Made by a program: the position numbers and the translations under genes
Notes under the pieces: generated by a model
Seen by the model: only the letters and a program-made list of their open reading frames with translations
Databases searched by the model: none
What the model was told of the DNA's origin: nothing
Source of the DNA: an uncultured candidate division Zixibacteria bacterium
GTDB taxonomy: Bacteria > Zixibacteria > MSB-5A5 > UBA10806 > 4484-95
Assembly: GCA_963668625.2 (NCBI GenBank)
Contig: CAXXKA010000006.1
Location: 160,001 to 224,000 of the forward strand
DNA length: 64,000 nt
Direction of reading: 5' to 3'
Shown here: positions 1-64,000 of the stretch, in pieces
Position numbering within the stretch: position 1 is the first letter of the stretch
How the letters are laid out: every line of letters starts with the position of its first letter

Positions 1-1
1 C

Positions 2-202
2 GACAGAGCTCTTCTGACTATTATCGATTCTCACGTGACGACACTGATTACGGCGTTATTCCTGTTCATGTTCGGCACCGGCCCTATTAAGGGATTCGCG
101 GTGACACTATCGGTTGGTGTAACGCTTTCGTTGTTTACCGCGCTGTTTGTAACCAAGGTGATATTCAACATGCGCAAGAAATACAAGACATTAAGCATAT
201 AG
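2..202 (+). CDS. secD: Protein translocase subunit SecD, 3' end (partial)
   Basis: My translation from nt 2 gives [36 protein letters not shown]..., the SecD C-terminal motif; stop TAG at 200-202; directly upstream of secF. Confidence 0.9.
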
Positions 203-215
203 GCGGGTTGAGACT

Positions 216-1149
216 ATGTTTGAGATAGTAAAGAATACAAATATCGATTTCATCGGTATGCGGAAAATCTCGTTTGTTATTTCCGCACTTCTGCTGGCGC
301 TGGGTATATTCGCCTTCGTGATGATGAGTATGGGCAAAGCCAATATGGGTATCGATTTCGTGGGTGGCGCGATGATAATGGGCAGTTTCGAGAAACCTAT
401 CAACGCCTCCGATCTCAGAAGCACTCTGGCCGAGGAGGGTTTCGGTGACGCGGACATACAGAACGTGGCAGGAGAAGCTGTCGAGAAAAATTCGTTTATC
501 ATAAGGACAATCGGTGAATCGCACACGCTTGGTGATTCTCTTTTAACGGATGTTATCGTTGCCAGGATAGCTCAGCATTTTCCGGATAACAAATTCACGA
601 TTGACAGTATTGATGATATTGGCGGCGCCGTGGGTAAAACTCTCCAAGAAAAAGCCCGCTGGGCGGTTCTGTTTGCCCTGGCCGGAATCCTGGTTTATAT
701 CTGGGTACGTTTCGATTTCCGATTCGGTATAGCCGCGACTATAGCTACTTTTCATGATGTTATCGTGGTGTTGGGTTTGTACTACCTGACCGGCCGCGAG
801 ATATCGCTTTTATTGATTACCGCGCTTTTAACCCTGGCCGGTTACTCGCTTACCGATACGGTCGTGGTTTACGATAGGATACGTGAGAATTTGAAGCAAT
901 TCCGCAAACGCGGTAATTTCACCGATACGGTCAACGCCTCCGTAAATGAGGTTTTATCGCGTACGATTGTCACCAGTACCACGACTCTTCTGGCCGTACT
1001 GGCGCTGTTTATTTTCGGCGGCGAGGTATTACGCGATTTCTCATTAGCGCTCTTTTTAGGCGTGATCATTGGTACTTATTCGTCGGTGTTCGTTGCCAGT
1101 CCGATTATCGTGGAATGGGAAAAAACGCAGCCCGAGAAGGTTCAAGTAG
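216..1149 (+). CDS. secF: Protein translocase subunit SecF (probable extra A at 1120-1125; true end likely EWEKRSPRRFK*, TAG 1147-1149)
   Basis: GIDFVGG, HDV, GYSLTDTVVVYDRIRE and GTYSSVFVA motifs; the ORF-track tail to 1265 runs through a terminator. Confidence 0.92.
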
Positions 1150-1175
1150 AAATCTTGAATATCGTAAAATTAATG

Positions 1176-1203
1176 GCGTTCCATCTCGGAGCGCCTTTTT
1201 TTA
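1176..1203 (+). terminator. Intrinsic terminator after secF
   Basis: GGCGTTCC-atctc-GGAGCGCC followed by a T-run. Confidence 0.7.
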
Positions 1204-1280
1204 TGCGAAAAACGATTGACTATGTGACGTTTACTTATTTATTTGGGGCAACTGGATTTAGATAATTCGCAAATGGAGGA

Positions 1281-2369
1281 ATGATGAATACCTATATGAA
1301 GCTGATAATTTTATTGATGGCGTTAGTGCTGAATTTCTCACAGGCTGCGGCAAAGGAAAACGTCGCAGTTTTCGATTTTAATCCTGTTGGAGTCGATAAC
1401 CAGACAGCTCTATCATCCTCGCAGATATTCCGGGCGGAGCTTGGCGCGATTGGCAAGTATAATGTTCTGACCAAAGGCGATATCGATGAACGTCTGCAAG
1501 CTGCCAGTATATACGATTTCACGGCTAATGATATCAATAGTGCGATTAGCAAGGGCAAAATAATTGATGCCGATAAATCGGTTATCGGATCCCTGACCCG
1601 CCTGGGCAACAAGATTATTGTCGATGTCCAACTGATCAGTGTCAGTAGTGGCGAAATCGAGCTGTCGGATAGATTCTCGACTGATTCTATCGAGGACCTC
1701 GATGTTGTTCTCAGAAGGCTGGCCGGTGCGGTTTCCAGCGGTTAAAAAAGTAGAGACGGAAACGAACAAGTTCGATTTAACCGATGAGGAAACGGAAGAG
1801 ACGCGACATCGCAAATCTTTCATAACCTCGGGTGTGTCATTCGGCTTCGGCTTCCCGGTCGGAGATTCTTCCTATTCGGATGTCGACAATCTTAAGCTCC
1901 TTTCATGGAATATCCGCTATGAGGCCGGCAAATATGTCGTCGAAAATGCGCTGGGGGTAAGCTGGGGAAGCACTGATGTTACGGTTGACACCCTTAATGA
2001 TACCAAAGAGTCAAAAGGCGTGTTTTATTATTCCCTGGGATATAGGTTTGCGATATATCCTGGCCCCGCAATCCGATATAAGTCCTTATGTTGGAGCCGG
2101 TTTGGGGTTCCATTTCGTTTTCGGGGCGAAAATCGAGGATTATGATTTCCCGGTGGCCGAATCGGATCAAGCTATGGCTATGCATTTTAGCGCGGGTTTG
2201 TACGCGTTTCAGTCGTATGATTTCAGGCTGTCCGTGGGATGCTAAATATACTATAGTATTTACCGATGCTTTCTATGGATCGAAGAATAATTCGCAGCAG
2301 ATCGGAATCTCGATTGGCATTTCGAGAAAATGGAAGGACAATCAAAAGAAGATTTTCTTTGTCTATTAA
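1281..2369 (+). CDS. Exported CsgG/FlgO-like domain plus outer-membrane beta-barrel protein, split by 3 probable homopolymer frameshifts (~1742, ~2025, ~2237)
   Basis: Signal peptide, VAVFDF...IGSLTRLG..VDVQLI motif; removing one base at each run joins the four ORF pieces into alternating beta-strands (ISPYVGAGLGFHF). Confidence 0.6.
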
Positions 2370-2534
2370 TAACGGAGTATGTTGATTTTATATTGCCGGA
2401 GATGTTAATTCGATTAAATAACAGGGAGCTTAGATTTAGGACTTTCAGATTAAGTTATGGAAAGTCTTGATTTTATACTATACGTTTTATAAATTTCCCC
2501 GAAAATAATGATAAAAATAACTCAAGGAGATTTT

Positions 2535-3670
2535 ATGGATATTGGAATAGCCAAAGAGGGTGATCATCTTGAAAACAGGGTTGCGCTAACTCCCGCCGGC
2601 GCGAAAACCCTGATAAACGCCGGTCATACGGTTTATCTGGAGCAGGGCGCCGGAGAGGCATCAGGATTCCAGGATGACGATTATCTGGATGTCGGCGTAA
2701 AACTGGTTTACTCCGAGGAGGAGATATTTTTACGCTCTAAAATATTGCTAAAAGTTGCTCCCCCGACAATCGATGAATGTGAAATGATGCCGGGAAAACC
2801 AGATCGTGCTGACGGCCTTTCATCTGGCTGTGGCGCCGGAGGATAGCTTGAAGCTGCTCCTGGAAAAGAAGATCAGCTCTGTAGGTTACGAGATTATCGA
2901 GGATGATGAGGGTAACCTGCCGGTTGTCGTTCCGATGTCTGAATTAGCAGGTCAGATGACGATTCAGATCGCCAGCAACCATCTGATGAACAGCCGAGGT
3001 GGTCGAGGTATCCTTCTGGGCGGAGCCGCCGGTGTGCCGCCGGCAACGGTGATAATTCTGGGCGCGGGCACGCTTGGCATAAACGCTGCCAAGACGGCTA
3101 AAGGCATCGGCGCCAACGTAATCCTGTTCGACAGCGATATCAGCCGTCTGAGATATGCCAACGACTTGTTCAAAAAACAAATCGTTACTTATCTTCCGTT
3201 CGAGTACAACCTCGAAAAAGCTGTTCAAATCGCCGATGTTATTATCGGTGCGGTTTCCATTCACGGTGAGATGGCGCCCAAGCTTATTACCGAGAAGATG
3301 CTCAAGTCGATGAAGCCTCGGTCATTGGTAATAGATGCCGCTATCGATACCGGAGGGATGTATCGAAGCCTCACATCCTACCAACTGGACCGATCCGACC
3401 TATGTCTCGGAAAATATCATTCATTTCTGTGTACCAAATATGCCGTCCAATATTAGCCGTACGGCCACCTATGCATTATCCAACGCTATCCTGCCTTATG
3501 TTTACCGTATAGCAGAGGTCGGGCTTGATAAATCGATGCAACAGGATTACGGCCTGGCTCGTGGTGTTTATACTCATAAAGGAGAAGCATTGAGAAACGT
3601 AGTTGCCAATAGACTGGGAATTAAAGCCAGGGCTTTGAAAGATATTCTTGCTGTGGGGGGTAAGGCATGA
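2535..3670 (+). CDS. ald: Alanine dehydrogenase (2 probable frameshifts at ~2793 and ~3356)
   Basis: IGIAKE..ENRVALTP, PMSELAG, GRGILLGG, IDTGGC and CVPNMP motifs spread over three consecutive ORFs. Confidence 0.9.
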
Positions 3671-4964
3671 GGTGGATAGATCTCTATCATAGCCGTCAAA
3701 TATCCGCGGATGATGCGGTGAAATGCATAAAGTCGGGAGATAATGTTTATATACATCCCGGCTGCTGTACACCGGAATATCTCGTTGATGCTATGGTAAA
3801 ACGTAAAGACGAACTCGAGAATGTCACGGTTATGCACATCCTGACCGAAGGCAAGGCGGCTTATACTCAGCCGGGTATGGAACCTCATTTTCGTCACCGT
3901 TCGTTGTTTACCGGTAAAAAACGCCCGACAGGCGGTGAACGAAGGGCGTGCCGATCAATCGCATATGTTTTTAGGCGAGGTGGAAAAGCTCTGGACAACC
4001 GGCATCGTTGATGTTGACGTGGCGATTATCCAGGTCAGTCCGCCTGATGAACACGGTTTCTGCTCGTTCGGCGTAGGTGTCGATGTTACCATGACGGCTG
4101 CCCATAAAGCCCAAAATCGTGCTGGCCATGGTCAACCAGAAAATGCCGCGCGTTCACGGTGACTGCTTCATTCATGTTAGCAAGCTCACTCATATTGTCG
4201 AACATACTACGCCTCTTTTGGAGATGCCGCAGGGTACCCCCGATGAGGTCTCGATAAAAATCGGTAAGCTGATTGCCGATCATATCGATGATGGTTCGAC
4301 ACTTCAGATGGGGATCGGGGCTATTCCCGACGCGTTTCTATCGGAGCTCGAAGGCCGTCATGATATGGGTATTCACACCGAGATGTTTTCCGACGGTATC
4401 ATCCCGCTGGTAGAATCAGGCGTGATCAATAACTCGCAAAAGACTCTTCACCCCGGTAAGATAGTCGCGGCTTTTACCCTGGGCACCCGGCCGATATTCG
4501 ATTTCTGCGATGATAATCCGTTGTGTGAATTCCATCCCTGCTGGTACACCAACGATCCGTTTATCATAGCCCAGAACGACAAGATGGTCTCGATCAACTC
4601 GGCTTTAGGTGTCGACCTGACCGGCCAGGTATTTGCAGATTCGCTGGGATTCAATTTCTATTCGGGATTCGGCGGCCAGCTTGATTTCGTAAGGGGTGCG
4701 GCTAAATCCAAAGGCGGTATGCCTTTCATCGCTTTGCCCGCCACTGCCAAAGGCGGCAAACTCTCGAGAATCGCACCTAACTTGCCGTTGGGAACCGGCG
4801 TAACCACCACTCGTGGCGATGTCCACTGGATCGTGACCGAGTTCGGCGCGGTTGATCTTTACGGCAAAACCGTACGTGAGAGAACGAAACTACTTATCAG
4901 CATAGCGGCTCCTCAGTTCAGGGAGGAGTTGGAGAAATTCGCCAAGGAGCATAAATATATCTAG
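3667..4964 (+). CDS. Acetyl-CoA hydrolase/transferase family (4-hydroxybutyrate CoA-transferase-like; 2 probable frameshifts at ~3920 and ~4111)
   Basis: QVSPPDEHGFCSFG, LQMGIGAIP, HTEMFSDG, SGFGGQLDF and VTEFG motifs; ATGA overlap with ald. Confidence 0.88.
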
Positions 4965-5003
4965 GCGGATATGCTGAAAATGAAATCAAATGATAATCAC
5001 TTT

Positions 5004-5031
5004 GCCGGATTGTTTTCAGTCCGGCTTTTTT
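5004..5031 (+). terminator. Intrinsic terminator
   Basis: GCCGGATTG-tttt-CAGTCCGGC followed by T6. Confidence 0.75.
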
Positions 5032-5066
5032 GTTGATATTAAAAAACACCGGTTTACCCGGTATGT

Positions 5067-5116
5067 CCGTTTCACTACCTCGCAATGACATCAATGATGA
5101 CTTTTTCAACAATCCC
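5067..5116. repeat. Dispersed repeat / IS-end-like fragment (TCGCAATGAC...GACTTTTTCAACAA)
   Basis: Shares motifs with 63253-63288 and 63822-63840, and in inverted form with 59069-59084. Confidence 0.6.
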
Positions 5117-5379
5117 CGGAGTTTTGTAACCGGTACAGACGACTTAAGCCGGCAGGATAAAAGCCACCGATCCTATGGCGGTGGTAGCTTACTTATCAGA
5201 TATCGGCTGAATGACATTCTAAAAGCAGGCGGATTCGCGATTATATTTAATCTTTTTATCTGAGGTGGCGGGGATCCCTTCCAACCATTTGGCCAAATAA
5301 GGTATGTTGTCGATAACTAACATCACAATATTTTATTATAGATGTTGACTGTCGCCGTATTATCGATTATAACATCATT

Positions 5380-5586
5380 ATGAACGATGAAGAAAAATAC
5401 AAAGCTCTGGAACTCTCAGGCGCGGAGTTGGATCAGTTTCTGAAAAAACTGGTTAACAGGCTTTACGATCAAATGTGGTCGGATGTGTCAATCGGGCCGG
5501 ATGAGATTATCATTAAAGAGCGATTGGGAAAATCAATAGTCGAGGCATTGAAAGAATATGCAATCTATCGATCTGATGAGGGATAG
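5380..5586 (+). CDS. Small hypothetical protein
   Basis: 68-aa ORF after a TTGACT/TATAAC promoter-like pair; overlaps the next gene. Confidence 0.6.
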   Translation: MNDEEKYKALELSGAELDQFLKKLVNRLYDQMWSDVSIGPDEIIIKERLGKSIVEALKEYAIYRSDEG

Positions 5587-6124
5587 AGGCAGGGCCTGGA
5601 GTATTCTCTGTAAGTACACCGAATCGGAATCACTTCGCAAGCATGCCCTGTCGGTAGAGGCTGCGATGCGTTATTTTGCCGAGAAATTCGACGAGGATAT
5701 CGACTACTGGGGCGCGGTCGGTTTGCTTCATGATTTCGATTACGAACAATACCCCAAAGGTCATCCTGAAACCGGCGTGGATATCATCAAAGAAAACGGC
5801 TATGATCAGGAATTCAGCGATACCCTGTTGTCTCATGTGGATACCAGCGGCATACCTCGCGATTCGCGGATTAGGAAAACGCTGTTCGCCGTGGATGAGC
5901 TTTGCGGTTTCGTCACTGCGGTTGCGCTGGTGCGGCCCTCTAAAAAAGTCGCTGATGTCAAAGTGAAATCAGTGAAAAAGAAGATGAAAGATAAAGCTTT
6001 CGCCCGTCAGGTTTCACGCGAGGATATCAGGAAAGGCGCCGAGGAGCTTGGTTTACCGCTCGAGGAAGTCATCGAAAACGTAATTGCCGCGCTCACGGCA
6101 AAAGCCGATGAACTTGGGTTGTAG
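5558..6124 (+). CDS. HD/HDIG-domain metal-dependent hydrolase
   Basis: H...GLLHDFDYE, SH, AVDELCG, VKKKMKDKAFA motifs. Confidence 0.85.
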   Translation: MQSIDLMRDRGRAWSILCKYTESESLRKHALSVEAAMRYFAEKFDEDIDYWGAVGLLHDFDYEQYPKGHPETGVDIIKENGYDQEFSDTLLSHVDTSGIPRDSRIRKTLFAVDELCGFVTAVALVRPSKKVADVKVKSVKKKMKDKAFARQVSREDIRKGAEELGLPLEEVIENVIAALTAKADELGL

Positions 6125-6136
6125 CGTCACCATCTT

Positions 6137-6808
6137 ATGAGCAAGCAATTTAAAGCGATTCTATTCGATATGGACGGCACCCTTATCGATTCGATGGGTT
6201 ATCATGTTACCGCCTGGACTACGGCATTTCGCGAAAGCGGTTACGAAACGGATGACCTGATTTTCTTTTTGAACGAGGGAGTCCGTCACCCACTGACCGT
6301 TAAACAGCGATTAAGCGAACTCGGTATCGAAAATCCGGGCGATGAGCTTATCAAAAAAATTTACACCCGCAAACGCGAGATATTCGAAAGTATAGTACAG
6401 ATCAGGCCTATCGAGGGCGTTATGAAGTTGTTGGATAAACTTAAGGGTGTGGTAAAGCTGGGGATCGTCACAGGCGGCGTGCGTAACGTAGTTGAGCGCG
6501 TGGTGTCGGAACATTTCGAGGGTTTTTTCGATATCGTGGTAGACTACGAAAGCACCGAAAGAGGCAAGCCCGATCCCGATCCGTTTGCCTATGGCGCGAA
6601 ACTGACCGGTTATCCGAACGAGAACGTGCTGGCTGTCGAGAACGCTCCGACCGGGGTAAAATCGGCGGTTGACGCCGGCCTTACATGCTGGGCGGTTTGC
6701 AATACGCTCGATGCGAAATATCTAGCGGGAGCTCATCGCGTGTTCGATAATTTCCATCAGATACAAAAAGCTCTGTTCGAGGGTACCCTTCTGCACGCAC
6801 CTAAATAA
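6137..6808 (+). CDS. HAD-family phosphatase (beta-PGM-like)
   Basis: FDMDGTL motif I, GKPDPDP, VENAPTG. Confidence 0.88.
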   Translation: MSKQFKAILFDMDGTLIDSMGYHVTAWTTAFRESGYETDDLIFFLNEGVRHPLTVKQRLSELGIENPGDELIKKIYTRKREIFESIVQIRPIEGVMKLLDKLKGVVKLGIVTGGVRNVVERVVSEHFEGFFDIVVDYESTERGKPDPDPFAYGAKLTGYPNENVLAVENAPTGVKSAVDAGLTCWAVCNTLDAKYLAGAHRVFDNFHQIQKALFEGTLLHAPK

Positions 6809-6871
6809 ATTATTATTCCTTGACTATCCTGGTTCCTTTGAATATATAGCTCCACAAAATAGGGAGGAAAT

Positions 6872-7546
6872 ATGCCCAGAATTACGGTATTACTTGATGA
6901 TATAATAATACTTTCCGAACTCAGTGAAAGCGGCGAGCCCCGGCCCGCCAAAGCCTCGGCTATATGTGATCTGGCCGGCGCAGGCGGCGTAGCTATAGGT
7001 CTTCGCAAAGGTGAGATAACCCCCGAGCATGAGCGTATCATAAAAGGGATAAAGGGCGTGCTGGGAATCCCGTTGGCGTTGATTATTCCGGCGGATGATA
7101 AATCTATCGAGAAGACTATCGATCTCTCGCCCTCGATGGCCGTGCTGGCGGATATCGTCCCCGGTGACAGCGACTACGTGGCTCGTTTGCAAGTGGCCAA
7201 TATTATCGTGGCCATCGAGATCACGCCCGACCTCGATCAGGTTAAAGCCGCGGCCAAGATGAAAGCCGATTATATCGCTATCGATGTCAGCCAGTATTGC
7301 ACGGAAAAAAGCCTGTCGGTAAAGGTTGATCTTCTCAACACGATTGCCAAAGCGGCGGCGCTGGCTGAACGTCTTTCTATTGGTGTGCTCGTAACGGGCC
7401 CCATGACTTTAAATGATGTCTCGAAATTAGCTGAGATCGATCAGGTCGAGGATTATTTTATCGGCCACGAACTGGTAAGCAAAGCTTTACTGTTTGGGCT
7501 GGAGGAGTCGATCGCCGAGTTTAAGGATGAAATATCGAGTGTCTAG
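6872..7546 (+). CDS. PdxJ (pyridoxine 5'-phosphate synthase)-like protein with degenerate active site
   Basis: PdxJ-like layout (EPRP..A....AGAGG, PDLDQVKAA, IGHELVSKALLFGL), but the catalytic motifs are replaced. Confidence 0.7.
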   Translation: MPRITVLLDDIIILSELSESGEPRPAKASAICDLAGAGGVAIGLRKGEITPEHERIIKGIKGVLGIPLALIIPADDKSIEKTIDLSPSMAVLADIVPGDSDYVARLQVANIIVAIEITPDLDQVKAAAKMKADYIAIDVSQYCTEKSLSVKVDLLNTIAKAAALAERLSIGVLVTGPMTLNDVSKLAEIDQVEDYFIGHELVSKALLFGLEESIAEFKDEISSV

Positions 7547-7635
7547 GTAGAATATAATTATTTGTAACGCAATAGATTAACAAAATCCATACTATTTTGA
7601 AACATATAGCATCATGTATGCGTTTTTAAAATCTG

Positions 7636-9854
7636 ATGATTGGAAATGAGGTAAGAAAGATTAATTCGAGATTGATGTTCGCCTGCCTGGCGGTTTTGTT
7701 TGCCCTCCTTTACTCTGGAAATTCCGGCGCAACAACAATAAGCGGTGTCGTCATAGACTCGTTGACGAATGAGAGACTTCCCGGAGTAGTCGTAAAGCTG
7801 GTAAACTCATCGGTTGGTACCCACACCGACGCTGAGGGCCGATTCAGTTTGTTCATTGATGATACGGATGAGATCGAGGAAGGGCTGAAATTTCATCTTA
7901 TAGGTTTTCACGATAAAACAATCAGGATCGATGATTTCGAGTCGCCTGATAATCTGAAAATATACATGTCCTATTCAGCCTGGAAACTCGATCAGGTGGT
8001 TGTTACTGCGACCCGCAGAGAATATATCTTAAAAGATGTGCCGATTACGACCGAGCTTATTACCGCCGAGGAATTTAAAGAGACAGGCGCGTTAACTGTC
8101 GATGAGGCTTTAAGCTCTCATATCGGTGTTAATATCTCCGATGATCTATCCGGTAAAGGCGTTATTCTTCGCGGTATCGATCCCTCGCGCGTGCTGATCA
8201 TGATAGATGGCGACAGGGTGATCGGCCGGGTGCAGGGTTCGTTGGATATGGGACAGATATCGCTGGCTAATGTCGAGCGTATCGAGATCGTTAAAGGCAC
8301 CGGCGCAACGCTGTATGGCTCGGACGCTATCGGCGGGGTGGTAAATATTATCACCAAAAAGCCATCCGCTTTTAACTCGCTCGATCTTTACTCCAGTTAC
8401 GGAAGTTTCAATACATACGATTTTCAGGCCGGGGTTAATTCGACAGTCATAGGCAGAGGAATTAACCTTACCGCCAAGTTCATGCATACCGATGGTTTCG
8501 ACCTCGATGAGAGCACCGAGCACACCAACGGACTGGAGGATACCGACAGGTTCAACGCCAACGCAAAGATGCTGTTCAAGCCGCCGATAATCTCGATTTG
8601 GATTTTTCGCTGGGATTCATGGCTGAGGATAAAGACTGGAAGGAATCCGAGGTGGTGCAGATAGGTGTCGACCGCGATACGGTATATAACTATGATGACT
8701 CCGAGCGTAATTATCGCTACGATATAGCAGCCAAGCTGCGCTGGCAGATCGATCCGGTGGCTGATTTCACTTTCGATATTCATGGCTCGTACTACGATCA
8801 TATCTGGAAAAAATTCACGCGCTCCAATGCCTGGATAGATACCTCCGAAACCGATGATGATATCGTAGGATCGTCTTTTCAATATAACAGGATGTTCACC
8901 AACAATCACATACTCACGTTCGGCGGTGATATATTCACGCAGGGTTTGAATTCCAATCAACTGGCCTCGGGTAGCGAACGCGTGCGCAACGAGGATTTGT
9001 ACATGCAGTACGAATGGCGGCCGGTCAGTAAGCTGGTGTTTTTACCGGGCTTGCGCTGGGAACATCACGAAACCTACGGGCACTATTTCAATCCGAGTCT
9101 AAACGCCATGTGGGATGCCTGTAGATTTTTCAATCTGCGCGGCTCGATCAGCAAAGGATTCCGCGCGCCCTCGATCAAGGAACTGTATTTCGAGTTCGAT
9201 CACAGCGCCGCTGGATATATAGTGTACGGCGGCGGCGAGGAACTCGATCCGGAGACGAGTATCAATTACTCGTTAACCGCGGAGATCAACTACAGCCAAG
9301 AAGCCGTTCATCGCCTTACCTATTTCAGAAGCGATCTGAAAAATTTAATCGAGTTCACGGAGGGCGATTTCTCCGATCCTACCTACTGGCGGGGAATTTA
9401 TTACTATGGCAATATCGTGAAAGCGAAAACCGAAGGGATCGAATGGGAGACGCAGATAAAGGCACTCAATAAACTCGATCTATCTTTTTCATACACTTAT
9501 CTCAGCGCGAAAAATCTTACCGAGAAGATCGATCTGATAAACCGTCCCGACCATACGTTCAAATTCAACACCGGCTATGTGATATCACCTATTGATACCA
9601 GGCTTAGCCTGTGGGGATTCTGGCATGACAGGAAACTGTGGATATCGCAGGCGGAGACATCGGAACGCAGCAGCGATGCTTACGCGCCCTCGCGCTGGAA
9701 TCTGAATGCCGGCCTATCGCGGGAATTGTTCGATAAAATCGAGTTGTTCGTAAAGGTTAATAATATATTGGATGAGAAAAACGCGAATTTCGGTTACTGG
9801 CCCGAACGAAGTTACACTGTAAGTATTAATTATAATTTTAGTAGGAGTAATTAA
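7636..9854 (+). CDS. TonB-dependent receptor (HmuR-like) with N-terminal carboxypeptidase-regulatory-like domain; probable frameshift at ~8581
   Basis: VVVTATR TonB box, RIEIVKG..LYGSDAIGGVVNIITK plug, FRAPSIKELY, C-terminal YNF. Confidence 0.9.
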
Positions 9855-10934
9855 ATGAAGAAACTTTTAATGATAGCACCGTTTATACTGAGCGTGCTTT
9901 TTTTCGCGTGTGATGATGATAAGGGCAACCCTATTATACCGGATGATACCACCACTAGCACCTGGATTGAGGATGGTGGTTACTGGAGCAGTTTAGTTGA
10001 TGCGGAAAGTGAAACATCGTTTGTATATTTTAGTTTTGCCACGCAGGAGACCGTTGCAGTAACAGATGCTCAAGCACCAACCAGTAGTGCCTGGGATATT
10101 GCTTTTAAAAGATATCATGTGCAATTAAATGGAGGCCTTTCAGGCAATAAAGGTGTAGTCGGGGTTGATTTAGCTGTGGCAGGCTCTCCTGACTCTACGG
10201 ATTTTGCCGCCGTGGTTGATACCTCTGATATTACAATCAGTGATTGGATGGAAGACAACTACTCTTTATCTCTTGATGAATGGTACAGCTATAACCCGAT
10301 TTCGCATGCTGTGGACCCAACATATTATGTGTATCTTCTAAAAGATGCTGCCGGGAAATATGTAAAATTTCAGGTAATCGATATATTCGATGGCGGTCAA
10401 CCGCCGGATATGGGATCGGTCAAGCTTCGATATGTTTATCAGGCTGATGGACCTGATGTCTCTGGTGTTCCTGATACTTTAACACTTATTGTTGGCGTCG
10501 GTACCGGATATGTTGATTTTTCGACTGGTATGGAGGTTACGCCTGCTGATCCCGAAAATTCGACCGATTGGGATATGGCATTTACTCAATATGAAATTCA
10601 TTTAAACTCATCCTTATGGGGACGCGGTTATGCCAGTGCTTATCCGGCATATCAGGATTCCAGCTTAACCGGCGGTAATCCTACAAATTTTGATGGTATT
10701 ACTACTGCGGTTACAAACAACACCGGCTATTTTACCGATGTAATATCATCAGCTTTAACTGATTGGTGGTATCATATGTTTGATGGTACTCAATCGCGAT
10801 TGCCATCACGTGATCATGTATATCTAATTAAAGTTGATGATTCGGTTTATAAGTTAAAAATTCATAGCTATTACCATCCTGATACTGAAACTGCTGCAGC
10901 TAACATCACTTTCCACTGGGCTGAACTGGAATAA
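9855..10934 (+). CDS. HmuY-family lipoprotein with two HmuY-like repeats
   Basis: Lipobox LFFA-C; WDIAFKRY..LNGG / WDMAFTQY..LNS and YVKFQV / YKLKIHSYY repeats; abuts the TonB receptor. Confidence 0.82.
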   Translation: MKKLLMIAPFILSVLFFACDDDKGNPIIPDDTTTSTWIEDGGYWSSLVDAESETSFVYFSFATQETVAVTDAQAPTSSAWDIAFKRYHVQLNGGLSGNKGVVGVDLAVAGSPDSTDFAAVVDTSDITISDWMEDNYSLSLDEWYSYNPISHAVDPTYYVYLLKDAAGKYVKFQVIDIFDGGQPPDMGSVKLRYVYQADGPDVSGVPDTLTLIVGVGTGYVDFSTGMEVTPADPENSTDWDMAFTQYEIHLNSSLWGRGYASAYPAYQDSSLTGGNPTNFDGITTAVTNNTGYFTDVISSALTDWWYHMFDGTQSRLPSRDHVYLIKVDDSVYKLKIHSYYHPDTETAAANITFHWAELE

Positions 10935-10953
10935 GCAGCGTCATAATTACTAA

Positions 10954-10989
10954 AATTAAAAAGCCGCCCCCGTTTGGGAGCGGCTTTTT
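10954..10989. repeat. 36-bp direct repeat, copy 1 (bidirectional terminator hairpin)
   Basis: AATTAAAAAGCCGCCCCCGTTTGGGAGCGGCTTTTT, identical to 13537-13572. Confidence 0.92.
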
Positions 10990-10995
10990 TATTAT

Positions 10996-13440
10996 CTATT
11001 CGTGGCTTGCACCTGAACATGAAAAGCATGCTTTTGGTGCCTGCCCTATACCTCTGAAGTAATTAACAAGGTACAATACATCACTTCCAGTAATTACGCA
11101 ATCACCATTTGCATCGCCAGATGCGTAAAACAAATCAGGCGAAGGACATCTGCAAAAACAATTACTAGGGGGTGTGTTGTTTCCAGCTAAATACTGTACT
11201 AAAAATGTAACATCTCCCCCTATTACTTGCTCATCACCATTTGCATCGCCAGCATAAAAATCACACCAATCTAGCTTTGTGATAAAACCATCGACATAGC
11301 CAGTTATCGTCCCATCATTTAAGTTATTATCGTAACAATTCGGTGATGTGTAAAAATCATCAGACATCGTTGTCCCTGCAATCCAAGGGGGTTCATACCA
11401 TGATTCCATAGAGATATAATCTACTTCAACACTTACTATACTTCTATAGCCTATTGGGCTAAGGAAAAAACCATCATTGCCTGTTCCTCCTAAATAGCCG
11501 CTTTGTGAAACCGATTGGTAATTTCCATTGTAGCAGTAAAAATATGTATAAAAAATGTCATAACCACCATTGTGCGTAGTATTAGTGTTTATTACCGGAA
11601 AATTGGTTGAATTAGTATAACCAACAACCGTGGGAGATCTCAGAAAAGCTGTTGATATATCAGTTGCATACTCGTTGCCTGATCCACCTAAATAAGTACT
11701 CCATCCCAGTTGGCTGCCGTATCTTAAATGTAAAACAAATGCATCATAACCGCCATTATAAGTGTCGTCGTATGCATTAACTGTAGGGAAATTTGATGAA
11801 TTTGTTGAACCAACAAGAGTAACACCATCATCCCAATCTTTAAAAATGCCTTCTGCGATATCATCACCCGAACCGCCAATATAGGTGCTAAATGATATGC
11901 TTGTTAAAGCTGGATTAAACTTAGTAATAAAAACATCTTTGTTCCCTTGATAAGTGTAGAGCGGATTAACAGCAGGGAAATTACTCGATGCTGTGAAACC
12001 TGTTATATATAATTCACCGCTTTGTTCATTCAAACCATATGCCCTGTCATCACCTGAGCCACCTAAAAATGTGCTTCCTTGGATCGTATACGGGGATGAA
12101 TCTGATATACTCGTAATAAAAATATCGATTTCGCCGTTAAAAGTTCTATCATATGCGTTTCCAGTAGTAGGAAAAGTCCCTGAACCGGTCCAACCACATA
12201 TAGTAAAATGTGATTCAAAGGCATAATAATGAATATCTTCGGCATAATCATTGTAAGAGCCACCAATGTATGTACTAAAAAATAGTCCACTGCCTTCCCA
12301 GTATTTAAGAGCAAATGCATCTATAGAACCACCGAGTGTATTGTCTATGGGGTTCATCATTGGAAAGTCAGAGGAAGAAGTGTAGCCGGTAACATATATA
12401 CCTGTACCCCCATCGCTTGCAATACCAGTGGCTACATCAGTTACACTACCGCCTATGATTATACTATATGCTAATGAACCATCTGCATTAAACTTAGATA
12501 TGAATAGATCGCATACTCCCTGTGGCCCTATAGGCGGTATGCCATGTGGATAATTCGAAGAAAATGTATAACCCGTAATAAATCGAGTATAATTTGAAGT
12601 CTGACACATATCAGTAATTATGTCATGATTTGTTCCGCCAATGTAACTACTATATACTGGAGTGATATTGGGATCAATTATTAAAGGTCTATTGGATTCG
12701 TAAGGCCCGGTTACTATGAAACCATAACTATTATCATTGTAAATACAAAATTCACAATCGACTAATCTACGCTTTCCGTTAATTTCTTGATAGCAAATTG
12801 GGGCAGTTTCTTTTAGCTCAAACTCACCAGTGTCAATTATCAAATCGCCATTATCAAGCTTGGATAATTTGGCTAGTGGTTCTGGTTTAAAACGAACAAT
12901 CGAAGGATTTACACCAGGATTGACAACAATGTCATATTTTAATGAATTGTTATCGGAATAGTATTTAAAATCAATCCCCTTATAAACGTTTATATAATTG
13001 ATAGATTTATAAGTGTTTAAATTGTGCCTCCATTTTGATTCGTCATTTCCAATATAAAAACTGTATTTAGGTTCGGCCATTTCGCCATCAGTAATTAGCA
13101 CATTTTTATTTGCTCCGATCAAATTAATTTCTATACTATGAGCAATTACTTCTGGATTATGATTCTGATCTAATGATGAACTTAATGATTTTTTCTCTGG
13201 AATCTCTAGATAATGATAATAGAATGAATTTCTACAGAAATCAATAGTAATGCCATTAGAAAAGCATCTGTACTCGATGATACTGTCGAATTGTCCATCA
13301 TTTGGGATGAAAGAAAATCCAGAATTAAAACTGTCTTTCCCTGTCATCGATAAATTATTTTGAGCAAATACTGGAACGACAGAGTAGCTTAATAATAATA
13401 GCATAAAGACAATGCTGCTCATATAACGGAAACGGTACAT
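10996..13440 (-). CDS. Secreted SBBP-repeat (beta-propeller) protein with C-terminal dockerin-type domain
   Basis: Signal peptide; FIPNDGQ...LIIDP N-terminal domain; repeated STYIGGSGDD..YITGxTxSxNFP; tail GDANGD..GDVTFLVQYL / GDANGD..SDVLYLVNYF. Confidence 0.88.
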   Translation of the reverse strand: MYRFRYMSSIVFMLLLLSYSVVPVFAQNNLSMTGKDSFNSGFSFIPNDGQFDSIIEYRCFSNGITIDFCRNSFYYHYLEIPEKKSLSSSLDQNHNPEVIAHSIEINLIGANKNVLITDGEMAEPKYSFYIGNDESKWRHNLNTYKSINYINVYKGIDFKYYSDNNSLKYDIVVNPGVNPSIVRFKPEPLAKLSKLDNGDLIIDTGEFELKETAPICYQEINGKRRLVDCEFCIYNDNSYGFIVTGPYESNRPLIIDPNITPVYSSYIGGTNHDIITDMCQTSNYTRFITGYTFSSNYPHGIPPIGPQGVCDLFISKFNADGSLAYSIIIGGSVTDVATGIASDGGTGIYVTGYTSSSDFPMMNPIDNTLGGSIDAFALKYWEGSGLFFSTYIGGSYNDYAEDIHYYAFESHFTICGWTGSGTFPTTGNAYDRTFNGEIDIFITSISDSSPYTIQGSTFLGGSGDDRAYGLNEQSGELYITGFTASSNFPAVNPLYTYQGNKDVFITKFNPALTSISFSTYIGGSGDDIAEGIFKDWDDGVTLVGSTNSSNFPTVNAYDDTYNGGYDAFVLHLRYGSQLGWSTYLGGSGNEYATDISTAFLRSPTVVGYTNSTNFPVINTNTTHNGGYDIFYTYFYCYNGNYQSVSQSGYLGGTGNDGFFLSPIGYRSIVSVEVDYISMESWYEPPWIAGTTMSDDFYTSPNCYDNNLNDGTITGYVDGFITKLDWCDFYAGDANGDEQVIGGDVTFLVQYLAGNNTPPSNCFCRCPSPDLFYASGDANGDCVITGSDVLYLVNYFRGIGQAPKACFSCSGASHE

Positions 13441-13536
13441 AGAACCTCCTTGAAATTATTCGTAAGTGTTAACCAATATGTTAATGATATTATTAGCTAT
13501 TTTTATTGTCAAGGAATAAAATATAAAAGCTCTATT

Positions 13537-13572
13537 AATTAAAAAGCCGCCCCCGTTTGGGAGCGGCTTTTT
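13537..13572. repeat. 36-bp direct repeat, copy 2 (terminator hairpin)
   Basis: Identical to 10954-10989. Confidence 0.92.
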
Positions 13573-13590
13573 GTGTGACGCCCGTAAAGT

Positions 13591-14661
13591 CTATTCCGTG
13601 TCAGCCAGGATTGGCTCTATTGTTGGCAGTTGTTCCGGTCGCAGGATTTCCTCCTTTCCTTTCAAGGTTACGATTCCATCGCTGCGGGTCGCCACGAAAA
13701 TATCGTTATCTCCTTTGAATAATCCGATTACTGGTTTGCCGATGAACGCCGGTACGGCTTGAAGGGAGTCGTTGGCGTAGACGAACAGGCCCTGCTCGGT
13801 GCCGATGTAAGTCGAGAACACTTTCGGCAGGAAACAGTTGACCTCGTAAATCTCGGTCGAATCTCTGAGGTAGAGCTGCTTCCACTCGCCGCCGTCATGC
13901 TGGAAAATACCCGAGGGAGTGCCCACCCAGAGATAAGGATACTGATACTCGAGCGCGGAGACGAAATCGAATATTTCGGTATCACGAGCCAGGTAACGTC
14001 TCTTCCAGTTTTCGCCGTCATAACGCCACAGGCCGTCACCGAAAGTACCTACCCAGAGGCCGTCATCATCCTCGGTTAAGGATGTCACCAGGAGATCGGC
14101 TTTCATGAGTGAATCGCTATACCAATCATCCATGAAATGCAAACCGTCATTGGCGCCGATCAGGTAGCCCTCGCCGAATTTCAGTACTACATTGACAGGC
14201 GCGCCGAGGTCGAATGTATCGCGCAGGCTTTCGTATTCGTAGTCCGCGAATATCAACCGGTCGCCGCCAATTACCGCCTCATCTTTCTCGTACAGCATGC
14301 AGGCCATATCCGGCGCGTGATCCGAGCAAAACGAGGTGACCGGGTCGCTCCAACCCGAACTGTCTTTCATCACCGTGTACAGCATCTTACCCGATAGGAT
14401 ATCGAACTTGCCGTTGTTGTAGAAAACTCTTTCGATCTCGGGATACGAGGGGGCGGGCGACGTGACCTGTTCCTCGACAACCGGCTCGATTACCGGTTCG
14501 ATCGTGTCTGCCGGTATTGCTTGCTCGGCGATTGCCTCAACCATGACTACTTGCGGTCTTTTCTTCAAGCCTGCCCCTATAATCAAAACAAACGCCAGTA
14601 GGGAAACCACGATAACCGAGACCACCTGTCCTTTGTCTCTCATTCTTTCTCGCTTTAACAT
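13591..14661 (-). CDS. Membrane-anchored beta-propeller protein (two-component-regulator propeller-like repeats)
   Basis: N-terminal TM helix; LWVGTFGDGL, LWVGTPSGI, YIGTEQGL and FVATRSDGI blades; GGAGG upstream of ATG 14661. Confidence 0.7.
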   Translation of the reverse strand: MLKRERMRDKGQVVSVIVVSLLAFVLIIGAGLKKRPQVVMVEAIAEQAIPADTIEPVIEPVVEEQVTSPAPSYPEIERVFYNNGKFDILSGKMLYTVMKDSSGWSDPVTSFCSDHAPDMACMLYEKDEAVIGGDRLIFADYEYESLRDTFDLGAPVNVVLKFGEGYLIGANDGLHFMDDWYSDSLMKADLLVTSLTEDDDGLWVGTFGDGLWRYDGENWKRRYLARDTEIFDFVSALEYQYPYLWVGTPSGIFQHDGGEWKQLYLRDSTEIYEVNCFLPKVFSTYIGTEQGLFVYANDSLQAVPAFIGKPVIGLFKGDNDIFVATRSDGIVTLKGKEEILRPEQLPTIEPILADTE

Positions 14662-14713
14662 CTTTCCTCCTCTGTTGGGGATTAAGGTTTTTAATAATTT
14701 CATCCAGTATTAA

Positions 14714-14729
14714 AACAAAAGCCGTGCCA
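14714..14729 (-). promoter_or_regulatory. Candidate sigma54 (-24/-12) promoter
   Basis: Minus strand TGGCACG-GCTT-TTGTT versus consensus TGGCACG-N4-TTGCW; a bEBP gene lies in the divergent operon. Confidence 0.6.
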
Positions 14730-14915
14730 CGACCTTAAGGCGTTGGTATTCATGATATTTAAGAAATAAGGATGAATTTAAAGCGTGTCTATGCGGAATG
14801 ATCCGTGTCTGAAAGTATACGCTATCGAATAGCTAACCTGAATGCCTCATAGTACGATATTAATAACATGAAACATCTTGATTCTATCGAGATAAAATCT
14901 TGCCCGATATGAAAC

Positions 14916-14945
14916 TTGACTGACGCTTACGGGTTAAAGTATACT
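14916..14945 (+). promoter_or_regulatory. Sigma70-type promoter for the SBP-kinase-regulator operon
   Basis: TTGACT-N18-TATACT. Confidence 0.6.
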
Positions 14946-14981
14946 GGTTGCAGGAAAATTGTTGAAAATGTTGAAGAAGGA

Positions 14982-15055
14982 ATCGTCAGGTAGGCGATAT
15001 CTTTCGTAGAAGATGTCAGGCGGATGAAATCCTTTGTTTATCCATTCCTGACGAT
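14982..15055 (+). other. Candidate structured 5' leader (three-helix junction)
   Basis: ATCGTCAGG/CCTGACGAT closing stem enclosing two hairpins. Confidence 0.4.
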
Positions 15056-15089
15056 ACTTGCTTGATTTTCGACAGTCCAGGGAGAGTCT

Positions 15090-16865
15090 ATGATCAAAAA
15101 GCTAACGTTCGTTCTGTTAATATCAATTCTATTAACATCACTTGCAACCACCGATACCAACACGGATATACTCGGCTCGGTGATTTTGAAAAAGAACTAC
15201 CGGTTGTATATCGATAAAGGCCGTGCCGATGGTGTCAACGTTGGTAATCGTCTCGAGGTGCTTTATGACGGCCGTTCGTTCGGTACCGCGCTAATTTCGT
15301 GGGTTGGGGATGATATCTCTTATGCCCGTATGGATTCCTCGGTGTATTACCGGTTCTATTATGTACAGCCGCTCGAGGCTCGTATATATTTGGAAAGCAC
15401 GACGAAGTTCACCGGCGGCGCTATTCACGTACCGTTTTTCAACGATCTCAAGCTAAAGCCCTCCGAGATCACCATTCCCGATGAGTACACTGTCGGCTAT
15501 CTGATTTACGATAACCTGGTTAATCTCGATAGCGAGGGTAAAATCGTACCCGGCCTGGCGCATTCGTGGGAACATCACGGCAACACCTACACGTTTTATC
15601 TCAATCCCGATATCAAATTTCATTCGGGTAAATATCTGGATGCCCTGGATGTGGCGCATTCGCTGGTGGAACTGGCGCGGTCTCCGGAGCTTACGCCGGC
15701 CGCCTCGTTTATCACCCAGGTGGAGGGGTATAACCAGGTGCATCGCGGCAGGGCGAACGAGTTGCAGGGTGTATTTATCAGCAATAAAAATACCATAGGT
15801 ATCACCACCAAAAACGAGTTCGAACCACTCTTGAAATACCTGGCGGGTCCCGGCGGTTTTATCATACCCTCGGTCGATAGAACCCCCGTGCCGATAGGGA
15901 CAGGCCCGTTTAAAGTGGTAAGCGTACGGGATGAGCGAGTAATGCTGGCGGCTAATACCGATTATTTCGCCGATTCACCGGCGCTCGATAGCGTGATATT
16001 CAACCGCTACTCGGATTACAAAGAGGCGGCGCTCGATTTCGAACTCGGCAGGTTGGATCTGATCGGTTTCGACACGCATAACGCCGAGGAGCTATTATCG
16101 GGCGGCGACTACCAGGCTAGAAAATACTACACCAGTTCTCTGGTGATGTTGGGTTTTAACTGTAAGCATAAATACCAGGAGGACTATAAACTCTCCGGGG
16201 CATTGAACGGCTTATTCGACAGGGAAAGCATAGTACGAGTGCTTCTGGCGAATTCGGCCAGATCGAGTTCCTCGATTATTTCGCCGACATTCAGTATCGA
16301 ATCGCAGTATGCCAATGACTTCACGTTCATGCCCGGCGAGGCGAAAGCCGCCCTGGCTGATATCGCTGATTTGCCGGGCGAGTTGAACCTCGTGTATGAT
16401 GGTTTCGATCCGGCCTTAAAGCCGGTTGCGGCATATATCGCCGGCCAGCTCCGTCACGCCGGTTTGAAAGTAAAAACACAGAAACTCGATAGTCGTTATC
16501 TGGAAGAGTCAACTAATTTAAGCACGATGGATTTATATCTCATGCGCTACGATATCCCGGTGCTCGATCCTGACGCGCTTTTTTATCCGTTGTTCTCCTC
16601 GGAGTTGAACGGTATAACGAATTATTTCAATTATAGCGATGAGCAACTCGAGCGCTATCTGAGCGGCGCCCGGCGAATCGAGGATACATACGCGCGTGAG
16701 GATATATATAGGGAGGCCGAGGATTTATTGATGAAAAATCCACCCCTCATCGTGCTGTACAATCCATACCTGACAATCGCTCATCGGAGGGACCTTGCCG
16801 GTTTTAAAGCCGACCCCAGGGCGTTCGTAAACCTTCGCGATACATACTACCAGGCGGGTAAATAA
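15090..16865 (+). CDS. Family-5 extracellular solute-binding protein with extra N-terminal (FlgT-C-like) domain
   Basis: IYDNLV..PGLAHSWE..YTFYL..KFHSG and PIGTGPF motifs; N-terminal LYIDKGRADGVNVG. Confidence 0.82.
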   Translation: MIKKLTFVLLISILLTSLATTDTNTDILGSVILKKNYRLYIDKGRADGVNVGNRLEVLYDGRSFGTALISWVGDDISYARMDSSVYYRFYYVQPLEARIYLESTTKFTGGAIHVPFFNDLKLKPSEITIPDEYTVGYLIYDNLVNLDSEGKIVPGLAHSWEHHGNTYTFYLNPDIKFHSGKYLDALDVAHSLVELARSPELTPAASFITQVEGYNQVHRGRANELQGVFISNKNTIGITTKNEFEPLLKYLAGPGGFIIPSVDRTPVPIGTGPFKVVSVRDERVMLAANTDYFADSPALDSVIFNRYSDYKEAALDFELGRLDLIGFDTHNAEELLSGGDYQARKYYTSSLVMLGFNCKHKYQEDYKLSGALNGLFDRESIVRVLLANSARSSSSIISPTFSIESQYANDFTFMPGEAKAALADIADLPGELNLVYDGFDPALKPVAAYIAGQLRHAGLKVKTQKLDSRYLEESTNLSTMDLYLMRYDIPVLDPDALFYPLFSSELNGITNYFNYSDEQLERYLSGARRIEDTYAREDIYREAEDLLMKNPPLIVLYNPYLTIAHRRDLAGFKADPRAFVNLRDTYYQAGK

Positions 16866-16867
16866 TC

Positions 16868-18586
16868 ATGAGACGAAAAATATTTTTACTTCTATTCGTA
16901 GCCGCGGCCGTGCCGTTAATCGGCATACTGTTATTTTTACGGGTCACTATGCTGGGACAGCAGCAGGAATTAGCGCAGAACAGGCTTTCCTCGGTTGTCA
17001 GCGGCGTTATTGGGTTTTATGATAGAAACGGCACCAGCGTGTTAAATCAGGTAAAAGCGCTGGCGGATAACGATGACCTGAAACGGACGCTTCTCCTAAC
17101 CGATGAGATTGGCTTTATCGATCAATCGGCTCTTATCAAAAAGACCGAACGTCAGCTCGAACTGCTCGATCTGGATTACCTGGCGGTGATCGATCCCAAA
17201 GGCGAGGTGCTGGCGCAGGGCCACGATCAGTCGGTGTTCGGTTTCTCGCTGGAGGATGATCCGATAGTCAACGAGGCTCTTAACGGTCAACCCGTGCATT
17301 CACTGGCGATACGAGATATTCGGGGCAGCGATGAACTTCTGACAATGGCCGCCTCGCCGGTGTGGTTCAAGAATCGGGCTATCGGGGTGGTGATCGGCGG
17401 CAAAATCATTGATGAGAGTTATTTGCAGGATTTACAGTCGCTTTCCGGCGCGGAGTTGATACTACTAAGCGAGGGAGAGATCAAAGGCACGACTATACCC
17501 GGAAACTTGAACGAGGTACCGATCGAGACTACCGCTAACGCTTTTACCTCGGTACAGCTTGCCGGAACGCCATATAAGTTCAACTCCTATGCCCTGACTA
17601 ATTTTACCGGCGATAAAGTAGCCGATTTGATGATCGGTATCAGCACTTACGATTTAAAAACGGTGTACGATCGGATTTCCATGATATTCATCATATTCGC
17701 GCTGGGATCTTTCGTACTGGCGTTCGTGTTGGCCTGGTCGTTCTCCTACAGTATCACCAAACCGATTACCGCGCTGGCCGAGGCCTCATCCCGTATGGCT
17801 ACCGGTGATTTCGAGGTCGCGTTAAATTCCCGGCGCAGGGATGAGATCGGCAAGCTGATCAATAGTTTCAACACCATGGCCACCGACCTGAAAGACTACC
17901 GCGAGAAACTGGTCGATTCCGAGCGAATGGCGGCGTTTACCCAGATGGCGCAGAAAGTGGCGCATGAGATAAAAAATCCGCTAACCCCCATACAGGTGTC
18001 CATACAGGATTTGAAACGCACTTTCGATGCCGGCGATGAGGATTTCCCCGAGATACTCAACAACTCATGCAACACCGTGCTGGAGGAGGTATCCTCGCTG
18101 GCGAAGATCGTTAAAGAGTTCTCCGAGTTCGCTCGTTTTCCGTCTCCGCAATTGCAACGCGAGGATTTACGCGAGCTGATGCAGTCATATATCGGGCTGT
18201 ACGGTATCGATGTCGAATCCGGCAGGATGATAGTAGATTTCGCAGATGAGAATATTATCGTTACTGTCGATCGGGAGCAGTTGAAACGAGCAGTACATAA
18301 TATCGTGAAAAACGCGTTCGAGGCCGGCGGCGAAACCGGCAAAGTCGAGGTTCGGACATATCGCGAAAACGAATTTGCCGTGATCGAGGTAAAAGATAAC
18401 GGCCCCGGATTTTCACCGATGGCGAAAAAGAATTTGTTCTCGCCGTATTTTACCACCAAAGCCGAGGGCAGTGGATTGGGATTGGTTATCGTGAAAAAGA
18501 TCATCAGCGATCATGACGGTGTGATCGAGATCAGTGATGATGAAAACGGTTCAGCGATTAAATTGAAATTGAGGATGAGTAAATAG
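16868..18586 (+). CDS. NtrY-like sensor histidine kinase (Cache-like periplasmic domain, HAMP, HisKA, HATPase)
   Basis: Two TM helices, DEIGKL, AHEIKNPLTP, DNGPG, FTTK..GSGLGL. Confidence 0.92.
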   Translation: MRRKIFLLLFVAAAVPLIGILLFLRVTMLGQQQELAQNRLSSVVSGVIGFYDRNGTSVLNQVKALADNDDLKRTLLLTDEIGFIDQSALIKKTERQLELLDLDYLAVIDPKGEVLAQGHDQSVFGFSLEDDPIVNEALNGQPVHSLAIRDIRGSDELLTMAASPVWFKNRAIGVVIGGKIIDESYLQDLQSLSGAELILLSEGEIKGTTIPGNLNEVPIETTANAFTSVQLAGTPYKFNSYALTNFTGDKVADLMIGISTYDLKTVYDRISMIFIIFALGSFVLAFVLAWSFSYSITKPITALAEASSRMATGDFEVALNSRRRDEIGKLINSFNTMATDLKDYREKLVDSERMAAFTQMAQKVAHEIKNPLTPIQVSIQDLKRTFDAGDEDFPEILNNSCNTVLEEVSSLAKIVKEFSEFARFPSPQLQREDLRELMQSYIGLYGIDVESGRMIVDFADENIIVTVDREQLKRAVHNIVKNAFEAGGETGKVEVRTYRENEFAVIEVKDNGPGFSPMAKKNLFSPYFTTKAEGSGLGLVIVKKIISDHDGVIEISDDENGSAIKLKLRMSK

Positions 18587-19941
18587 TGAAAATACTTTTG
18601 GTTGATGACGAGAAAAACATCCTCGATTCGGTCAGCCGCGCCCTGAAACGAATGGGGCATGAGGTTGTTTCCGCCGATGGGTTCAATCCCGCTGTGGCCG
18701 CCTGTGATGACTCATTCGACCTGGCCACTCTCGATGTCTGGCTTAACAGCGATGAAGGTGATGGCGTCGATTTGCTCAAGGCGCTCAAGACAGCATATCC
18801 GCATCTTATGGTGGTGATGATCTCCGGTGGCTCGACTATCGCTACGGCGGTTGAGGCGATAAAGCATGGCGCTTATGATTTTCTCGAGAAGCCGCTCTCT
18901 CTCGATAAACTAGAGGTGCTATTGAAAAATATCGATGAGCTGATATCTCTTCGCAAACAACGTGATGAGCTTCTACGCCAGGTGCAGGACGAGTATAAGC
19001 TGGTGGGTGAGTCCTCGGCTATTAAAGCGATGGTCGCCACTATCGATCGTTTCGCGCCCGAGGAGGCGCCGGTGCTGATTACAGGTGAAAGCGGCAGCGG
19101 CAAGGAACTCGTTGCCCGTATGATTCACAACAAGTCGGGACGAGCAAGCGGTCCGTTTATCGCTATCAACTGCGCGGCCTTGCCGGATGAGCTTGCCGAG
19201 GCCGAGCTGTTCGGCTACGAGGAAGGCGCGTTTACCGGTGCGATGAGTTCGCACGAGGGATATTTCAGACGAGCCGGCGGCGGAGTGCTGTTTTTGGATG
19301 AGATAAGCGAGATGTCGCTAAAGCTTCAAGCGAAACTTCTGCGTGTGATAGAGGAGCGCAAGGTAACCCCGCTTGGCGGCAAGGATGTTTTCGATATAGA
19401 TATACGCCTGATAGCGGCCTCCAATCGCAAGCTCAAGGAGGAGGCAGACAGCGGGGGATTCCGCCATGATTTATATTTTAGATTGAACGTGCTGCCGGTT
19501 AGTGTGCCTCCGCTGCGCGAGCGTATCAGCGATATCGGATTGCTGGTTGAATATTTCTGCGCGGCCTACGCCTCGAAAGCCAATAAAAAACAACGCAAGT
19601 TCTCCAAGAGTGCGATTGCTTACCTGGAGAAACTCGGCTACCCCGGCAATATCCGCGAGTTGAAAAACTACATTGAGCGTATACTGATTATCAGTGATTC
19701 TGATCCAATCGAGCCTCAGTCAATAGAGGCCGTGCTGGCGGGAGTTAGCTCATCTACGGGTGGTGATAAGGAGCTATCCTCATTGAAACAGGCGGTGGAG
19801 GATTTCGAGCGCGAGTATATCGAAAAGGCGATAGCCGGAGCCGAGGGCAACATAGCCCGCGCTGCCCGGATACTCGGCCTGGAACGCAGCCATCTGTACA
19901 AAAAGATGAAAGCGCTGGGGATTGAGAAGGGGGAGAGGTAA
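18586..19941 (+). CDS. Sigma54-dependent response regulator (NtrC/NtrX family)
   Basis: Receiver domain, GESGSGKE, intact GAFTGA, FLDEI, C-terminal HTH. Confidence 0.93.
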   Translation: MKILLVDDEKNILDSVSRALKRMGHEVVSADGFNPAVAACDDSFDLATLDVWLNSDEGDGVDLLKALKTAYPHLMVVMISGGSTIATAVEAIKHGAYDFLEKPLSLDKLEVLLKNIDELISLRKQRDELLRQVQDEYKLVGESSAIKAMVATIDRFAPEEAPVLITGESGSGKELVARMIHNKSGRASGPFIAINCAALPDELAEAELFGYEEGAFTGAMSSHEGYFRRAGGGVLFLDEISEMSLKLQAKLLRVIEERKVTPLGGKDVFDIDIRLIAASNRKLKEEADSGGFRHDLYFRLNVLPVSVPPLRERISDIGLLVEYFCAAYASKANKKQRKFSKSAIAYLEKLGYPGNIRELKNYIERILIISDSDPIEPQSIEAVLAGVSSSTGGDKELSSLKQAVEDFEREYIEKAIAGAEGNIARAARILGLERSHLYKKMKALGIEKGER

Positions 19942-20139
19942 CCTGAGAGATGAAGCAAGCATTCCCACTTCACAACAGATGGTGCGGGGTGCCGGTGTTA
20001 AACTATAAGTCCGTTTCTATCCCTATTAATTAATTATGTTTCTAATTCCAATTGGTATTGAATTTATTATTGGTTGAATCAAAACGTACAGCTGAAAACA
20101 GTGTGACCGTCAGGTTAAGTCTTGTTTAGTACAGTTAAT

Positions 20140-20179
20140 ATACTATTCCGGCAATTGTTTTCAATTGCCGGAATAGTAT
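20140..20179. terminator. Perfect 18-bp inverted repeat between convergent genes
   Basis: ATACTATTCCGGCAATTG-tttt-CAATTGCCGGAATAGTAT. Confidence 0.7.
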
Positions 20180-20192
20180 TTCTTTTACAGTC

Positions 20193-20657
20193 TTATGGGC
20201 AACTACCTTGCCAGGGCGATGGCTCTCCTCCCATGTTAAATTCTAAACAACCAAGATGTGTGGTACCGCTAATACATTTTGACGGCCATGTATTAGACTG
20301 ACTACCTACAGCATTTATCCAAGCTTTGCCAATATAGCCACAACCATCCGGCAAACCATAGACAGTTATAGTACGATATCCGCCATATAATATTACATTA
20401 GTGTTTTGCCATCGTACCACACCATTTTGTATAATTTGAACTGTGTAAGTTCCCCATACTGTTGGTCCTCTTAGTGTCACTTGTGCGTTTGCTGAATAGA
20501 TTACATCAGGGTAGTCATTTTCGTTTTTTGTTGAACTATTTTTGAAGTCAATTGCTTTGGATGATGTTGGATTAATCTGTTCCTCAACCGATGAGCATAC
20601 GATTAGTCCAAGCGATAGAGCAAGAATAACGAGAAATAGTATTCCTGATAATTTCAT
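20193..20657 (-). CDS. Hypothetical exported/lipoprotein, AT-rich
   Basis: Hydrophobic N-terminus ending LIVC; GGAGG SD; 4 Cys in the C-terminal half. Confidence 0.65.
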   Translation of the reverse strand: MKLSGILFLVILALSLGLIVCSSVEEQINPTSSKAIDFKNSSTKNENDYPDVIYSANAQVTLRGPTVWGTYTVQIIQNGVVRWQNTNVILYGGYRTITVYGLPDGCGYIGKAWINAVGSQSNTWPSKCISGTTHLGCLEFNMGGEPSPWQGSCP

Positions 20658-21043
20658 TGAAATCCTCCCAAGTTACTTATTACTATGTTTTTGTTTTAAG
20701 GCATCATTTTTGTTATTACGCTCCTTTCAATATTAGACTTTTAATATTAATTTGGTAATGCTAGATCTGTTGATGTGGTTATAAGATTAATTATATAGAA
20801 TTAAGCGCTTTTTGTCTAATGAAATTAGTAAAAAAGATGTATAATATTATTAAATATATAACGAATGATGTTGCATTGTTGTAGTGTATTCCAACTTCGT
20901 TCTGTATATTGCAAGGGATATATAATCTGAAGGAGAATAGCCAATAACCACCATTAATCTCCTTCACTTCCCATTCAGCAAATCAATTTCCAGCCGAATT
21001 AACTTGACAGACGGGCATAAATTTATGATTTTAATCGCTTGTG

Positions 21044-21640
21044 ATGATTGAAGATGCCCCGATCGAAAAAGAGCGCGTTAAAATCGTGCTGGGGCTGGGC
21101 AATCCGGGACGGCGTTACGCCGACACCCGTCACAATGTAGGCCACATGGTGGTCGACCGCCTGGCCTTTTTGAAAAAAGAAGAGTTTGCCTCAGGCAACG
21201 GACCGTTCGAGTACTGCCGGATAGAGTACGATGGTAACGAGATTTACCTATGTAAATCAACGACTTACATGAACAACACCGGTAAAGCGGCGGCGGCGAT
21301 AAAGAACTACTTTGATATCGCCCCGGAAAGTATTATGATCATCTCCGATGATTCTAATATACCGCTGGGAAAGATAAGGTTTCGGGTTAGCGGTTCCGAT
21401 GGCGGTCATAACGGCCTGGCCTCGGTAACGCGGTACCTTCACACCGATGCCTACCCGAGGTTGAGGCTGGGCGTGGATTCCAATCCCGCCGGGGTGCCAC
21501 TTGAAGATTATGTACTGGAGGATTTCGACAAGGACGAATTTGACGTTGTAGACAAAATGGTTGCCGAGTCGATGAGATTCATCGAGAATCTCGCTTTAGG
21601 CAAGATAGAAAATAAATCAATAACAATAACTGTACTGTAA
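21044..21640 (+). CDS. pth: Peptidyl-tRNA hydrolase
   Basis: GLGNPG, TRHNVG, TYMN and GGHNGL motifs. Confidence 0.95.
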   Translation: MIEDAPIEKERVKIVLGLGNPGRRYADTRHNVGHMVVDRLAFLKKEEFASGNGPFEYCRIEYDGNEIYLCKSTTYMNNTGKAAAAIKNYFDIAPESIMIISDDSNIPLGKIRFRVSGSDGGHNGLASVTRYLHTDAYPRLRLGVDSNPAGVPLEDYVLEDFDKDEFDVVDKMVAESMRFIENLALGKIENKSITITVL

Positions 21641-21654
21641 TTTTTAACACAGTA

Positions 21655-21694
21655 CTCCCTACTCCGGTAGAGGGGTCGCAAGTCCAGAGGGAGG
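21655..21694 (+). promoter_or_regulatory. Candidate S6:S18 ribosomal leader
   Basis: CTCCCT can pair with AGGGAG, occluding the SD; internal CCG; directly upstream of rpsF. Confidence 0.5.
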
Positions 21695-21698
21695 TTTG

Positions 21699-22193
21699 AT
21701 GAGAATTTACGAACTCACCATTATTCTCGAACCCAATTTAGACAAAGAAGCCGTTAATTCAGAACTCGATAAGCTTACCGATATGGTTAAAAAAGCCGAC
21801 GGTACCGTTTTCGAGGTTCAGCATCTCGGAATGCGCAGACTGACTTTCGAGATGTCAGGCAACACCCAGGGAAATTACTACACGATCTATTTCAACGCAG
21901 TTCCTGAGGTCTTAACTCAGATGGATAAGTCTATGAAACTCAATGAGTCGGTCTTAAGATCGATGACAATCGTGTTGAAGCAGTCCATTTACGAGGCCTC
22001 AAGCAAAAAGAAATCCGATGAGAGAAGACCGGCCGTAGAGAATACGGTTGATGAGAAGAAGTCCTCAGCTCCTGATACCGCCGCGCCAAAAGCGGTCGCC
22101 GAGGAGAAGACCTCGGACGAGGAAAACGAGAAAACCGAAGCTGATGACAGTTCGGCTGATGATTCCGGTGATGATCAGGAGGATAAAGCATAA
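21699..22193 (+). CDS. rpsF: 30S ribosomal protein S6 with long acidic C-terminal tail
   Basis: YELTIILEP, GMRRLTF, G.YY, LNESVLR motifs. Confidence 0.93.
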   Translation: MRIYELTIILEPNLDKEAVNSELDKLTDMVKKADGTVFEVQHLGMRRLTFEMSGNTQGNYYTIYFNAVPEVLTQMDKSMKLNESVLRSMTIVLKQSIYEASSKKKSDERRPAVENTVDEKKSSAPDTAAPKAVAEEKTSDEENEKTEADDSSADDSGDDQEDKA

Positions 22194-22258
22194 GTGTTTT
22201 AAATGTAGGCACTTACGTTTATTGAAACTTAGTCTCAATTGATTTGGAGGATATTTAG

Positions 22259-22483
22259 ATGATAAGAAAAAGAAGAAAAATCTGTCGCTTCTGTGAGCAT
22301 CAGGTTAAAAGAATAGATTACCGTGATGACAGAATTTTGAAAAGATACATCTCTGATCGCGGCAAGATTATCCCGAGGCGTGTGACCGGTGTCTGCGCCA
22401 AACATCAAAGATGGCTTTCCACTGCCATTAAGCGTGCCAGGGTAATGTCGTTTTTACCGTTTACCTCAAAGGAACTTGATTAA
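22259..22483 (+). CDS. rpsR: 30S ribosomal protein S18 (Zn-motif form)
   Basis: [25 protein letters not shown]. Confidence 0.96.
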
Positions 22484-22503
22484 TATTAGCGGGTTAAATA
22501 GTT

Positions 22504-23424
22504 GTGGCAAACTCAGACGGGACAAAATTATGGATTCTGGTCATAATCGTCGCTATCTCGGGCGTCTTGGTTGGCGTACCGTTGGTCAATTCGGTGATGA
22601 TTCTTCTAGCCCAGATCGCCCTGATCATATTGATGGTCAGGTATCGATATATATATGTCATGATACCATCCGTGATTGCGTTAGCGATAATTGCCGCGCT
22701 ATATGGACCTCAACTTTCCATGATATTCTTTTTCCTCGTTTTGCTACCGGGATTACTTATGGGAATTAAAGCCAGAATATTCGGTACGCCGAACTCAATC
22801 GTATTATGGGGTTTTGCGCCTTATCTGGTGATCGTTCTCATGGCAATTTTGTTCTACTCCAATATCTCCTCTCAGACCGAACTGTTCATCGCTGAATTTC
22901 AGACGATGATGCAGCAGAGCGCCGCACAGTTGGGGCTCGGTACTGGGGAAATAGCGGAGATGATGAAGATGAGTAACCAGGTTATTGTCTGGACTATTCG
23001 TTTGTTACCGGGCATACTGTTTACGATGTTTGCCATGCTGGTGTTATTCGCTTACCTGGGCGCTACTACGGTTGCCCGACATTTCGGAGCGGTGATACCG
23101 AGTATGGTTCCGGCCTATTTCTGGCGGGCAAGCGAATTATGGCTGATACCATTCGGTATAACAATGCTGCTGATTCTTTTAGGCGGCGAGGGGTTAAGGA
23201 TAGCAGGGGAAAACCTGTTAGTATTTTTTGTTCATTTCTATGCCTTTTTCGGCCTGTGTTTAATCGATTTCTATCTAAACCAGTTAAATATTCCGTACCC
23301 GGTACGGATAATTATCTACCTGATAATGCTTCTGCCGGTAATAACCATTTTGATTCTGGCATTTTTGGGTTTAATAGACAGCCGATTTGATTTCCGAAAA
23401 TTGGCATTCGAAAGTGAAAACTGA
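22504..23424 (+). CDS. DUF2232/YybS-family membrane protein
   Basis: Polytopic; GLIDSRFDFRK tail; conserved position between rpsR and rplI. Confidence 0.8.
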   Translation: MANSDGTKLWILVIIVAISGVLVGVPLVNSVMILLAQIALIILMVRYRYIYVMIPSVIALAIIAALYGPQLSMIFFFLVLLPGLLMGIKARIFGTPNSIVLWGFAPYLVIVLMAILFYSNISSQTELFIAEFQTMMQQSAAQLGLGTGEIAEMMKMSNQVIVWTIRLLPGILFTMFAMLVLFAYLGATTVARHFGAVIPSMVPAYFWRASELWLIPFGITMLLILLGGEGLRIAGENLLVFFVHFYAFFGLCLIDFYLNQLNIPYPVRIIIYLIMLLPVITILILAFLGLIDSRFDFRKLAFESEN

Positions 23425-23442
23425 TTTTTAAGGAGAACAGAA

Positions 23443-23898
23443 GTGAAAGTAATATTAAGAGATGATATAGATGGTCTCGGCACATGTGGCGAGGTTGTAG
23501 TTGTTAAAGGCGGATATGCCAGAAATTACCTGATCCCCAGAAATCTGGCGGTTCAGGCTACAACCGGCAATGTCAAATCCATCGATGAGATCAAAAAGCA
23601 AAAAACATTCCGCGACAACAAACGTAAACGTGAATCAGAGAGAATTAAGGATAAATTGGAGAAATTATCACTTACCGCCGAGGTACAGGTTGGTGAGGAA
23701 GATAAAGTCTTCGGTTCTGTGACCGCCGCCATGATAGCCGGTTTGTTGAAATCTCAGGGTTTCGAGATTGACCGTCGCATTATATTGCTCGATGAGCCAA
23801 TAAAAGCTCTTGGCGTATATACGATTCCGGTCAAGCTCGATAAAGATGTAACCGCCGATGTAAAATTGTGGGTGGTAAAGAAAGAGGGATCCGAATAA
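23443..23898 (+). CDS. rplI: 50S ribosomal protein L9
   Basis: VKGGYARNYLIP, KVFGSVT, PIKALG. Confidence 0.96.
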   Translation: MKVILRDDIDGLGTCGEVVVVKGGYARNYLIPRNLAVQATTGNVKSIDEIKKQKTFRDNKRKRESERIKDKLEKLSLTAEVQVGEEDKVFGSVTAAMIAGLLKSQGFEIDRRIILLDEPIKALGVYTIPVKLDKDVTADVKLWVVKKEGSE

Positions 23899-24073
23899 TT
23901 CGCTATCGCGGATACATCGCAGTCTTTATTTAGTTGTAATAATTGGGACAACTAACCGAATGCTGATTTAGGATTATCAGCGGAAGAGACTGTTTTTTCA
24001 GATTTGGCTTGATTAATCGTTGATTTTGAGCCAAAATTCAGTGGAAAGACAGAATTTTAAGACTGGTGGATTT

Positions 24074-24556
24074 ATGGCATTAATTGAAGCTGAAATCGGC
24101 GGATTAGCGCTGGATATTACGACTAACTCTCCGGTCGTGACGCTTTCTCCGAAAGGTTCCGAGAAAGTACTGCCGATCTGGATAGGCCATTACGAGGCCT
24201 GGGCTATTGGCATGGAGATGTCCGGAGTAGTATCTAAACGCCCCCTTACTCACGATCTTCTGTACAAGATCATCGAGAGCATGGGCGGAGCTATCGATAA
24301 AATAGCCGTTACGAATTTAAAAGAGCAAACTTTCTATGCCAGGATATCGATCAAATACGATGGCCAAATAATCGAGGTTGATGCCCGTCCCTCCGATTCT
24401 ATCGCGATAGCGCTGAAAGCTAATGCGCCGATATACGTAGACGAGGAATTATTTCAGCTTAAGGATGAGAAAACAACCGGTATACCCGACCAGGAAACTC
24501 TACGCGAACGCTTACGCCGAATAAACCCGGAGGATTTTGGCAAGTATAAGTTATGA
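24074..24556 (+). CDS. Bifunctional nuclease (DUF151) family
   Basis: LPIWIG..EA, RPLTHDL, DARPSDSIAIAL. Confidence 0.9.
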   Translation: MALIEAEIGGLALDITTNSPVVTLSPKGSEKVLPIWIGHYEAWAIGMEMSGVVSKRPLTHDLLYKIIESMGGAIDKIAVTNLKEQTFYARISIKYDGQIIEVDARPSDSIAIALKANAPIYVDEELFQLKDEKTTGIPDQETLRERLRRINPEDFGKYKL

Positions 24557-25059
24557 TTATTCCGTACCGGGGTAAAAAACCAATTATCGATAGTAGTTGT
24601 TTTATTGCGCCTGATGCTGTTATCGTTGGGGATGTCGAACTGGGCGAGAACTCGTCCGTGTGGTTTGGGGCGGTTATTCGAGGCGATATCTTTCCGATCA
24701 AAATCGGTCGATACACCAATATTCAGGACAGAATGGTTATACATGTTACTAACAATAAGTATGCTACTACGATTGGTGATTACGTAACCGGCGGGCACGG
24801 CGCGATACTCCATGGCTGTACTATCGAGGATTGCTGTATAATCGGTATGGGGGCGGTCGTGTTGGATAACTCCCTGATCGGCCACGAGTCTATCGTAGCC
24901 GCCGGCTCGGTTGTGAAAATGCATGAACGAGTTCCACCGGGAGTGCTCGTTGCGGGTAATCCGGCAGTTGTCAAGAGGGAGCTTTCAGGCAGGGAACGAG
25001 AGGGAATAAAACAATCAGCTTTAAACTATTCAGGATATATTGAAGGGTACGAGTTGTGA
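24553..25059 (+). CDS. Gamma carbonic anhydrase family (YrdA-like)
   Basis: Hexapeptide repeats, IRGD, NIQD...H, GH...HGC. Confidence 0.9.
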   Translation: MIIPYRGKKPIIDSSCFIAPDAVIVGDVELGENSSVWFGAVIRGDIFPIKIGRYTNIQDRMVIHVTNNKYATTIGDYVTGGHGAILHGCTIEDCCIIGMGAVVLDNSLIGHESIVAAGSVVKMHERVPPGVLVAGNPAVVKRELSGREREGIKQSALNYSGYIEGYEL

Positions 25060-26849
25060 GAAAAGCGCTAATAATCTGTATTGTATTACTGGTATCATCA
25101 ACGTGTTTCGCCCAGCGTATCCCTAGTTCGCCAATGGAGGCGTTATACCAGGCTCTCGATCTTTACGGGCTTGGCCGATACGATCAGGCGTATGAGAAAT
25201 TCAAACATTTTTCCGAGTTTTATGCGGGCGAAAGCCATTACTCGATTTTCAAGTTCATGGCTGCCAAATCGCTATATAAAGGCGGTAGGTCGGATGAGGC
25301 CGAAAATCAGTTCGAGCGGTTCATTCAGGAATTGCCGAGTTCCGATTATGTCGGCGCGACCTATCTTTACCTCGGCCATATAAATTATAAAAAAGGTGAT
25401 CTGTTGGACGCGGCGATAGCTTACCTGAAAGCGATTGATTTTCGCTCGGATAAAGAGGCCGGCGAAATTGCCGCCGCCAATCTCGTGCCGCTTTTGCGCC
25501 AGGAGCTCTCCATAGAGGATCTCGATTACCTGGCCGATAACTACCCTCGTTCCGAGTACGCCGGCGAAGTGGTCTATCATCAAGGGAAAAGACATTATGC
25601 CAATGGTAGGTATAAACGAGCGGTGAAGACATTCGAAAAGTATCTGGAAAATTATGCTCCCGGTTTCCATACCGCCGAGGTCAAACAGCTTTACTCGAAA
25701 GCGCGTGAACAGGCGTTCAAGAAAATCGTAATTGGCGTGCTCGCTCCTACTACCGGAACCTATGGAGATTACGGAGATGAGATGGTGGATGGTATCAAGC
25801 TGGCGTTTGCCAACGGCGCGAAAATTAACGGTAAGCAAATCGAGCTATTGTTTATAGATACTAAAGGTTCGCCGGTGCATGCCACCAAGGCAATCAAATC
25901 GTTAGCGATGGAGGAGCCGGTTGCCATTATCGGGCCGCTTCGCTCCGAGTCGGCGGTGGGCGCCTCGATAGTATCGAATTTTAACGATATACCGCTTATT
26001 ACCCCAACCGCCTCCGAGGAGGGAATAGCCGAACTGGGAGGTAACGTATACCAGGTATCGCCCCCGGCAGAGAGAATTGCCGAAAAACTGGCAGAATACG
26101 CGGTGAACGATATGGGGATTACCGAGTTCGGTATTATTGCCCCGAGCGATTACACCAGCCGACAGGTAGCCAAAGCATTCAGCCAGAAAGTTTATCAGCT
26201 TGGTGGTGAGGTACTTTCCTCTACATATTACGAATCCGGTGAAACCGATTTCTCCAACCAGATCACTCCTCTTCGCGAGAAACTGCTAATGAAAACAGAG
26301 GAACAACTGGCGATGGAGACGATAGATTCGACCGAGTATTACAACGAGGATAAAGAGGCCTGGATCGATCAGGAGGATTGGCGCGTTTACCTGGGTGGAC
26401 TATTCTTACCGGGGTATCCCAGCGAGCTTTCGCTACTGGTGCCGCAGATCAGGTATCACGTTATTACTACTCAATACCTTGGTTTGGACGGCTGGGATTC
26501 CAACGACTTTATCGATAACCTCGAACGCTATATAAACGGCTCTATATTCGCCACCGATTATCATCCCGGCATGGAAAGCGACGCCTGGGATGAATTTATC
26601 GTGAATTATTACAAAACTTTCGAAAAGCAACCGGGACGAGTAGCGGCTTTATCCTATGATGCCGCCAGCCTGATTCGTAAAGCGCTGGAGAGCGGCGCCA
26701 CTACCGCCGAGGACGTGTCGGCCTACTTGAACTCGATCGAAAATTACAAAGGCGTTAGCTGTAATATCGATTTCAAGTCGACGCATAACGCTAACAATGC
26801 CGTAAGCGTATTTCAAATCAATGATGGTATGTTGAATCGTTTGAAATGA
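25056..26849 (+). CDS. TPR plus periplasmic-binding-fold protein (LpoA/LppC-like)
   Basis: Signal peptide, TPR helices, IGVLAP.TG, IIGPL, ALSYDA. Confidence 0.75.
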   Translation: MRKALIICIVLLVSSTCFAQRIPSSPMEALYQALDLYGLGRYDQAYEKFKHFSEFYAGESHYSIFKFMAAKSLYKGGRSDEAENQFERFIQELPSSDYVGATYLYLGHINYKKGDLLDAAIAYLKAIDFRSDKEAGEIAAANLVPLLRQELSIEDLDYLADNYPRSEYAGEVVYHQGKRHYANGRYKRAVKTFEKYLENYAPGFHTAEVKQLYSKAREQAFKKIVIGVLAPTTGTYGDYGDEMVDGIKLAFANGAKINGKQIELLFIDTKGSPVHATKAIKSLAMEEPVAIIGPLRSESAVGASIVSNFNDIPLITPTASEEGIAELGGNVYQVSPPAERIAEKLAEYAVNDMGITEFGIIAPSDYTSRQVAKAFSQKVYQLGGEVLSSTYYESGETDFSNQITPLREKLLMKTEEQLAMETIDSTEYYNEDKEAWIDQEDWRVYLGGLFLPGYPSELSLLVPQIRYHVITTQYLGLDGWDSNDFIDNLERYINGSIFATDYHPGMESDAWDEFIVNYYKTFEKQPGRVAALSYDAASLIRKALESGATTAEDVSAYLNSIENYKGVSCNIDFKSTHNANNAVSVFQINDGMLNRLK

Positions 26850-27664
26850 TGGTAGATAAACGTCAAAGATTAAACGATATCATTAAAAGCTACGAATCGG
26901 TGGTGATCGGGTTATCCGGTGGAGTGGATTCTACTCTGGCCGCCAAAGTTTGCCTCGATACGCTCGGGAAAGAAAATGTCTGGTTGGTTACTGGTAATTC
27001 GAAATCTATCCCACCCGAGGAGATCGAGGACTGTAAAAAAATCGCCGAATGGTTAAAAATAGGTGGTGATCATTTCATCATTATTGATACGGGTGAGTTG
27101 AGCGACCCGAATTACTTTTTGAATCCCACAAATAGATGTTATTTTTGCAAAAGCGAGTTGTTCGATAAGTTAAGGATGATTGCCGGGAAAGTCGGCGCAA
27201 AAACTATCATCGATGGCTCTAATGCCTCGGATATTCACGATTATCGGCCCGGGGCTAAAGCCAGTCGAGAGAAGAATATCAAGGCGCCATTGGCCGAGGC
27301 CGGTTTCCTCAAAGAGGATGTCAGGCGCCTGGCAAAAGAACTTGAACTGCCCAACTGGAATAAACCCTCGATGCCCTGCCTGGCCTCTCGTATACCTTAC
27401 GATTCGGAGGTGACCGCTAAGAAACTGGAGCAAATCGCCAGCGCGGAAAGGCTCATGCGTGAGCTAGGTTTCGTGCAATTCAGGGTGAGACATCACGATA
27501 AAATCGCGCGCCTGGAGGTGGATGATATGAGTGTTCTGCAAGACCGGCATGTGAGGGAACGGATTAACGAGGGATTGAAAAAGATAGGTTTTAATTATGT
27601 GGCCGTAGACCTGGGGGGATTCAAATCGGGAAGTTTAAATATTAATATAGAAGGGAAAAGTTAG
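26846..27664 (+). CDS. larE: LarE-family PP-loop sulfur transferase
   Basis: SGGVDS, RCYFCK, DYRPG, PCLASRIPY, FRVRHH. Confidence 0.88.
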   Translation: MMVDKRQRLNDIIKSYESVVIGLSGGVDSTLAAKVCLDTLGKENVWLVTGNSKSIPPEEIEDCKKIAEWLKIGGDHFIIIDTGELSDPNYFLNPTNRCYFCKSELFDKLRMIAGKVGAKTIIDGSNASDIHDYRPGAKASREKNIKAPLAEAGFLKEDVRRLAKELELPNWNKPSMPCLASRIPYDSEVTAKKLEQIASAERLMRELGFVQFRVRHHDKIARLEVDDMSVLQDRHVRERINEGLKKIGFNYVAVDLGGFKSGSLNINIEGKS

Positions 27665-27665
27665 A

Positions 27666-27893
27666 ATGGCCGAACAGGAAAAACGCGTTGCCATGACAGT
27701 AGTGGTTGGCGATCAAAAACGTGAAATAACTTTCGATGAATTAACGTTATCGAATAACCTTGCGCTGGAGGCTTTGGTAAAGGTGCTGGTAGATAAAGGC
27801 GTGTTCAAGGTTGAGGAGCTGCAGGCGGTTATGGATGATATCCGGAGCAAACGCTACGCCGATCCCGGCACGCAGCCACCGAACGCGAATTAA
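27666..27893 (+). CDS. Hypothetical protein
   Basis: Operon-packed ORF with SD. Confidence 0.65.
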   Translation: MAEQEKRVAMTVVVGDQKREITFDELTLSNNLALEALVKVLVDKGVFKVEELQAVMDDIRSKRYADPGTQPPNAN

Positions 27894-27901
27894 GACCGTA
27901 T

Positions 27902-28354
27902 ATGGAAAAGCTTTCGTGGGTATCTCATCCGGCTAAAGCCCGGAAAACAGCGGCGGTGATAACACTGTTTTTGATTTTCTTGATCATGTGGATGGTGTAT
28001 AGCATGACCCAGTCATTGGTTATGATCTTTTTCGCGCTGCTTCTGTTCAACGCCGCTTTATCCAGTTTTTTCTTTCCTACTCGTTTCGAGGTGAGCAAGG
28101 ACAAGCTTTTGATAAAATACATGTTCACCTCACAAGAGAAAAATATGAGTATGTTCCGGTCGTTTTACCCGGATAAACGCGGGGTATTGCTTTCGCCGTT
28201 TACCCGGCCGTCCCGGCTGGAGAATTTTCGGGGTGTTTACCTTAGATACGAAGGTAATAAAGATGAAGTGGATGCTTTCGTGAAAGATATTTTCGAGAAA
28301 CGTAAAGCCGAGTTACTCGACGATAGGCCAGAGGAGGAAGGCAGCGATGGCTAA
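27902..28354 (+). CDS. Hypothetical membrane protein
   Basis: Two TM helices, then GVLLSPF..PSRLENFRG. Confidence 0.7.
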   Translation: MEKLSWVSHPAKARKTAAVITLFLIFLIMWMVYSMTQSLVMIFFALLLFNAALSSFFFPTRFEVSKDKLLIKYMFTSQEKNMSMFRSFYPDKRGVLLSPFTRPSRLENFRGVYLRYEGNKDEVDAFVKDIFEKRKAELLDDRPEEEGSDG

Positions 28355-28826
28355 AGATATGTTAGAATCTCCGACGCCGCCGGAGCCTGATGATCCCAAC
28401 AGGACCAAACCGAATGCCGAGGAGCAGGAACTGATCGACAGGTTCGGCAGCTGGATTGCAAAGCGTGGTTTGACCGTCCCGGCGATCCTGTTTATCGAGT
28501 CCGGTAAACCCTTGAACTGGATATTCTCGCAGGGTATGCTTGTCGGAGAACCGGCGGCCTGGGCGCTCGATCCGATGATGAAAGCGGCTTTCAATTTTAC
28601 CCATGCCGATTATTTGAAACTTCAAAGACTACTCGAAAAACGCTGGAGCGTGGAGTTCCTTCTGCAGTCGATAGAGAAACACGATGATATTCAGCGCAAT
28701 AAAGAGGATGAGATCAAAAAAGAAAAGAAGGCCAGGAAAAAAGAGCTGAAAGCCCAGCGCAAAGGCAAACGGGGGAAATTTTTCCGCAAGTTGTTTGGGA
28801 ATGAAAAACCTGAGGACACGAAATAG
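28347..28826 (+). CDS. Hypothetical protein
   Basis: Overlaps the previous stop; PAILFIESGKPL; Lys-rich tail. Confidence 0.7.
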   Translation: MAKDMLESPTPPEPDDPNRTKPNAEEQELIDRFGSWIAKRGLTVPAILFIESGKPLNWIFSQGMLVGEPAAWALDPMMKAAFNFTHADYLKLQRLLEKRWSVEFLLQSIEKHDDIQRNKEDEIKKEKKARKKELKAQRKGKRGKFFRKLFGNEKPEDTK

Positions 28827-28853
28827 CAAAATTTAAATTATGTAAGATTTTCA

Positions 28854-28888
28854 GTAGAGGCGTTCAATCGAACGCCTCTACTTTTTTC
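28854..28888 (+). terminator. GTAG-flanked palindrome / terminator
   Basis: AGTAGAGGCGTTC-aatc-GAACGCCTCTACT followed by a T-run. Confidence 0.7.
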
Positions 28889-29017
28889 ATCTTGTGGTCG
28901 GGGTATTTCCCCGCTTGGGCGGAGGGTGACAAAACTTGCATGCCTGCACGCAAAAGCCGGCAGACGAGGACATCCGCCGGCTGTGATGTATGTTGAGCCT
29001 ACATGATGCTTGGACTG

Positions 29018-29770
29018 CTATTTCGGTTTGGCGCCGAAAATCCACATCATGCGAGTATCTCGCGATATCGGATCATCCTTACGTGTACCGAATCCTTCTA
29101 TATCGACAAAGCCAATCGATTCGAAAAGGCTGACGAGTTCGTGGAATGAGTACATGCGAATATCCAACTCATATTTTCTTTCTTTGCCATCTTTGATATA
29201 GTACCATTCGGAATGGTTTTGGGAAGTGCGGTAGTCGAATTTCCTGCTTTCGATTACTTTCACGTCGCCTAAATCCTGCCAGCCGTTAGAGCTGAAATTC
29301 CGCATGATCCAGTCACGGTTTATCACATGAAGCACGAATGTTCCTCCAGGCTTAAGGGCTTTGAACATCTTTTTAAGCGCAAGCTTATCATCCGAGCGTT
29401 TTTCAAAAAAGCCGAATGAGGTCCAGAGGTTGCCGGCGAAATCGAATTGCGAGTTGAAATTTATCTTACGCATGTCATTTACTTGCGTTGTTATACCGAG
29501 CTTTTCCTTTTTCGCTTTCCTATCGAGTTCCTCTATATATGACTTCGTTATATCAACACCCGTTACACGGATACCTTTTTTAGCAAGCGGAATAGATACG
29601 CGGCCGATACCGCAGGGGCAATCCAAAAAAGTGCTGCCTTTTTTCATATTAAGTTTGTTGATGAGATACCGAACCTCGGCATTCGTAGTCTTCGCGGCAA
29701 TCATCTTGAATGCGGGCCTGAAATCATCGAAAAAACCTGCTTCCCACCATTCGGCGTCCTTCTTACTCAT
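29018..29770 (-). CDS. Class I SAM-dependent methyltransferase
   Basis: FLDCPCGIGR, VTGVD, TSFGFF, LKPGG. Confidence 0.9.
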   Translation of the reverse strand: MSKKDAEWWEAGFFDDFRPAFKMIAAKTTNAEVRYLINKLNMKKGSTFLDCPCGIGRVSIPLAKKGIRVTGVDITKSYIEELDRKAKKEKLGITTQVNDMRKINFNSQFDFAGNLWTSFGFFEKRSDDKLALKKMFKALKPGGTFVLHVINRDWIMRNFSSNGWQDLGDVKVIESRKFDYRTSQNHSEWYYIKDGKERKYELDIRMYSFHELVSLFESIGFVDIEGFGTRKDDPISRDTRMMWIFGAKPK

Positions 29771-29931
29771 AGTATCCTCCTGTTAAGGGTTGGTAATGTT
29801 TAGCAGATACGTGAAATTATGTCAAGGGTTTCATAAAAGATGAAAGAGGTGCGCGGTTGTCGGGAGTTATTACTTTCCGATCCACTTGCAATAGCGTAAT
29901 GTTGGTGTGCCGTTTGCTTTCGCGTCATATA

Positions 29932-29962
29932 AAAAACGGGACGCTCTTTCGAACGTCCCGTT
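29932..29962 (-). terminator. Terminator of the hdrC-hdrB-FeS-flavoprotein operon
   Basis: AACGGGACG...CGTCCCGTT hairpin with an A-run on the + strand. Confidence 0.7.
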
Positions 29963-29988
29963 GATTTTCATCTGAATCGAATTCGAGA

Positions 29989-31659
29989 TTATCTCATCGT
30001 ACCTACGTAATGTGCGGTATACTGACGATCTTTGATTCTCTCATCGGTGTAGTCAGGTAGAAGCATCGGGGCAACGCGGCCGTTATCCACACCGGCGTCA
30101 TCAACCTCTTTGTTGAACCTGGCAACGTGATCGAGCGAGAGCTTGCCGTCTTTGGCTTTATCTTTGGCGTAAAGCGCGGCGCTCTTGCCGGAAATCCTGC
30201 CGAATACCATGATATCCAGCAGCGAATTACCCATCAAGCGATTCTCGCCATGCACACCGCCGCCTACCTCGCCGGCAACGAACAGGCCGGGCAGGGAGGT
30301 TTCGCTGTTGCTCTTGTATTCGAGTCCGCCGTTCTGGTAGTGAAGAGTCGGGTAGATCAACATCGGCTCTTTCGCGATATCGATACCGAAACGTTCATAC
30401 AAGATATGCTTGCCTGGGAATTCACGCTCTACTGTTCCTTCACCGTGTAGCATATCGATCATCGGTGAATCAAGCCAGATACCGAGCTTGCCGGTCGGCG
30501 TGGGAACGCCTTTGCCAACTACGGTACACTGCCTGATAATCGAGGCTGCCTCGACATCGCGCGGTTCGCGTTCGTTGACGAACTGGTTACCCTCGATATT
30601 GACCAGGTTAGCACCCGAGCCCCGGAATTTCTCGGTTATCAAAATACCCTCGGCTTGCTCCGGGAAGACGATACCTGTCGGGTGATACTGCACCGTATGC
30701 AGGAAGCAGATTTTCACGCCCGCGCGATAACCCATCACGATACCATCGGCGGTCGCGCCGTAATGGTTCGTGGTCATGAAACCTTGAACGTGCAAGCGAC
30801 CGGATCCGCCGGTAGCCATCACGACAGACTTGGCTTTAACGATCGTGTATTCCTCGGTTTCCATGTTGTACAGCACGGCGCCGGCACAATGCCCATGCTC
30901 GTTTAAAATAAGTTCGACAGCCGGTGAGAATTCTATCACCTGAATGTCGGCGGAACGATTTCTTGACTCGTCGCGTACGGTGCGCATCATCTCCGCGCCA
31001 GTGATATCCGCGGCGTAATGCATACGCTTGCGCGATGTGCCGCCGCCATGAATGGTGTAGAGAGTACCATCGGGCATCTTACTGAAATTACAGCCGAGTT
31101 TTTCCAGCCACTTGATGGCGCTGGGAGCTTCGTTAACCAATGTCTCGACCAATTCGGGATCGTTTACGAAATGCCCGCCGCCCATGACATCGAGGTAATG
31201 AAAGTAGGGGGAATCCTTGTGGCCTTTGCTGGCGGCTTGGATACCGCCCTCGGCCATCATCGTGTTGGCATCACCATGGCGAAGCTTGGTAGCTATGATA
31301 ACTTTCGCGCCCTGTTCCTGGGCAAGAATAGCGGCCGATGTTCCAGCGCCGCCGCCGCCAATTACCAGCACGTCGGTTTCGTAATCGACTTTGGCGAGAT
31401 CGATATCGGCGGGATTAACACGGCTTTTAGCCTCCAGCAGGTCGGCCATCTCGTGAGCAATGCGGTAGCCTTTACTTGGTCCGACTTTAACTTCGCGGCG
31501 ACCTTCCTCTTTGAAATCGGGATGATTGTCGAGCATCTCCTTGCGCTCATCCAGGGATAAGAACGGAACTTCCTCATCGCGTTTTTTACGCTCGACTCTT
31601 TCGGATCGAGTTTTCTCGACCGCCTTGATCAATTGTTTTAATGATTCTGGGTATGGCAT
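29989..31659 (-). CDS. Fumarate reductase/succinate dehydrogenase-family flavoprotein (TfrA-like)
   Basis: VIGGGGAG, AEGGI, QYHPT, TE..RG.G, PRD, LHYQNGG, HGENRLMGNSL. Confidence 0.88.
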   Translation of the reverse strand: MPYPESLKQLIKAVEKTRSERVERKKRDEEVPFLSLDERKEMLDNHPDFKEEGRREVKVGPSKGYRIAHEMADLLEAKSRVNPADIDLAKVDYETDVLVIGGGGAGTSAAILAQEQGAKVIIATKLRHGDANTMMAEGGIQAASKGHKDSPYFHYLDVMGGGHFVNDPELVETLVNEAPSAIKWLEKLGCNFSKMPDGTLYTIHGGGTSRKRMHYAADITGAEMMRTVRDESRNRSADIQVIEFSPAVELILNEHGHCAGAVLYNMETEEYTIVKAKSVVMATGGSGRLHVQGFMTTNHYGATADGIVMGYRAGVKICFLHTVQYHPTGIVFPEQAEGILITEKFRGSGANLVNIEGNQFVNEREPRDVEAASIIRQCTVVGKGVPTPTGKLGIWLDSPMIDMLHGEGTVEREFPGKHILYERFGIDIAKEPMLIYPTLHYQNGGLEYKSNSETSLPGLFVAGEVGGGVHGENRLMGNSLLDIMVFGRISGKSAALYAKDKAKDGKLSLDHVARFNKEVDDAGVDNGRVAPMLLPDYTDERIKDRQYTAHYVGTMR

Positions 31660-31675
31660 ATATCAACCTCTATTC

Positions 31676-32428
31676 CTATAGTCCGTAATTATCTTTGGGA
31701 GTCCAGTCCTCGCCCGCCATTGCCGGCTCCATCTCCCGTTCCTGGTATGTTTTTTTAAGTTCGTCGGTGCTCATGCCTTTGAGCTTATCGATAGCTTCTT
31801 TGAACCTGTCGGCATCGATATTGGCAACCATCGTTTTAAGATGTTCGGCCCTGGGGGTCAGGTAGGAACCTTTTATTCGGCGAGCCAACTGGGCGATATG
31901 ATACTGCGGCAGCTCACCGTAGCATCTACTGGCGCACAGGCCGCACTGGATGCAGTCGAATGAAATCTCGGCGGCGGCGGCGATATCGCCACGTTTCAGA
32001 GACGAGATATAATCCATTACCTGGACATCCATGGGGCAAACCTTGGTACAGGCGTTACAGGCCACGCACCTGAATAACTCGGGATACAGGCTGAATATCT
32101 CCTCCGGTGCGCCGGTTAGCTTATCGAAATCGTAGGTAGCGCGATTGGCCGGATAGAACGGTAACTGGGTCAAGTACATATCGGGTTCGACAACGGTCTG
32201 GCAGGCCAGGCCGGTGTAGATTTTATAATCGCCCGGTTTGCGATAGACGGTACTGCATGCACCACAAACGCCACCTCGACAGCCGCAACCGCGAATATAC
32301 TTATAACCCGCGTATTCCATGGCTTTCATGATAGTCAACGTTTCCGGCACTTCGTATTTCTTCCCCATTATGTAGATGGGGATGAGCTTTGCCTCAACGG
32401 TTATTTTCGCCTCATCAGAAACGCTCAT
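31676..32428 (-). CDS. FrdB/SdhB-like iron-sulfur protein ([2Fe-2S] plus 2x[4Fe-4S] motifs)
   Basis: GCRGGVCGAC...LAC; CVACNACTKVCP; CIQCGLCASRC. Confidence 0.85.
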   Translation of the reverse strand: MSVSDEAKITVEAKLIPIYIMGKKYEVPETLTIMKAMEYAGYKYIRGCGCRGGVCGACSTVYRKPGDYKIYTGLACQTVVEPDMYLTQLPFYPANRATYDFDKLTGAPEEIFSLYPELFRCVACNACTKVCPMDVQVMDYISSLKRGDIAAAAEISFDCIQCGLCASRCYGELPQYHIAQLARRIKGSYLTPRAEHLKTMVANIDADRFKEAIDKLKGMSTDELKKTYQEREMEPAMAGEDWTPKDNYGL

Positions 32429-32469
32429 TTTTACCTCACTAGATGTATTAAAATATTGAACATTATTTT

Positions 32470-33360
32470 CTAAGCCGTTACTTCTTTTAAGATATTTTTA
32501 TCTTTGAGAATTTCGGTAGCGCTTGGCCTGTTCAGCTCGAGATGCAGGGTGTCTGGGGAGCAGCCTAAGGCCAGCGCCAGTAGTTGCGAGAAATAAAACA
32601 CCGGGATATCTTTGGCATCCTCGAATTTCTGCAGCATCATACCCTGACGGCGAGACAGATTGTAATCGCATAAGGGGCAGGTTAACACCATAGCCTCCGC
32701 GCCACGGGTCGAGGCATCCTTTAAGATATCGTAGGACACGTTCAGGGCGGCATCGGGATTGCCCAGCACCTGGTAGCTACCGCAGCATTCGGTGGCCATC
32801 GAAAAGTCAACCACCTCCGCGCCGAGAGCTTCCATGAATTTATGGAACAACTCGGGATTATCAGGGCTGTCTAAGGCGACATCTTTTGGTCTTAGCAGGG
32901 TGCAGCCGTAGTAAGGCGCCACCTTTATGCCGTTAAGCGGATTAGCGACTTTTTCTTTGAGCTTATCGAAACCGTACTCATCACGTATGTAGTCGAGGAA
33001 ATGTATCACCTTGACTTCGCCGAAGTAATCCGGTTCTTCATCCATGAACGAGTTGATAGTGTTTCTTTTCTCCTCGTCGTTTTTCATCAGTTCGTTGGCT
33101 CGAGCCAGCGTATTGTAGCACATCGAGCAAAGAGTGATAACCGTATCGTTACCCTGCTCTTTAACCCTGATCAAATCGCGAACCGGGGCGACGATATGAA
33201 TCAAGTCGTCATCGGCCAGCGAGTAGACGGCGCCGCAACAGTTCCACCGGGGCAGTTCCTCGTATTCGACACCGAGAGTATCTAAAGCCGCCAGCGCGGA
33301 CTTTTCGAGATTTTTGGCTTTCGTTTTTAACGTGCAGCCGGGGTAGTAACTTATTTTCAT
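32470..33360 (-). CDS. hdrB: Heterodisulfide reductase subunit B-like (CCG domains)
   Basis: YYPGC, WNCCG, CSMC, YYGC, ECCG, CPLC. Confidence 0.88.
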   Translation of the reverse strand: MKISYYPGCTLKTKAKNLEKSALAALDTLGVEYEELPRWNCCGAVYSLADDDLIHIVAPVRDLIRVKEQGNDTVITLCSMCYNTLARANELMKNDEEKRNTINSFMDEEPDYFGEVKVIHFLDYIRDEYGFDKLKEKVANPLNGIKVAPYYGCTLLRPKDVALDSPDNPELFHKFMEALGAEVVDFSMATECCGSYQVLGNPDAALNVSYDILKDASTRGAEAMVLTCPLCDYNLSRRQGMMLQKFEDAKDIPVFYFSQLLALALGCSPDTLHLELNRPSATEILKDKNILKEVTA

Positions 33361-33368
33361 AGCTTTCC

Positions 33369-33776
33369 TCACGATGTCATTTTACGGAAGGTGGAAACCA
33401 TGGCGATCTGGGGAGTCTCTTTGATATCCTCAGGGTCGAGGCTGGATGGTTCCAATTGGTTGACGTTCCGGCGAAGCTTTATCAAGCGCAAAGCCTCCAT
33501 CACCTTCGGGATATCGATATCCCTCGGACATCTCACCTGGCAGGTATGGCAAGAGGCGCAAACCCAGGGGGTATTGGCCATATCCAGAGCCTCGGACTGT
33601 CCGTATTGTAACATTATCATCACCTGGCGTGGCAGCAACCCGATTTCCTCGTTCATCGGGCATGACCCTGAACATGTTCCGCATTGGAAACATTGACCGA
33701 CATTCTGGCCGCTAATCTCCATCACCTTGAGGCGAAGCTTATTGTTAATGGTTCGCTTTGAGATTTTTAATGCCAT
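33369..33776 (-). CDS. hdrC: Heterodisulfide reductase subunit C-like ferredoxin
   Basis: CFQCGTCSGSCP, WVCASCHTCQVRCPR, VMEALR. Confidence 0.88.
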   Translation of the reverse strand: MALKISKRTINNKLRLKVMEISGQNVGQCFQCGTCSGSCPMNEEIGLLPRQVMIMLQYGQSEALDMANTPWVCASCHTCQVRCPRDIDIPKVMEALRLIKLRRNVNQLEPSSLDPEDIKETPQIAMVSTFRKMTS

Positions 33777-33907
33777 TGTAACCTCTAAGTTGTTAATTTT
33801 ATTGGGAATAGACTTTTTTCAAAGGAAATGAATATGACTAAGTATTTAAAAGGTAATGTCATACGTGCACAATCCAAAGTCGCAAGCTCCTGTTATAGCT
33901 TGACTGA

Positions 33908-33936
33908 AATATAGTGAATTTGAAATTGCATGACAA
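33908..33936 (-). promoter_or_regulatory. Sigma70 promoter for the hdrC operon
   Basis: Minus strand TTGTCA-N17-TATATT. Confidence 0.6.
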
Positions 33937-33941
33937 CATCT

Positions 33942-33959
33942 TTGCGAAATATTTCACAC
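33942..33959. promoter_or_regulatory. Candidate Rex operator
   Basis: TTGCGAA-ATAT-TTCACAC versus Rex consensus TTGTGAA-N4-TTCACAA (2 mismatches). Confidence 0.6.
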
Positions 33960-34151
33960 ATTTTTAAAGAAAAGTATGATTTTCTATTGTTCGTAGATAT
34001 GGATATCTATGGAGAAACAAATATTCGTTGCTAAAAGTTAATTAATTTAAGAAAAAAATGAACCTTCATTCGTTTTGACGATAATATAATAAATGGCTTG
34101 ACTTTTAGTGTAATATACATATTCTAGAAAGTAAGAAAGGGTGAATGAAAC

Positions 34152-35201
34152 ATGAGATTAACAAAGTTTTTAACGGTAACATTCCTAGCTGTTTTATTAC
34201 CTGTGTCTCTGACTTTCGGGCAAACCGGAACATCCGCTCAGAAACCTGCGGTGGCGAAACAAAAAGCGACTATCGAGGACGCGAGTAAATCGAAAGATAG
34301 AAATCCTGTTATTTCCAGGTCAAAAAAGCAAGAACCTGAACCGGAAATACCACTTTCTGATGCCAGAATCGCGTTTGAGTATTCAAAGTTTGATTTCGGC
34401 ACGGTTCCGAACGGCGCCCAGATGACACATTATTTCCCGGTCACGAACATCGGGCCGGATACTCTGTATATTACAAAAATCAAAGCTGGGTGAGGATGCA
34501 CTACGTCAAAAGCGAGCGGGATAGTTATTCCGCCAGGAGATAGCGCCTTAATAGATGTTTCTTATCGTTCATCTAAATCGACTAAGAATACCAGGCGCAT
34601 AACCAAGCGTATCAGCGTTCACTCGAACGATTCCTCGAATCCTGTGGCCAGCCTGACTATTCAAGCCCAGGCTAATATGTCGGAATCCGTGTTAAAATGG
34701 AATCCTGACAAGGCTGAATTCAATCAGGTACTTATCGGTAAAGGTGATAAGTTCAAACTCGAACTCCAGAACACCGATAGCACCGATATAAGGCTTGAGG
34801 TCGTAAGCGAACCTGATCCGCAAATCGTTAAAAAGTATAAAATAAAGAAAGATAAACTCAAACCCAATCAGACTACCGAGATTGAGTTCGAATTGAGAGA
34901 AGATTTACCTCCGGGAGTTTTCAAAACGACCTTAACCGCCCAGATAGAGGGTAGTGGCTCTAACAGGTTCTCGATACCTATTACCGGCACTGTGGTTGAG
35001 AAAATTAGCCCGGAAAAACCGGTGGCGGCCTCTCACAAAAAACCGCCCGCAAAGAAGAGCAGCAATGTTAAATCAGGCAAAAAATTTGACCCTAATACCG
35101 GCATACAGGTTAAAAAACCGGTCGTTAATGATAGGGCCGAATCGAAACCTGCTACACAAACTATACCGCTCTCCACTATCGACGATTCTGATCTCAAATA
35201 A
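34152..35201 (+). CDS. Exported DUF1573/Ig-like protein, predicted selenoprotein (Sec at TGA 34491-34493; 349 aa)
   Basis: ORFs 34152-34493 and 34644-35201 are in the same frame with only the TGA between them; reads IKAG-U-GCTT and aligns with IKPG-C-GCTT of the next paralog. Confidence 0.85.
34516..34533 (+). promoter_or_regulatory. Candidate bacterial SECIS element
   Basis: GCGGGAT-AGTT-ATTCCGC hairpin, separated from the TGA by 22 nt. Confidence 0.75.
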
Positions 35202-35228
35202 TCTTTATCTTAAATTCACGAAATTAGT

Positions 35229-35253
35229 AAACCGGTCTTATGGCCGGTTTTTT
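35229..35253 (+). terminator. Intrinsic terminator between paralogs 1 and 2
   Basis: AAACCGGTC-ttat-GGCCGGTTT followed by a T-run. Confidence 0.7.
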
Positions 35254-35349
35254 GTTATCGGTATTTTCCCGTCATTTTCAGTTTTAGCTCAATTGAGGTT
35301 CATAACATTTCATTAAGTATATTCGATTTTTAACGGAAGGAGTAAAACG

Positions 35350-36267
35350 ATGTACGGACGTATCAATTTCATGATTTGCTTGATTGCTGTGCTGGTTCTA
35401 TCGAGTGGTGTTCAGGTCTCTTTCGGCCAAACAGCGAAAACAAGAACCAAACCCCTCACGAAAACCAAATCCAAAATTGTAACTCAAAAAGATAAATCTA
35501 CCCCGGAGATACCCCCGAATAATTCAACGATCACTTTCGATCATGAGCAGTTCGATTATGGTGTCGTGCCCAGGGGAGAGCAAGTTACGCATCATTTCCC
35601 CGTGAAAAATACCGGTACCGATACATTGACGATTACCCGGATTAAACCCGGATGCGGTTGTACGACCACCCGTAAGAGCAGTATTGTGCTGCCTCCCGGT
35701 GAAAGTTCGCTGATAGATATCACTTATCGATCCTCAAAATCAGCGAGATCGGGGCATAAGGTTACCAAGAGAATTCGCATAGAATCAACCGACTCGCAAA
35801 AACCTACCCTGCAACTTTCGATTTCCGCCCGTACCGACACAGCGGATTGTATGTTAAGATGTCGCCCGGAGATGGTTGATTTGGGCGAGGTTTTAATAGG
35901 TAAGGATGATAAATTCGAGGTTGAAATAACTAACATCGATTCTCTGAAGTCGGAGATTATGGTGGTCAGTGAGCCGACTTCCGAATTCATAAAAAAGTTC
36001 AAGATCAAGAAAGACAAATTAAAATCAGATCAGAAAACGAAAATCGAATTTCAGCTTCAGGATAATATTCCTCCGGGCGAATTCAAAACGGCTCTTACTA
36101 TCGAGGCGAATAACGATTCTAAATCTCGTATCTCCATTCCGATTCATGGCAAAATAGTCGAATCATTTAGCGAAAAGAAAACCAGCAAAGCCGGGCAGGA
36201 GATGTCGTCATCGGCCGTTAGCGGCCACCCTAAAGTATCTACCGTTGACGATTCGGATTTAAAGTAG
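35350..36267 (+). CDS. Exported DUF1573/Ig-like protein, Cys (CGC) paralog
   Basis: Signal peptide; FDYG, F.VKNTG..L.I..IKPGCGCT, LPPGES. Confidence 0.9.
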   Translation: MYGRINFMICLIAVLVLSSGVQVSFGQTAKTRTKPLTKTKSKIVTQKDKSTPEIPPNNSTITFDHEQFDYGVVPRGEQVTHHFPVKNTGTDTLTITRIKPGCGCTTTRKSSIVLPPGESSLIDITYRSSKSARSGHKVTKRIRIESTDSQKPTLQLSISARTDTADCMLRCRPEMVDLGEVLIGKDDKFEVEITNIDSLKSEIMVVSEPTSEFIKKFKIKKDKLKSDQKTKIEFQLQDNIPPGEFKTALTIEANNDSKSRISIPIHGKIVESFSEKKTSKAGQEMSSSAVSGHPKVSTVDDSDLK

Positions 36268-36415
36268 AGTGATATCGAGAACATACATTTTAAATCCATA
36301 GAACTAGCCGGGTTTTCTTTATTTTTAGCTGTTCACACGACAGTTTTTACATTAAATTCGGTGAAGGAAAACAGGAGGTGGATATCGTTAGTAATCGTTC
36401 GAGGGATAGAGCTAA

Positions 36416-37171
36416 ATGATGAATAAGATTATCCCGGTTTTAAAGTCAATAGTCATGGTGTTTGCGATGGTCGGAGCGTCTATGGCTCAAAACTCCGGTA
36501 ATGAAATTACTGCCAACTCGACGGTTGATGCGGTCATTAATTTCGAACACATGGAATTTGATTTTGGAGCGATACCGCCGGGCGCCGGGGTTGCGCACGA
36601 ATTTTCCGTAAAAAACGAGGGCTCGGACACCCTTGTCATTCATCGAATTAAACCCGGCTGAGGTTGTACGACTTTAGATAAGAGTGCGATAGTTATCGCG
36701 CCGGGCGAAAGTTCTGAGATCGGAATTATTTATAAAGCGCCGAAAACCGACAAATATATTGGCAAGCAAAGAAAAAGGATAACGGTTTATTCCAATGATC
36801 CGGTTAATCCGGTACTTGCTATATATATAGCCTCTTCAGTTAACAGACCTGATATGCCTTTTGCAGTCGAGCCTGCCGAGGTTGATTTCGGCGTGGTGAT
36901 GGCCGGCGAATCTAAAACCCGGACGGTTACGATTGCAAATGTGAGTCAACTGGATTTGAGTCTGTTGGCTATCGATGAACCTGATGATATCTTTATAAGT
37001 GATTATAAGTTACAGTCTGCTGATTTAAAGTCCGGTCAGTCGACAGCATTAAGTATTACTCTTCAAAGTGAACACGTAGTCGAGGAATTCGTTACCTCTA
37101 TTACGCTCGAGACAAGCGGGCAATTCGCCAAACGCTTATCGATTCCGATTCATGGCATGATCGTGAAATAA
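36416..37171 (+). CDS. Exported DUF1573/Ig-like protein, predicted selenoprotein (Sec at TGA 36659-36661; 251 aa)
   Basis: ORFs 36416-36661 and 36854-37171 are in the same frame; reads IKPG-U-GCTTLDKSAIVIAPGES...ITVYSNDP with no other stop. Confidence 0.85.
36684..36701 (+). promoter_or_regulatory. Candidate bacterial SECIS element
   Basis: GTGCGAT-AGTT-ATCGCGC hairpin, separated from the TGA by 22 nt. Confidence 0.75.
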
Positions 37172-37363
37172 TCATCCTCCAAAATTAATTAACATACAAC
37201 TATAGGTAATATAGACAGCCTATATTTCTAATATATGAGTTAATTTCTGCATTGTTGCATTCCTGTTAAGAGGGTGAACGTTTTGATGGAAGGTAATGTA
37301 TCTGCGAGCATTCTTTCCGAAAATAAAAACAAAGAAACATCAGAGATGAAATTGGAGGAAAGG

Positions 37364-38950
37364 ATGAGAACTATTAAACTCCTTGCTGTGGCCGTTATTA
37401 CTATTTTGATTTGTGCCACAACAGTCAATGCCCAGGGTTTTTCCTCGCTTATAGAGAAGCTGGATCAACTTGAAGCCAAATTGGCCGAACTGGAGAATTC
37501 ACAAAAACAGGATGTTGCCAATTTAAAGAAAGAGTTGGCCAACTCACCGAAAGGCGCTAATAACTCTGAAAGCCAGGCCGCTATCAAGAAGATGTCGTCC
37601 AAGCTGGATGCTATGAACGCTGAGCTGACCGAGGTGAAAACAGGTTCCGAGAAGATACAAGCTAACTATGATATGTTGATGGCCGAGCTATTAGAGCTTA
37701 CTTACGCTCTCAAACAGACTATGAAGGAACAGGACGCGACCGGTCATAAACCTGCTTATCGCGCCGAGGTGTCATCGCCCAAACCGATGTCGAGCCAGGC
37801 GCCGAAATCCGAAAAATCGGCTAAACCTATCTCGAATGGTGAGCCGTCCCTGAGTTATCAGCCGTATGGTTATATCAAACTTGACGGTTCTTACGATCAG
37901 AATTTGACCAGCCACGGTAATTTCGCAATGTGGGTGAAGCCAAAATCTTATGAAAAAGATGATGAGCAACTGAACATGACCGCCAACCAGAGCCGCCTCG
38001 GATTTAAAATCGATAGCCAGAATTATGGCGAATATAAGCTTCATGGGCAGTTCGAGGTTGACCTCTATGCCAGTGTCTCCGGTGGAGTGGCCGAGAACAA
38101 GGGAATGTTCCAACTTCGTCATGCGTTTTTCTCGATAGAAAAAGGTAACACCAAACTACTGGCCGGCCAGTATTGGGACCTTTACAGCCCATTAAATCCC
38201 TCTACCATTAACTATCCGGTGCTCTGGGGCGCCGGTAACACCGGTTACCGTCGCGCGCAGATTACGCTGGCTCAGTCATTCTCTATGGGAACGCAAACTA
38301 CGGGCACGCTTTCCGGCGGCGCGTTCCGTACTATCGGTTCTGATTTGACTCCGACGCTCGAGTGGAGCCTCGAGGATTCCAGCGAAACCTCCGATGGCGA
38401 GGATGACGGCACCGATGCCGGTATTCCCACGGTTCAGGGAAGGCTCGATATCAATCACAGTTTCGCTTCAGGTTCAAAACTGTTGGTGGGTGTTTCCGGT
38501 TTATGGGGCCAACTCAAGGCCGAGACCAATCGCGGCAACAACAACACTTACGAAAGTTGGGGTGTATGCGGCCATATGAAATGGTCGTGGAGCAAATTCG
38601 GTTTGGCCGGTGAATATTACAGCGGCTCGAACCTCGGATCCTATTTCGGCGGTATACTCAATTCGAGCACTATAGACGGCACCAATGCGCAAGGTGGCTG
38701 GGGATTCGCCTGGATAAAGACCTCACCCAAGACGAAGCTCGGATTCGGTGTAGGCAACGATACGGCTAAAGAGGAGGATATCTCCTCCGGCAGCCGTCTG
38801 AAAAATCAATCGATTTTCGGTAATATCAATTACTCGATAGTCAAGAACGCTACTGTTGGCCTCGAGCTCTCTCAGTGGCAAACAGAGTATAAGGATGGCG
38901 AGACCGAGAAGAGTTTCCGCGCCCAGACAGCTTTCACGTTTAGTTTCTAA
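37364..38950 (+). CDS. DcaP-like outer-membrane porin with N-terminal coiled coil
   Basis: Signal peptide, coiled coil, YGYIKLD, TANQSRLG, FEVD, LRHAF, LAGQYW, C-terminal F. Confidence 0.78.
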   Translation: MRTIKLLAVAVITILICATTVNAQGFSSLIEKLDQLEAKLAELENSQKQDVANLKKELANSPKGANNSESQAAIKKMSSKLDAMNAELTEVKTGSEKIQANYDMLMAELLELTYALKQTMKEQDATGHKPAYRAEVSSPKPMSSQAPKSEKSAKPISNGEPSLSYQPYGYIKLDGSYDQNLTSHGNFAMWVKPKSYEKDDEQLNMTANQSRLGFKIDSQNYGEYKLHGQFEVDLYASVSGGVAENKGMFQLRHAFFSIEKGNTKLLAGQYWDLYSPLNPSTINYPVLWGAGNTGYRRAQITLAQSFSMGTQTTGTLSGGAFRTIGSDLTPTLEWSLEDSSETSDGEDDGTDAGIPTVQGRLDINHSFASGSKLLVGVSGLWGQLKAETNRGNNNTYESWGVCGHMKWSWSKFGLAGEYYSGSNLGSYFGGILNSSTIDGTNAQGGWGFAWIKTSPKTKLGFGVGNDTAKEEDISSGSRLKNQSIFGNINYSIVKNATVGLELSQWQTEYKDGETEKSFRAQTAFTFSF

Positions 38951-38976
38951 AGCAATCAGAATACGACAAACTTACG

Positions 38977-39003
38977 AACCGCCTCATAATGGGGCGGTTT
39001 TTT
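38977..39003 (+). terminator. Intrinsic terminator
   Basis: AACCGCCTC-ataat-GGGGCGGTT followed by a T-run. Confidence 0.75.
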
Positions 39004-39174
39004 CATTACCTTTTTTGTTATGATACTTATTTTATTCAATGCTCATAATATTATTGGAGCCACAGATGAATCAATTTCTCGGATCAAAATCCTTCGCTAA
39101 GCGCCTGGGCCATACGATCGAGACTTTAAACTTTAGTCTCTCCTACGCAATGAATTTATGTTTTGAAAAAGTTC

Positions 39175-39192
39175 GAAAAACACCGGACACTA
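39175..39192. repeat. Orphan copy of the MITE right-end sequence
   Basis: GAAAAACACCGGACACTA, identical to 40056-40073. Confidence 0.75.
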
Positions 39193-39290
39193 ATAATAAA
39201 GGATCTATAATGTATGGTATGGATCCGTCTTATTTAATCGGTAGTAAGTAATAGAACCGTAAATGCCTAATGTTCGATATGGATTAAGGA

Positions 39291-40198
39291 ATGATTATGA
39301 ATTCGAATCGTATTATAATTGCAGTAATAATGTTATTAACTTTTGCTTTCTCCTCCACCGTGTTTTCTCAATCGATGTTCTTGCAGAACGAGCAATCCGG
39401 CATTTTATTAGGAGGAGGTATCGAATTCCGTGAGAGCGCTCAAGCTTACGAGGTTTTTGCCTCGTATTCGTTAGCGTCGGTATTGGATATATCGGCGTTT
39501 ATTGGCGATTTGAACGCCGGGAATGCGGACTACAGTGATGGTAATTACATGGGATTCGGGCTAATGGCACATTTATTGAGATCAGGCGCCAATTTAAGCT
39601 ATTCGATTGCCCCGATGTTCTCGCATAGTAAGATAAATTACGATGCTATCTCAGATGATCAAGTTACCGATACTTACGGCGGCTTTTTATATATTCGAAG
39701 CAACAGCTTACGATCCAGATTTTTCCTGGTTGGTGTTGGCATTACCAATTCGAAATCCTCGCTTGAGGTCGGTGGAGATAAGTTTTCCGAGGAAGAGATG
39801 GGATTTACGATAGATTTCAATTCACCATTGTCCGGCCTTCCCATCTCGTTGCGAAGCGCTGCTTCGCAACGTGACTTTTGGGCCGGCAAAATGCGCATTC
39901 TACATGACACAAGAAGGTTTCCAAGCAGCGCTTGGAAACCAGGGAACTAAGCCTAACATAGGCAGGACATATCAGGATGCATGATACGCTGAATATATAA
40001 TTATATCGGAAAACATCTTTCACTAACAATTCCAAGGAGAATTTTAAAGTTTACTGAAAAACACCGGACACTAGTGATTTCAATTATTGTGTTAATCTGC
40101 AAAGCGGTAATAAATTTATCATTAATCCAAGTTTACTCTTTATCGATGATGAAACCGTAACCGGCATTAAATTTGCTTTCATGCTGAGTAATATGTAG
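39291..40198 (+). pseudogene. Probable outer-membrane beta-barrel gene interrupted by a MITE (restored product 214 aa)
   Basis: Removing 39823-40085 restores the frame ...FTIDFN-YCVNLQSGNKFIINPSLLFIDDETVTGIKFAFMLSNM*. Confidence 0.8.
39823..40076. mobile_element. 254-bp non-autonomous MITE
   Basis: TIRs CACCATTGTCCGG / CCGGACACTAGTG (11 of 13 match); 9-bp TSD ATTTCAATT at 39814-39822 and 40077-40085. Confidence 0.88.
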
Positions 40199-40270
40199 CT
40201 TATACTTATTGAGATATCCAAATCGAATGTAGAGAAAAGTAAGTTTTCTAACTTGAAATAAAACTAATAT

Positions 40271-41326
40271 CTATGAATCTCGCCCGCCCAGCATCACACC
40301 GATAGGCTCGAGGCTTTCGACATTATCGCATACGACTTTCACCGCCGCGGTAATCGGAATTGCCAGGATAATACCGATAGCTCCCCAGAGATAACCCCAG
40401 ATTATGGAGGAGATAAGCACTGCCAGAGGATTCAAATTAACAGAATCCGAGGTTAGTTTGGGTGTTATCACATTGGATTCGAGTATCTGTACGATAGCGA
40501 ACAGCAATGCCGGAGGTATCATCGCCGTAAACGAGTTGTTGGTTATTCCTGCGATAATTATCGGGGGGATGGCTCCGATGACCGCGCCGACATAGGGGAT
40601 AAGATTCAATATGCCGGCCAGCGGCCCCCAGATGTAAGCGTACGGCACTTTCATTATTAACAGCCCGGCAGTGAATACTAACGACATGGCGATCGTAATC
40701 ATCACCTTGACATTTATGAATCCGCGCAGTTGCTTGTTTATTTCGTGAAGGATATTGGACGTGGTAGCTTTTTTATCCGTGCCGAACAGTAATTTCATTT
40801 TATCGACGAACATATCGTAGTCGCTCAGTAAAAAATAAGTGAGAAAGAAAAGCAGGAATCCCTGGAAAAGAAATGATGTTAGCGAGCCAATGCTTTTGAA
40901 GAATATTTTTCCGGCTCCCGAGAAATAGCTTGGATCCAACTGAAAATCTTTTAGCTGCGGGAAGATTCCACCCAGCTTGTTGAGATAAAAACCGATCGTA
41001 TCTTTATATTTGTTGAACGTGTCGATACCTGCCTGTTGGTATTTAGGCAGGTCTTTCGCAAGGTTGGCGAATCCGGAGATAATCACTATGGTGATGAGCA
41101 CGCCTAACACCAGTAACACCATCATGACAATAAACACGGCCAGGGCATGCGGAAATTTAATTCGTTTCAACAGGCCGATAATCGGGGCCAACGTATATGC
41201 GGTTGCGGCGGCGATAGCCATGGGTATTAAAATCGGCGCGGCAATATGAAAGAAAAAAGCGGCAGCGGAAATTGCCAGTACCGGCAAGGCGATAGAGCTT
41301 AAAGTTATCGAATTGCTGTTATTCAT
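40271..41326 (-). CDS. AI-2E (PerM) family transporter
   Basis: Polytopic; LNLIPYVG, QILESNVITPK, WG.IG.ILAIP. Confidence 0.9.
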   Translation of the reverse strand: MNNSNSITLSSIALPVLAISAAAFFFHIAAPILIPMAIAAATAYTLAPIIGLLKRIKFPHALAVFIVMMVLLVLGVLITIVIISGFANLAKDLPKYQQAGIDTFNKYKDTIGFYLNKLGGIFPQLKDFQLDPSYFSGAGKIFFKSIGSLTSFLFQGFLLFFLTYFLLSDYDMFVDKMKLLFGTDKKATTSNILHEINKQLRGFINVKVMITIAMSLVFTAGLLIMKVPYAYIWGPLAGILNLIPYVGAVIGAIPPIIIAGITNNSFTAMIPPALLFAIVQILESNVITPKLTSDSVNLNPLAVLISSIIWGYLWGAIGIILAIPITAAVKVVCDNVESLEPIGVMLGGRDS

Positions 41327-41339
41327 AATACCTCCGCTA

Positions 41340-41789
41340 TCATTTATTATTTTCGTGTCTGAGTATGTCTTTAGCCACATCCCTGGATTGGCCGGTTAGT
41401 TTTTTTATGTCGTATCCGCGAAGTTTATCCAGCAGGTCTAAAAAATTTTCGGCCTGCAATTTTCTTATCAGCATACCCAGCGGGCGCGGTTTGAGATTCA
41501 ACGCCGCCATCCAGGAATAATGCGAGGCCATCTCATGCTTTCGCCATTTCTCCAGGGTCGGGAATTGACCTGTCTCGGCCAGAGTCGCGAGTTTCTCCTT
41601 GATTGCCTTGCCTGCTCCGGGGATTTTATCCCATTCACTATTTGACACCACCCGGTCGTATGGCTCCTCTAACGCAGACAGGGCGGCCGCGACCTTGCGA
41701 TACGAGCTTGATTTGAACGGCAGTTCGCCGGCCAGGTCAAGCAGGTCGGCCAATTCTAAAAATAATTCCGCTACTTCCCGGTTGGTCAT
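41340..41789 (-). CDS. Stand-alone PolX N-terminal (HhH, 8-kDa lyase-like) domain protein
   Basis: MTNREVA..F.ELADLL...GE..FK..SYRKVA, IPGAGKAIKEK, ETG. Confidence 0.78.
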   Translation of the reverse strand: MTNREVAELFLELADLLDLAGELPFKSSSYRKVAAALSALEEPYDRVVSNSEWDKIPGAGKAIKEKLATLAETGQFPTLEKWRKHEMASHYSWMAALNLKPRPLGMLIRKLQAENFLDLLDKLRGYDIKKLTGQSRDVAKDILRHENNK

Positions 41790-41790
41790 A

Positions 41791-43872
<2,082 letters not shown>

Positions 43873-43963
43873 TTAAGCTTTAACTTGACACGGTATGCTT
43901 GTTTACCGTATTTTCATGAACTATGTATCAAGGATTAATCCGACAAGATTGGGAGATAAGAAT

Positions 43964-45721
43964 ATGAAAAAAGTTGCCTTTTTTATCGTACTCGTAGGCC
44001 TTATGATAACCGCCTGCCTGTTTAAGCCCTCCACCGATATGGATAAAACGAAAATGGTATTAGCCACGGTCGGAGATAAAACGGTTAACGCCGGTGAAAT
44101 GGATTCGCTGGCTATGGCGGAAGGATTTATCATTACTGATACCACCGATGTCGAACCGATCAAAGAGGCGTTACTTGATTCATTAATAGATGGTAAGCTA
44201 ATCGATATACTGAAAGATTCAATTGCCCTGACACTCAACAATGATCTCGACTTCGTCGAAAGCCGCAACCGCGAGGTCGGTAATGCCGTTTTTCGCCTGA
44301 TGTTCGAAGGCGAGGTACAGGCGGTAGTTAAGGTCGATTCCGTTGATGTTCAAAAGCATTATGATGACAACAGCGAGACATACTATACGGCCGAACAGGT
44401 CAAAGCCTCGCATATTCTCATACCGCCGCCCAGGCCCGATACCGTCGGTGTGAAATCGAAAGATAAGATAGCCGCTATAATCGAAAAGAACGATATGGAA
44501 ACGCTCGAGAGAGCTACGGCGGTTTACAAGCAGGCGATTGCCGGTGAAAATTGGGACAGCCTCGTTGTCAAATACTCTCAGGATGCTACGAATAACAAAA
44601 AGGGTGGTGACCTGGGTTATTTCGCTCGGGGACGAATGGTGGCCGCTTTCGATTCGGCCGCGTTTGCCGGCAAGGTCGGTGATATTGTCGGGCCGGTGAA
44701 AACCCGTTACGGTTACCATGTAATCAAGATTGATGATCATAAGATGCCCGAGCCGATCCCGCTGGATTCCGAGCTCAGAACCGAGATTCAGGCGTTGATG
44801 AGATCGAAGCAGGAGAAGGCTCGCGCCGATGAATTCCTCGATTCATTAAAGGCCGAGGGAATATATGAGTATAACGAGGAGGCGCTGGCCAAAGAGGATA
44901 GCCTGGTAGAACCCACCACCTGGGTTCTGGTGGTTAATAACAGCGATACCGTTTATCAACAGCGGGTGACGAAAGACTTTCCGAAATACCGCCGGTTCCA
45001 TAAAATAGATGAGTGGACTGTTGATGATAAAAAAGCTATGTTGAAAGAGGTATCGGCGACATTCCTGCTGCGCGCCGCCGGCAAGAAACTCGGTTATTAC
45101 GAGAAGCCGGGAGCACTCGATGCTAAAAACAAGTTCACCGACCGAGAGGCGACTACCAGGTCTATTAATTTTTTAAGAGATCTCGAGTACAAACCCTCCG
45201 AGGAGGAGATTGAGGCTTATTATAACGCCAATTTCGATGAGCTTTACAGGGAGAAAAAGCCGATACATGTTCAGCATATAATTTTCGAGGATTCCGCCAG
45301 AGCTATGGCGATTCGTGATTCCCTGGTTAACGGCGCCGATTTTAAGGAGATGGCTTTGAAATATTATCCGGGTGAGCCTGAAATAAGAGAGGTCGCATAC
45401 GATCTCGGGTTTATCTCGGAGGAGGAATTGGGCAAAGAGTTTTTCGACCATATCTCGGGATTAGAATCCGGTGATATCTCCATGCCTTTTAAAACCGAAT
45501 GGGGATATCATGTTGTTAGACTTGTTGATAAGAGAAAAGATAAGAAAATCGATCAGGTTCGCCCGGGAATTCGTAAAAAGTTAATGGAGGCAGCCGACCG
45601 AAAAGTTAAAGATAATTATCTAAACGCTAAACGCCAGGAAGTAGTTGTAAAGATAAATCATGACGCGGTCAAAAAATACAAATTACCAGAATCGCTGCAC
45701 TCAATCGAAATCAAACCTTGA
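43964..45721 (+). CDS. PpiC-type peptidylprolyl isomerase lipoprotein (two rotamase domains)
   Basis: Lipobox ITA-C; ASHIL, GGDLGYF, TRYGYHVI; second domain VQHI..DLGF..TEWGYHVV. Confidence 0.88.
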   Translation: MKKVAFFIVLVGLMITACLFKPSTDMDKTKMVLATVGDKTVNAGEMDSLAMAEGFIITDTTDVEPIKEALLDSLIDGKLIDILKDSIALTLNNDLDFVESRNREVGNAVFRLMFEGEVQAVVKVDSVDVQKHYDDNSETYYTAEQVKASHILIPPPRPDTVGVKSKDKIAAIIEKNDMETLERATAVYKQAIAGENWDSLVVKYSQDATNNKKGGDLGYFARGRMVAAFDSAAFAGKVGDIVGPVKTRYGYHVIKIDDHKMPEPIPLDSELRTEIQALMRSKQEKARADEFLDSLKAEGIYEYNEEALAKEDSLVEPTTWVLVVNNSDTVYQQRVTKDFPKYRRFHKIDEWTVDDKKAMLKEVSATFLLRAAGKKLGYYEKPGALDAKNKFTDREATTRSINFLRDLEYKPSEEEIEAYYNANFDELYREKKPIHVQHIIFEDSARAMAIRDSLVNGADFKEMALKYYPGEPEIREVAYDLGFISEEELGKEFFDHISGLESGDISMPFKTEWGYHVVRLVDKRKDKKIDQVRPGIRKKLMEAADRKVKDNYLNAKRQEVVVKINHDAVKKYKLPESLHSIEIKP

Positions 45722-46358
45722 GGAAGAACTAGCCCCTGAAGGTATAAGCAGGAAAGATAAATCTTATCTCAGTTTCAGGGGCGAGCTATTCCGTAAGGGT
45801 ATACACCTGTGCTCGCTGTTAATACCTGCGTTTTATTTTCTGTTTAATTCTACTATAGTTATATCTATTCTTTTGGGCGGATTTATCCTGTTGTCCGGTC
45901 TCGATTTAGTCAGGTTGTATGGTAATTATGCCGTCCGTAAGTATCTCGGCATCGCTATAGGCTTTATGCTAAGGCCGCGAGAGCAGAAAAGTTTTTCCGG
46001 CGCAACTACTATTGTCTTTGCCGGTTTGTTGGTATACCTGTTCTACGATTTGCCGATAGCGGCCGCCTCGATGGTGATTATCATTATCGGTGATCCGGCT
46101 GCGGCTGTTATCGGAAGGATAGTGGGTAAGATTCGATTCAATAATAAGAAATCACTGGAGGGCACATTGGCGTTCATAATGTTCTCTCTTCTGGGGGTAC
46201 TGATTATACCGGGTCTCGATTTCCAACTTGGATTAGCGGGCGTCCTCGTTGGCGCTTTATTCGAAATATTGCCTGTGCCTATCGATGATAATATCAGTGT
46301 GCCGATTATCGCCGGCGGAGTAATGCAGGTTATGCTTACGTATCAGATGTTTCCCTGA
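45718..46358 (+). CDS. SEC59/DGK1/VTE5-family (cytidylyltransferase-like) polyprenol kinase
   Basis: RKGIH, GDPAAAVIG, KKSLEG, DDNISVP; start codon uncertain. Confidence 0.82.
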
Positions 46359-46524
46359 TTGTCTGAAACTTTCGACTTAGACTCGCATATAAATTTACAG
46401 AATGGTTAAGAATGTTGCGGAAACATTCGCCAAAAGTTAGTTTTTGACAACATTATGGTTGACTGATGTTGGAGAACTTATTATTATATAATAGGTCTTT
46501 TCCAAACATAGAACAGGAGGCTAT

Positions 46525-46728
46525 ATGCTCAAAGGCAAGGTAAGTTGGTTTAACGACTTAAAGGGTTATGGTTTCATCACGAGCCAGAGCTTACCTGAAT
46601 CGGTGTTTGTCCGTTTTCTGGACATTCGCACTCCTGGATATAAGACGCTTAAAAAGGGGGATAATGTATCATTTGATGTTGAGCGATCGACGCTCGGTGT
46701 AAGAGCGACTAACGTAACGAAGATGTAA
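46525..46728 (+). CDS. Cold-shock domain protein
   Basis: GKVSWFN..KGYGFI, VFV, GYKTL. Confidence 0.9.
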   Translation: MLKGKVSWFNDLKGYGFITSQSLPESVFVRFLDIRTPGYKTLKKGDNVSFDVERSTLGVRATNVTKM

Positions 46729-46825
46729 TTCGTAGACAATATTAATTTAACCTGGCTATCTTATTCGATAGTTAATAATGAAATAGGCCGCTGCCCCCCA
46801 GCGGCTTATTTATTTCGGAGGCTTG

Positions 46826-47848
46826 ATGGGCGATTTTGTTGATTTGCGGTCCGATACGGTTACCCGGCCCTCTAAAGGGATGCGTGAGGCTATAGCCGGG
46901 GCGAAAGTCGGGGATGACGTGTTCGAGGATGATTATACCGTACAGGAATTGGAACGCAAAGTCGCCGATATCCTGGGCAAAGAAGCGGCCTTGTTCGTAC
47001 CCTCGGGGACTATGGCGAATCAGATATCACTGCGGGTGTTATGTAATCCCGGAGATGAGGTGATTTGCGAACGAAATAGCCATATCATTAATTATGAAGT
47101 AGCCGCCGCCTCTGCTATATCGGGTATTATGCTTTCCCCTTATGACGGCGATAAAGGCAAGCTCTCATTGTCGCAAATATCGGATGCAGTCAGAGTTCCT
47201 GATGTTCATCACCCTAATACTAAATTAGTGGCTCTGGAAAATACCCATAACAGGGCTGGTGGCGCAGTTTTAGAACTTGAGTATATCGGTGAGACCGAGA
47301 AACTGGTGCGGGAGCTTGGTCTGGGATTCTATCTTGATGGCGCCCGTCTGTGGAACGCGGCTATTTCCCTGGGCGTTGAACCCTCACAGATTGCCGGTCA
47401 TTTCGATATGGTCTCAGTGTGTTTCTCGAAAGGTCTGGGTGCGCCTATTGGCTCGGCGGTTTGCGGCAGTAAGGATAATATCATTAAAGCCCGGCGAATA
47501 AGGAAAATGCTCGGCGGCGGTATGAGGCAGGCCGGAATTATCGCCTCGGCGGCTTTATACGCGGTCAGCAATAATTATACTCGTCTGGCTGATGACCACA
47601 AACGCGCGGCATATTTCGCTGAAAAAATTGCCGGAATCGATGGTATTGAAATAGACTATAAGAGCGTTCAAACCAATATCGTGATTTTCAGCCCCAAATC
47701 GCCTGTCGATGAATTCCTGGAAAAAGCGAGGTTGAAAGGTTTATCGATGGTGCCGTTCGGTAAAAAACAGGTGCGGGCCGTGATTCATCTGGATATATCC
47801 GATTCTGATATAGAAAAAGCGGTAGAAATCATATCAAGTATTGTCTGA
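46826..47848 (+). CDS. ltaE: Low-specificity L-threonine aldolase
   Basis: DLRSDTVT, SGTMAN, ENTHN, DGARL, SKGLGAP, GGGMRQAG. Confidence 0.94.
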   Translation: MGDFVDLRSDTVTRPSKGMREAIAGAKVGDDVFEDDYTVQELERKVADILGKEAALFVPSGTMANQISLRVLCNPGDEVICERNSHIINYEVAAASAISGIMLSPYDGDKGKLSLSQISDAVRVPDVHHPNTKLVALENTHNRAGGAVLELEYIGETEKLVRELGLGFYLDGARLWNAAISLGVEPSQIAGHFDMVSVCFSKGLGAPIGSAVCGSKDNIIKARRIRKMLGGGMRQAGIIASAALYAVSNNYTRLADDHKRAAYFAEKIAGIDGIEIDYKSVQTNIVIFSPKSPVDEFLEKARLKGLSMVPFGKKQVRAVIHLDISDSDIEKAVEIISSIV

Positions 47849-47967
47849 TAACTGAATATATCCCTCCAATCGCCGATAAATTAATAAAATACAGTAATAA
47901 TCGAAGGGGGATTAGTATTAAGTCGATCCTGATTAATGTTTTTATTTTATTTATCTGGACTGCCAGT

Positions 47968-49407
47968 ATGGCGTTGGTTTATACTCATAATTATTCGGAT
48001 AAACCAACCGCTGATCTTGCATCAATAAACCAAGTATCCGATATTGAGCCGGGCACTAAGCGTTGGTATGATGTCCAGCTTAACGGTAACAAAATCGGAT
48101 ATGCCATGATGTCGTACAATAAATCCCCGTTGGGATACGTGTTTAAAGACTACTCGCTTTTGCGTATGCCGATGGCCGGTGTGATGCGTGAAGTGCTTTT
48201 GGATTTCTATGCGGTTGTCGACAAAGAGTACTCGGTGAAATCGTTCACGTTCGGATTGGCCTCCGGCGACTACACCACCGATATCTTCGGCGGCGTTCAG
48301 GGTGGCTTTCTGGAGATGGATGTTCGCACGGAAGGCGAACCCACCCATATAGCGATTCCTCTCGTGGATGGAGTATATCTTCCCGGTATGGTTCCGTTAT
48401 TATTAGCCTCGCGGGGATTTCCCGCCGGCGAGTTCGGCCTTACCAGCCTGGATCCGTTTAACCTGGCCGTGGGCGAGATGGTTGTCAGGGTGATCGGTAA
48501 GGAAAGTATAAAGGTGGATGGCGATAAATACGAGACTAACAAGATTGAAATAGAGAACTCAGGAATGAGTACCACGATGTTCGTTCTGGATGATGGCACG
48601 GTGGTCAAAGAGATCGAGACTGCCGGTATGGAAATGCATCTGACCAGCCGCGAAAAAGCGCTGGATATACCTGAGATCAATCCCGATTGGGATATCCTGA
48701 AAAGCCTGGCGGTTGGTGTCGATCGCGAACTCGATAATCCTCGCGAGGCGGCTTATATGAAAGTCGAACTTCAGGGGATAGAGAAGGCCGGATTTAATCT
48801 CGAAGATGATTTCCAGAACAAGCTTTCGGATAAACCACTGGTGATTGAGATGTCCTCCGATGAATGCGCTTTTAATGATAATGACACGGGTATCGTTAAT
48901 TTAGATAGATATCTCAAGCCCGAGAATTTCATCCAAAGCGATGATCTGAATATTATCCGTCAGGCATTACTGATAATCAAAGATATGGAGGATGATCGTA
49001 TCAAGGCGCGGGCGATTGCCGACTGGGTATATAGTAATATCGAAAAAGACTACGCAATATCACTACCCTCGGCCACGGATGTTTTAAGGGTGCGACGTGG
49101 CGATTGCAACGAGCATTCGGCATTATATACGGCGCTGGCGAGAGCTGCGGGTATCCCGACCAAGATTTGCCTGGGGGTGGTTTACAGCCAGGATATGTTC
49201 TACTATCACGCCTGGCCTGCCGTATATCTCGATGGATGCTGGATAGCTATCGATCCTACCCTGGGGCAGGAGGTTGCCGACGCCACGCATATCATGCTGC
49301 TGCAGGGGGGATATGACGCTCAGGCCAGCTTGATGAGAATAGTAGGTAAACTACAAGTTAAAGTATTAGAATATAAAACATCAACACGAGTAGCAAGCAC
49401 GCAATGA
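47968..49407 (+). CDS. Transglutaminase-like domain protein (true start may be upstream, ~47917)
   Basis: GDCNEHS, RAAGIP, HAW, DPT catalytic triad. Confidence 0.85.
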   Translation: MALVYTHNYSDKPTADLASINQVSDIEPGTKRWYDVQLNGNKIGYAMMSYNKSPLGYVFKDYSLLRMPMAGVMREVLLDFYAVVDKEYSVKSFTFGLASGDYTTDIFGGVQGGFLEMDVRTEGEPTHIAIPLVDGVYLPGMVPLLLASRGFPAGEFGLTSLDPFNLAVGEMVVRVIGKESIKVDGDKYETNKIEIENSGMSTTMFVLDDGTVVKEIETAGMEMHLTSREKALDIPEINPDWDILKSLAVGVDRELDNPREAAYMKVELQGIEKAGFNLEDDFQNKLSDKPLVIEMSSDECAFNDNDTGIVNLDRYLKPENFIQSDDLNIIRQALLIIKDMEDDRIKARAIADWVYSNIEKDYAISLPSATDVLRVRRGDCNEHSALYTALARAAGIPTKICLGVVYSQDMFYYHAWPAVYLDGCWIAIDPTLGQEVADATHIMLLQGGYDAQASLMRIVGKLQVKVLEYKTSTRVASTQ

Positions 49408-50132
49408 TTAAAATCACGAATTTGACCAAGAAGTACGGCGAGCATATTGCTGTAGATAATTTGAGTCTCGGTATAAAGCCCGGTGAACTATTCGGTTTTT
49501 TAGGACCCAACGGCGCCGGCAAAACCACCACTATCAAGATGATGACCGGGATATTGAAACCGACCGAAGGTAGTATCGAGATCAACGGGATCAATATCGA
49601 AAGCGAGCCGGAAAAAGCCAAAAAGCTCATAGGATATATCCCGGACGATCCATACCTGTACGACAGATTGAGCGCCCGCGAATATCTTCGTTTCGTCGGT
49701 GGTTTGTATAACATGGAGCCTGAGCTTATCGAGGAGAGATCGAAAGAGCTATTCGATATTTTCGGGATGAATAGTTGGGTGGACAAACATTGCGAGGAGT
49801 TTTCGCATGGTATGAGGCAGAAAATAGTATTTTGCTCGGCATTCCTTCATCGCCCGAAAGTAATGATAGTCGACGAACCGATGGTGGGGCTCGATCCGCA
49901 ATCGAGCAGGCTGGTTAAGGATATGATGAAGCAGTACGCCATTGACGGCAACACCGTATTCATCTCCACTCACGTACTTTCGGTGGCCGAGGAGCTATGC
50001 GATCGGATAGGAATAATCAACAGGAGCAAACTCATAGAAACCGGCACGTTTACTGAATTGAAAGCCAAAGCCGCCCGGGAGGACGTTAATCTCGAAACGT
50101 TGTTTTTAGAGCTAACCGAAAACAGGATTTAA
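49404..50132 (+). CDS. ABC transporter ATP-binding protein
   Basis: GPNGAGKT, FSHGMRQ, VDEP. Confidence 0.92.
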   Translation: MIKITNLTKKYGEHIAVDNLSLGIKPGELFGFLGPNGAGKTTTIKMMTGILKPTEGSIEINGINIESEPEKAKKLIGYIPDDPYLYDRLSAREYLRFVGGLYNMEPELIEERSKELFDIFGMNSWVDKHCEEFSHGMRQKIVFCSAFLHRPKVMIVDEPMVGLDPQSSRLVKDMMKQYAIDGNTVFISTHVLSVAEELCDRIGIINRSKLIETGTFTELKAKAAREDVNLETLFLELTENRI

Positions 50133-50135
50133 CGT

Positions 50136-51833
50136 ATGTTTCTTCTTAAGCATATTCTCGCCTATAAATATATCAATATAACCTCGTATTTGAAAGGCTC
50201 CGATCTCGAAAGGAAACTTCGCGTATATACCGGCGCTTTTATAATGCTTTTATTTTTTGCAGGAAGTTTATACTTTTTCTACTACATATTCGATTACCTG
50301 GCCGGGTTACAGGATATCGGTTTTTTGCTTATCGACAAAATTCTTTCGATAGCGTTCCTGGCAATATTCATAATGTTGATGATTTCCAATATCATAACGG
50401 CCGTCTCGACTTTGTATCGTTCGGAGGAAACGATATATTATTTTTCCACACCGGTCTCGCATCTCAAGGTGTTCGCGATAAGGTTTATCGATAATGTCAT
50501 GTATTCCACCTGGGGAGTTTTACTACTGGGCATACCTCTTATTATCGCTTATGGCATCGTTCGGGATTTCAGTTGGTGGCATTATTTCGTAGAGATTTTG
50601 TTCGTGATGATTCCCTATACGATTATACCGGCATGTATAGGCGTGGGATTTACGCTATTGTTATATTTGCTTTCGAAATACATTCATCCTCGTTCGACAT
50701 TTCTGGTAATTATTTCCTTATCGGTCGCGGTTGCCGTGGTATATTTGAAAATCGGTGGCACCTCATCGCTTGCCCATAATGTCATGACCGACTGGCGAGT
50801 ACTCAACAGGTTCTTAGGCTCGCTGGCGGCAACCTCGTTTCCGTATCTTCCGAGTTTCTGGATCGCGGAGACATTGAAAAGTATGGCCGCCAATTCGGGC
50901 AAAGATTTCGCGATTTACCTGCTCGCGTTGATATCGAATGCGCTGTTTTTACTCAGGTTCGTATTCGTATTGGCCGAGCATTGTTATTATATGAGCTGGC
51001 AAGCCTCGGTTAACCTTCATACGACCGAACCCTCGAAAGTATCGAAAGATTGGAAAGCCCCGAAGTTTTTCAGACTGCCTGCCTGGTTACCCTCCGATTT
51101 CAGGAGTGTGTTGGCCAAGGATCTGAAATTGTTCGTTCGCGATCCGGCTCAGTGGGGGCAGTTTTCGGTACTGCTGGTTCTTTTGATAATTTACCTGGTT
51201 AATCTCAGGTATTTTCCGCAAAGTATGAATGATAAGTTCTGGCGTACCGTCATCAGTTTCGCCAATTTCGCCTTTACTGGTTTTATCCTGGCGACTTTAT
51301 CGGTGCGATTCGTATATCCCAATATCAGCCTCGAGGGCAAATCATTTTGGGCCATTTCATCTTCGCCAATGACAATCAAGAAGCTTTTCTGGGAGAAATT
51401 CTGGTTGGCTTTCTTGATATTCGCTTTTATCGCCGAGGTACTGGCTGTTATCTCCAATATAATGCTGGGCCTTCAGGGCTATATGATGATACTTAGTTTC
51501 TTCTCGATACTTCTCATGTCGATTGCCTTAACCAGCTTGTCGGTGGGGATGGGCGCGGTGTTCCCTCGTTTCGAGGAATCGAATCCCGGGAGGATAGCCT
51601 CCTCGATGGGCGGAATGATTACCACCGTGCTGAGCCTGGTGTATGTTGGCTTGATGGTAATTATACTGGCGCTGCCGACATACCATTACACCTCCTACAT
51701 AATGGATGGACTGAAAAGTTTCCCGGTATATGAATTCGTGTTTGCCGGTATTTTAATGCTGGTTTTAAATTTGACAACGATCATATTTCCTATTAAAATC
51801 GGTTTGAAAAGTTTAAGCTCGAGGGATTTTTAA
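50136..51833 (+). CDS. Putative ABC exporter permease
   Basis: Polytopic; KDLKLFVRD, RFVYP.ISLEG; follows the ATPase. Confidence 0.8.
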   Translation: MFLLKHILAYKYINITSYLKGSDLERKLRVYTGAFIMLLFFAGSLYFFYYIFDYLAGLQDIGFLLIDKILSIAFLAIFIMLMISNIITAVSTLYRSEETIYYFSTPVSHLKVFAIRFIDNVMYSTWGVLLLGIPLIIAYGIVRDFSWWHYFVEILFVMIPYTIIPACIGVGFTLLLYLLSKYIHPRSTFLVIISLSVAVAVVYLKIGGTSSLAHNVMTDWRVLNRFLGSLAATSFPYLPSFWIAETLKSMAANSGKDFAIYLLALISNALFLLRFVFVLAEHCYYMSWQASVNLHTTEPSKVSKDWKAPKFFRLPAWLPSDFRSVLAKDLKLFVRDPAQWGQFSVLLVLLIIYLVNLRYFPQSMNDKFWRTVISFANFAFTGFILATLSVRFVYPNISLEGKSFWAISSSPMTIKKLFWEKFWLAFLIFAFIAEVLAVISNIMLGLQGYMMILSFFSILLMSIALTSLSVGMGAVFPRFEESNPGRIASSMGGMITTVLSLVYVGLMVIILALPTYHYTSYIMDGLKSFPVYEFVFAGILMLVLNLTTIIFPIKIGLKSLSSRDF

Positions 51834-52762
51834 TGAAGAGAGTAGTAATTACAGGGGGAGCCGGTTTTATCGGTTCGCAGGTCGCGGATGCTTTGATTGC
51901 CGAGGGTAATCATGTCGAAATTATAGATAATCTATTTACCGGCAGGTTGGAAAACGTTCCTGATAAAGCTGTTTTTCACGAGGTAGATATTCGCGACAGC
52001 AAGGTCGACCATATTTTCCGTGAAGGGAAATTCGATGTCATGTACCATCTGGCGGCTCAGATGGATGTGCGCAAAAGCGTCGCTGATCCCGCGTTCGATG
52101 CCGATGCCAATATACTTGGAGGTATAAACCTTTTGCAGGCATGCCGAAAACATAAAGTAGCGAAGGTGATATTTTCCTCCACCGGCGGCGCAATCTATGG
52201 CGAGCAGGAAAGCTTCCCCGCCGATGAGAGCCACTCCCAGAATCCGAAATCACCTTATGGAATATCCAAGCTTGCGTTCGAAAAGTACCTTCAGTTTTAT
52301 CATTGGGAGCACGGATTGAATTATATAGCCCTTCGATATGCCAACGTATACGGGCCCCGTCAGCGCGGGGATGGTGAAGCTGGCGTTGTCGCGATATTTT
52401 TCAATAAATTATTGCGAGGCGAAAAGGCCGTAATATACGGTGACGGCAAACAGACTCGAGATTTCGTCTTCGTCGGAGATGTCGTTCAGGCGAACGTGCT
52501 GGCTTTGAGCTACGAAAAATGTGGAGCGTTCAATGTCGGTACCGGCGTGGAGACCGATATTAACGAGTTGTTCGATGCGATTAAAGATACGGTCGGTTCC
52601 TTGCAGGAGCAGATACACGAGCCCGCGTTACCGGGCGAGCAGCGACGCAGCGTCATCGATAATTCGCTTATCAAAAACACACTCGGCTGGAAACAAAACT
52701 ATACTCTTCGCGAGGGGCTGGCTAAAACCGGCGAGTATTTTCGCGAAAAAGTGAATGCCTGA
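51833..52762 (+). CDS. NAD-dependent epimerase/dehydratase (GalE-like)
   Basis: TGGAGFIG, YGISK, RYANVYGPRQ, TRDFV. Confidence 0.92.
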   Translation: MKRVVITGGAGFIGSQVADALIAEGNHVEIIDNLFTGRLENVPDKAVFHEVDIRDSKVDHIFREGKFDVMYHLAAQMDVRKSVADPAFDADANILGGINLLQACRKHKVAKVIFSSTGGAIYGEQESFPADESHSQNPKSPYGISKLAFEKYLQFYHWEHGLNYIALRYANVYGPRQRGDGEAGVVAIFFNKLLRGEKAVIYGDGKQTRDFVFVGDVVQANVLALSYEKCGAFNVGTGVETDINELFDAIKDTVGSLQEQIHEPALPGEQRRSVIDNSLIKNTLGWKQNYTLREGLAKTGEYFREKVNA

Positions 52763-53531
52763 CAGGATAATCATTAATAGCACCGGCTGTGGTAACTACT
52801 CGAATAAAACCGCCGGGTCATCGTTTTTCATACAGGTAAAAAACTCCCTATATCAATTCGAAGCCGATGAGGGAATTTCCAGCGTCATCAATAAGAGCAA
52901 GCTGGATATAAACTCGATACGGTCTATCTTTATCTCGCATCTTCACCCGGACCATATTGTCGGTTTGTTTGTAGAATTGCAATCTATGCACCTTGCCGAA
53001 CGTATTGAGGCGCTCGAACTATATGTGCCGGGAGAGGGTATCACCCAGCTGGAAAGTTTTCTCGATATGCTGTACCTTTTTAAAGAGAAAATGCAGTTCA
53101 AATTGGTTGTCAAGCCCATCGATGTGGGATTATTTTTTGATGACGATGATCTCTCGGTTACGGCGATCGGGAATAGTCATCTAAACAAAAATGCTCGGTT
53201 GATAGATGAAAACGACAGATCGAATAAATGTCAATCTTATAGTTTCAAAATAGAGTGCGGTGACAAACGCGTATACTATAGCGGCGATATAGCCTCGATT
53301 GATGAGCTTACCGGAAAACTTGATAATATCGATATCGTTATTTCCGAGTTGTCGCATGTCGAGCCGCTCGAGGTGATCGATTTATGCGTAGAAAGAGGAG
53401 TTGAAAAGCTAATCTTCATCCATTTCATGGAAGACATCACTTTCGACCCGGATACAGTCCTCGGCAATTCTCGAAAGCGCGATTCGATTGATATTCACCT
53501 GGCGCATGAGGGGATGGTAATATCTATTTGA
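52755..53531 (+). CDS. MBL-fold metallohydrolase (RNase Z-like)
   Basis: SHLHPDH, YSGD. Confidence 0.8.
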   Translation: MPDRIIINSTGCGNYSNKTAGSSFFIQVKNSLYQFEADEGISSVINKSKLDINSIRSIFISHLHPDHIVGLFVELQSMHLAERIEALELYVPGEGITQLESFLDMLYLFKEKMQFKLVVKPIDVGLFFDDDDLSVTAIGNSHLNKNARLIDENDRSNKCQSYSFKIECGDKRVYYSGDIASIDELTGKLDNIDIVISELSHVEPLEVIDLCVERGVEKLIFIHFMEDITFDPDTVLGNSRKRDSIDIHLAHEGMVISI

Positions 53532-53615
53532 TTTATGAATGGCGCTATGGGAACATTTTTAAGCTATCTGCTTTTCTTATACATGTTGTAATAAACGATG
53601 AAAGGATTTTGAAAA

Positions 53616-54038
53616 TTGCCTGAAATAAAAAAAGCCAGAGTGAAATGGGTCGAGAACATGAAATTCGTCGGAACCGGCCCCAGTGGTAAGTCATTGATTA
53701 TGGATGCCCCCGAAAAATCGGGTGGTGACGGCAGCGCGGTTACGCCGGGCGAGTTAATGCTGATTGGCCTGGGCGGCTGCACCGGCGTGGATGTCGTCAG
53801 TATGTTGAAGAAGATGCGCGTACCGTTAAGGGATTTACAGGTTGAGATCGAGGCCGAGCCCGTAGAGGAGCACCCTAAAATATACAAATGGGTGAAAGTG
53901 ATTTATCGATTTTTCGGGTGTGAAAACGAGGCAAAGGCCGCCAAAGCTGTGGGAATGTCTAAAGAGAAGTATTGCTCCGTTTCGGCTATTCTCGGTAAGT
54001 CCGCCGAGATGAGGCATGAAGTTATTTTCGAAAAATAA
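53616..54038 (+). CDS. OsmC/YhfA-family protein
   Basis: P.ELML.GLGGCT, KYCSV. Confidence 0.88.
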   Translation: MPEIKKARVKWVENMKFVGTGPSGKSLIMDAPEKSGGDGSAVTPGELMLIGLGGCTGVDVVSMLKKMRVPLRDLQVEIEAEPVEEHPKIYKWVKVIYRFFGCENEAKAAKAVGMSKEKYCSVSAILGKSAEMRHEVIFEK

Positions 54039-54132
54039 CGTTACGTCTCATAAGGTTAACTGTTTCTCCCAGATAATCCCTTGACTTGAGGGAACATAAC
54101 AATCATTATAATATTTTATATTTAATTGGCTT

Positions 54133-55872
54133 ATGCAGAAAACCGCGTCCGAAATAGTAAAATCCTACCTCTACGGTCACAAGCGCATGTGGGCATATGG
54201 CGTGATAACGGTGATCATTACGACCGTATTCACGATGGCCGCTCCGTGGATATTAAAGCAGGCCGTGGATGCCTTGACCGAGAAAGTCTCCGTAAGTCTC
54301 CTGGCCTGGTATGCCGCCGCGATTGTTGGCGTAACTATAGTGCAAGGCGTATTCAGGTTTTTGATGCGCCAGACCATGATAGTGACCTCGCGAAATATCG
54401 AGTACGAGATTCGCGGTGATTTATTCGAGCATATATTGACTCTGGACAGACCGTATTTCGATAAGACGCCCACCGGCGATATAATGGCTCGTATGACTAA
54501 CGACCTGCTGGCGGTGAGAGCCATGGTCGGGCCGGGTATCATGTATTTCGTGCAAACGATATTCACTTTCTCGATAGCTATCGTTTTAATGTGGCTAATC
54601 AATCTCAAGCTGACATTAATATCCCTGGCGCCGCTTCCTATTATAAGCGGGTTGACATATTTCGTAGGGAAAGAGGTGCATAAACGTTACGCTAAGATAC
54701 AGGAACAGTATTCGACTATAACCTCGGAAGTGCAAGAGAATCTGGCCGGCATCCGGGTGGTGAAAGCGTATGTCCAGGAGGAAAACGCCATTAAGCGATT
54801 CTCTGATATGAATAATAGTTACGTGAATAAAAACATGGGCATGATACGTGTCTGGGGATTGTTTTTCCCGGTTATTTTCGGTTTCTCCAGCCTGGCCATA
54901 GCGTTGGTGCTGTGGATCGGCGGCAGCCTCGTTATCGATGAAGTCATAACCATCGGCGACCTGGTAGCCTTTACCTCGTACCTGGTGCTCTTGATGTGGC
55001 CTATGGCGGCGCTTGGCTGGGTGATTGGCCTGTACCAGCGAGGCATGGCCTCCATGGAACGTATCGCGAATATATTCAACGCCTCCCCGTCCATTAAAAC
55101 CGATCCTGGTTCTATCGTTGCGGAAGAAATTAAAGGTAGGATCGAGTTCAAGAATTTAACTTTCGCTTATGATGATGATAAAATCGTATCTGATATTAAT
55201 CTGACAATCGATTCAGGCCAGACCGTGGCGATCGTAGGACATACCGGCAGTGGTAAATCCACGCTGGTCTCGTTAATCCCGCTTTTATACCCCCTACCGA
55301 GGAGCATGTTGCTAGTCGATGGTGTCGATGTAAATGATTACGAGTTGGAATCGCTTCGTTCTCAAATCGGTTACGTGGCCCAGGAATCGATACTGTTCTC
55401 GCAATCGATACAGAATAATATTGCATTCGGTCCCGGTGTGGTGGAAAAAAGCGTCAAAGAATCGGCGGCGATTGCCGGGATATCCGGCGATATCGAGAGC
55501 TTTCCGTTGGGATATGAGACCATGCTTGGCGAAAGAGGTATAACTTTATCGGGAGGGCAGAAACAAAGAACCGCGCTGGCGAGAGCGCTGGCGATTCAGC
55601 CTAAAATTCTTATTCTCGATGATGTCTTCTCTTCGGTCGATACCTCTACCGAGGAACAGATTCTCCAAAACATGCGTAAGGTATTTTCCGCCTGTACCAC
55701 CCTGATTATCTCACATCGCGTTTCCACCGTAAAAAATTCTGATTTGATTATTATACTCAAAGACGGACGAATAGCCGAACAGGGTAACCATCAAGAGTTG
55801 TTGAAACAAGGCGGCATATACGCCCAGCTTCACGAGCAACAATTACTCAAACAGGAGCTGGAGTCGCTATGA
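54133..55872 (+). CDS. ABC exporter half-transporter (MdlA/BmrC-like)
   Basis: TMD plus NBD; GHTGSGKS, LSGGQ, degenerate Walker B ILDD. Confidence 0.92.
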   Translation: MQKTASEIVKSYLYGHKRMWAYGVITVIITTVFTMAAPWILKQAVDALTEKVSVSLLAWYAAAIVGVTIVQGVFRFLMRQTMIVTSRNIEYEIRGDLFEHILTLDRPYFDKTPTGDIMARMTNDLLAVRAMVGPGIMYFVQTIFTFSIAIVLMWLINLKLTLISLAPLPIISGLTYFVGKEVHKRYAKIQEQYSTITSEVQENLAGIRVVKAYVQEENAIKRFSDMNNSYVNKNMGMIRVWGLFFPVIFGFSSLAIALVLWIGGSLVIDEVITIGDLVAFTSYLVLLMWPMAALGWVIGLYQRGMASMERIANIFNASPSIKTDPGSIVAEEIKGRIEFKNLTFAYDDDKIVSDINLTIDSGQTVAIVGHTGSGKSTLVSLIPLLYPLPRSMLLVDGVDVNDYELESLRSQIGYVAQESILFSQSIQNNIAFGPGVVEKSVKESAAIAGISGDIESFPLGYETMLGERGITLSGGQKQRTALARALAIQPKILILDDVFSSVDTSTEEQILQNMRKVFSACTTLIISHRVSTVKNSDLIIILKDGRIAEQGNHQELLKQGGIYAQLHEQQLLKQELESL

Positions 55873-56450
55873 GCTATGTTTTGTCCGAGGATCTGGCCGA
55901 CCTGGAGCGCAACCTGGGCCGGCCGCTGGAATTGTCCACGACGTTCAGTATGTCATCCGCCGAGATGGATATAGTGAGAGGTAGTCAACGAAACGGTCGC
56001 GCTCATGATATAACGATGTTCATTCACAAAGGCAAACAGTTGCTATTCAATGCCAAGCATTTTTATCCCAAAGAACTGCTACGCGCCCCCTCGGGAGGGT
56101 CGAATCCCGGCGAAACTATCGAGGCGGGGGCAAAGCGCGAGGCTTATGAGGAAACGGGCGCGGTGATAGAGCTCGAACGTTACCTGGCGCGAATCAATGT
56201 GAGATTTTATAGCAGGGATAACAGCGATGAGAATATCGATTGGACCTCTTATGTGCTCATGGCAAGATATATATCGGGTGAGATAGAGCCGATAGATACG
56301 CACGAGATCCGCGAGGCCAGGTTCGTCGATATCGATGAGATACCGACATTTAACAAGATAATGAAACGATCGGATAGAGGTGGCTTTCACTACCGCGCTT
56401 ATATATCCGAAAAAATAACGCCGTTAATAGTTAAGGACATCTCCGAATGA
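55869..56450 (+). CDS. NUDIX hydrolase
   Basis: GGSNPGETIEAGAKREAYEETG Nudix box. Confidence 0.88.
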   Translation: MSYVLSEDLADLERNLGRPLELSTTFSMSSAEMDIVRGSQRNGRAHDITMFIHKGKQLLFNAKHFYPKELLRAPSGGSNPGETIEAGAKREAYEETGAVIELERYLARINVRFYSRDNSDENIDWTSYVLMARYISGEIEPIDTHEIREARFVDIDEIPTFNKIMKRSDRGGFHYRAYISEKITPLIVKDISE

Positions 56451-58246
56451 GTCAGGATATTCACGAGGAAGAGGTATTAGGTAAGGCTTATGACAGCCGT
56501 TTGATGCGGAGGCTTCTATCGTATCTCAAGCCCTATAGATGGCTGGTGGCCGTTAGCGTTACCGTTCTTATCATCTCCTCACTGGCACAGCTCGCCGGGC
56601 CATATATCACTAAGATCGCTATCGACGAGTATATTGTCAAAGGCGATAAGGACGGGCTTTTCAAAATTATCCTGATCTTCCTCGGCACGATCGGTATCGG
56701 ATTCAGTCTTCAGTATTTTCAGGTTTACCTTATGGAGTATGTCGGGCAGCGTGCGATGTATGACCTTCGCATGCAAATATTCTCGCATGTGCAACGGATG
56801 GACCTGAAGTTTTTCGATAAGAACCCGGTTGGCCGTGTATTGACGCGTATCACATCCGACGTTGAAACTCTTCACGAGTTGTTTACCTCCGGCGTGGTTG
56901 CCATATTCGGAGATATATTCACTCTGGCGGGTATCGTTATAGTGATGCTATCGGTTAACTGGAAGATGGCGTTGGTTATATTTTCGGTATTGCCGATTTT
57001 GATCGTTGCTACGATGATATTTCGTAGAAAAGTAAGGCAGTCTTTTAGGGATGTCAGAACCTCGACCGCTAAAATCAATTCGTTTGCCCAGGAGCATATC
57101 TCGGGTATCACCGAGGTGCAAAGCTATATAGCCGAGGAACGAACGAGTTCGGGTTATAATATCATAAACGATGAGCTACGCGGGGCGCATGTCAGAACAG
57201 TGTTTTACTACGCCGTGTTCTATCCGGTTGTCGAGCTTGTCGGAGCCGTATCGCTGGCGTTGATTATCGCCTACGGCGGCGGGCTGGTACTCGAGGGAGC
57301 GTTTACTCTGGGTGCGCTGGTGGCGTTCATTCAATATGCAGACAGGTTTTTCAGACCTATACGCGATCTATCGGAGAAATACAATATTCTGCAATCGGCG
57401 ATGGCCTCCTCCGAGAGAATATTTAACCTGATCGACGGCGAAAGCAGCGTTATCAGTCCGGCTAAAGGCGTCAAATCGGGCAGGGCGGATGGCAAGATAG
57501 AATTCAAAGATTTCCATTTCGAATACGAGAAAGATAATCCCGTTCTCAAGGGGATAAACCTGAAAATCGAGCCGGGCGAAAAGATCGCTATCGTAGGAGC
57601 CACCGGTTCGGGTAAGTCTACCCTGGTATCATTGCTTTGCCGTTTCTACGAATACGAGCGGGGGGATATACTGGTAGATGATATCTCGTTGAAACGATAT
57701 AATGAACAGGAACTTCGTAAAAATATCGCCCTGGTGCTTCAGGATGTTTACCTGTTCTCCGGTGATATAGCTCGCAATATTCGTCTCGATGAAAAAGATA
57801 TTCCGATTGAACGAGTAAAACAGGCGGCCAGGGAAGTAGGCGCCGACAGATTTATCGAGCATTTAAAGGATGGCTACAATTACAAGCTTACCGAACGCGG
57901 CGCCAATCTGTCTGTCGGTCAACGGCAGTTAATCGCGTTCGCGCGCGCATTGGCGTTCGATCCGGCGATTCTGATACTCGATGAGGCGACATCATCTATA
58001 GATACCGAAACGGAGATACTCATACAGAAAGCATTGAAAAGGCTATTAGCCAATCGTACCTCGATAGTGATCGCCCACAGGCTTTCGACTATCAAAGGCG
58101 TCGATAAGATCGTCGTGATGCATAAAGGCGCTATCAGGGAGATGGGGACGCACGAGCAGTTACTGAAGCAGGAGGGTATCTATTACCGCCTCTACCAGTT
58201 ACAGTACAAGGATCAGGAGGTATTAGCAGAAAATGGGCAAGTATGA
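56447..58246 (+). CDS. ABC exporter half-transporter (MdlB/BmrD-like)
   Basis: TMD plus NBD; GATGSGKS, LSVGQ, ILDE. Confidence 0.92.
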   Translation: MSQDIHEEEVLGKAYDSRLMRRLLSYLKPYRWLVAVSVTVLIISSLAQLAGPYITKIAIDEYIVKGDKDGLFKIILIFLGTIGIGFSLQYFQVYLMEYVGQRAMYDLRMQIFSHVQRMDLKFFDKNPVGRVLTRITSDVETLHELFTSGVVAIFGDIFTLAGIVIVMLSVNWKMALVIFSVLPILIVATMIFRRKVRQSFRDVRTSTAKINSFAQEHISGITEVQSYIAEERTSSGYNIINDELRGAHVRTVFYYAVFYPVVELVGAVSLALIIAYGGGLVLEGAFTLGALVAFIQYADRFFRPIRDLSEKYNILQSAMASSERIFNLIDGESSVISPAKGVKSGRADGKIEFKDFHFEYEKDNPVLKGINLKIEPGEKIAIVGATGSGKSTLVSLLCRFYEYERGDILVDDISLKRYNEQELRKNIALVLQDVYLFSGDIARNIRLDEKDIPIERVKQAAREVGADRFIEHLKDGYNYKLTERGANLSVGQRQLIAFARALAFDPAILILDEATSSIDTETEILIQKALKRLLANRTSIVIAHRLSTIKGVDKIVVMHKGAIREMGTHEQLLKQEGIYYRLYQLQYKDQEVLAENGQV

Positions 58247-59032
58247 TAACAGGCTGGCGACCGCCATCGATGCAGCCAAGGCGGCTGGATCGTATCTATT
58301 AGAGATTTTAAACGATAAACGCGATATCAGTAAAAAGGGCGTAGTCGATATAGTAACCGACGCCGATAAAGGCGCGGAGAAAATCATCCACGAGATAATA
58401 AATATAGAATTTCCCCAGGATCAGTTTTTGCCGAGGAGGGCACCGAGGATAAGGGGATCAGCGGACTCACCTGGATTGTCGATCCCCTGGACGGCACCAC
58501 GAACTATGCCCATCGATTCCCGGTATTTTGCGTATCTATCGGGTTGGTCAAGGATGGCGAGCCGATTTTAGGCGTTATATACAATCCTAATATGGATGAG
58601 CTTTTCACCTCGTACAAAGGCGAGGGCGCATACTTGAATGGTCAGAAAATCAGCGTATCATCGAACGATAAATTGATTGAAAGCTTACTGGCAACCGGTT
58701 TCCCATATGATATCAGGGAATCGGAAAAGGATAACCTCGATAATTTCGCGCTGTTCTATAAACGGGGCGCGCAGGCTGTCAGGCGGGCCGGTTCGGCGGC
58801 GATTGATCTGGCATATACCGCCTGTGGTCGTTTCGATGGTTTCTGGGAGATGAAACTTCATGCCTGGGATATAGCGGCCGGGATACTCCTGGTTGAGGAA
58901 GCCGGTGGTACGGTAACCGATTTCAATGGTGATAGGGTAGACCTTTTCAAAGGAGAGGTGATCGCTTCCAACGGAGTGATTCATTCTCAGATGAAGCAGA
59001 TATTAGAGGATTCTAAAGCGGGCGTGAAATAA
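58233..59032 (+). CDS. suhB: Inositol monophosphatase family (probable missing G at ~58430)
   Basis: DIVTDAD; after the shift EE..WIVDPLDGTTNY; RRAGSAA, WDIAAG. Confidence 0.88.
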
Positions 59033-59066
59033 TGATCATCCTTATCTCTGGTTTCTCCCGCCTGTT

Positions 59067-59213
59067 GTGATTGTTGAAAAAGTCCAAATTAGGCAGTTGC
59101 GGTGTCAGGAATACTTTCCTGAAACCTGTTACATGCGGGATGTCGCCGGGAAAGGATGAACAACGGATTTCGTCCGCCCAGTGACTCATGGAATAGATAT
59201 TTTCAACAACCCC
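59067..59213. mobile_element. Possible degenerate MITE (~147 bp)
   Basis: Imperfect inverted ends GATTGTTGAAAAAGTC ... GATATTTTCAACAACC. Confidence 0.45.
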
Positions 59214-59314
59214 GCCGTTTAGTGATGTGCTTTCCTTTTAGTAGACAGCGTTTCTACGACGCGTTAGCAAGTTCCTACGCAGCGCTCCAGAGCCAGAGGT
59301 ATGAGTAACCGGGC

Positions 59315-60025
59315 TTATTTAACACCAACGATCTCCATCTCCGGCGCGCAGGCGAAACCATTGGCTTTGATATAATCGATGATATAACGCGCCTCTTTTT
59401 CCAACTCAAGATATTCCGGTAGATGTTTTATTTTCTGCAGGCGTTCCTCTGTTTCTTTTATTTCCCTTTCCACTTTTCCATCTTTTTCGGGATCACATTT
59501 GGTGCATAGGTACTCATCCAACTCGTATTTGGAAAGTTTTAAGCCCTCGATTAGCTCTATGATCTCATCACGTTTCAATGATGGATAATGCGATTTGCCC
59601 TCCAGTCTATCGATTTTGGAGTGCCAGTGATGCATCAGCATATCCGAGGTCTGTTTCTCGTTCAGGTTATCGCCGTACATCTCGCGTATTACCAGAAGCC
59701 CGCCTGGTTTTAGCACGCGTTTTAGCTCAAACATACATTTCTTCGGATCATCCAGATGATGAATGCCCACGTTCATAGCAACTATATCGAAACAATTATC
59801 TCTAAATGCCAGTTGATGAGCATCCGTAACAATGAAATCTCTATCACTTTCCTGAAATATTTTATTGTCTTTCGTATAACCTTTTGTATAACGATCAGCT
59901 CCCACAATATATTTATAGCTTTTAATATTTTTAGTGATAGTGTTAATGAAATCCCCCGAATAAGTCGCGACATCGAGGATATAGCCGAAGTCCTTCCCCT
60001 CTAGATATTTATCAAACAAGCTCAT
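59315..60025 (-). CDS. Class I SAM-dependent methyltransferase (AT-rich)
   Basis: ILDVAT..G, FDIV, IHHL, RVLKPGG. Confidence 0.85.
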   Translation of the reverse strand: MSLFDKYLEGKDFGYILDVATYSGDFINTITKNIKSYKYIVGADRYTKGYTKDNKIFQESDRDFIVTDAHQLAFRDNCFDIVAMNVGIHHLDDPKKCMFELKRVLKPGGLLVIREMYGDNLNEKQTSDMLMHHWHSKIDRLEGKSHYPSLKRDEIIELIEGLKLSKYELDEYLCTKCDPEKDGKVEREIKETEERLQKIKHLPEYLELEKEARYIIDYIKANGFACAPEMEIVGVK

Positions 60026-60228
60026 ATTGTCTCCCGGTGAATAATAAGTATTGGCAATATGATATCATAATAGTTTGCCAGATGGAAGATAAATTTGAAA
60101 ACATCTAATTTCTTGATCTTTTAGGCGCGTTTTATTATCCTGTAAGTCTATGCGAGAGCGTTTGACATCATTATGAACCATACGAAAATGTGTAAAATCT
60201 AATAAATCGATTAACTCAAGGAGAGGAT

Positions 60229-61083
60229 ATGGAAGTCAAAAAGTTAGGTATCTGCGGATTTGGCCAGATGGGTTCGGGCATCGCCGAGGTCGCGGCCAAG
60301 GCTGGCGTAGAGGTCGTAGCTCGGGAGATCAACACTGATCTTCTGGATAATGGACTCGGCCGGGTACAGAAATCATTAGGCCGTGCGGTGAAAAAAGGCA
60401 AGCTGGAGCAGGCCGCCGCCGATGAGATATTCGGCAGGATTAAAGGCACGACGGCTCTCGAGGATCTGGCCGAATGCGACCTGGTTGTCGAGGCTATAAT
60501 CGAAAATATCGATGAGAAACTGGCTGTCTGGAAAACGCTCGATAGTATTATCAAAAAAGATGCCATCTTCGCCTCCAACACCTCCTCGCTGTCTATCACC
60601 GAGATGGGTGCGGCTACCGGCCGTCCCGAGCAGTTTTGTGGGCTGCACTTTTTTAATCCGGTCCCGGTAATGAAATTAGTCGAGGTGGTCAGGACTATCG
60701 CCACCAGTGATGCTGCTTTCGAAACCGCTAAAGCTTTCGGCGAGAAAGTCGGCAAGGTCGTTGTCACATGTAAAGATTCACCGGGATTCGTGGTCAACCG
60801 CCTGTTGGTACCGTACTTGTTCGATGCTATCCGGGCGTTCCAGGACGGCGTTGCCACCAAAGAGGATATCGATAACGGTATGAAGCTGGGCTGTGGCCAT
60901 CCCATGGGGCCGCTCGAGCTTAATGACTATATCGGTCTGGACACGATGTATTATATCGGCGAGATATTTTTCGATGAGTTCAAGGATGATCACTACGCGC
61001 CCCCGCCACTTCTGAAACAGATGGTTAAAGCCGGTTATCTCGGTCGTAAATCAGGACGCGGTTTCTACGACTACTCGAAGTAA
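60229..61083 (+). CDS. hbd: 3-hydroxybutyryl-CoA dehydrogenase
   Basis: GFGQMGSGIA, EAIIE, ASNTSS, HFFNP, GFVVNR, HPMGP. Confidence 0.93.
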   Translation: MEVKKLGICGFGQMGSGIAEVAAKAGVEVVAREINTDLLDNGLGRVQKSLGRAVKKGKLEQAAADEIFGRIKGTTALEDLAECDLVVEAIIENIDEKLAVWKTLDSIIKKDAIFASNTSSLSITEMGAATGRPEQFCGLHFFNPVPVMKLVEVVRTIATSDAAFETAKAFGEKVGKVVVTCKDSPGFVVNRLLVPYLFDAIRAFQDGVATKEDIDNGMKLGCGHPMGPLELNDYIGLDTMYYIGEIFFDEFKDDHYAPPPLLKQMVKAGYLGRKSGRGFYDYSK

Positions 61084-61095
61084 GGGAGAGATACG

Positions 61096-61878
61096 ATGGA
61101 TTATAAGAATATCAAATTCGAGATAGATGCCCCGGTGGCGATTGTCACTATCAACCGTCCCGAGGTGCTAAACGCGCTTAACGCCGATACTATCACCGAG
61201 CTGGAGCATTGTTTCGATGCTTTAGCTGAGGCGAAGCAGGTGAAATGTGTCATCCTGACAGGCGCTGGCGAGAAATCGTTCGTGGCCGGCGCGGATATCA
61301 ACGAGCTTAACACCGATACGGTTATCACCGGTAAAAACCGCTGCCTTCGCGGGCAGATGGTATTCTCGAAAATCGAGAACCTGCCTAAGCCGGTTATCGC
61401 CGCGATTAACGGGTTCGCGCTCGGCGGCGGCTGTGAGCTATCGCTTGCCTGCGATATCAGGCTGGCCTCGGAGAACGCCAAGATGGGGCAGCCCGAGGTG
61501 AACCTGGGGATCATCCCCGGTTACGGTGGCACGCAGCGGTTGGCGCGTGTGGTCGGCCCGGGCATGGCCAAGAAGATGATTTTCTCCGGCGATTTCGTGC
61601 GCGCGGATGAGGCGCTTCGTATCGGCCTGGTCGAGGCAGTTTACCCTCTGGAGGAGCTTTTAAACGAGGCTAAGAAGCTGGCGCAGAAAATCTGCACTAA
61701 AGGCCCGTTGGCAGTTACCTACGCCAAGCAGGCTATCAACCTCGGGTTGGATACCGACCTGAAGAGCGGCCTGGCGTTCGAGGCGGAGGCATTCGGCGGC
61801 ATATGCGGCACGGATGACAAGAATGAAGGCACAGGAGCATTCCTGGAGAAGCGAGAAGCCAAGTTTGAGGGGAAATAA
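61096..61878 (+). CDS. crt: Short-chain enoyl-CoA hydratase (crotonase)
   Basis: FVAGADI, GGGCEL, QPEVNLGIIPGYGGTQR. Confidence 0.92.
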   Translation: MDYKNIKFEIDAPVAIVTINRPEVLNALNADTITELEHCFDALAEAKQVKCVILTGAGEKSFVAGADINELNTDTVITGKNRCLRGQMVFSKIENLPKPVIAAINGFALGGGCELSLACDIRLASENAKMGQPEVNLGIIPGYGGTQRLARVVGPGMAKKMIFSGDFVRADEALRIGLVEAVYPLEELLNEAKKLAQKICTKGPLAVTYAKQAINLGLDTDLKSGLAFEAEAFGGICGTDDKNEGTGAFLEKREAKFEGK

Positions 61879-61894
61879 AGAGTTTTGGTTTGGT

Positions 61895-61925
61895 GGGGCG
61901 TTCGGATAGAGCGCCCCTTTTATTT
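61895..61925 (+). terminator. Intrinsic terminator
   Basis: GGGGCGTTC-ggata-GAGCGCCCC followed by a T-run. Confidence 0.72.
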
Positions 61926-62258
61926 ACTTATTTTGCTGTATTAATTGTTCGCCATTCTCACTTCTTAAATTCATATCGCTTATAAACCTAGAACGTAGTC
62001 TGTTTCTGCTTCTGCCTGCGCTCGTATAAGCATCAGAACTTAATCTTCTGTGAGCATGAATAATGAATAGATAATCCTTAACCGAGTAGCCGCGTAGGTC
62101 AAAACCCCTGCGGTTTTGACGTTTTAAAAAAGATGCACTGATTTTTCCTTCATAGGACAACTTTTTCAGGGAGCCTGAAAATCCCAAAAACAATTTTCAC
62201 CATCTTAGCGTTATATACTATATTAGCCATACCAACACACGCCGATTAAGGAGAGACT

Positions 62259-63056
62259 ATGGATATACCAAAACCGATTCATTATTTCGTCGAGCTGCAC
62301 GGCACGCGCAAGGGCTGGCCGGATAATATGACCGAGGCCGAAGAGCAGGTGATGAACGAGCATTGCCTGTATCTTAAAGAACTCACTCTCAAAGGCAAGG
62401 TGCTGATGGCCGGGCCGGTGTCCGGCAAATTCGGCATGATCGTGCTATCGGTATACAGCAAAGATGAGGCCCGTACGATCATGCAGGCCGAGCCCTCGGT
62501 TAAAGCCGGAGTGCATACCTACACCATGACCGAGATGACAACCTCGCTTGTAGCTAACTGCACGCCAACTTTTCGTTATGCTGAAAATGTCACGGATAAA
62601 GCGATTCGCAAAGAGGTGATAGTAAGCGGTACGCTTCCTGAGGTATGGCATGCCTGGACCACCACCGAGGGCGTGAGCACGTTTTTCTCGCCGACCGCAA
62701 AGGTGGAGCTTAGACAGGGCGGGCCGTTCGAGATATATTTCCTGAACGATAATCCCTACGGCATGAGAGGCTCGGAGGATTGCAAGATACTGTCATATCT
62801 GCCTGAGAGGATGCTCTGTATCGAATGGAACGGGCCGCCGCAGTTCGGGAAGCTTCGCTACAAGAAAACGCAGGTGAATATCTTTTTCACCGAAATCGAT
62901 CCGGGTAAGGTGAAAGTCGAGTTCATCCAACATGGCTGGGGTAATGGTGAGAACTGGGATAAGCTGTATGATTATTTCGATAAGGCCTGGGAATATGTGC
63001 TGGGCAACCTGGTCAAGCGTTTCGAGAGCGGGCCACTTAATTGGGATGCGGAATAA
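62259..63056 (+). CDS. YciI-like plus SRPBCC (AHSA1-like) fusion protein
   Basis: N-terminal EH..YLK.L...G....AGP; C-terminal VW.AWTT.EG, GGPFE, W..VL..L. Confidence 0.8.
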   Translation: MDIPKPIHYFVELHGTRKGWPDNMTEAEEQVMNEHCLYLKELTLKGKVLMAGPVSGKFGMIVLSVYSKDEARTIMQAEPSVKAGVHTYTMTEMTTSLVANCTPTFRYAENVTDKAIRKEVIVSGTLPEVWHAWTTTEGVSTFFSPTAKVELRQGGPFEIYFLNDNPYGMRGSEDCKILSYLPERMLCIEWNGPPQFGKLRYKKTQVNIFFTEIDPGKVKVEFIQHGWGNGENWDKLYDYFDKAWEYVLGNLVKRFESGPLNWDAE

Positions 63057-63227
63057 AAAAAGCTTTACTGGCTTCCGCTATCGGGCTTTAAAAAAAAAAC
63101 TGCCTTATGCATCGCCGGGCGTACGAAGTTCTTTGTTCATCCTTTCCCGGCGGCATACTGCGTGAAAACTGTAGGAAGGAAAGGATTCCCTCCTTCTCAG
63201 TAAAACCTCTCAGCCAAATATTCTTCC

Positions 63228-63288
63228 GGATTGCTTCAATTACTTCGCTCATTCGCAATGACGATATGAGGACTTTTTCAACAAGCCC
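63228..63288. repeat. Dispersed repeat / IS-end-like fragment
   Basis: GATTGCTTC...TCGCAATGAC-N8-GACTTTTTCAACAAGCCC; matches 5080-5116. Confidence 0.6.
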
Positions 63289-63448
63289 GTCCATGGGATG
63301 ATATCGAAATTTATTGTACAATTGATAATCATAATTTTGTGTTATTCCATACCACTTGCCAAACTGGTTTAACCGTTATATAATAATCGGTAGTTGTAAT
63401 AAGAGTTACTGTCGATAAGGTGCTAATGAAAACAGTCTGGAGCATCAT

Positions 63449-63757
63449 ATGGAACCGCAAAAACCAAACGCCTACCTAGTGAAACTTACCGCTACTCGAG
63501 AGGGCTGGCCGGGAGATATGTCCGCCGAGGAGTTTTCTGTCATCCGGGAACATATCGATTATCTGAAAGATTTACAGGTGCGAGACAAACTGATTCTATC
63601 CGGGCCTGTGCTAGAGCCGTTTTATAGTATAATCATCCTTAAAACCGAATCACGCGAGGAGGCTGAGGCGCTGATAAATAGCGATCCCACGGTTGCAGCC
63701 GGACTGCAGAACTATACGGTTGAGCCTATGCGCGTGGATATCCCGCTGATGTTTTAA
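63449..63757 (+). CDS. YciI-family protein
   Basis: TREGWP..M..EE..V..EH..YLK, SGPV, SDP; paralog of the N-domain of 62259-63056. Confidence 0.8.
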   Translation: MEPQKPNAYLVKLTATREGWPGDMSAEEFSVIREHIDYLKDLQVRDKLILSGPVLEPFYSIIILKTESREEAEALINSDPTVAAGLQNYTVEPMRVDIPLMF

Positions 63758-64000
63758 GAATATAAAATTAGTTTTCGTTATCTTGGTGACAGTTTAGCTA
63801 AAGTCAACTAATTGCATCGTTCGCTTCGCTACCTCGCAATATCAGGTATAACTCGATGTGATAATATCTTATTTATAAAAGGTATGCAGCCGGGCCGGTT
63901 GACCCGACTGCACAGGGGGCAAATAATACATTAGAGATCGAAAAACATCTTGTAGGTAAGGCGAAAATTTCGGCCCGCCTCCGGCAATATCGATTTCACT

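Follow-up and report, generated by a model that had tools for sequence, protein, structure and literature searches.

Two putative DUF1573 selenoprotein genes flanking a cysteine-form paralogue in a Zixibacteria genome

Three paralogous genes standing in tandem on the plus strand of a Zixibacteria genome raise the question of whether the TGA codon that interrupts two of them is a stop or a codon for selenocysteine (Sec). The genes lie in the window, i.e., the whole stretch of 64,000 nucleotides that was analysed. Gene 1 (34152..35201, plus strand) has a frame of 349 aa when its TGA at 34491..34493 (plus strand) is read through, in the context IKAG-TGA-GCTT (G-U-G-C-T-T); translation table 11 breaks it into 34152-34493 (113 aa) and a second ORF downstream. 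Gene 2 (35350..36267, plus strand) encodes a 305-aa paralogue of the Cys form with the motif C-G-C, and its TGC codon at 35653..35655 (plus strand), in the context IKPG-C-GCTT, aligns with the Sec of genes 1 and 3. Gene 3 (36416..37171, plus strand) gives 251 aa with its TGA at 36659..36661 (plus strand) read through, the context being IKPG-TGA-GCTT (G-U-G-C-T-T). An earlier note on this DNA had described three tandem paralogues here, and the ORF and read-through translations confirm its coordinates and codons. The note had also proposed that the organism carries both Sec and Cys versions of the protein, which fits the TGA of genes 1 and 3 and the TGC of gene 2. Judged from the sequence, genes 1 and 3 are very probably genuine genes for exported DUF1573 selenoproteins.

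All three products carry two Ig-like domains behind a signal peptide, as had been claimed, and the first of these domains is DUF1573 of Pfam (PF07610). Matches to PF07610 had E-values of 1.2e-23, 1.5e-24, and 3.3e-27 and scores of 83.4, 86.3, and 94.8 bits for genes 1, 2, and 3, respectively, all above the gathering threshold of 26.1 bits, and the alignment crosses the TGA; in gene 1 the matched region comprises residues 73-172. The signal peptides were called by eye and from a helix at residues 6-21 in the AF2 model. In the product of gene 1 the signal peptide is followed by a Lys-rich linker, the two Ig-like domains, and finally a Lys-rich tail whose last residues are DDSDLK. The product of gene 2 is laid out in the same way and also terminates in DDSDLK, and in gene 3 the linker and the tail are absent. 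As a general sorting signal DDSDLK can be dismissed for this genome, in which no genes other than 1 and 2 have this ending. In an alignment of 34 sequences, with U read as C, the residues C82, G83, and C84 were invariant, which upholds the view of C-G-C as a conserved motif of the family, and H61 was conserved in at least 90% of the sequences.

If the TGAs were plain stops, genes 1 and 3 would be broken or would yield only N-terminal products of 113 and 81 aa. Gene callers do split both genes, and the closest entries in public databases, named 'hypothetical protein', are C-terminal fragments beginning past the TGA. The distribution of the codon among relatives speaks against such a reading. 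In 31 related genomes, exactly one TGA was present in 38 of the 105 DUF1573 domain matches above threshold (counted by hand), and one match below threshold also had a single TGA. In all 39 TGA-bearing domains the codon occupied the same alignment position, the first Cys of the motif, and 29 of the 31 genomes had at least one such domain. Thirty-eight of these domains read U-G-C and one reads U-G-V, while every other homologue read had Cys at this position. Counted as distinct genes over all loci read, there were 44 U-G-C against 20 C-G-C genes. The proposal that the TGAs of genes 1 and 3 are Sec codons aligned with a conserved Cys is supported. Another count was not used: a locus search of the genome contigs with an alignment of six sequences returned 109 Cys against 7 Sec loci, and is biased because its search patterns contain CGCT. 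One of these seven Sec loci, L116, looks spurious. The same locus search with gene 1 alone as the query returned no match.

The frames past the TGA are open and conserved, as the earlier note had observed; besides the Pfam matches, the NCBIfam matches cross the codon. In one pair of orthologues with unsaturated synonymous sites, dN/dS was 0.117 downstream and 0.110 upstream of the TGA, and no values were obtained for genes 1, 2, and 3 themselves because their synonymous sites are saturated. Conservation downstream is as strong as upstream, and the sequence past the TGA is under purifying selection by this measure, contrary to what broken genes or truncated products would lead one to expect. 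Nor do the TGAs appear to be sequencing errors, a point on which the note had been right. The TGA of gene 1 was covered by contigs of the runs X1 and X2, with no difference listed, and that of gene 3 by X1 and X2 contigs and by one X5 contig from another study, again without a listed difference at the codon. Both codons are thus kept in a second run of the same sample, and that of gene 3 also in the contig from the other study.

An open frame past the UGA would also be expected if the codon were read through as something other than Sec, by a near-cognate tRNA for Trp or Cys or by reassignment of UGA in the whole genome. TGA is, however, an ordinary stop elsewhere in the window, where it terminates 9 of the 32 ORFs that are 250 aa or longer, and it also ends several of the orthologues at their conserved C-terminus. 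Furthermore, the presence of Cys at the position in all other homologues read makes this a classical Sec/Cys pair.

Downstream of both TGAs a SECIS-like hairpin was found. In gene 1 it occupies 34516..34533 (plus strand), starting 22 nt past the TGA, and has a 7-bp stem GCGGGAU/AUUCCGC and the loop AGUU; the region encodes S-G-I-V-I-P-P, and the MFE and centroid structures both contain the hairpin, whose local MFE is -8.8 kcal/mol. The hairpin of gene 3 (36684..36701, plus strand) has the 7-bp stem GUGCGAU/AUCGCGC and the loop AGUU at the same offset, is present in the centroid structure, and has a local MFE of -8.9 kcal/mol. Stem pair 4 changes from G:C in gene 1 to C:G in gene 3. Pairing in the stem was 95.6% over 13 sequences from this subclade, and three of the seven stem pairs varied on both sides, with covariation at synonymous sites; pair 2, which joins two third-codon positions, reads CG, AU, UA, or UG. 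The covariation score was 0.324, compared with 0.122 in shuffles, none of 500 reaching 0.324, and at most 0.104 in slid controls, and RNAalifold recovered the same helix. For each of the 14 Sec genes of this type the local hairpin energy fell between -6.9 and -9.2 kcal/mol, against a mean of -2.4 for the 20 Cys genes. The hairpin is short; folding z-scores in 70-nt windows were unremarkable for the Sec-gene hairpins (-0.67 and -1.10), and no Rfam family matched the hairpin region. The fit to the published bacterial SECIS model was judged against limits which we presume that model to have. Structure, covariation and specificity for the Sec forms together point to a SECIS stem-loop a short way downstream of the UGA, and a covarying hairpin after the TGA that is confined to Sec forms would be hard to reconcile with a plain stop.

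The genome to which the window belongs is 95.9% complete and was searched for the Sec machinery. We found selA (467.8 bits), selB adjoining it (347.9 bits), selD directly upstream of selA (353.8 bits), and a tRNA-Sec (68 bits), the anticodon tca of which was confirmed with ARAGORN. All four exceed their curated cut-offs; contig C1 carries selD, selA, and selB side by side. This selD has itself one in-frame TGA, and a second selD is present in the genome (405.1 bits). The search thus found every component named in the earlier note, where the tRNA gene was called selC. A full Sec machinery argues against plain stops, and a dedicated tRNA-Sec with selA, selB, and selD against decoding as another amino acid; we regard both of these readings as very improbable. 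Our preferred explanation is Sec insertion. In it SelB with Sec-tRNA(Sec) would be recruited during translation by the 7-bp hairpin with its AGUU loop, 22 nt past the UGA and inside the coding sequence, where it would spell G/A-I-V-I-P/A, and Sec would be inserted at the first position of the invariant C-G-C. The products would be exported; each would have a signal peptide at its N-terminus and consist of two beta-sandwich domains of the Ig-like (ASH/PapD-like) kind, the first being DUF1573, and U-G-C would sit in a tight turn joining two strands of the DUF1573 domain. We consider this combination of selenoprotein identity and decoding highly probable. The known picture of selenocysteine decoding is left unchanged by these genes.

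Why a Cys form stands between two Sec forms is addressed by the tree. Gene 2 was nested within the Sec clade as the only Cys row of 15, with two label changes needed, and the subclade of gene 2, gene 1 and two Sec orthologues had a support of 95/97. Gene 1 clustered with Sec orthologues from the same genus, and gene 3 formed a long branch inside the Sec clade. By its placement, gene 2 is a recent Sec-to-Cys derivative: a Sec gene would have been duplicated recently and a single change of TGA to TGC would have produced gene 2, whose hairpin would now be decaying. A hairpin at the offset of the SECIS of genes 1 and 3 is indeed found in gene 2 (35676..35695, plus strand); with a local MFE of -6.9 kcal/mol it is the most stable among the 20 Cys-form genes, and it is probably a relic SECIS.

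The earlier note had suggested that the two versions may switch with selenium supply, i.e., that expression alternates between the two Sec genes and gene 2, the latter being a back-up at low selenium. A recent Sec-to-Cys copy flanked by two Sec genes is what such a set would look like, and Sec/Cys isoenzyme pairs under selenium regulation occur in Methanococcus. A hairpin with a T run resembling an intrinsic terminator follows gene 1 (35229..35250, plus strand; nine pairs and a TTTGTT tail, a match to the consensus only), so separate transcription of the genes is possible. No regulatory element was identified, however, promoter-like sites being as frequent (9) as expected from shuffles (8.6), and each of the two relatives from the same genus has only one Sec copy in this clade, with no Cys copy standing in tandem within 1.4 kb. 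The switch is in our opinion unlikely; the origin of gene 2 as a recent Sec-to-Cys copy would fit a Cys back-up, yet it is no proof of regulation. The same-genus relatives do carry a distant Cys paralogue elsewhere.

The genes had been described as a hidden cluster, and in this respect the note has to be corrected. In comparison with published selenoprotein lists, the family proves to have been catalogued since 2007: a "DUF1573 domain-containing protein" with the motif UGC is listed as a selenoprotein in the tables of reviews from 2022 and 2026 (PMC9312934, PMC13188914), both of which cite Zhang & Gladyshev 2007 (PMC1976440), and an NCBIfam model, NF041425 "OS_HP2 family (seleno)protein", exists. 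The family of the 2007 paper appears to be OS_HP2, and OS_HP2 appears to be the DUF1573 family, on the basis of the review tables and the name of the NCBIfam model. In that paper OS_HP2 came from deltaproteobacterial symbionts of Olavius algarvensis, with two selenoproteins and zero Cys homologues, and a hairpin downstream of the TGA is stated for all its new families (PMC1976440). NF041425 was the best NCBIfam match of all three proteins, with alignments covering model positions 2-97 of 98 and E-values from 1e-20 to 2e-23, but the scores (73.3, 82.4, and 76.9 bits for genes 1 to 3) are below the curated cut-off of 100; 12 other Sec forms from Zixibacteria scored 50-86 bits. A best match over nearly the full model at scores below the cut-off places these relatives outside the curated boundary of NF041425. 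On sequence grounds genes 1 and 3 are a divergent Candidatus Zixiibacteriota branch of the DUF1573/OS_HP2 selenoprotein family, and, with the family listed since 2007, they add unannotated members to it but do not amount to a new system. They share with OS_HP2, so far as its entries describe it, the domain, the Sec position, the U-G-C motif and the hairpin downstream of the TGA. They differ in the host, Candidatus Zixiibacteriota here and Deltaproteobacteria there, and in that many Sec and many Cys forms are present here.

The Cys-form PF07610 proteins of Bacteroidota, Planctomycetota, Verrucomicrobiota, and Zixibacteria have the domain, the invariant C-G-C-T motif and the signal peptide in common with the proteins of the window, and the Cys forms of the Zixibacteria relatives also the architecture with two Ig domains. 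Gene 2 and a fourth paralogue of the genome, on contig C1, are of this kind, whereas in genes 1 and 3 Sec occupies the first Cys position and is followed by a hairpin. The novelty is small, namely members from Zixibacteria that score below the NF041425 cut-off and whose relatives stand in public records as fragments. Since gene callers split such genes and NF041425 would miss them, the selenoproteome of Zixibacteria is under-counted. The DUF1573 selenoprotein is also one of few bacterial selenoproteins predicted to be exported via the Sec translocon.

We know of no function for DUF1573, a domain widespread in the FCB and PVC groups, and the literature mentioning DUF1573 that was found gave none for the Sec or the Cys form. 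That Sec occupies the first position of C-G-C suggests this residue as the working one of the domain, and the adjacent Sec, Cys, and Sec copies form a natural set for comparing the biochemistry of selenium and sulfur forms. Sec/Cys pairs usually mark catalytic redox residues, and the pair in this family would be of that type. U-G-C would then cycle between the selenol/thiol and an intramolecular selenenylsulfide, and the substrates would be thiols, sulfane or similar compounds outside the cytoplasm. We hold this mechanism tentatively, at somewhat less than an even chance. Redox-active motifs of comparable spacing are the C-G-C shuttle disulfide of Erv2, the C-P-C of Mia40 and the G-C-U-G of thioredoxin reductase. 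As in these, two chalcogen residues stand one apart or adjacent, a Se-S or S-S ring is possible, and Sec and Cys are interchangeable at the position; unlike them, the motif here is on a predicted extracytoplasmic Ig-like sandwich with no flavin or partner domain. The paralogue of one relative that reads U-G-V is without the proposed resolving Cys and is therefore a poor fit to an obligatory Se-S cycle.

In the AF2 model of gene 3 (pLDDT 89.9, pTM 0.79), U82-G-C84 lies between the strands 73-80 and 85-87. A Foldseek search with the model matched structural Ig/ASH domains only, and the predicted fold lends no support to a redox function. Sequence searches of solved structures gave no informative homologue and none with the motif; the profile search matched HYDIN-type Ig domains only, plus weakly 2qsv (E 1.6e-7). 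The latter is an uncharacterised protein of P. gingivalis. Membership in the thioredoxin-fold CxxC/UxxC oxidoreductases was considered and rejected, the fold being all-beta, Ig-like and of two domains, and the motif UxC; no thioredoxin-like family was among the Pfam and NCBIfam matches of the three proteins.

U-G-C or C-G-C may instead be no redox catalyst, but a site for a soft metal such as Cu, Zn, Hg or the like, perhaps with participation of the almost invariant His of the adjacent strand, or a site that carries sulfane sulfur or selenium in covalent linkage. SoxY is an Ig-like carrier on which a Cys is the carrying residue, and the carrier option would resemble it. An Ig-like sandwich without resemblance to thioredoxin-type oxidoreductases would suit both options, as would the invariance of C82, G83, and C84 together with the conservation of H61. 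The Cys-form paralogue on contig C1 is directly downstream of a gene for a PLP enzyme of the cysteine synthase family, and the same neighbour was found in 16 of the 29 loci checked in relatives (15 Cys-form and 1 Sec-form), though it is absent from the locus in the window. Selenoproteins of metal-handling families (MerT-like, heavy-metal ATPase and metal-binding UxxU) are listed in those review tables as well (PMC9312934, PMC13188914). Set against the usual redox role of Sec/Cys pairs, a metal or carrier site is in our view the less likely of the two functions and on the whole unlikely.

A wider reading would join these lines. The proteins would be a near-universal, unannotated exported selenoprotein family of this class of Zixiibacteriota (29 of 31 genomes), its subclades each with a SECIS hairpin of their own and a cysteine-synthase-like PLP enzyme as the ancestral partner. 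The U-G-C turn on the Ig-like scaffold would be a new extracytoplasmic relay or carrier of sulfur or selenium and not a thioredoxin-like oxidoreductase, and the Sec/Cys/Sec tandem would be a selenium-responsive set. Taken as a whole this is quite improbable.

The gene neighbours in the window are uninformative on function. The 558-aa gene downstream had no significant family match and is not next to the orthologues in the relatives. Beside the locus in the window there is a divergent operon resembling succinate dehydrogenase/fumarate reductase, with FAD, Fe-S, and CCG-domain subunits, and an operon of this type, which gives no functional lead, also stands beside the orthologue in three relatives.

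The selenocysteine (Sec) reading of both in-frame TGA codons is very likely right. Under translation table 11 the region 34152-37171 contained one intact gene and two genes which were split by the gene callers at an in-frame TGA. Gene 2 (35350-36267, + strand) is intact and encodes 305 aa; genes 1 (34152-35201) and 3 (36416-37171), on the same strand, form single frames of 349 and 251 aa when TGA at 34491-34493 and 36659-36661, respectively, is read through. The earlier note had read the three genes as IKAG-U-GCTT, IKPG-C-GCTT, and IKPG-U-GCTT in gene order, and this observation was right. All three products matched Pfam DUF1573 (PF07610), with E-values of 1.2e-23, 1.5e-24, and 3.3e-27 for genes 1, 2, and 3, and were also matched by a HYDIN/VesB-like Ig model, the matches in genes 1 and 3 crossing the TGA. 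Inspected by eye, all three N-termini were basic, then hydrophobic, followed by Q, and AF2 placed residues 6-21 in a helix. The products of both gene 1 and gene 2 close with D-D-S-D-L-K (35178-35198 and 36244-36264), beyond Lys-rich low-complexity tails. Among all ORFs of 100 codons or more in the genome, these two alone had this ending; database relatives from other sources finish with ...DDSDLK or ...DDSDMPN (proteins P0001, P0006, and P0008 are listed with the motif).

The Sec machinery, proposed in the earlier note as a check, was present as selA, selB, selD, and tRNA-Sec in the genome (10 contigs, 4.3 Mb, completeness 95.9%). The genes selD, selA, and selB are contiguous in that order on contig C1 (G000:C1:154251-158454), and these, as well as the tRNA-Sec with anticodon tca, scored above curated thresholds. 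The selD upstream of selA contains one in-frame TGA and is therefore probably a selenoprotein itself. A second selD match above the curated threshold (G000:C8:1138152-1139072) lies within an open frame of 739 codons, a length which suggests a possible fusion with a further domain. TGA served as ordinary stop for 9 of the 32 window ORFs of at least 250 aa, and several orthologues end with a TGA stop at a conserved C-terminus.

Homologues of the gene 2 protein were found in 60 of the 61 genomes searched. When 31 genomes were searched with the PF07610 domain only, 105 matches passed the Pfam cut-off (counted by hand), and exactly one TGA was present in 38 of these and in one sub-threshold match. 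At least one TGA-bearing DUF1573 match occurred in 29 of the 31 genomes, the exceptions being G008 (88% complete) and G024. All 39 TGA-bearing matches were read; 38 showed U-G-C with TGA in first place, and one showed U-G-V at the same position. Further TGAs in the longer matches to the gene 2 protein were terminal stops. The count of TGA versus Cys codons suggested earlier gave 44 distinct U-G-C genes versus 20 C-G-C genes over all loci read, L079 being a duplicate of an L032 gene. The U-G-V paralogue (L085, G025:C2:12106-12869) has retained Sec and the G-I-V-I-P-P hairpin region and lost the second Cys; either Sec works alone here or the copy is decaying. Contigs from sequencing runs showed no difference at either TGA where compared. 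One contig of run X1, from which the window DNA may derive, was identical throughout the stretch. In X2, a run on the same sample, contigs covered both TGAs with no difference. A contig of X5, which belongs to a different study and is labelled sediment metagenome, spanned 36429-36694 and with it the gene 3 TGA, 36515 being the sole listed difference.

Downstream of the TGA, where neutral decay would have spoken against the Sec reading, dN/dS was 0.117, close to the 0.110 found upstream, in the sole orthologue pair with unsaturated synonymous sites (G057/G034). Gene 1 and its orthologue in same-genus G001 shared 39% identity upstream and 59% downstream of the TGA, with dS saturated. When 34 full-length relatives were placed in a maximum-likelihood tree (a 180-aa row was left out for length), the Sec and Cys labels required two changes. 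One clade of 15 comprised 14 Sec rows and gene 2, and the remaining 19 rows were all Cys. Gene 2 grouped with gene 1 and two same-genus Sec orthologues (support 95/97), while gene 3 formed a long branch (1.73) in the Sec clade, its exact place being unsure. Same-genus relatives have a single copy at the locus. On the simplest reading, gene 2 would be a recent duplicate of a Sec gene in which TGA later became TGC, and its SECIS would now be decaying.

A SECIS-like hairpin with a 7-bp stem and loop AGUU begins 22 nt past the TGA in both gene 1 (34516-34533, +) and gene 3 (36684-36701, +), and gene 2 has a hairpin at equal offset (35676-35695, +; -6.9 kcal/mol). Pair 4 is G:C in gene 1 and C:G in gene 3, accompanied by a change of Gly...Pro to Ala...Ala. 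Over 13 Sec genes of the subclade the helix was 95.6% paired, and both sides had changed in three of the seven pairs; pair 2, formed by third positions of two codons, was CG in five genes, AU in four, UA in two, UG in one, and mismatched in one. The covariation score was 0.324 vs. 0.122 in shuffles (reached by 0 of 500) and at most 0.104 with the partner slid out of register. RNAalifold predicted the same helix. In local folding energy of nt 23-47, the 14 Sec genes of this type all lay between -6.9 and -9.2 kcal/mol, compared with a mean of -2.4 kcal/mol in 20 Cys genes, where the gene 2 hairpin was the most stable. Folding z-scores in 70-nt windows were ordinary, and an Rfam search of the region gave no match. 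With G in second place of the loop, about 30 nt from the UGA, the hairpin may fit the published bacterial SECIS model. Other Sec DUF1573 subclades (L056-L086, relatives G003-G030) showed, by eye, different conserved hairpins past the TGA. In 17 such genes the hairpin, 16 nt long with loop GGUC, is invariant and lies approximately 50 nt downstream, preceded by a GC-rich helix encoding A-P...L-A-P; others show either a C5/G5 stem or a stem of 6 bp closed by loop GGU. These distinct hairpins suggest several SECIS types inside one protein family. PMC9312934 describes SECIS elements only as stem-loops immediately 3' of the UGA, of which distinct classes exist.

The earlier note had considered the cluster hidden, but the family is catalogued: the relevant tables of PMC9312934 (2022) and PMC13188914 (2026) include among prokaryotic selenoproteins a "DUF1573 domain-containing protein, PF07610, motif UGC", both citing Zhang and Gladyshev (2007; PMC1976440), and an NCBIfam model exists, NF041425, "OS_HP2 family (seleno)protein". 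Since the family is already known, genes 1 and 3 are new, divergent, unannotated members of it. Section 12 of PMC1976440 gives OS_HP2 as two selenoproteins (one each in delta1 and delta4 symbionts) with no Cys homologues, and the paper does not use the term DUF1573; the identity of OS_HP2 with the DUF1573 family rests on the review tables and the name of the model. NF041425 was the top match for all three window proteins (73.3, 82.4, and 76.9 bits for genes 1, 2, and 3), below its cut-off of 100, as were 12 other Zixibacteria Sec forms (50-86 bits). The literature excerpts retrieved on DUF1573, OS_HP2, and Zixibacteria with selenocysteine contained neither a functional study of the family nor a mention of DUF1573 selenoproteins in Zixibacteria. 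Among public database proteins, those closest to gene 1 were C-terminal fragments beginning past the TGA, among them the G001 orthologue, labelled "hypothetical protein" from a Zixibacteria MAG, together with a few full-length Cys forms. Several genome records (L087, L090, L091, and others), with DUF1573 loci closest to that of the window, were titled "uncultured Ignavibacteria bacterium"; they are probably mislabelled bins, since their nearest neighbours were titled Candidatus Zixiibacteriota.

By analogy, the likeliest mechanism for U-G-C would be a redox-active selenenylsulfide; that the site binds metal or carries sulfur or selenium is a serious rival. The switch with Se supply put forward in the earlier note would be a further hypothesis. 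The AF2 model, built on a 34-sequence alignment (pLDDT 89.9, pTM 0.79), has beta-sandwich domains at 41-142 and 149-250, with U82-G-C84 as a turn between strands 73-80 and 85-87. Foldseek matched HYDIN/CFAP-type ASH domains, CEP192 SPD-2, RbmA, and the uncharacterised 2qsv, which gave no functional lead, and sequence searches of solved structures returned nothing useful. An operon resembling succinate dehydrogenase/fumarate reductase, with FAD, Fe-S, and CCG-domain subunits, is encoded upstream on the opposite strand and also adjoins the orthologue in G001, G002, and G009. A terminator-like site lies 3' of gene 1. Just past gene 3, a 558-aa ORF (37274-38950) has a hydrophobic segment at its N-terminus, a stretch resembling a coiled coil, and a C-terminal half that is rich in Gly/Ser/Tyr, has F as its final residue, and resembles an outer-membrane barrel; the ORF matched no significant Pfam family and was not found adjoining DUF1573 orthologues in relatives. 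Elsewhere in the genome, a Cys-form DUF1573 gene (G000:C1:439105-439755; L021 1135-1911, minus strand) lies directly downstream of a PLP enzyme gene of the cysteine-synthase/cystathionine-beta-synthase family. Of 29 loci from relatives (L027-L055), 16 had such a neighbour, in several families of the class; the pairing may be a sign of sulfur or selenium metabolism, or plain synteny. An HDOD-domain gene flanks the DUF1573 gene on the side opposite the PLP enzyme gene, and this PLP/DUF1573/HDOD arrangement is shared by the Sec orthologue of G005 (L031).

Follow-up and report, generated by a model that had tools for sequence, protein, structure and literature searches.

Two short hairpins, each lying just 3' of an in-frame TGA in one of two neighbouring genes, are very probably bacterial SECIS elements contained within the coding sequence of DUF1573-family selenoprotein genes, as judged from their conservation among related genes. 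Since all printed rules of the bacterial SECIS (bSECIS) model hold for these two copies and DUF1573 "UGC" selenoproteins (OS_HP2, first described in PMC1976440) have been in print since 2007, they are an ordinary case of the general model in a known selenoprotein family and do not constitute a new SECIS class; knowledge of SECIS elements and of the DUF1573 family is left unchanged by the finding.

The locus and its protein family

The window, i.e. the whole 64-kb stretch of DNA that was analysed, carries on its forward strand DUF1573 selenoprotein gene 1 (34152..35201; 349 aa when read through), a Cys paralog (35350..36267; 305 aa) and DUF1573 selenoprotein gene 3 (36416..37171; 251 aa), the Cys paralog being located between both TGA genes. 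The in-frame TGAs, read here as selenocysteine, occupy 34491..34493 (+) in gene 1 (U114, in K-A-G-U-G-C-T-T) and 36659..36661 (+) in gene 3 (U82, in K-P-G-U-G-C-T-T), and both represent the U position of a U-G-C motif; the Cys paralog bears TGC at 35653-35655. In the alignment the selenocysteine position, that of gene 1 included, coincides with a Cys that is invariant among homologs, the UGA standing at the first Cys of a C-G-C motif and thereby yielding U-G-C, and Cys homologs exist, as in the DUF1573 / OS_HP2 selenoprotein family; DUF1573 with a "UGC" motif is entered as a selenoprotein family in the tables of PMC9312934 and PMC13188914. A terminator-like hairpin followed by a T run (35229..35250, +) lies 3' of gene 1, which may therefore be a separate transcription unit. 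This gene is the syntenic ortholog of single genes in two related loci (L045 and L060), and its product combines a signal-peptide-like N-terminal segment with two Ig-like domains.

All three proteins match PF07610 (83.4, 86.3 and 94.8 bits; gathering cutoff 26.1) and also, at 73.3, 82.4 and 76.9 bits, the NCBIfam model NF041425 'OS_HP2 family (seleno)protein', whose cutoff is 100 bits. The window's clade as a whole scores 66-85 bits with the latter model, below its cutoff, whereas the Desulfobacterales clade scores 103-138 bits; the window genes are therefore placed in the wider DUF1573 selenoprotein family and not in the curated OS_HP2 subfamily, and their clade is a sister subfamily that the curated model would leave unnamed. 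The window genes resemble the OS_HP2/DUF1573 'UGC' family in their PF07610 domain, in the selenocysteine within U-G-C at a conserved Cys and in having Cys homologs, but differ from it in that their clade's SECIS, with its AGUU loop and a stem starting at +22, is unlike the hairpins of the Desulfobacterales, Acidobacteriota and Cloacimonadota clades. A PDB sequence search returned ciliary Ig-like proteins and weak matches alone; the AlphaFold model (mean pLDDT 75.7, with both Ig-like domains above 90) matched generic tandem Ig/ASH folds when compared by Foldseek with the PDB, and none of these three approaches furnished a functional lead.

Structure and conservation of the hairpins

Hairpin 1 (GCGGGAU-AGUU-AUUCCGC; 34516..34533, +; stem arms 34516-34522 and 34527-34533, loop 34523-34526) and hairpin 2 (GUGCGAU-AGUU-AUCGCGC; 36684..36701, +; stem arms 36684-36690 and 36695-36701, loop 36691-36694) have exactly the sequences and positions given in an earlier, sequence-only reading of this DNA, and both are present in MFE and centroid folds. 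In either gene the 7-bp stem begins 22 nt past the TGA and the loop 29 nt past it; the "identical 22-nt spacer" of that reading is identical in length, but in sequence only 13 of the 22 bases match. The three stem pairs that it described as differing between hairpin 1 and hairpin 2 do so in a per-pair table (C-G/U-G, G-C/C-G and G-U/G-C), the change being two-sided only in the middle one. The stability of the hairpins when compared to shuffled sequence is not unusual (z -1.92, with 7 of 200 shuffles as stable, for the 31-nt piece around hairpin 1; z -0.89, with 33 of 200, for that around hairpin 2), and the case is built on comparison among genes.

A TGA-pattern scan of 185,579 species genomes produced 77 matches in 75 loci, 46 of which are DUF1573 frames open across the TGA; after deduplication, 44 unique TGA genes were available beyond the window's two. 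The hairpin is present, at the same offset, in the five nearest relatives (L060, L045, L018, L025a and L025b, from four genomes), and the AGUU loop keeps a constant offset without any indel in all seven TGA genes of the clade (these five together with genes 1 and 3, or win1 and win3). Across the seven genes 48 of 49 stem cells (7 genes x 7 pairs) are paired, the sole mismatch being a C-U in L025b, and three of the seven stem pairs show double compensatory change; the observed pairing and covariation values were reached in 2-6 of 500 shuffles, and at slid control positions 29-71% of cells were paired. RNAalifold on the seven genes returned exactly the AGUU hairpin and no other structure. The proposal that these hairpins are SECIS-like is supported by compensatory changes in 7/7 clade TGA genes and by their fit to the printed rules.

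These rules, as set out in PMC13188914, ask for 3-9 nt in the apical loop, 4-16 bp in the upper stem, an MFE of -7.5 kcal/mol or below, and a G at loop position 1 or 2 that is usually followed by G or U. A loop of 4 nt and a stem of 7 bp are found in both window copies and in four of the five relatives (L025b has 6/7 pairs), the AGUU loop (G at position 2, then U) is found in 7/7 TGA genes of the clade, and the distance from UGA to loop, made up of the 22-nt spacer and a 7-nt arm, is 29 nt in 7/7, in agreement with the printed spacing rule. For the hairpin alone, the energies are -7.7 and -7.9 kcal/mol in the window, -7.7 in L060 and -8.2 in L045, and weaker than -7.5 kcal/mol in L018 (-6.7), L025a (-6.9) and L025b (-4.8); folded within 31 nt, the two window hairpins have centroid values of -8.7 and -8.9 kcal/mol. 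With the general bSECIS of PMC13188914 the window copies have in common a stem-loop that lies within the ORF, directly 3' of the Sec UGA, and an energy of -7.5 kcal/mol or below; they differ from it in nothing structural, the window hairpin being short, fully paired and free of bulges. A contiguous-stem bSECIS scan, which ignores bulged stems and was hence not used as a test of other clades, placed 10 of the 46 TGA genes at -7.5 kcal/mol or below. The SECIS elements of E. coli fdhF and fdnG expose a G-U in an apical loop that is recognised by the C-terminal domain of SelB, and they are embedded in the ORF, inside the coding sequence, so that the downstream peptide is constrained; they are longer than the window hairpin and contain a bulged U. 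The window hairpins lack the bulge and are alike in the loop G-U and the coding-region position.

A hairpin-only covariance model of 22 nt (R1), trained on the seven clade sequences, matched within the 64 kb only the two SECIS sites (35.4 bits for hairpin 1 and 32.7 bits for hairpin 2; the next score was 12 bits, E 0.9). R1 found no copy beyond its seven training sequences in either the window or the 75 loci, and thus no sharing of the AGUU SECIS by another gene in that DNA. Other DUF1573 selenoprotein clades have different hairpins behind their UGAs, no other selenoprotein gene was found in the 64-kb window, and no Rfam family reached its gathering score in the 64 kb, the matches around the genes being sub-threshold chance ones (E at least 0.25). 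The AGUU hairpin is confined to one clade of the DUF1573 gene family, and the earlier idea of a "lineage-specific SECIS" stands in this narrow sense only; what it designates is an ordinary bSECIS instance. That the selenoprotein family had already been described goes unmentioned in the sequence-only reading.

The mechanism can be proposed by analogy with the general bacterial pathway summarised in PMC13188914. The mRNA would fold into the 7-bp stem and AGUU loop, with the first loop base 29 nt beyond the UGA; SelB carrying Sec-tRNA(Sec) and GTP would bind the G-U of the apical loop, and a ribosome reaching the UGA would receive selenocysteine from SelB rather than undergo release. What results would be a secreted protein of two Ig-like domains that bears a U-G-C motif. 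No selA, selB or selD domain was found among the 54 ORFs of the window scanned, nor any tRNA gene in the 64 kb, and we consequently infer, rather than see, the Sec trait of the organism.

Competing explanations

The hairpin overlaps the codons for S/R-G/A-I-V-I-P/A-P (part of S-G-I-V-I-P-P in hairpin 1 and of S-A-I-V-I-A-P in hairpin 2), and RNA pairing therefore constrains codon choice as well as amino acids. Conversely, the hairpin might have no RNA-level role and merely follow from conservation of the peptide S-G-I-V-I-P-P, which forms a beta strand in the domain: five of the seven pairs are dictated by amino acids alone (AGN/CCN, GG/CC, AU/AU), I-V-I is strand 124-126 in the AlphaFold model, and the peptide I-V-[IL]-P-P, or I-V-[IL]-[PA]-P-G, is also retained in Cys orthologs. 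We regard this explanation as improbable, because the pairs at wobble positions covary (C-G, U-A, A-U, U-G) and because Gly and Pro are jointly replaced by Ala and Ala in gene 3, with one residue encoded in each arm of the stem. Moreover, a single codon is used by all seven genes in only 3 of 35 amino-acid-invariant degenerate columns, two of which, side by side in the loop, hold ATA and GTT, whereas between 2 and 4 codons occur in the remaining Ile, Val-class and four-fold columns; and synonymous resampling at fixed peptide recovered the pairing together with the AGTT loop in about 0.6-1.4% of draws (p 0.006-0.014 per gene, six genes; 0.08 for L025b with its 6/7 pairs). Equally at odds with a peptide by-product, the stem-forming Gly of the Sec genes corresponds to Ser both in the window's Cys paralog and in P0005, P0013, P0014 and P0015, which are the Cys orthologs of that paralog, and P0004, a sixth Cys homolog, keeps the Gly but has Thr in place of the first Ile.

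Slightly less probable still is that the hairpin is a genuine RNA element serving something else, for instance the stability of the mRNA or a pause of the ribosome during export or folding of the protein, the UGA being read through independently of it. That the proteins look secreted and that the Cys paralog retains a weak hairpin in the corresponding stretch would agree with such a role, but the latter hairpin is at chance level, and among the eight genes read as DNA the AGUU hairpin is found in 7/7 with TGA and in 0/1 with Cys. Position, loop size and loop G-U are moreover those of the bSECIS model, and the different hairpins of the other clades are likewise kept behind UGAs.

It is very unlikely that the TGAs are genuine stops arising from pseudogenes, split genes or assembly errors, in spite of several frame-shifted genes in the window and of the fragments that gene callers produce from such genes (P0016-P0019 in the protein collection, P0018 being the window's own). 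Such a reading may also draw on the absence of Sec machinery from the window. Against true stops, the TGA falls exactly at the codon aligned with Cys in 46 unique genes, which belong to several phyla, both window TGAs are in frame within ORFs that are open and match DUF1573 on either side, and DUF1573 is a recognised selenoprotein family. Genome-wide reassignment of TGA (code 4 or code 25), to which nothing but the two in-frame TGAs lends itself, is scarcely credible, for many well-supported window genes end in TGA and, among frames of at least 150 codons coinciding with called genes, only genes 1 and 3 contain it internally.

The Cys paralog and the meaning of the locus

Under the SECIS reading, the middle paralog, which uses Cys, would need no SECIS and would have lost it. 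As had been noted beforehand, this gene lacks the AGUU loop and folds into a 6-bp hairpin, GCAGUA-UUG-UGCUGC (35678..35692, +); it is unmatched by R1, and its hairpin is shifted and out of register with the SECIS. Its stability (z -1.29, with 21 of 200 shuffles as stable) and the 4/7 pairs retained in register, a number equalled or exceeded in 0.15 of resampling draws, are both at chance level, and the candidate of a fossil SECIS in the Cys gene was consequently dropped. A search of 4 kb on either side of the TGA loci found no Cys paralog (50 of 51 rows have TGA, the lone TGC being the window's own), and the comparison of Sec and Cys genes at the DNA level therefore rests on one Cys gene.

The suggested origin of the Cys gene from a Sec ancestor is favoured by trees, in which the Cys clade is nested among Sec genes, but it is not settled: AU support is borderline (p 0.081 and 0.046 for tests of Sec monophyly). 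The short hairpin left in the Cys gene is indistinguishable from chance. We give slightly better than even credence to a fuller scenario in which a Sec gene of the gene 1 type would have been duplicated, exchanged Sec for Cys and subsequently undergone SECIS decay (stem Gly to Ser, loop codons changed), giving rise to the Cys paralog together with its four Cys orthologs, the locus also displaying how RNA pairing may force the paired Gly/Pro to Ala/Ala replacement. If true, this would be a clean, datable bacterial case of Sec-to-Cys conversion with parent and derivative still adjacent.

On a practical level, gene callers split such genes at the UGA, as the fragments in the protein collection attest, and NF041425 would not rescue the window's clade because its members score below the cutoff; the clade-specific 22-nt covariance model would flag them. 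Furthermore, the locus shows in a small space how codons and even amino acids are constrained by a coding-region SECIS, and it may exemplify Sec-to-Cys replacement following tandem duplication.

Three tandem DUF1573 genes and the reading of TGA

The window carries, at 34152-37171 on the + strand, a tandem array of three genes whose proteins all score 83-95 bits with Pfam DUF1573 (PF07610; cutoff 26.1) and 73-82 bits, under the cutoff of 100, with the NCBIfam model NF041425 "OS_HP2 family (seleno)protein". Gene 1 (34152-35201, +) has an in-frame TGA at 34491 and encodes 349 aa when read through; gene 2 (35350-36267, +; 305 aa) has TGC at the aligned codon 35653; and gene 3 (36416-37171, +; 251 aa read through) has an in-frame TGA at 36659. 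The motif around the Sec or Cys position in the three proteins is K-[AP]-G-[U/C]-G-C-T-T, and their N-termini, read by eye, look like signal peptides. The AlphaFold model of the gene 1 product comprises two confident Ig-like beta-sandwich domains (pLDDT >90 across about 70-285), with U114 in the turn that links strand 105-111 to strand 117-119 and the hairpin-encoded I-V-I as strand 124-126; sequence and fold searches of the PDB returned generic Ig/ASH-type matches only. A conserved acidic tail, [IV]-D-D-[ST]-D-[LIM]-[KR], closes genes 1 and 2 (35175-35198 and 36241-36264, +, by sequence comparison) and their orthologs (proteins P0005 and P0013-P0019) after a low-complexity linker; it is common to Sec and Cys forms, is missing from gene 3, and might serve as a signal for sorting or anchoring. 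Directly 3' of gene 1 lies a terminator-like hairpin with a T run (35229-35250), the probable source of the weak Rfam sRNA matches at 35197-35330.

Reassignment of TGA is ruled out, since many window genes terminate in TGA and, among frames of at least 150 codons coinciding with called genes, only genes 1 and 3 contain it internally. The Sec machinery is unseen within the window, given that a tRNA search there found none and that SelA, SelB and SelD domains are absent from the 54 window ORFs scanned; an Rfam search of the window yielded no family reaching its gathering score. Several window genes are split between frames (regions 2493-3670, 3845-4964 and 7636-9854), including an alanine dehydrogenase/PNT gene in three frames (2493-2846, 2788-3456 and 3335-3670), an acetyl-CoA hydrolase/transferase gene in at least two and a TonB-dependent receptor gene in two overlapping ones, and these are either assembly indel errors or pseudogenes.

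Conservation and specificity of the AGUU hairpins

Both hairpins that the sequence-only reading placed behind the TGA codons are borne out by window sequence, folding and per-pair comparison, down to the AGUU loops, the distance of 22 nt and the three pairs that differ; the spacer called identical, however, is so only in length, its bases agreeing at 13 of 22 positions (counted by hand). The rules for the general bacterial element (bSECIS), as set out in section 5 of PMC13188914, call for 3-9 loop nucleotides, 4-16 stem base pairs, a G as the first or second base of the loop, a UGA-to-loop distance of 16-37 nt and an MFE <= -7.5; the window hairpins agree with all of them (4-nt AGUU loop, 7 bp, 29 nt; -7.7 and -7.9 kcal/mol), whereas the bare hairpins of three relatives are too weak for the energy rule. 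The stability of 31-nt pieces is in itself unremarkable, as 7/200 and 33/200 shuffles fold as well as hairpins 1 and 2, respectively.

All seven TGA genes of the window's clade retain the AGUU loop at the identical offset without any indel, and their 5' stem arms (GCGGGAU, GUGCGAU, GCGGGAU, GCGGAAU, GUGGAAU, GAGGAAU and GCGGGAU) each have a matching 3' arm, such that 48 of 49 stem cells are paired, the sole mismatch being a C-U in L025b, one of two tandem copies at locus L025. Two-sided changes affect three of the seven stem pairs, namely pair 2 (C-G, U-A, A-U, U-G), pair 4 (G-C, C-G) and pair 5 (A-U, G-U, G-C). Shuffled controls reached the observed measures in only 2-6 of 500 cases, sliding the partner by 1-3 columns lowered pairing to 29-71%, and RNAalifold, run over the 55 nt 3' of the UGA, predicted the AGUU hairpin as the sole structure.

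The hairpin overlaps codons for S/R-G/A-I-V-I-P/A-P, and amino acids alone dictate 5/7 stem pairs. Selection on the RNA beyond the peptide is nevertheless shown by three results: the loop columns use single codons, synonymous resampling seldom restores the hairpin, and replacements are paired across the stem. Of the 35 degenerate columns whose amino acid is invariant across the seven genes, just three hold to one codon: ATA (Ile) and GTT (Val), which are neighbours in the loop, and GAT for an Asp; elsewhere, Ile columns draw on 2-3 codons. When codons were redrawn by the genes' own usage, five genes regained all seven pairs with the AGTT loop in 0.6% of draws and L025a in 1.4%; L025b regained its six pairs and the loop in 8%. 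In gene 3, Gly to Ala in the 5' arm is paired with Pro to Ala in the 3' arm, turning G-C into C-G.

A 22-nt, hairpin-only covariance model built on these seven genes (R1) finds two sites only in the window, scoring 35.4 and 32.7 bits (next match 12 bits, E 0.9), and nothing beyond its five training sites in the 75 loci of the genome scan described below. The AGUU loop is indeed absent from the Cys paralog, gene 2, whose in-register loop is UGUG, with 4/7 pairs kept and no R1 match at E up to 10; a shifted 6-bp hairpin in this gene does no better than chance in shuffle folding. In the protein alignment, the stem-forming Gly of the Sec genes is Ser in gene 2 and in the Cys orthologs P0005, P0013, P0014 and P0015, and is retained in a further Cys homolog, P0004. 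Genes 1 and 3 add two members to a selenoprotein family already known, and their hairpins, which are conserved and covary, are bacterial SECIS elements that we infer to act as SelB-binding sites.

Relatives of the TGA genes and hairpins of other clades

A single scan of genome contigs with the degenerate pattern K-x-G-TGA-G-C-T-T returned 77 matches at 75 loci, 46 of them within DUF1573 frames open across the TGA (HMM E <1e-10); the other 31, with no or negligible signal, are taken as chance. Once duplicates were removed, the window's two TGA genes were joined by 44 unique others, in MAGs labelled Thermodesulfobacteriota, Acidobacteriota, Cloacimonadota, Zixibacteria, Ignavibacteriota and others. 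Nearest to the window genes are loci L060, L045, L018 and L025. The opposite-strand cluster upstream of gene 1 (29989-33776, -), encoding a FAD-binding flavoprotein, two 4Fe-4S ferredoxin-like proteins and a CCG-domain protein (Hdr/Sdh-like), is kept beside the selenoprotein gene in L045 and L060, with 81-93% amino-acid identity for the four genes; L060 and L045 are orthologous loci in close relatives. L060 is titled 'uncultured Ignavibacteria bacterium' and L045 Zixibacteria, and as both share gene order and four-gene identity with the window, one taxon label may be wrong.

In L045 a single DUF1573 gene is followed directly by AI-2E transporter and ligase genes, and therefore genes 2 and 3 and the ORFs at 37274-39950 are extra in the window. 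The latter are two unnamed ORFs of 558 and 219 aa (37274-38950 and 39291-39950) with no Pfam match; the stretch separating gene 1 from the AI-2E transporter gene holds this ORF pair, missing from L045, as well as genes 2 and 3. Local duplication of the selenoprotein gene is recurrent, for Sec tandem pairs also occur in Zixibacteria (L025, 3496-5428), Cloacimonadota (L031) and Holophagae (L034). In a Cloacimonadota MAG (L006:3809-5248) the C-terminus of the DUF1573 selenoprotein carries a fused rhodanese domain, with matches under cutoff to rhodanese-type (seleno)protein models, a fusion that hints at a role of the U-G-C motif in sulfur/selenium transfer or redox.

The OS_HP2 selenoprotein was reported in 2007 (PMC1976440, Table 2). 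Desulfobacterales genes score above the NF041425 cutoff (103-138 bits), and the window's clade (66-85 bits) and the other tested clades below it. Unlike in the window's clade, the Acidobacteriota hairpin begins 12 nt past the UGA, with compensatory GC to UA and GC to AU changes in 4/12 rows; the Desulfobacterales hairpin, UCCCUC...GAGGGA, lies farther downstream; and Cloacimonadota genes have an invariant CCAGUUGGUCAACUGG behind the UGA. Since other clades keep different hairpins, the proposal of a lineage-specific SECIS holds only in that the AGUU hairpin is specific to one gene-family clade, as is usual for coding-region SECIS, but it is otherwise ordinary and founds no new SECIS class.

Origin of the Cys gene

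A second protein search recovered, for gene 2, four Cys orthologs at 52-62% identity, and also C-terminal fragments of gene 1-type Sec genes. Two of the fragments sit on the same contig as a Cys ortholog, and the Sec-Cys tandem therefore recurs in other genomes. In trees of moderate support, for which a DNA scan limited to TGA supplied the Sec rows and protein searches supplied the Cys rows, the Cys clade (100/100) is nested among Sec rows, adjoining gene 1 and the fragments P0016, P0019 and P0017 (85/95), with L045 and L060 (82/83), L018 (88/50), both L025 copies and gene 3 outside. Forcing the Sec rows together, a grouping named after a quick tree had been seen, costs 18.3 log-likelihood units (AU p 0.046), or 15.8 (AU p 0.081) in a smaller set. 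The suggestion that the Cys gene derives from a Sec ancestor is thus favoured by the nesting, although the AU test is borderline, and such an ancestry would be the most interesting reading of the locus.
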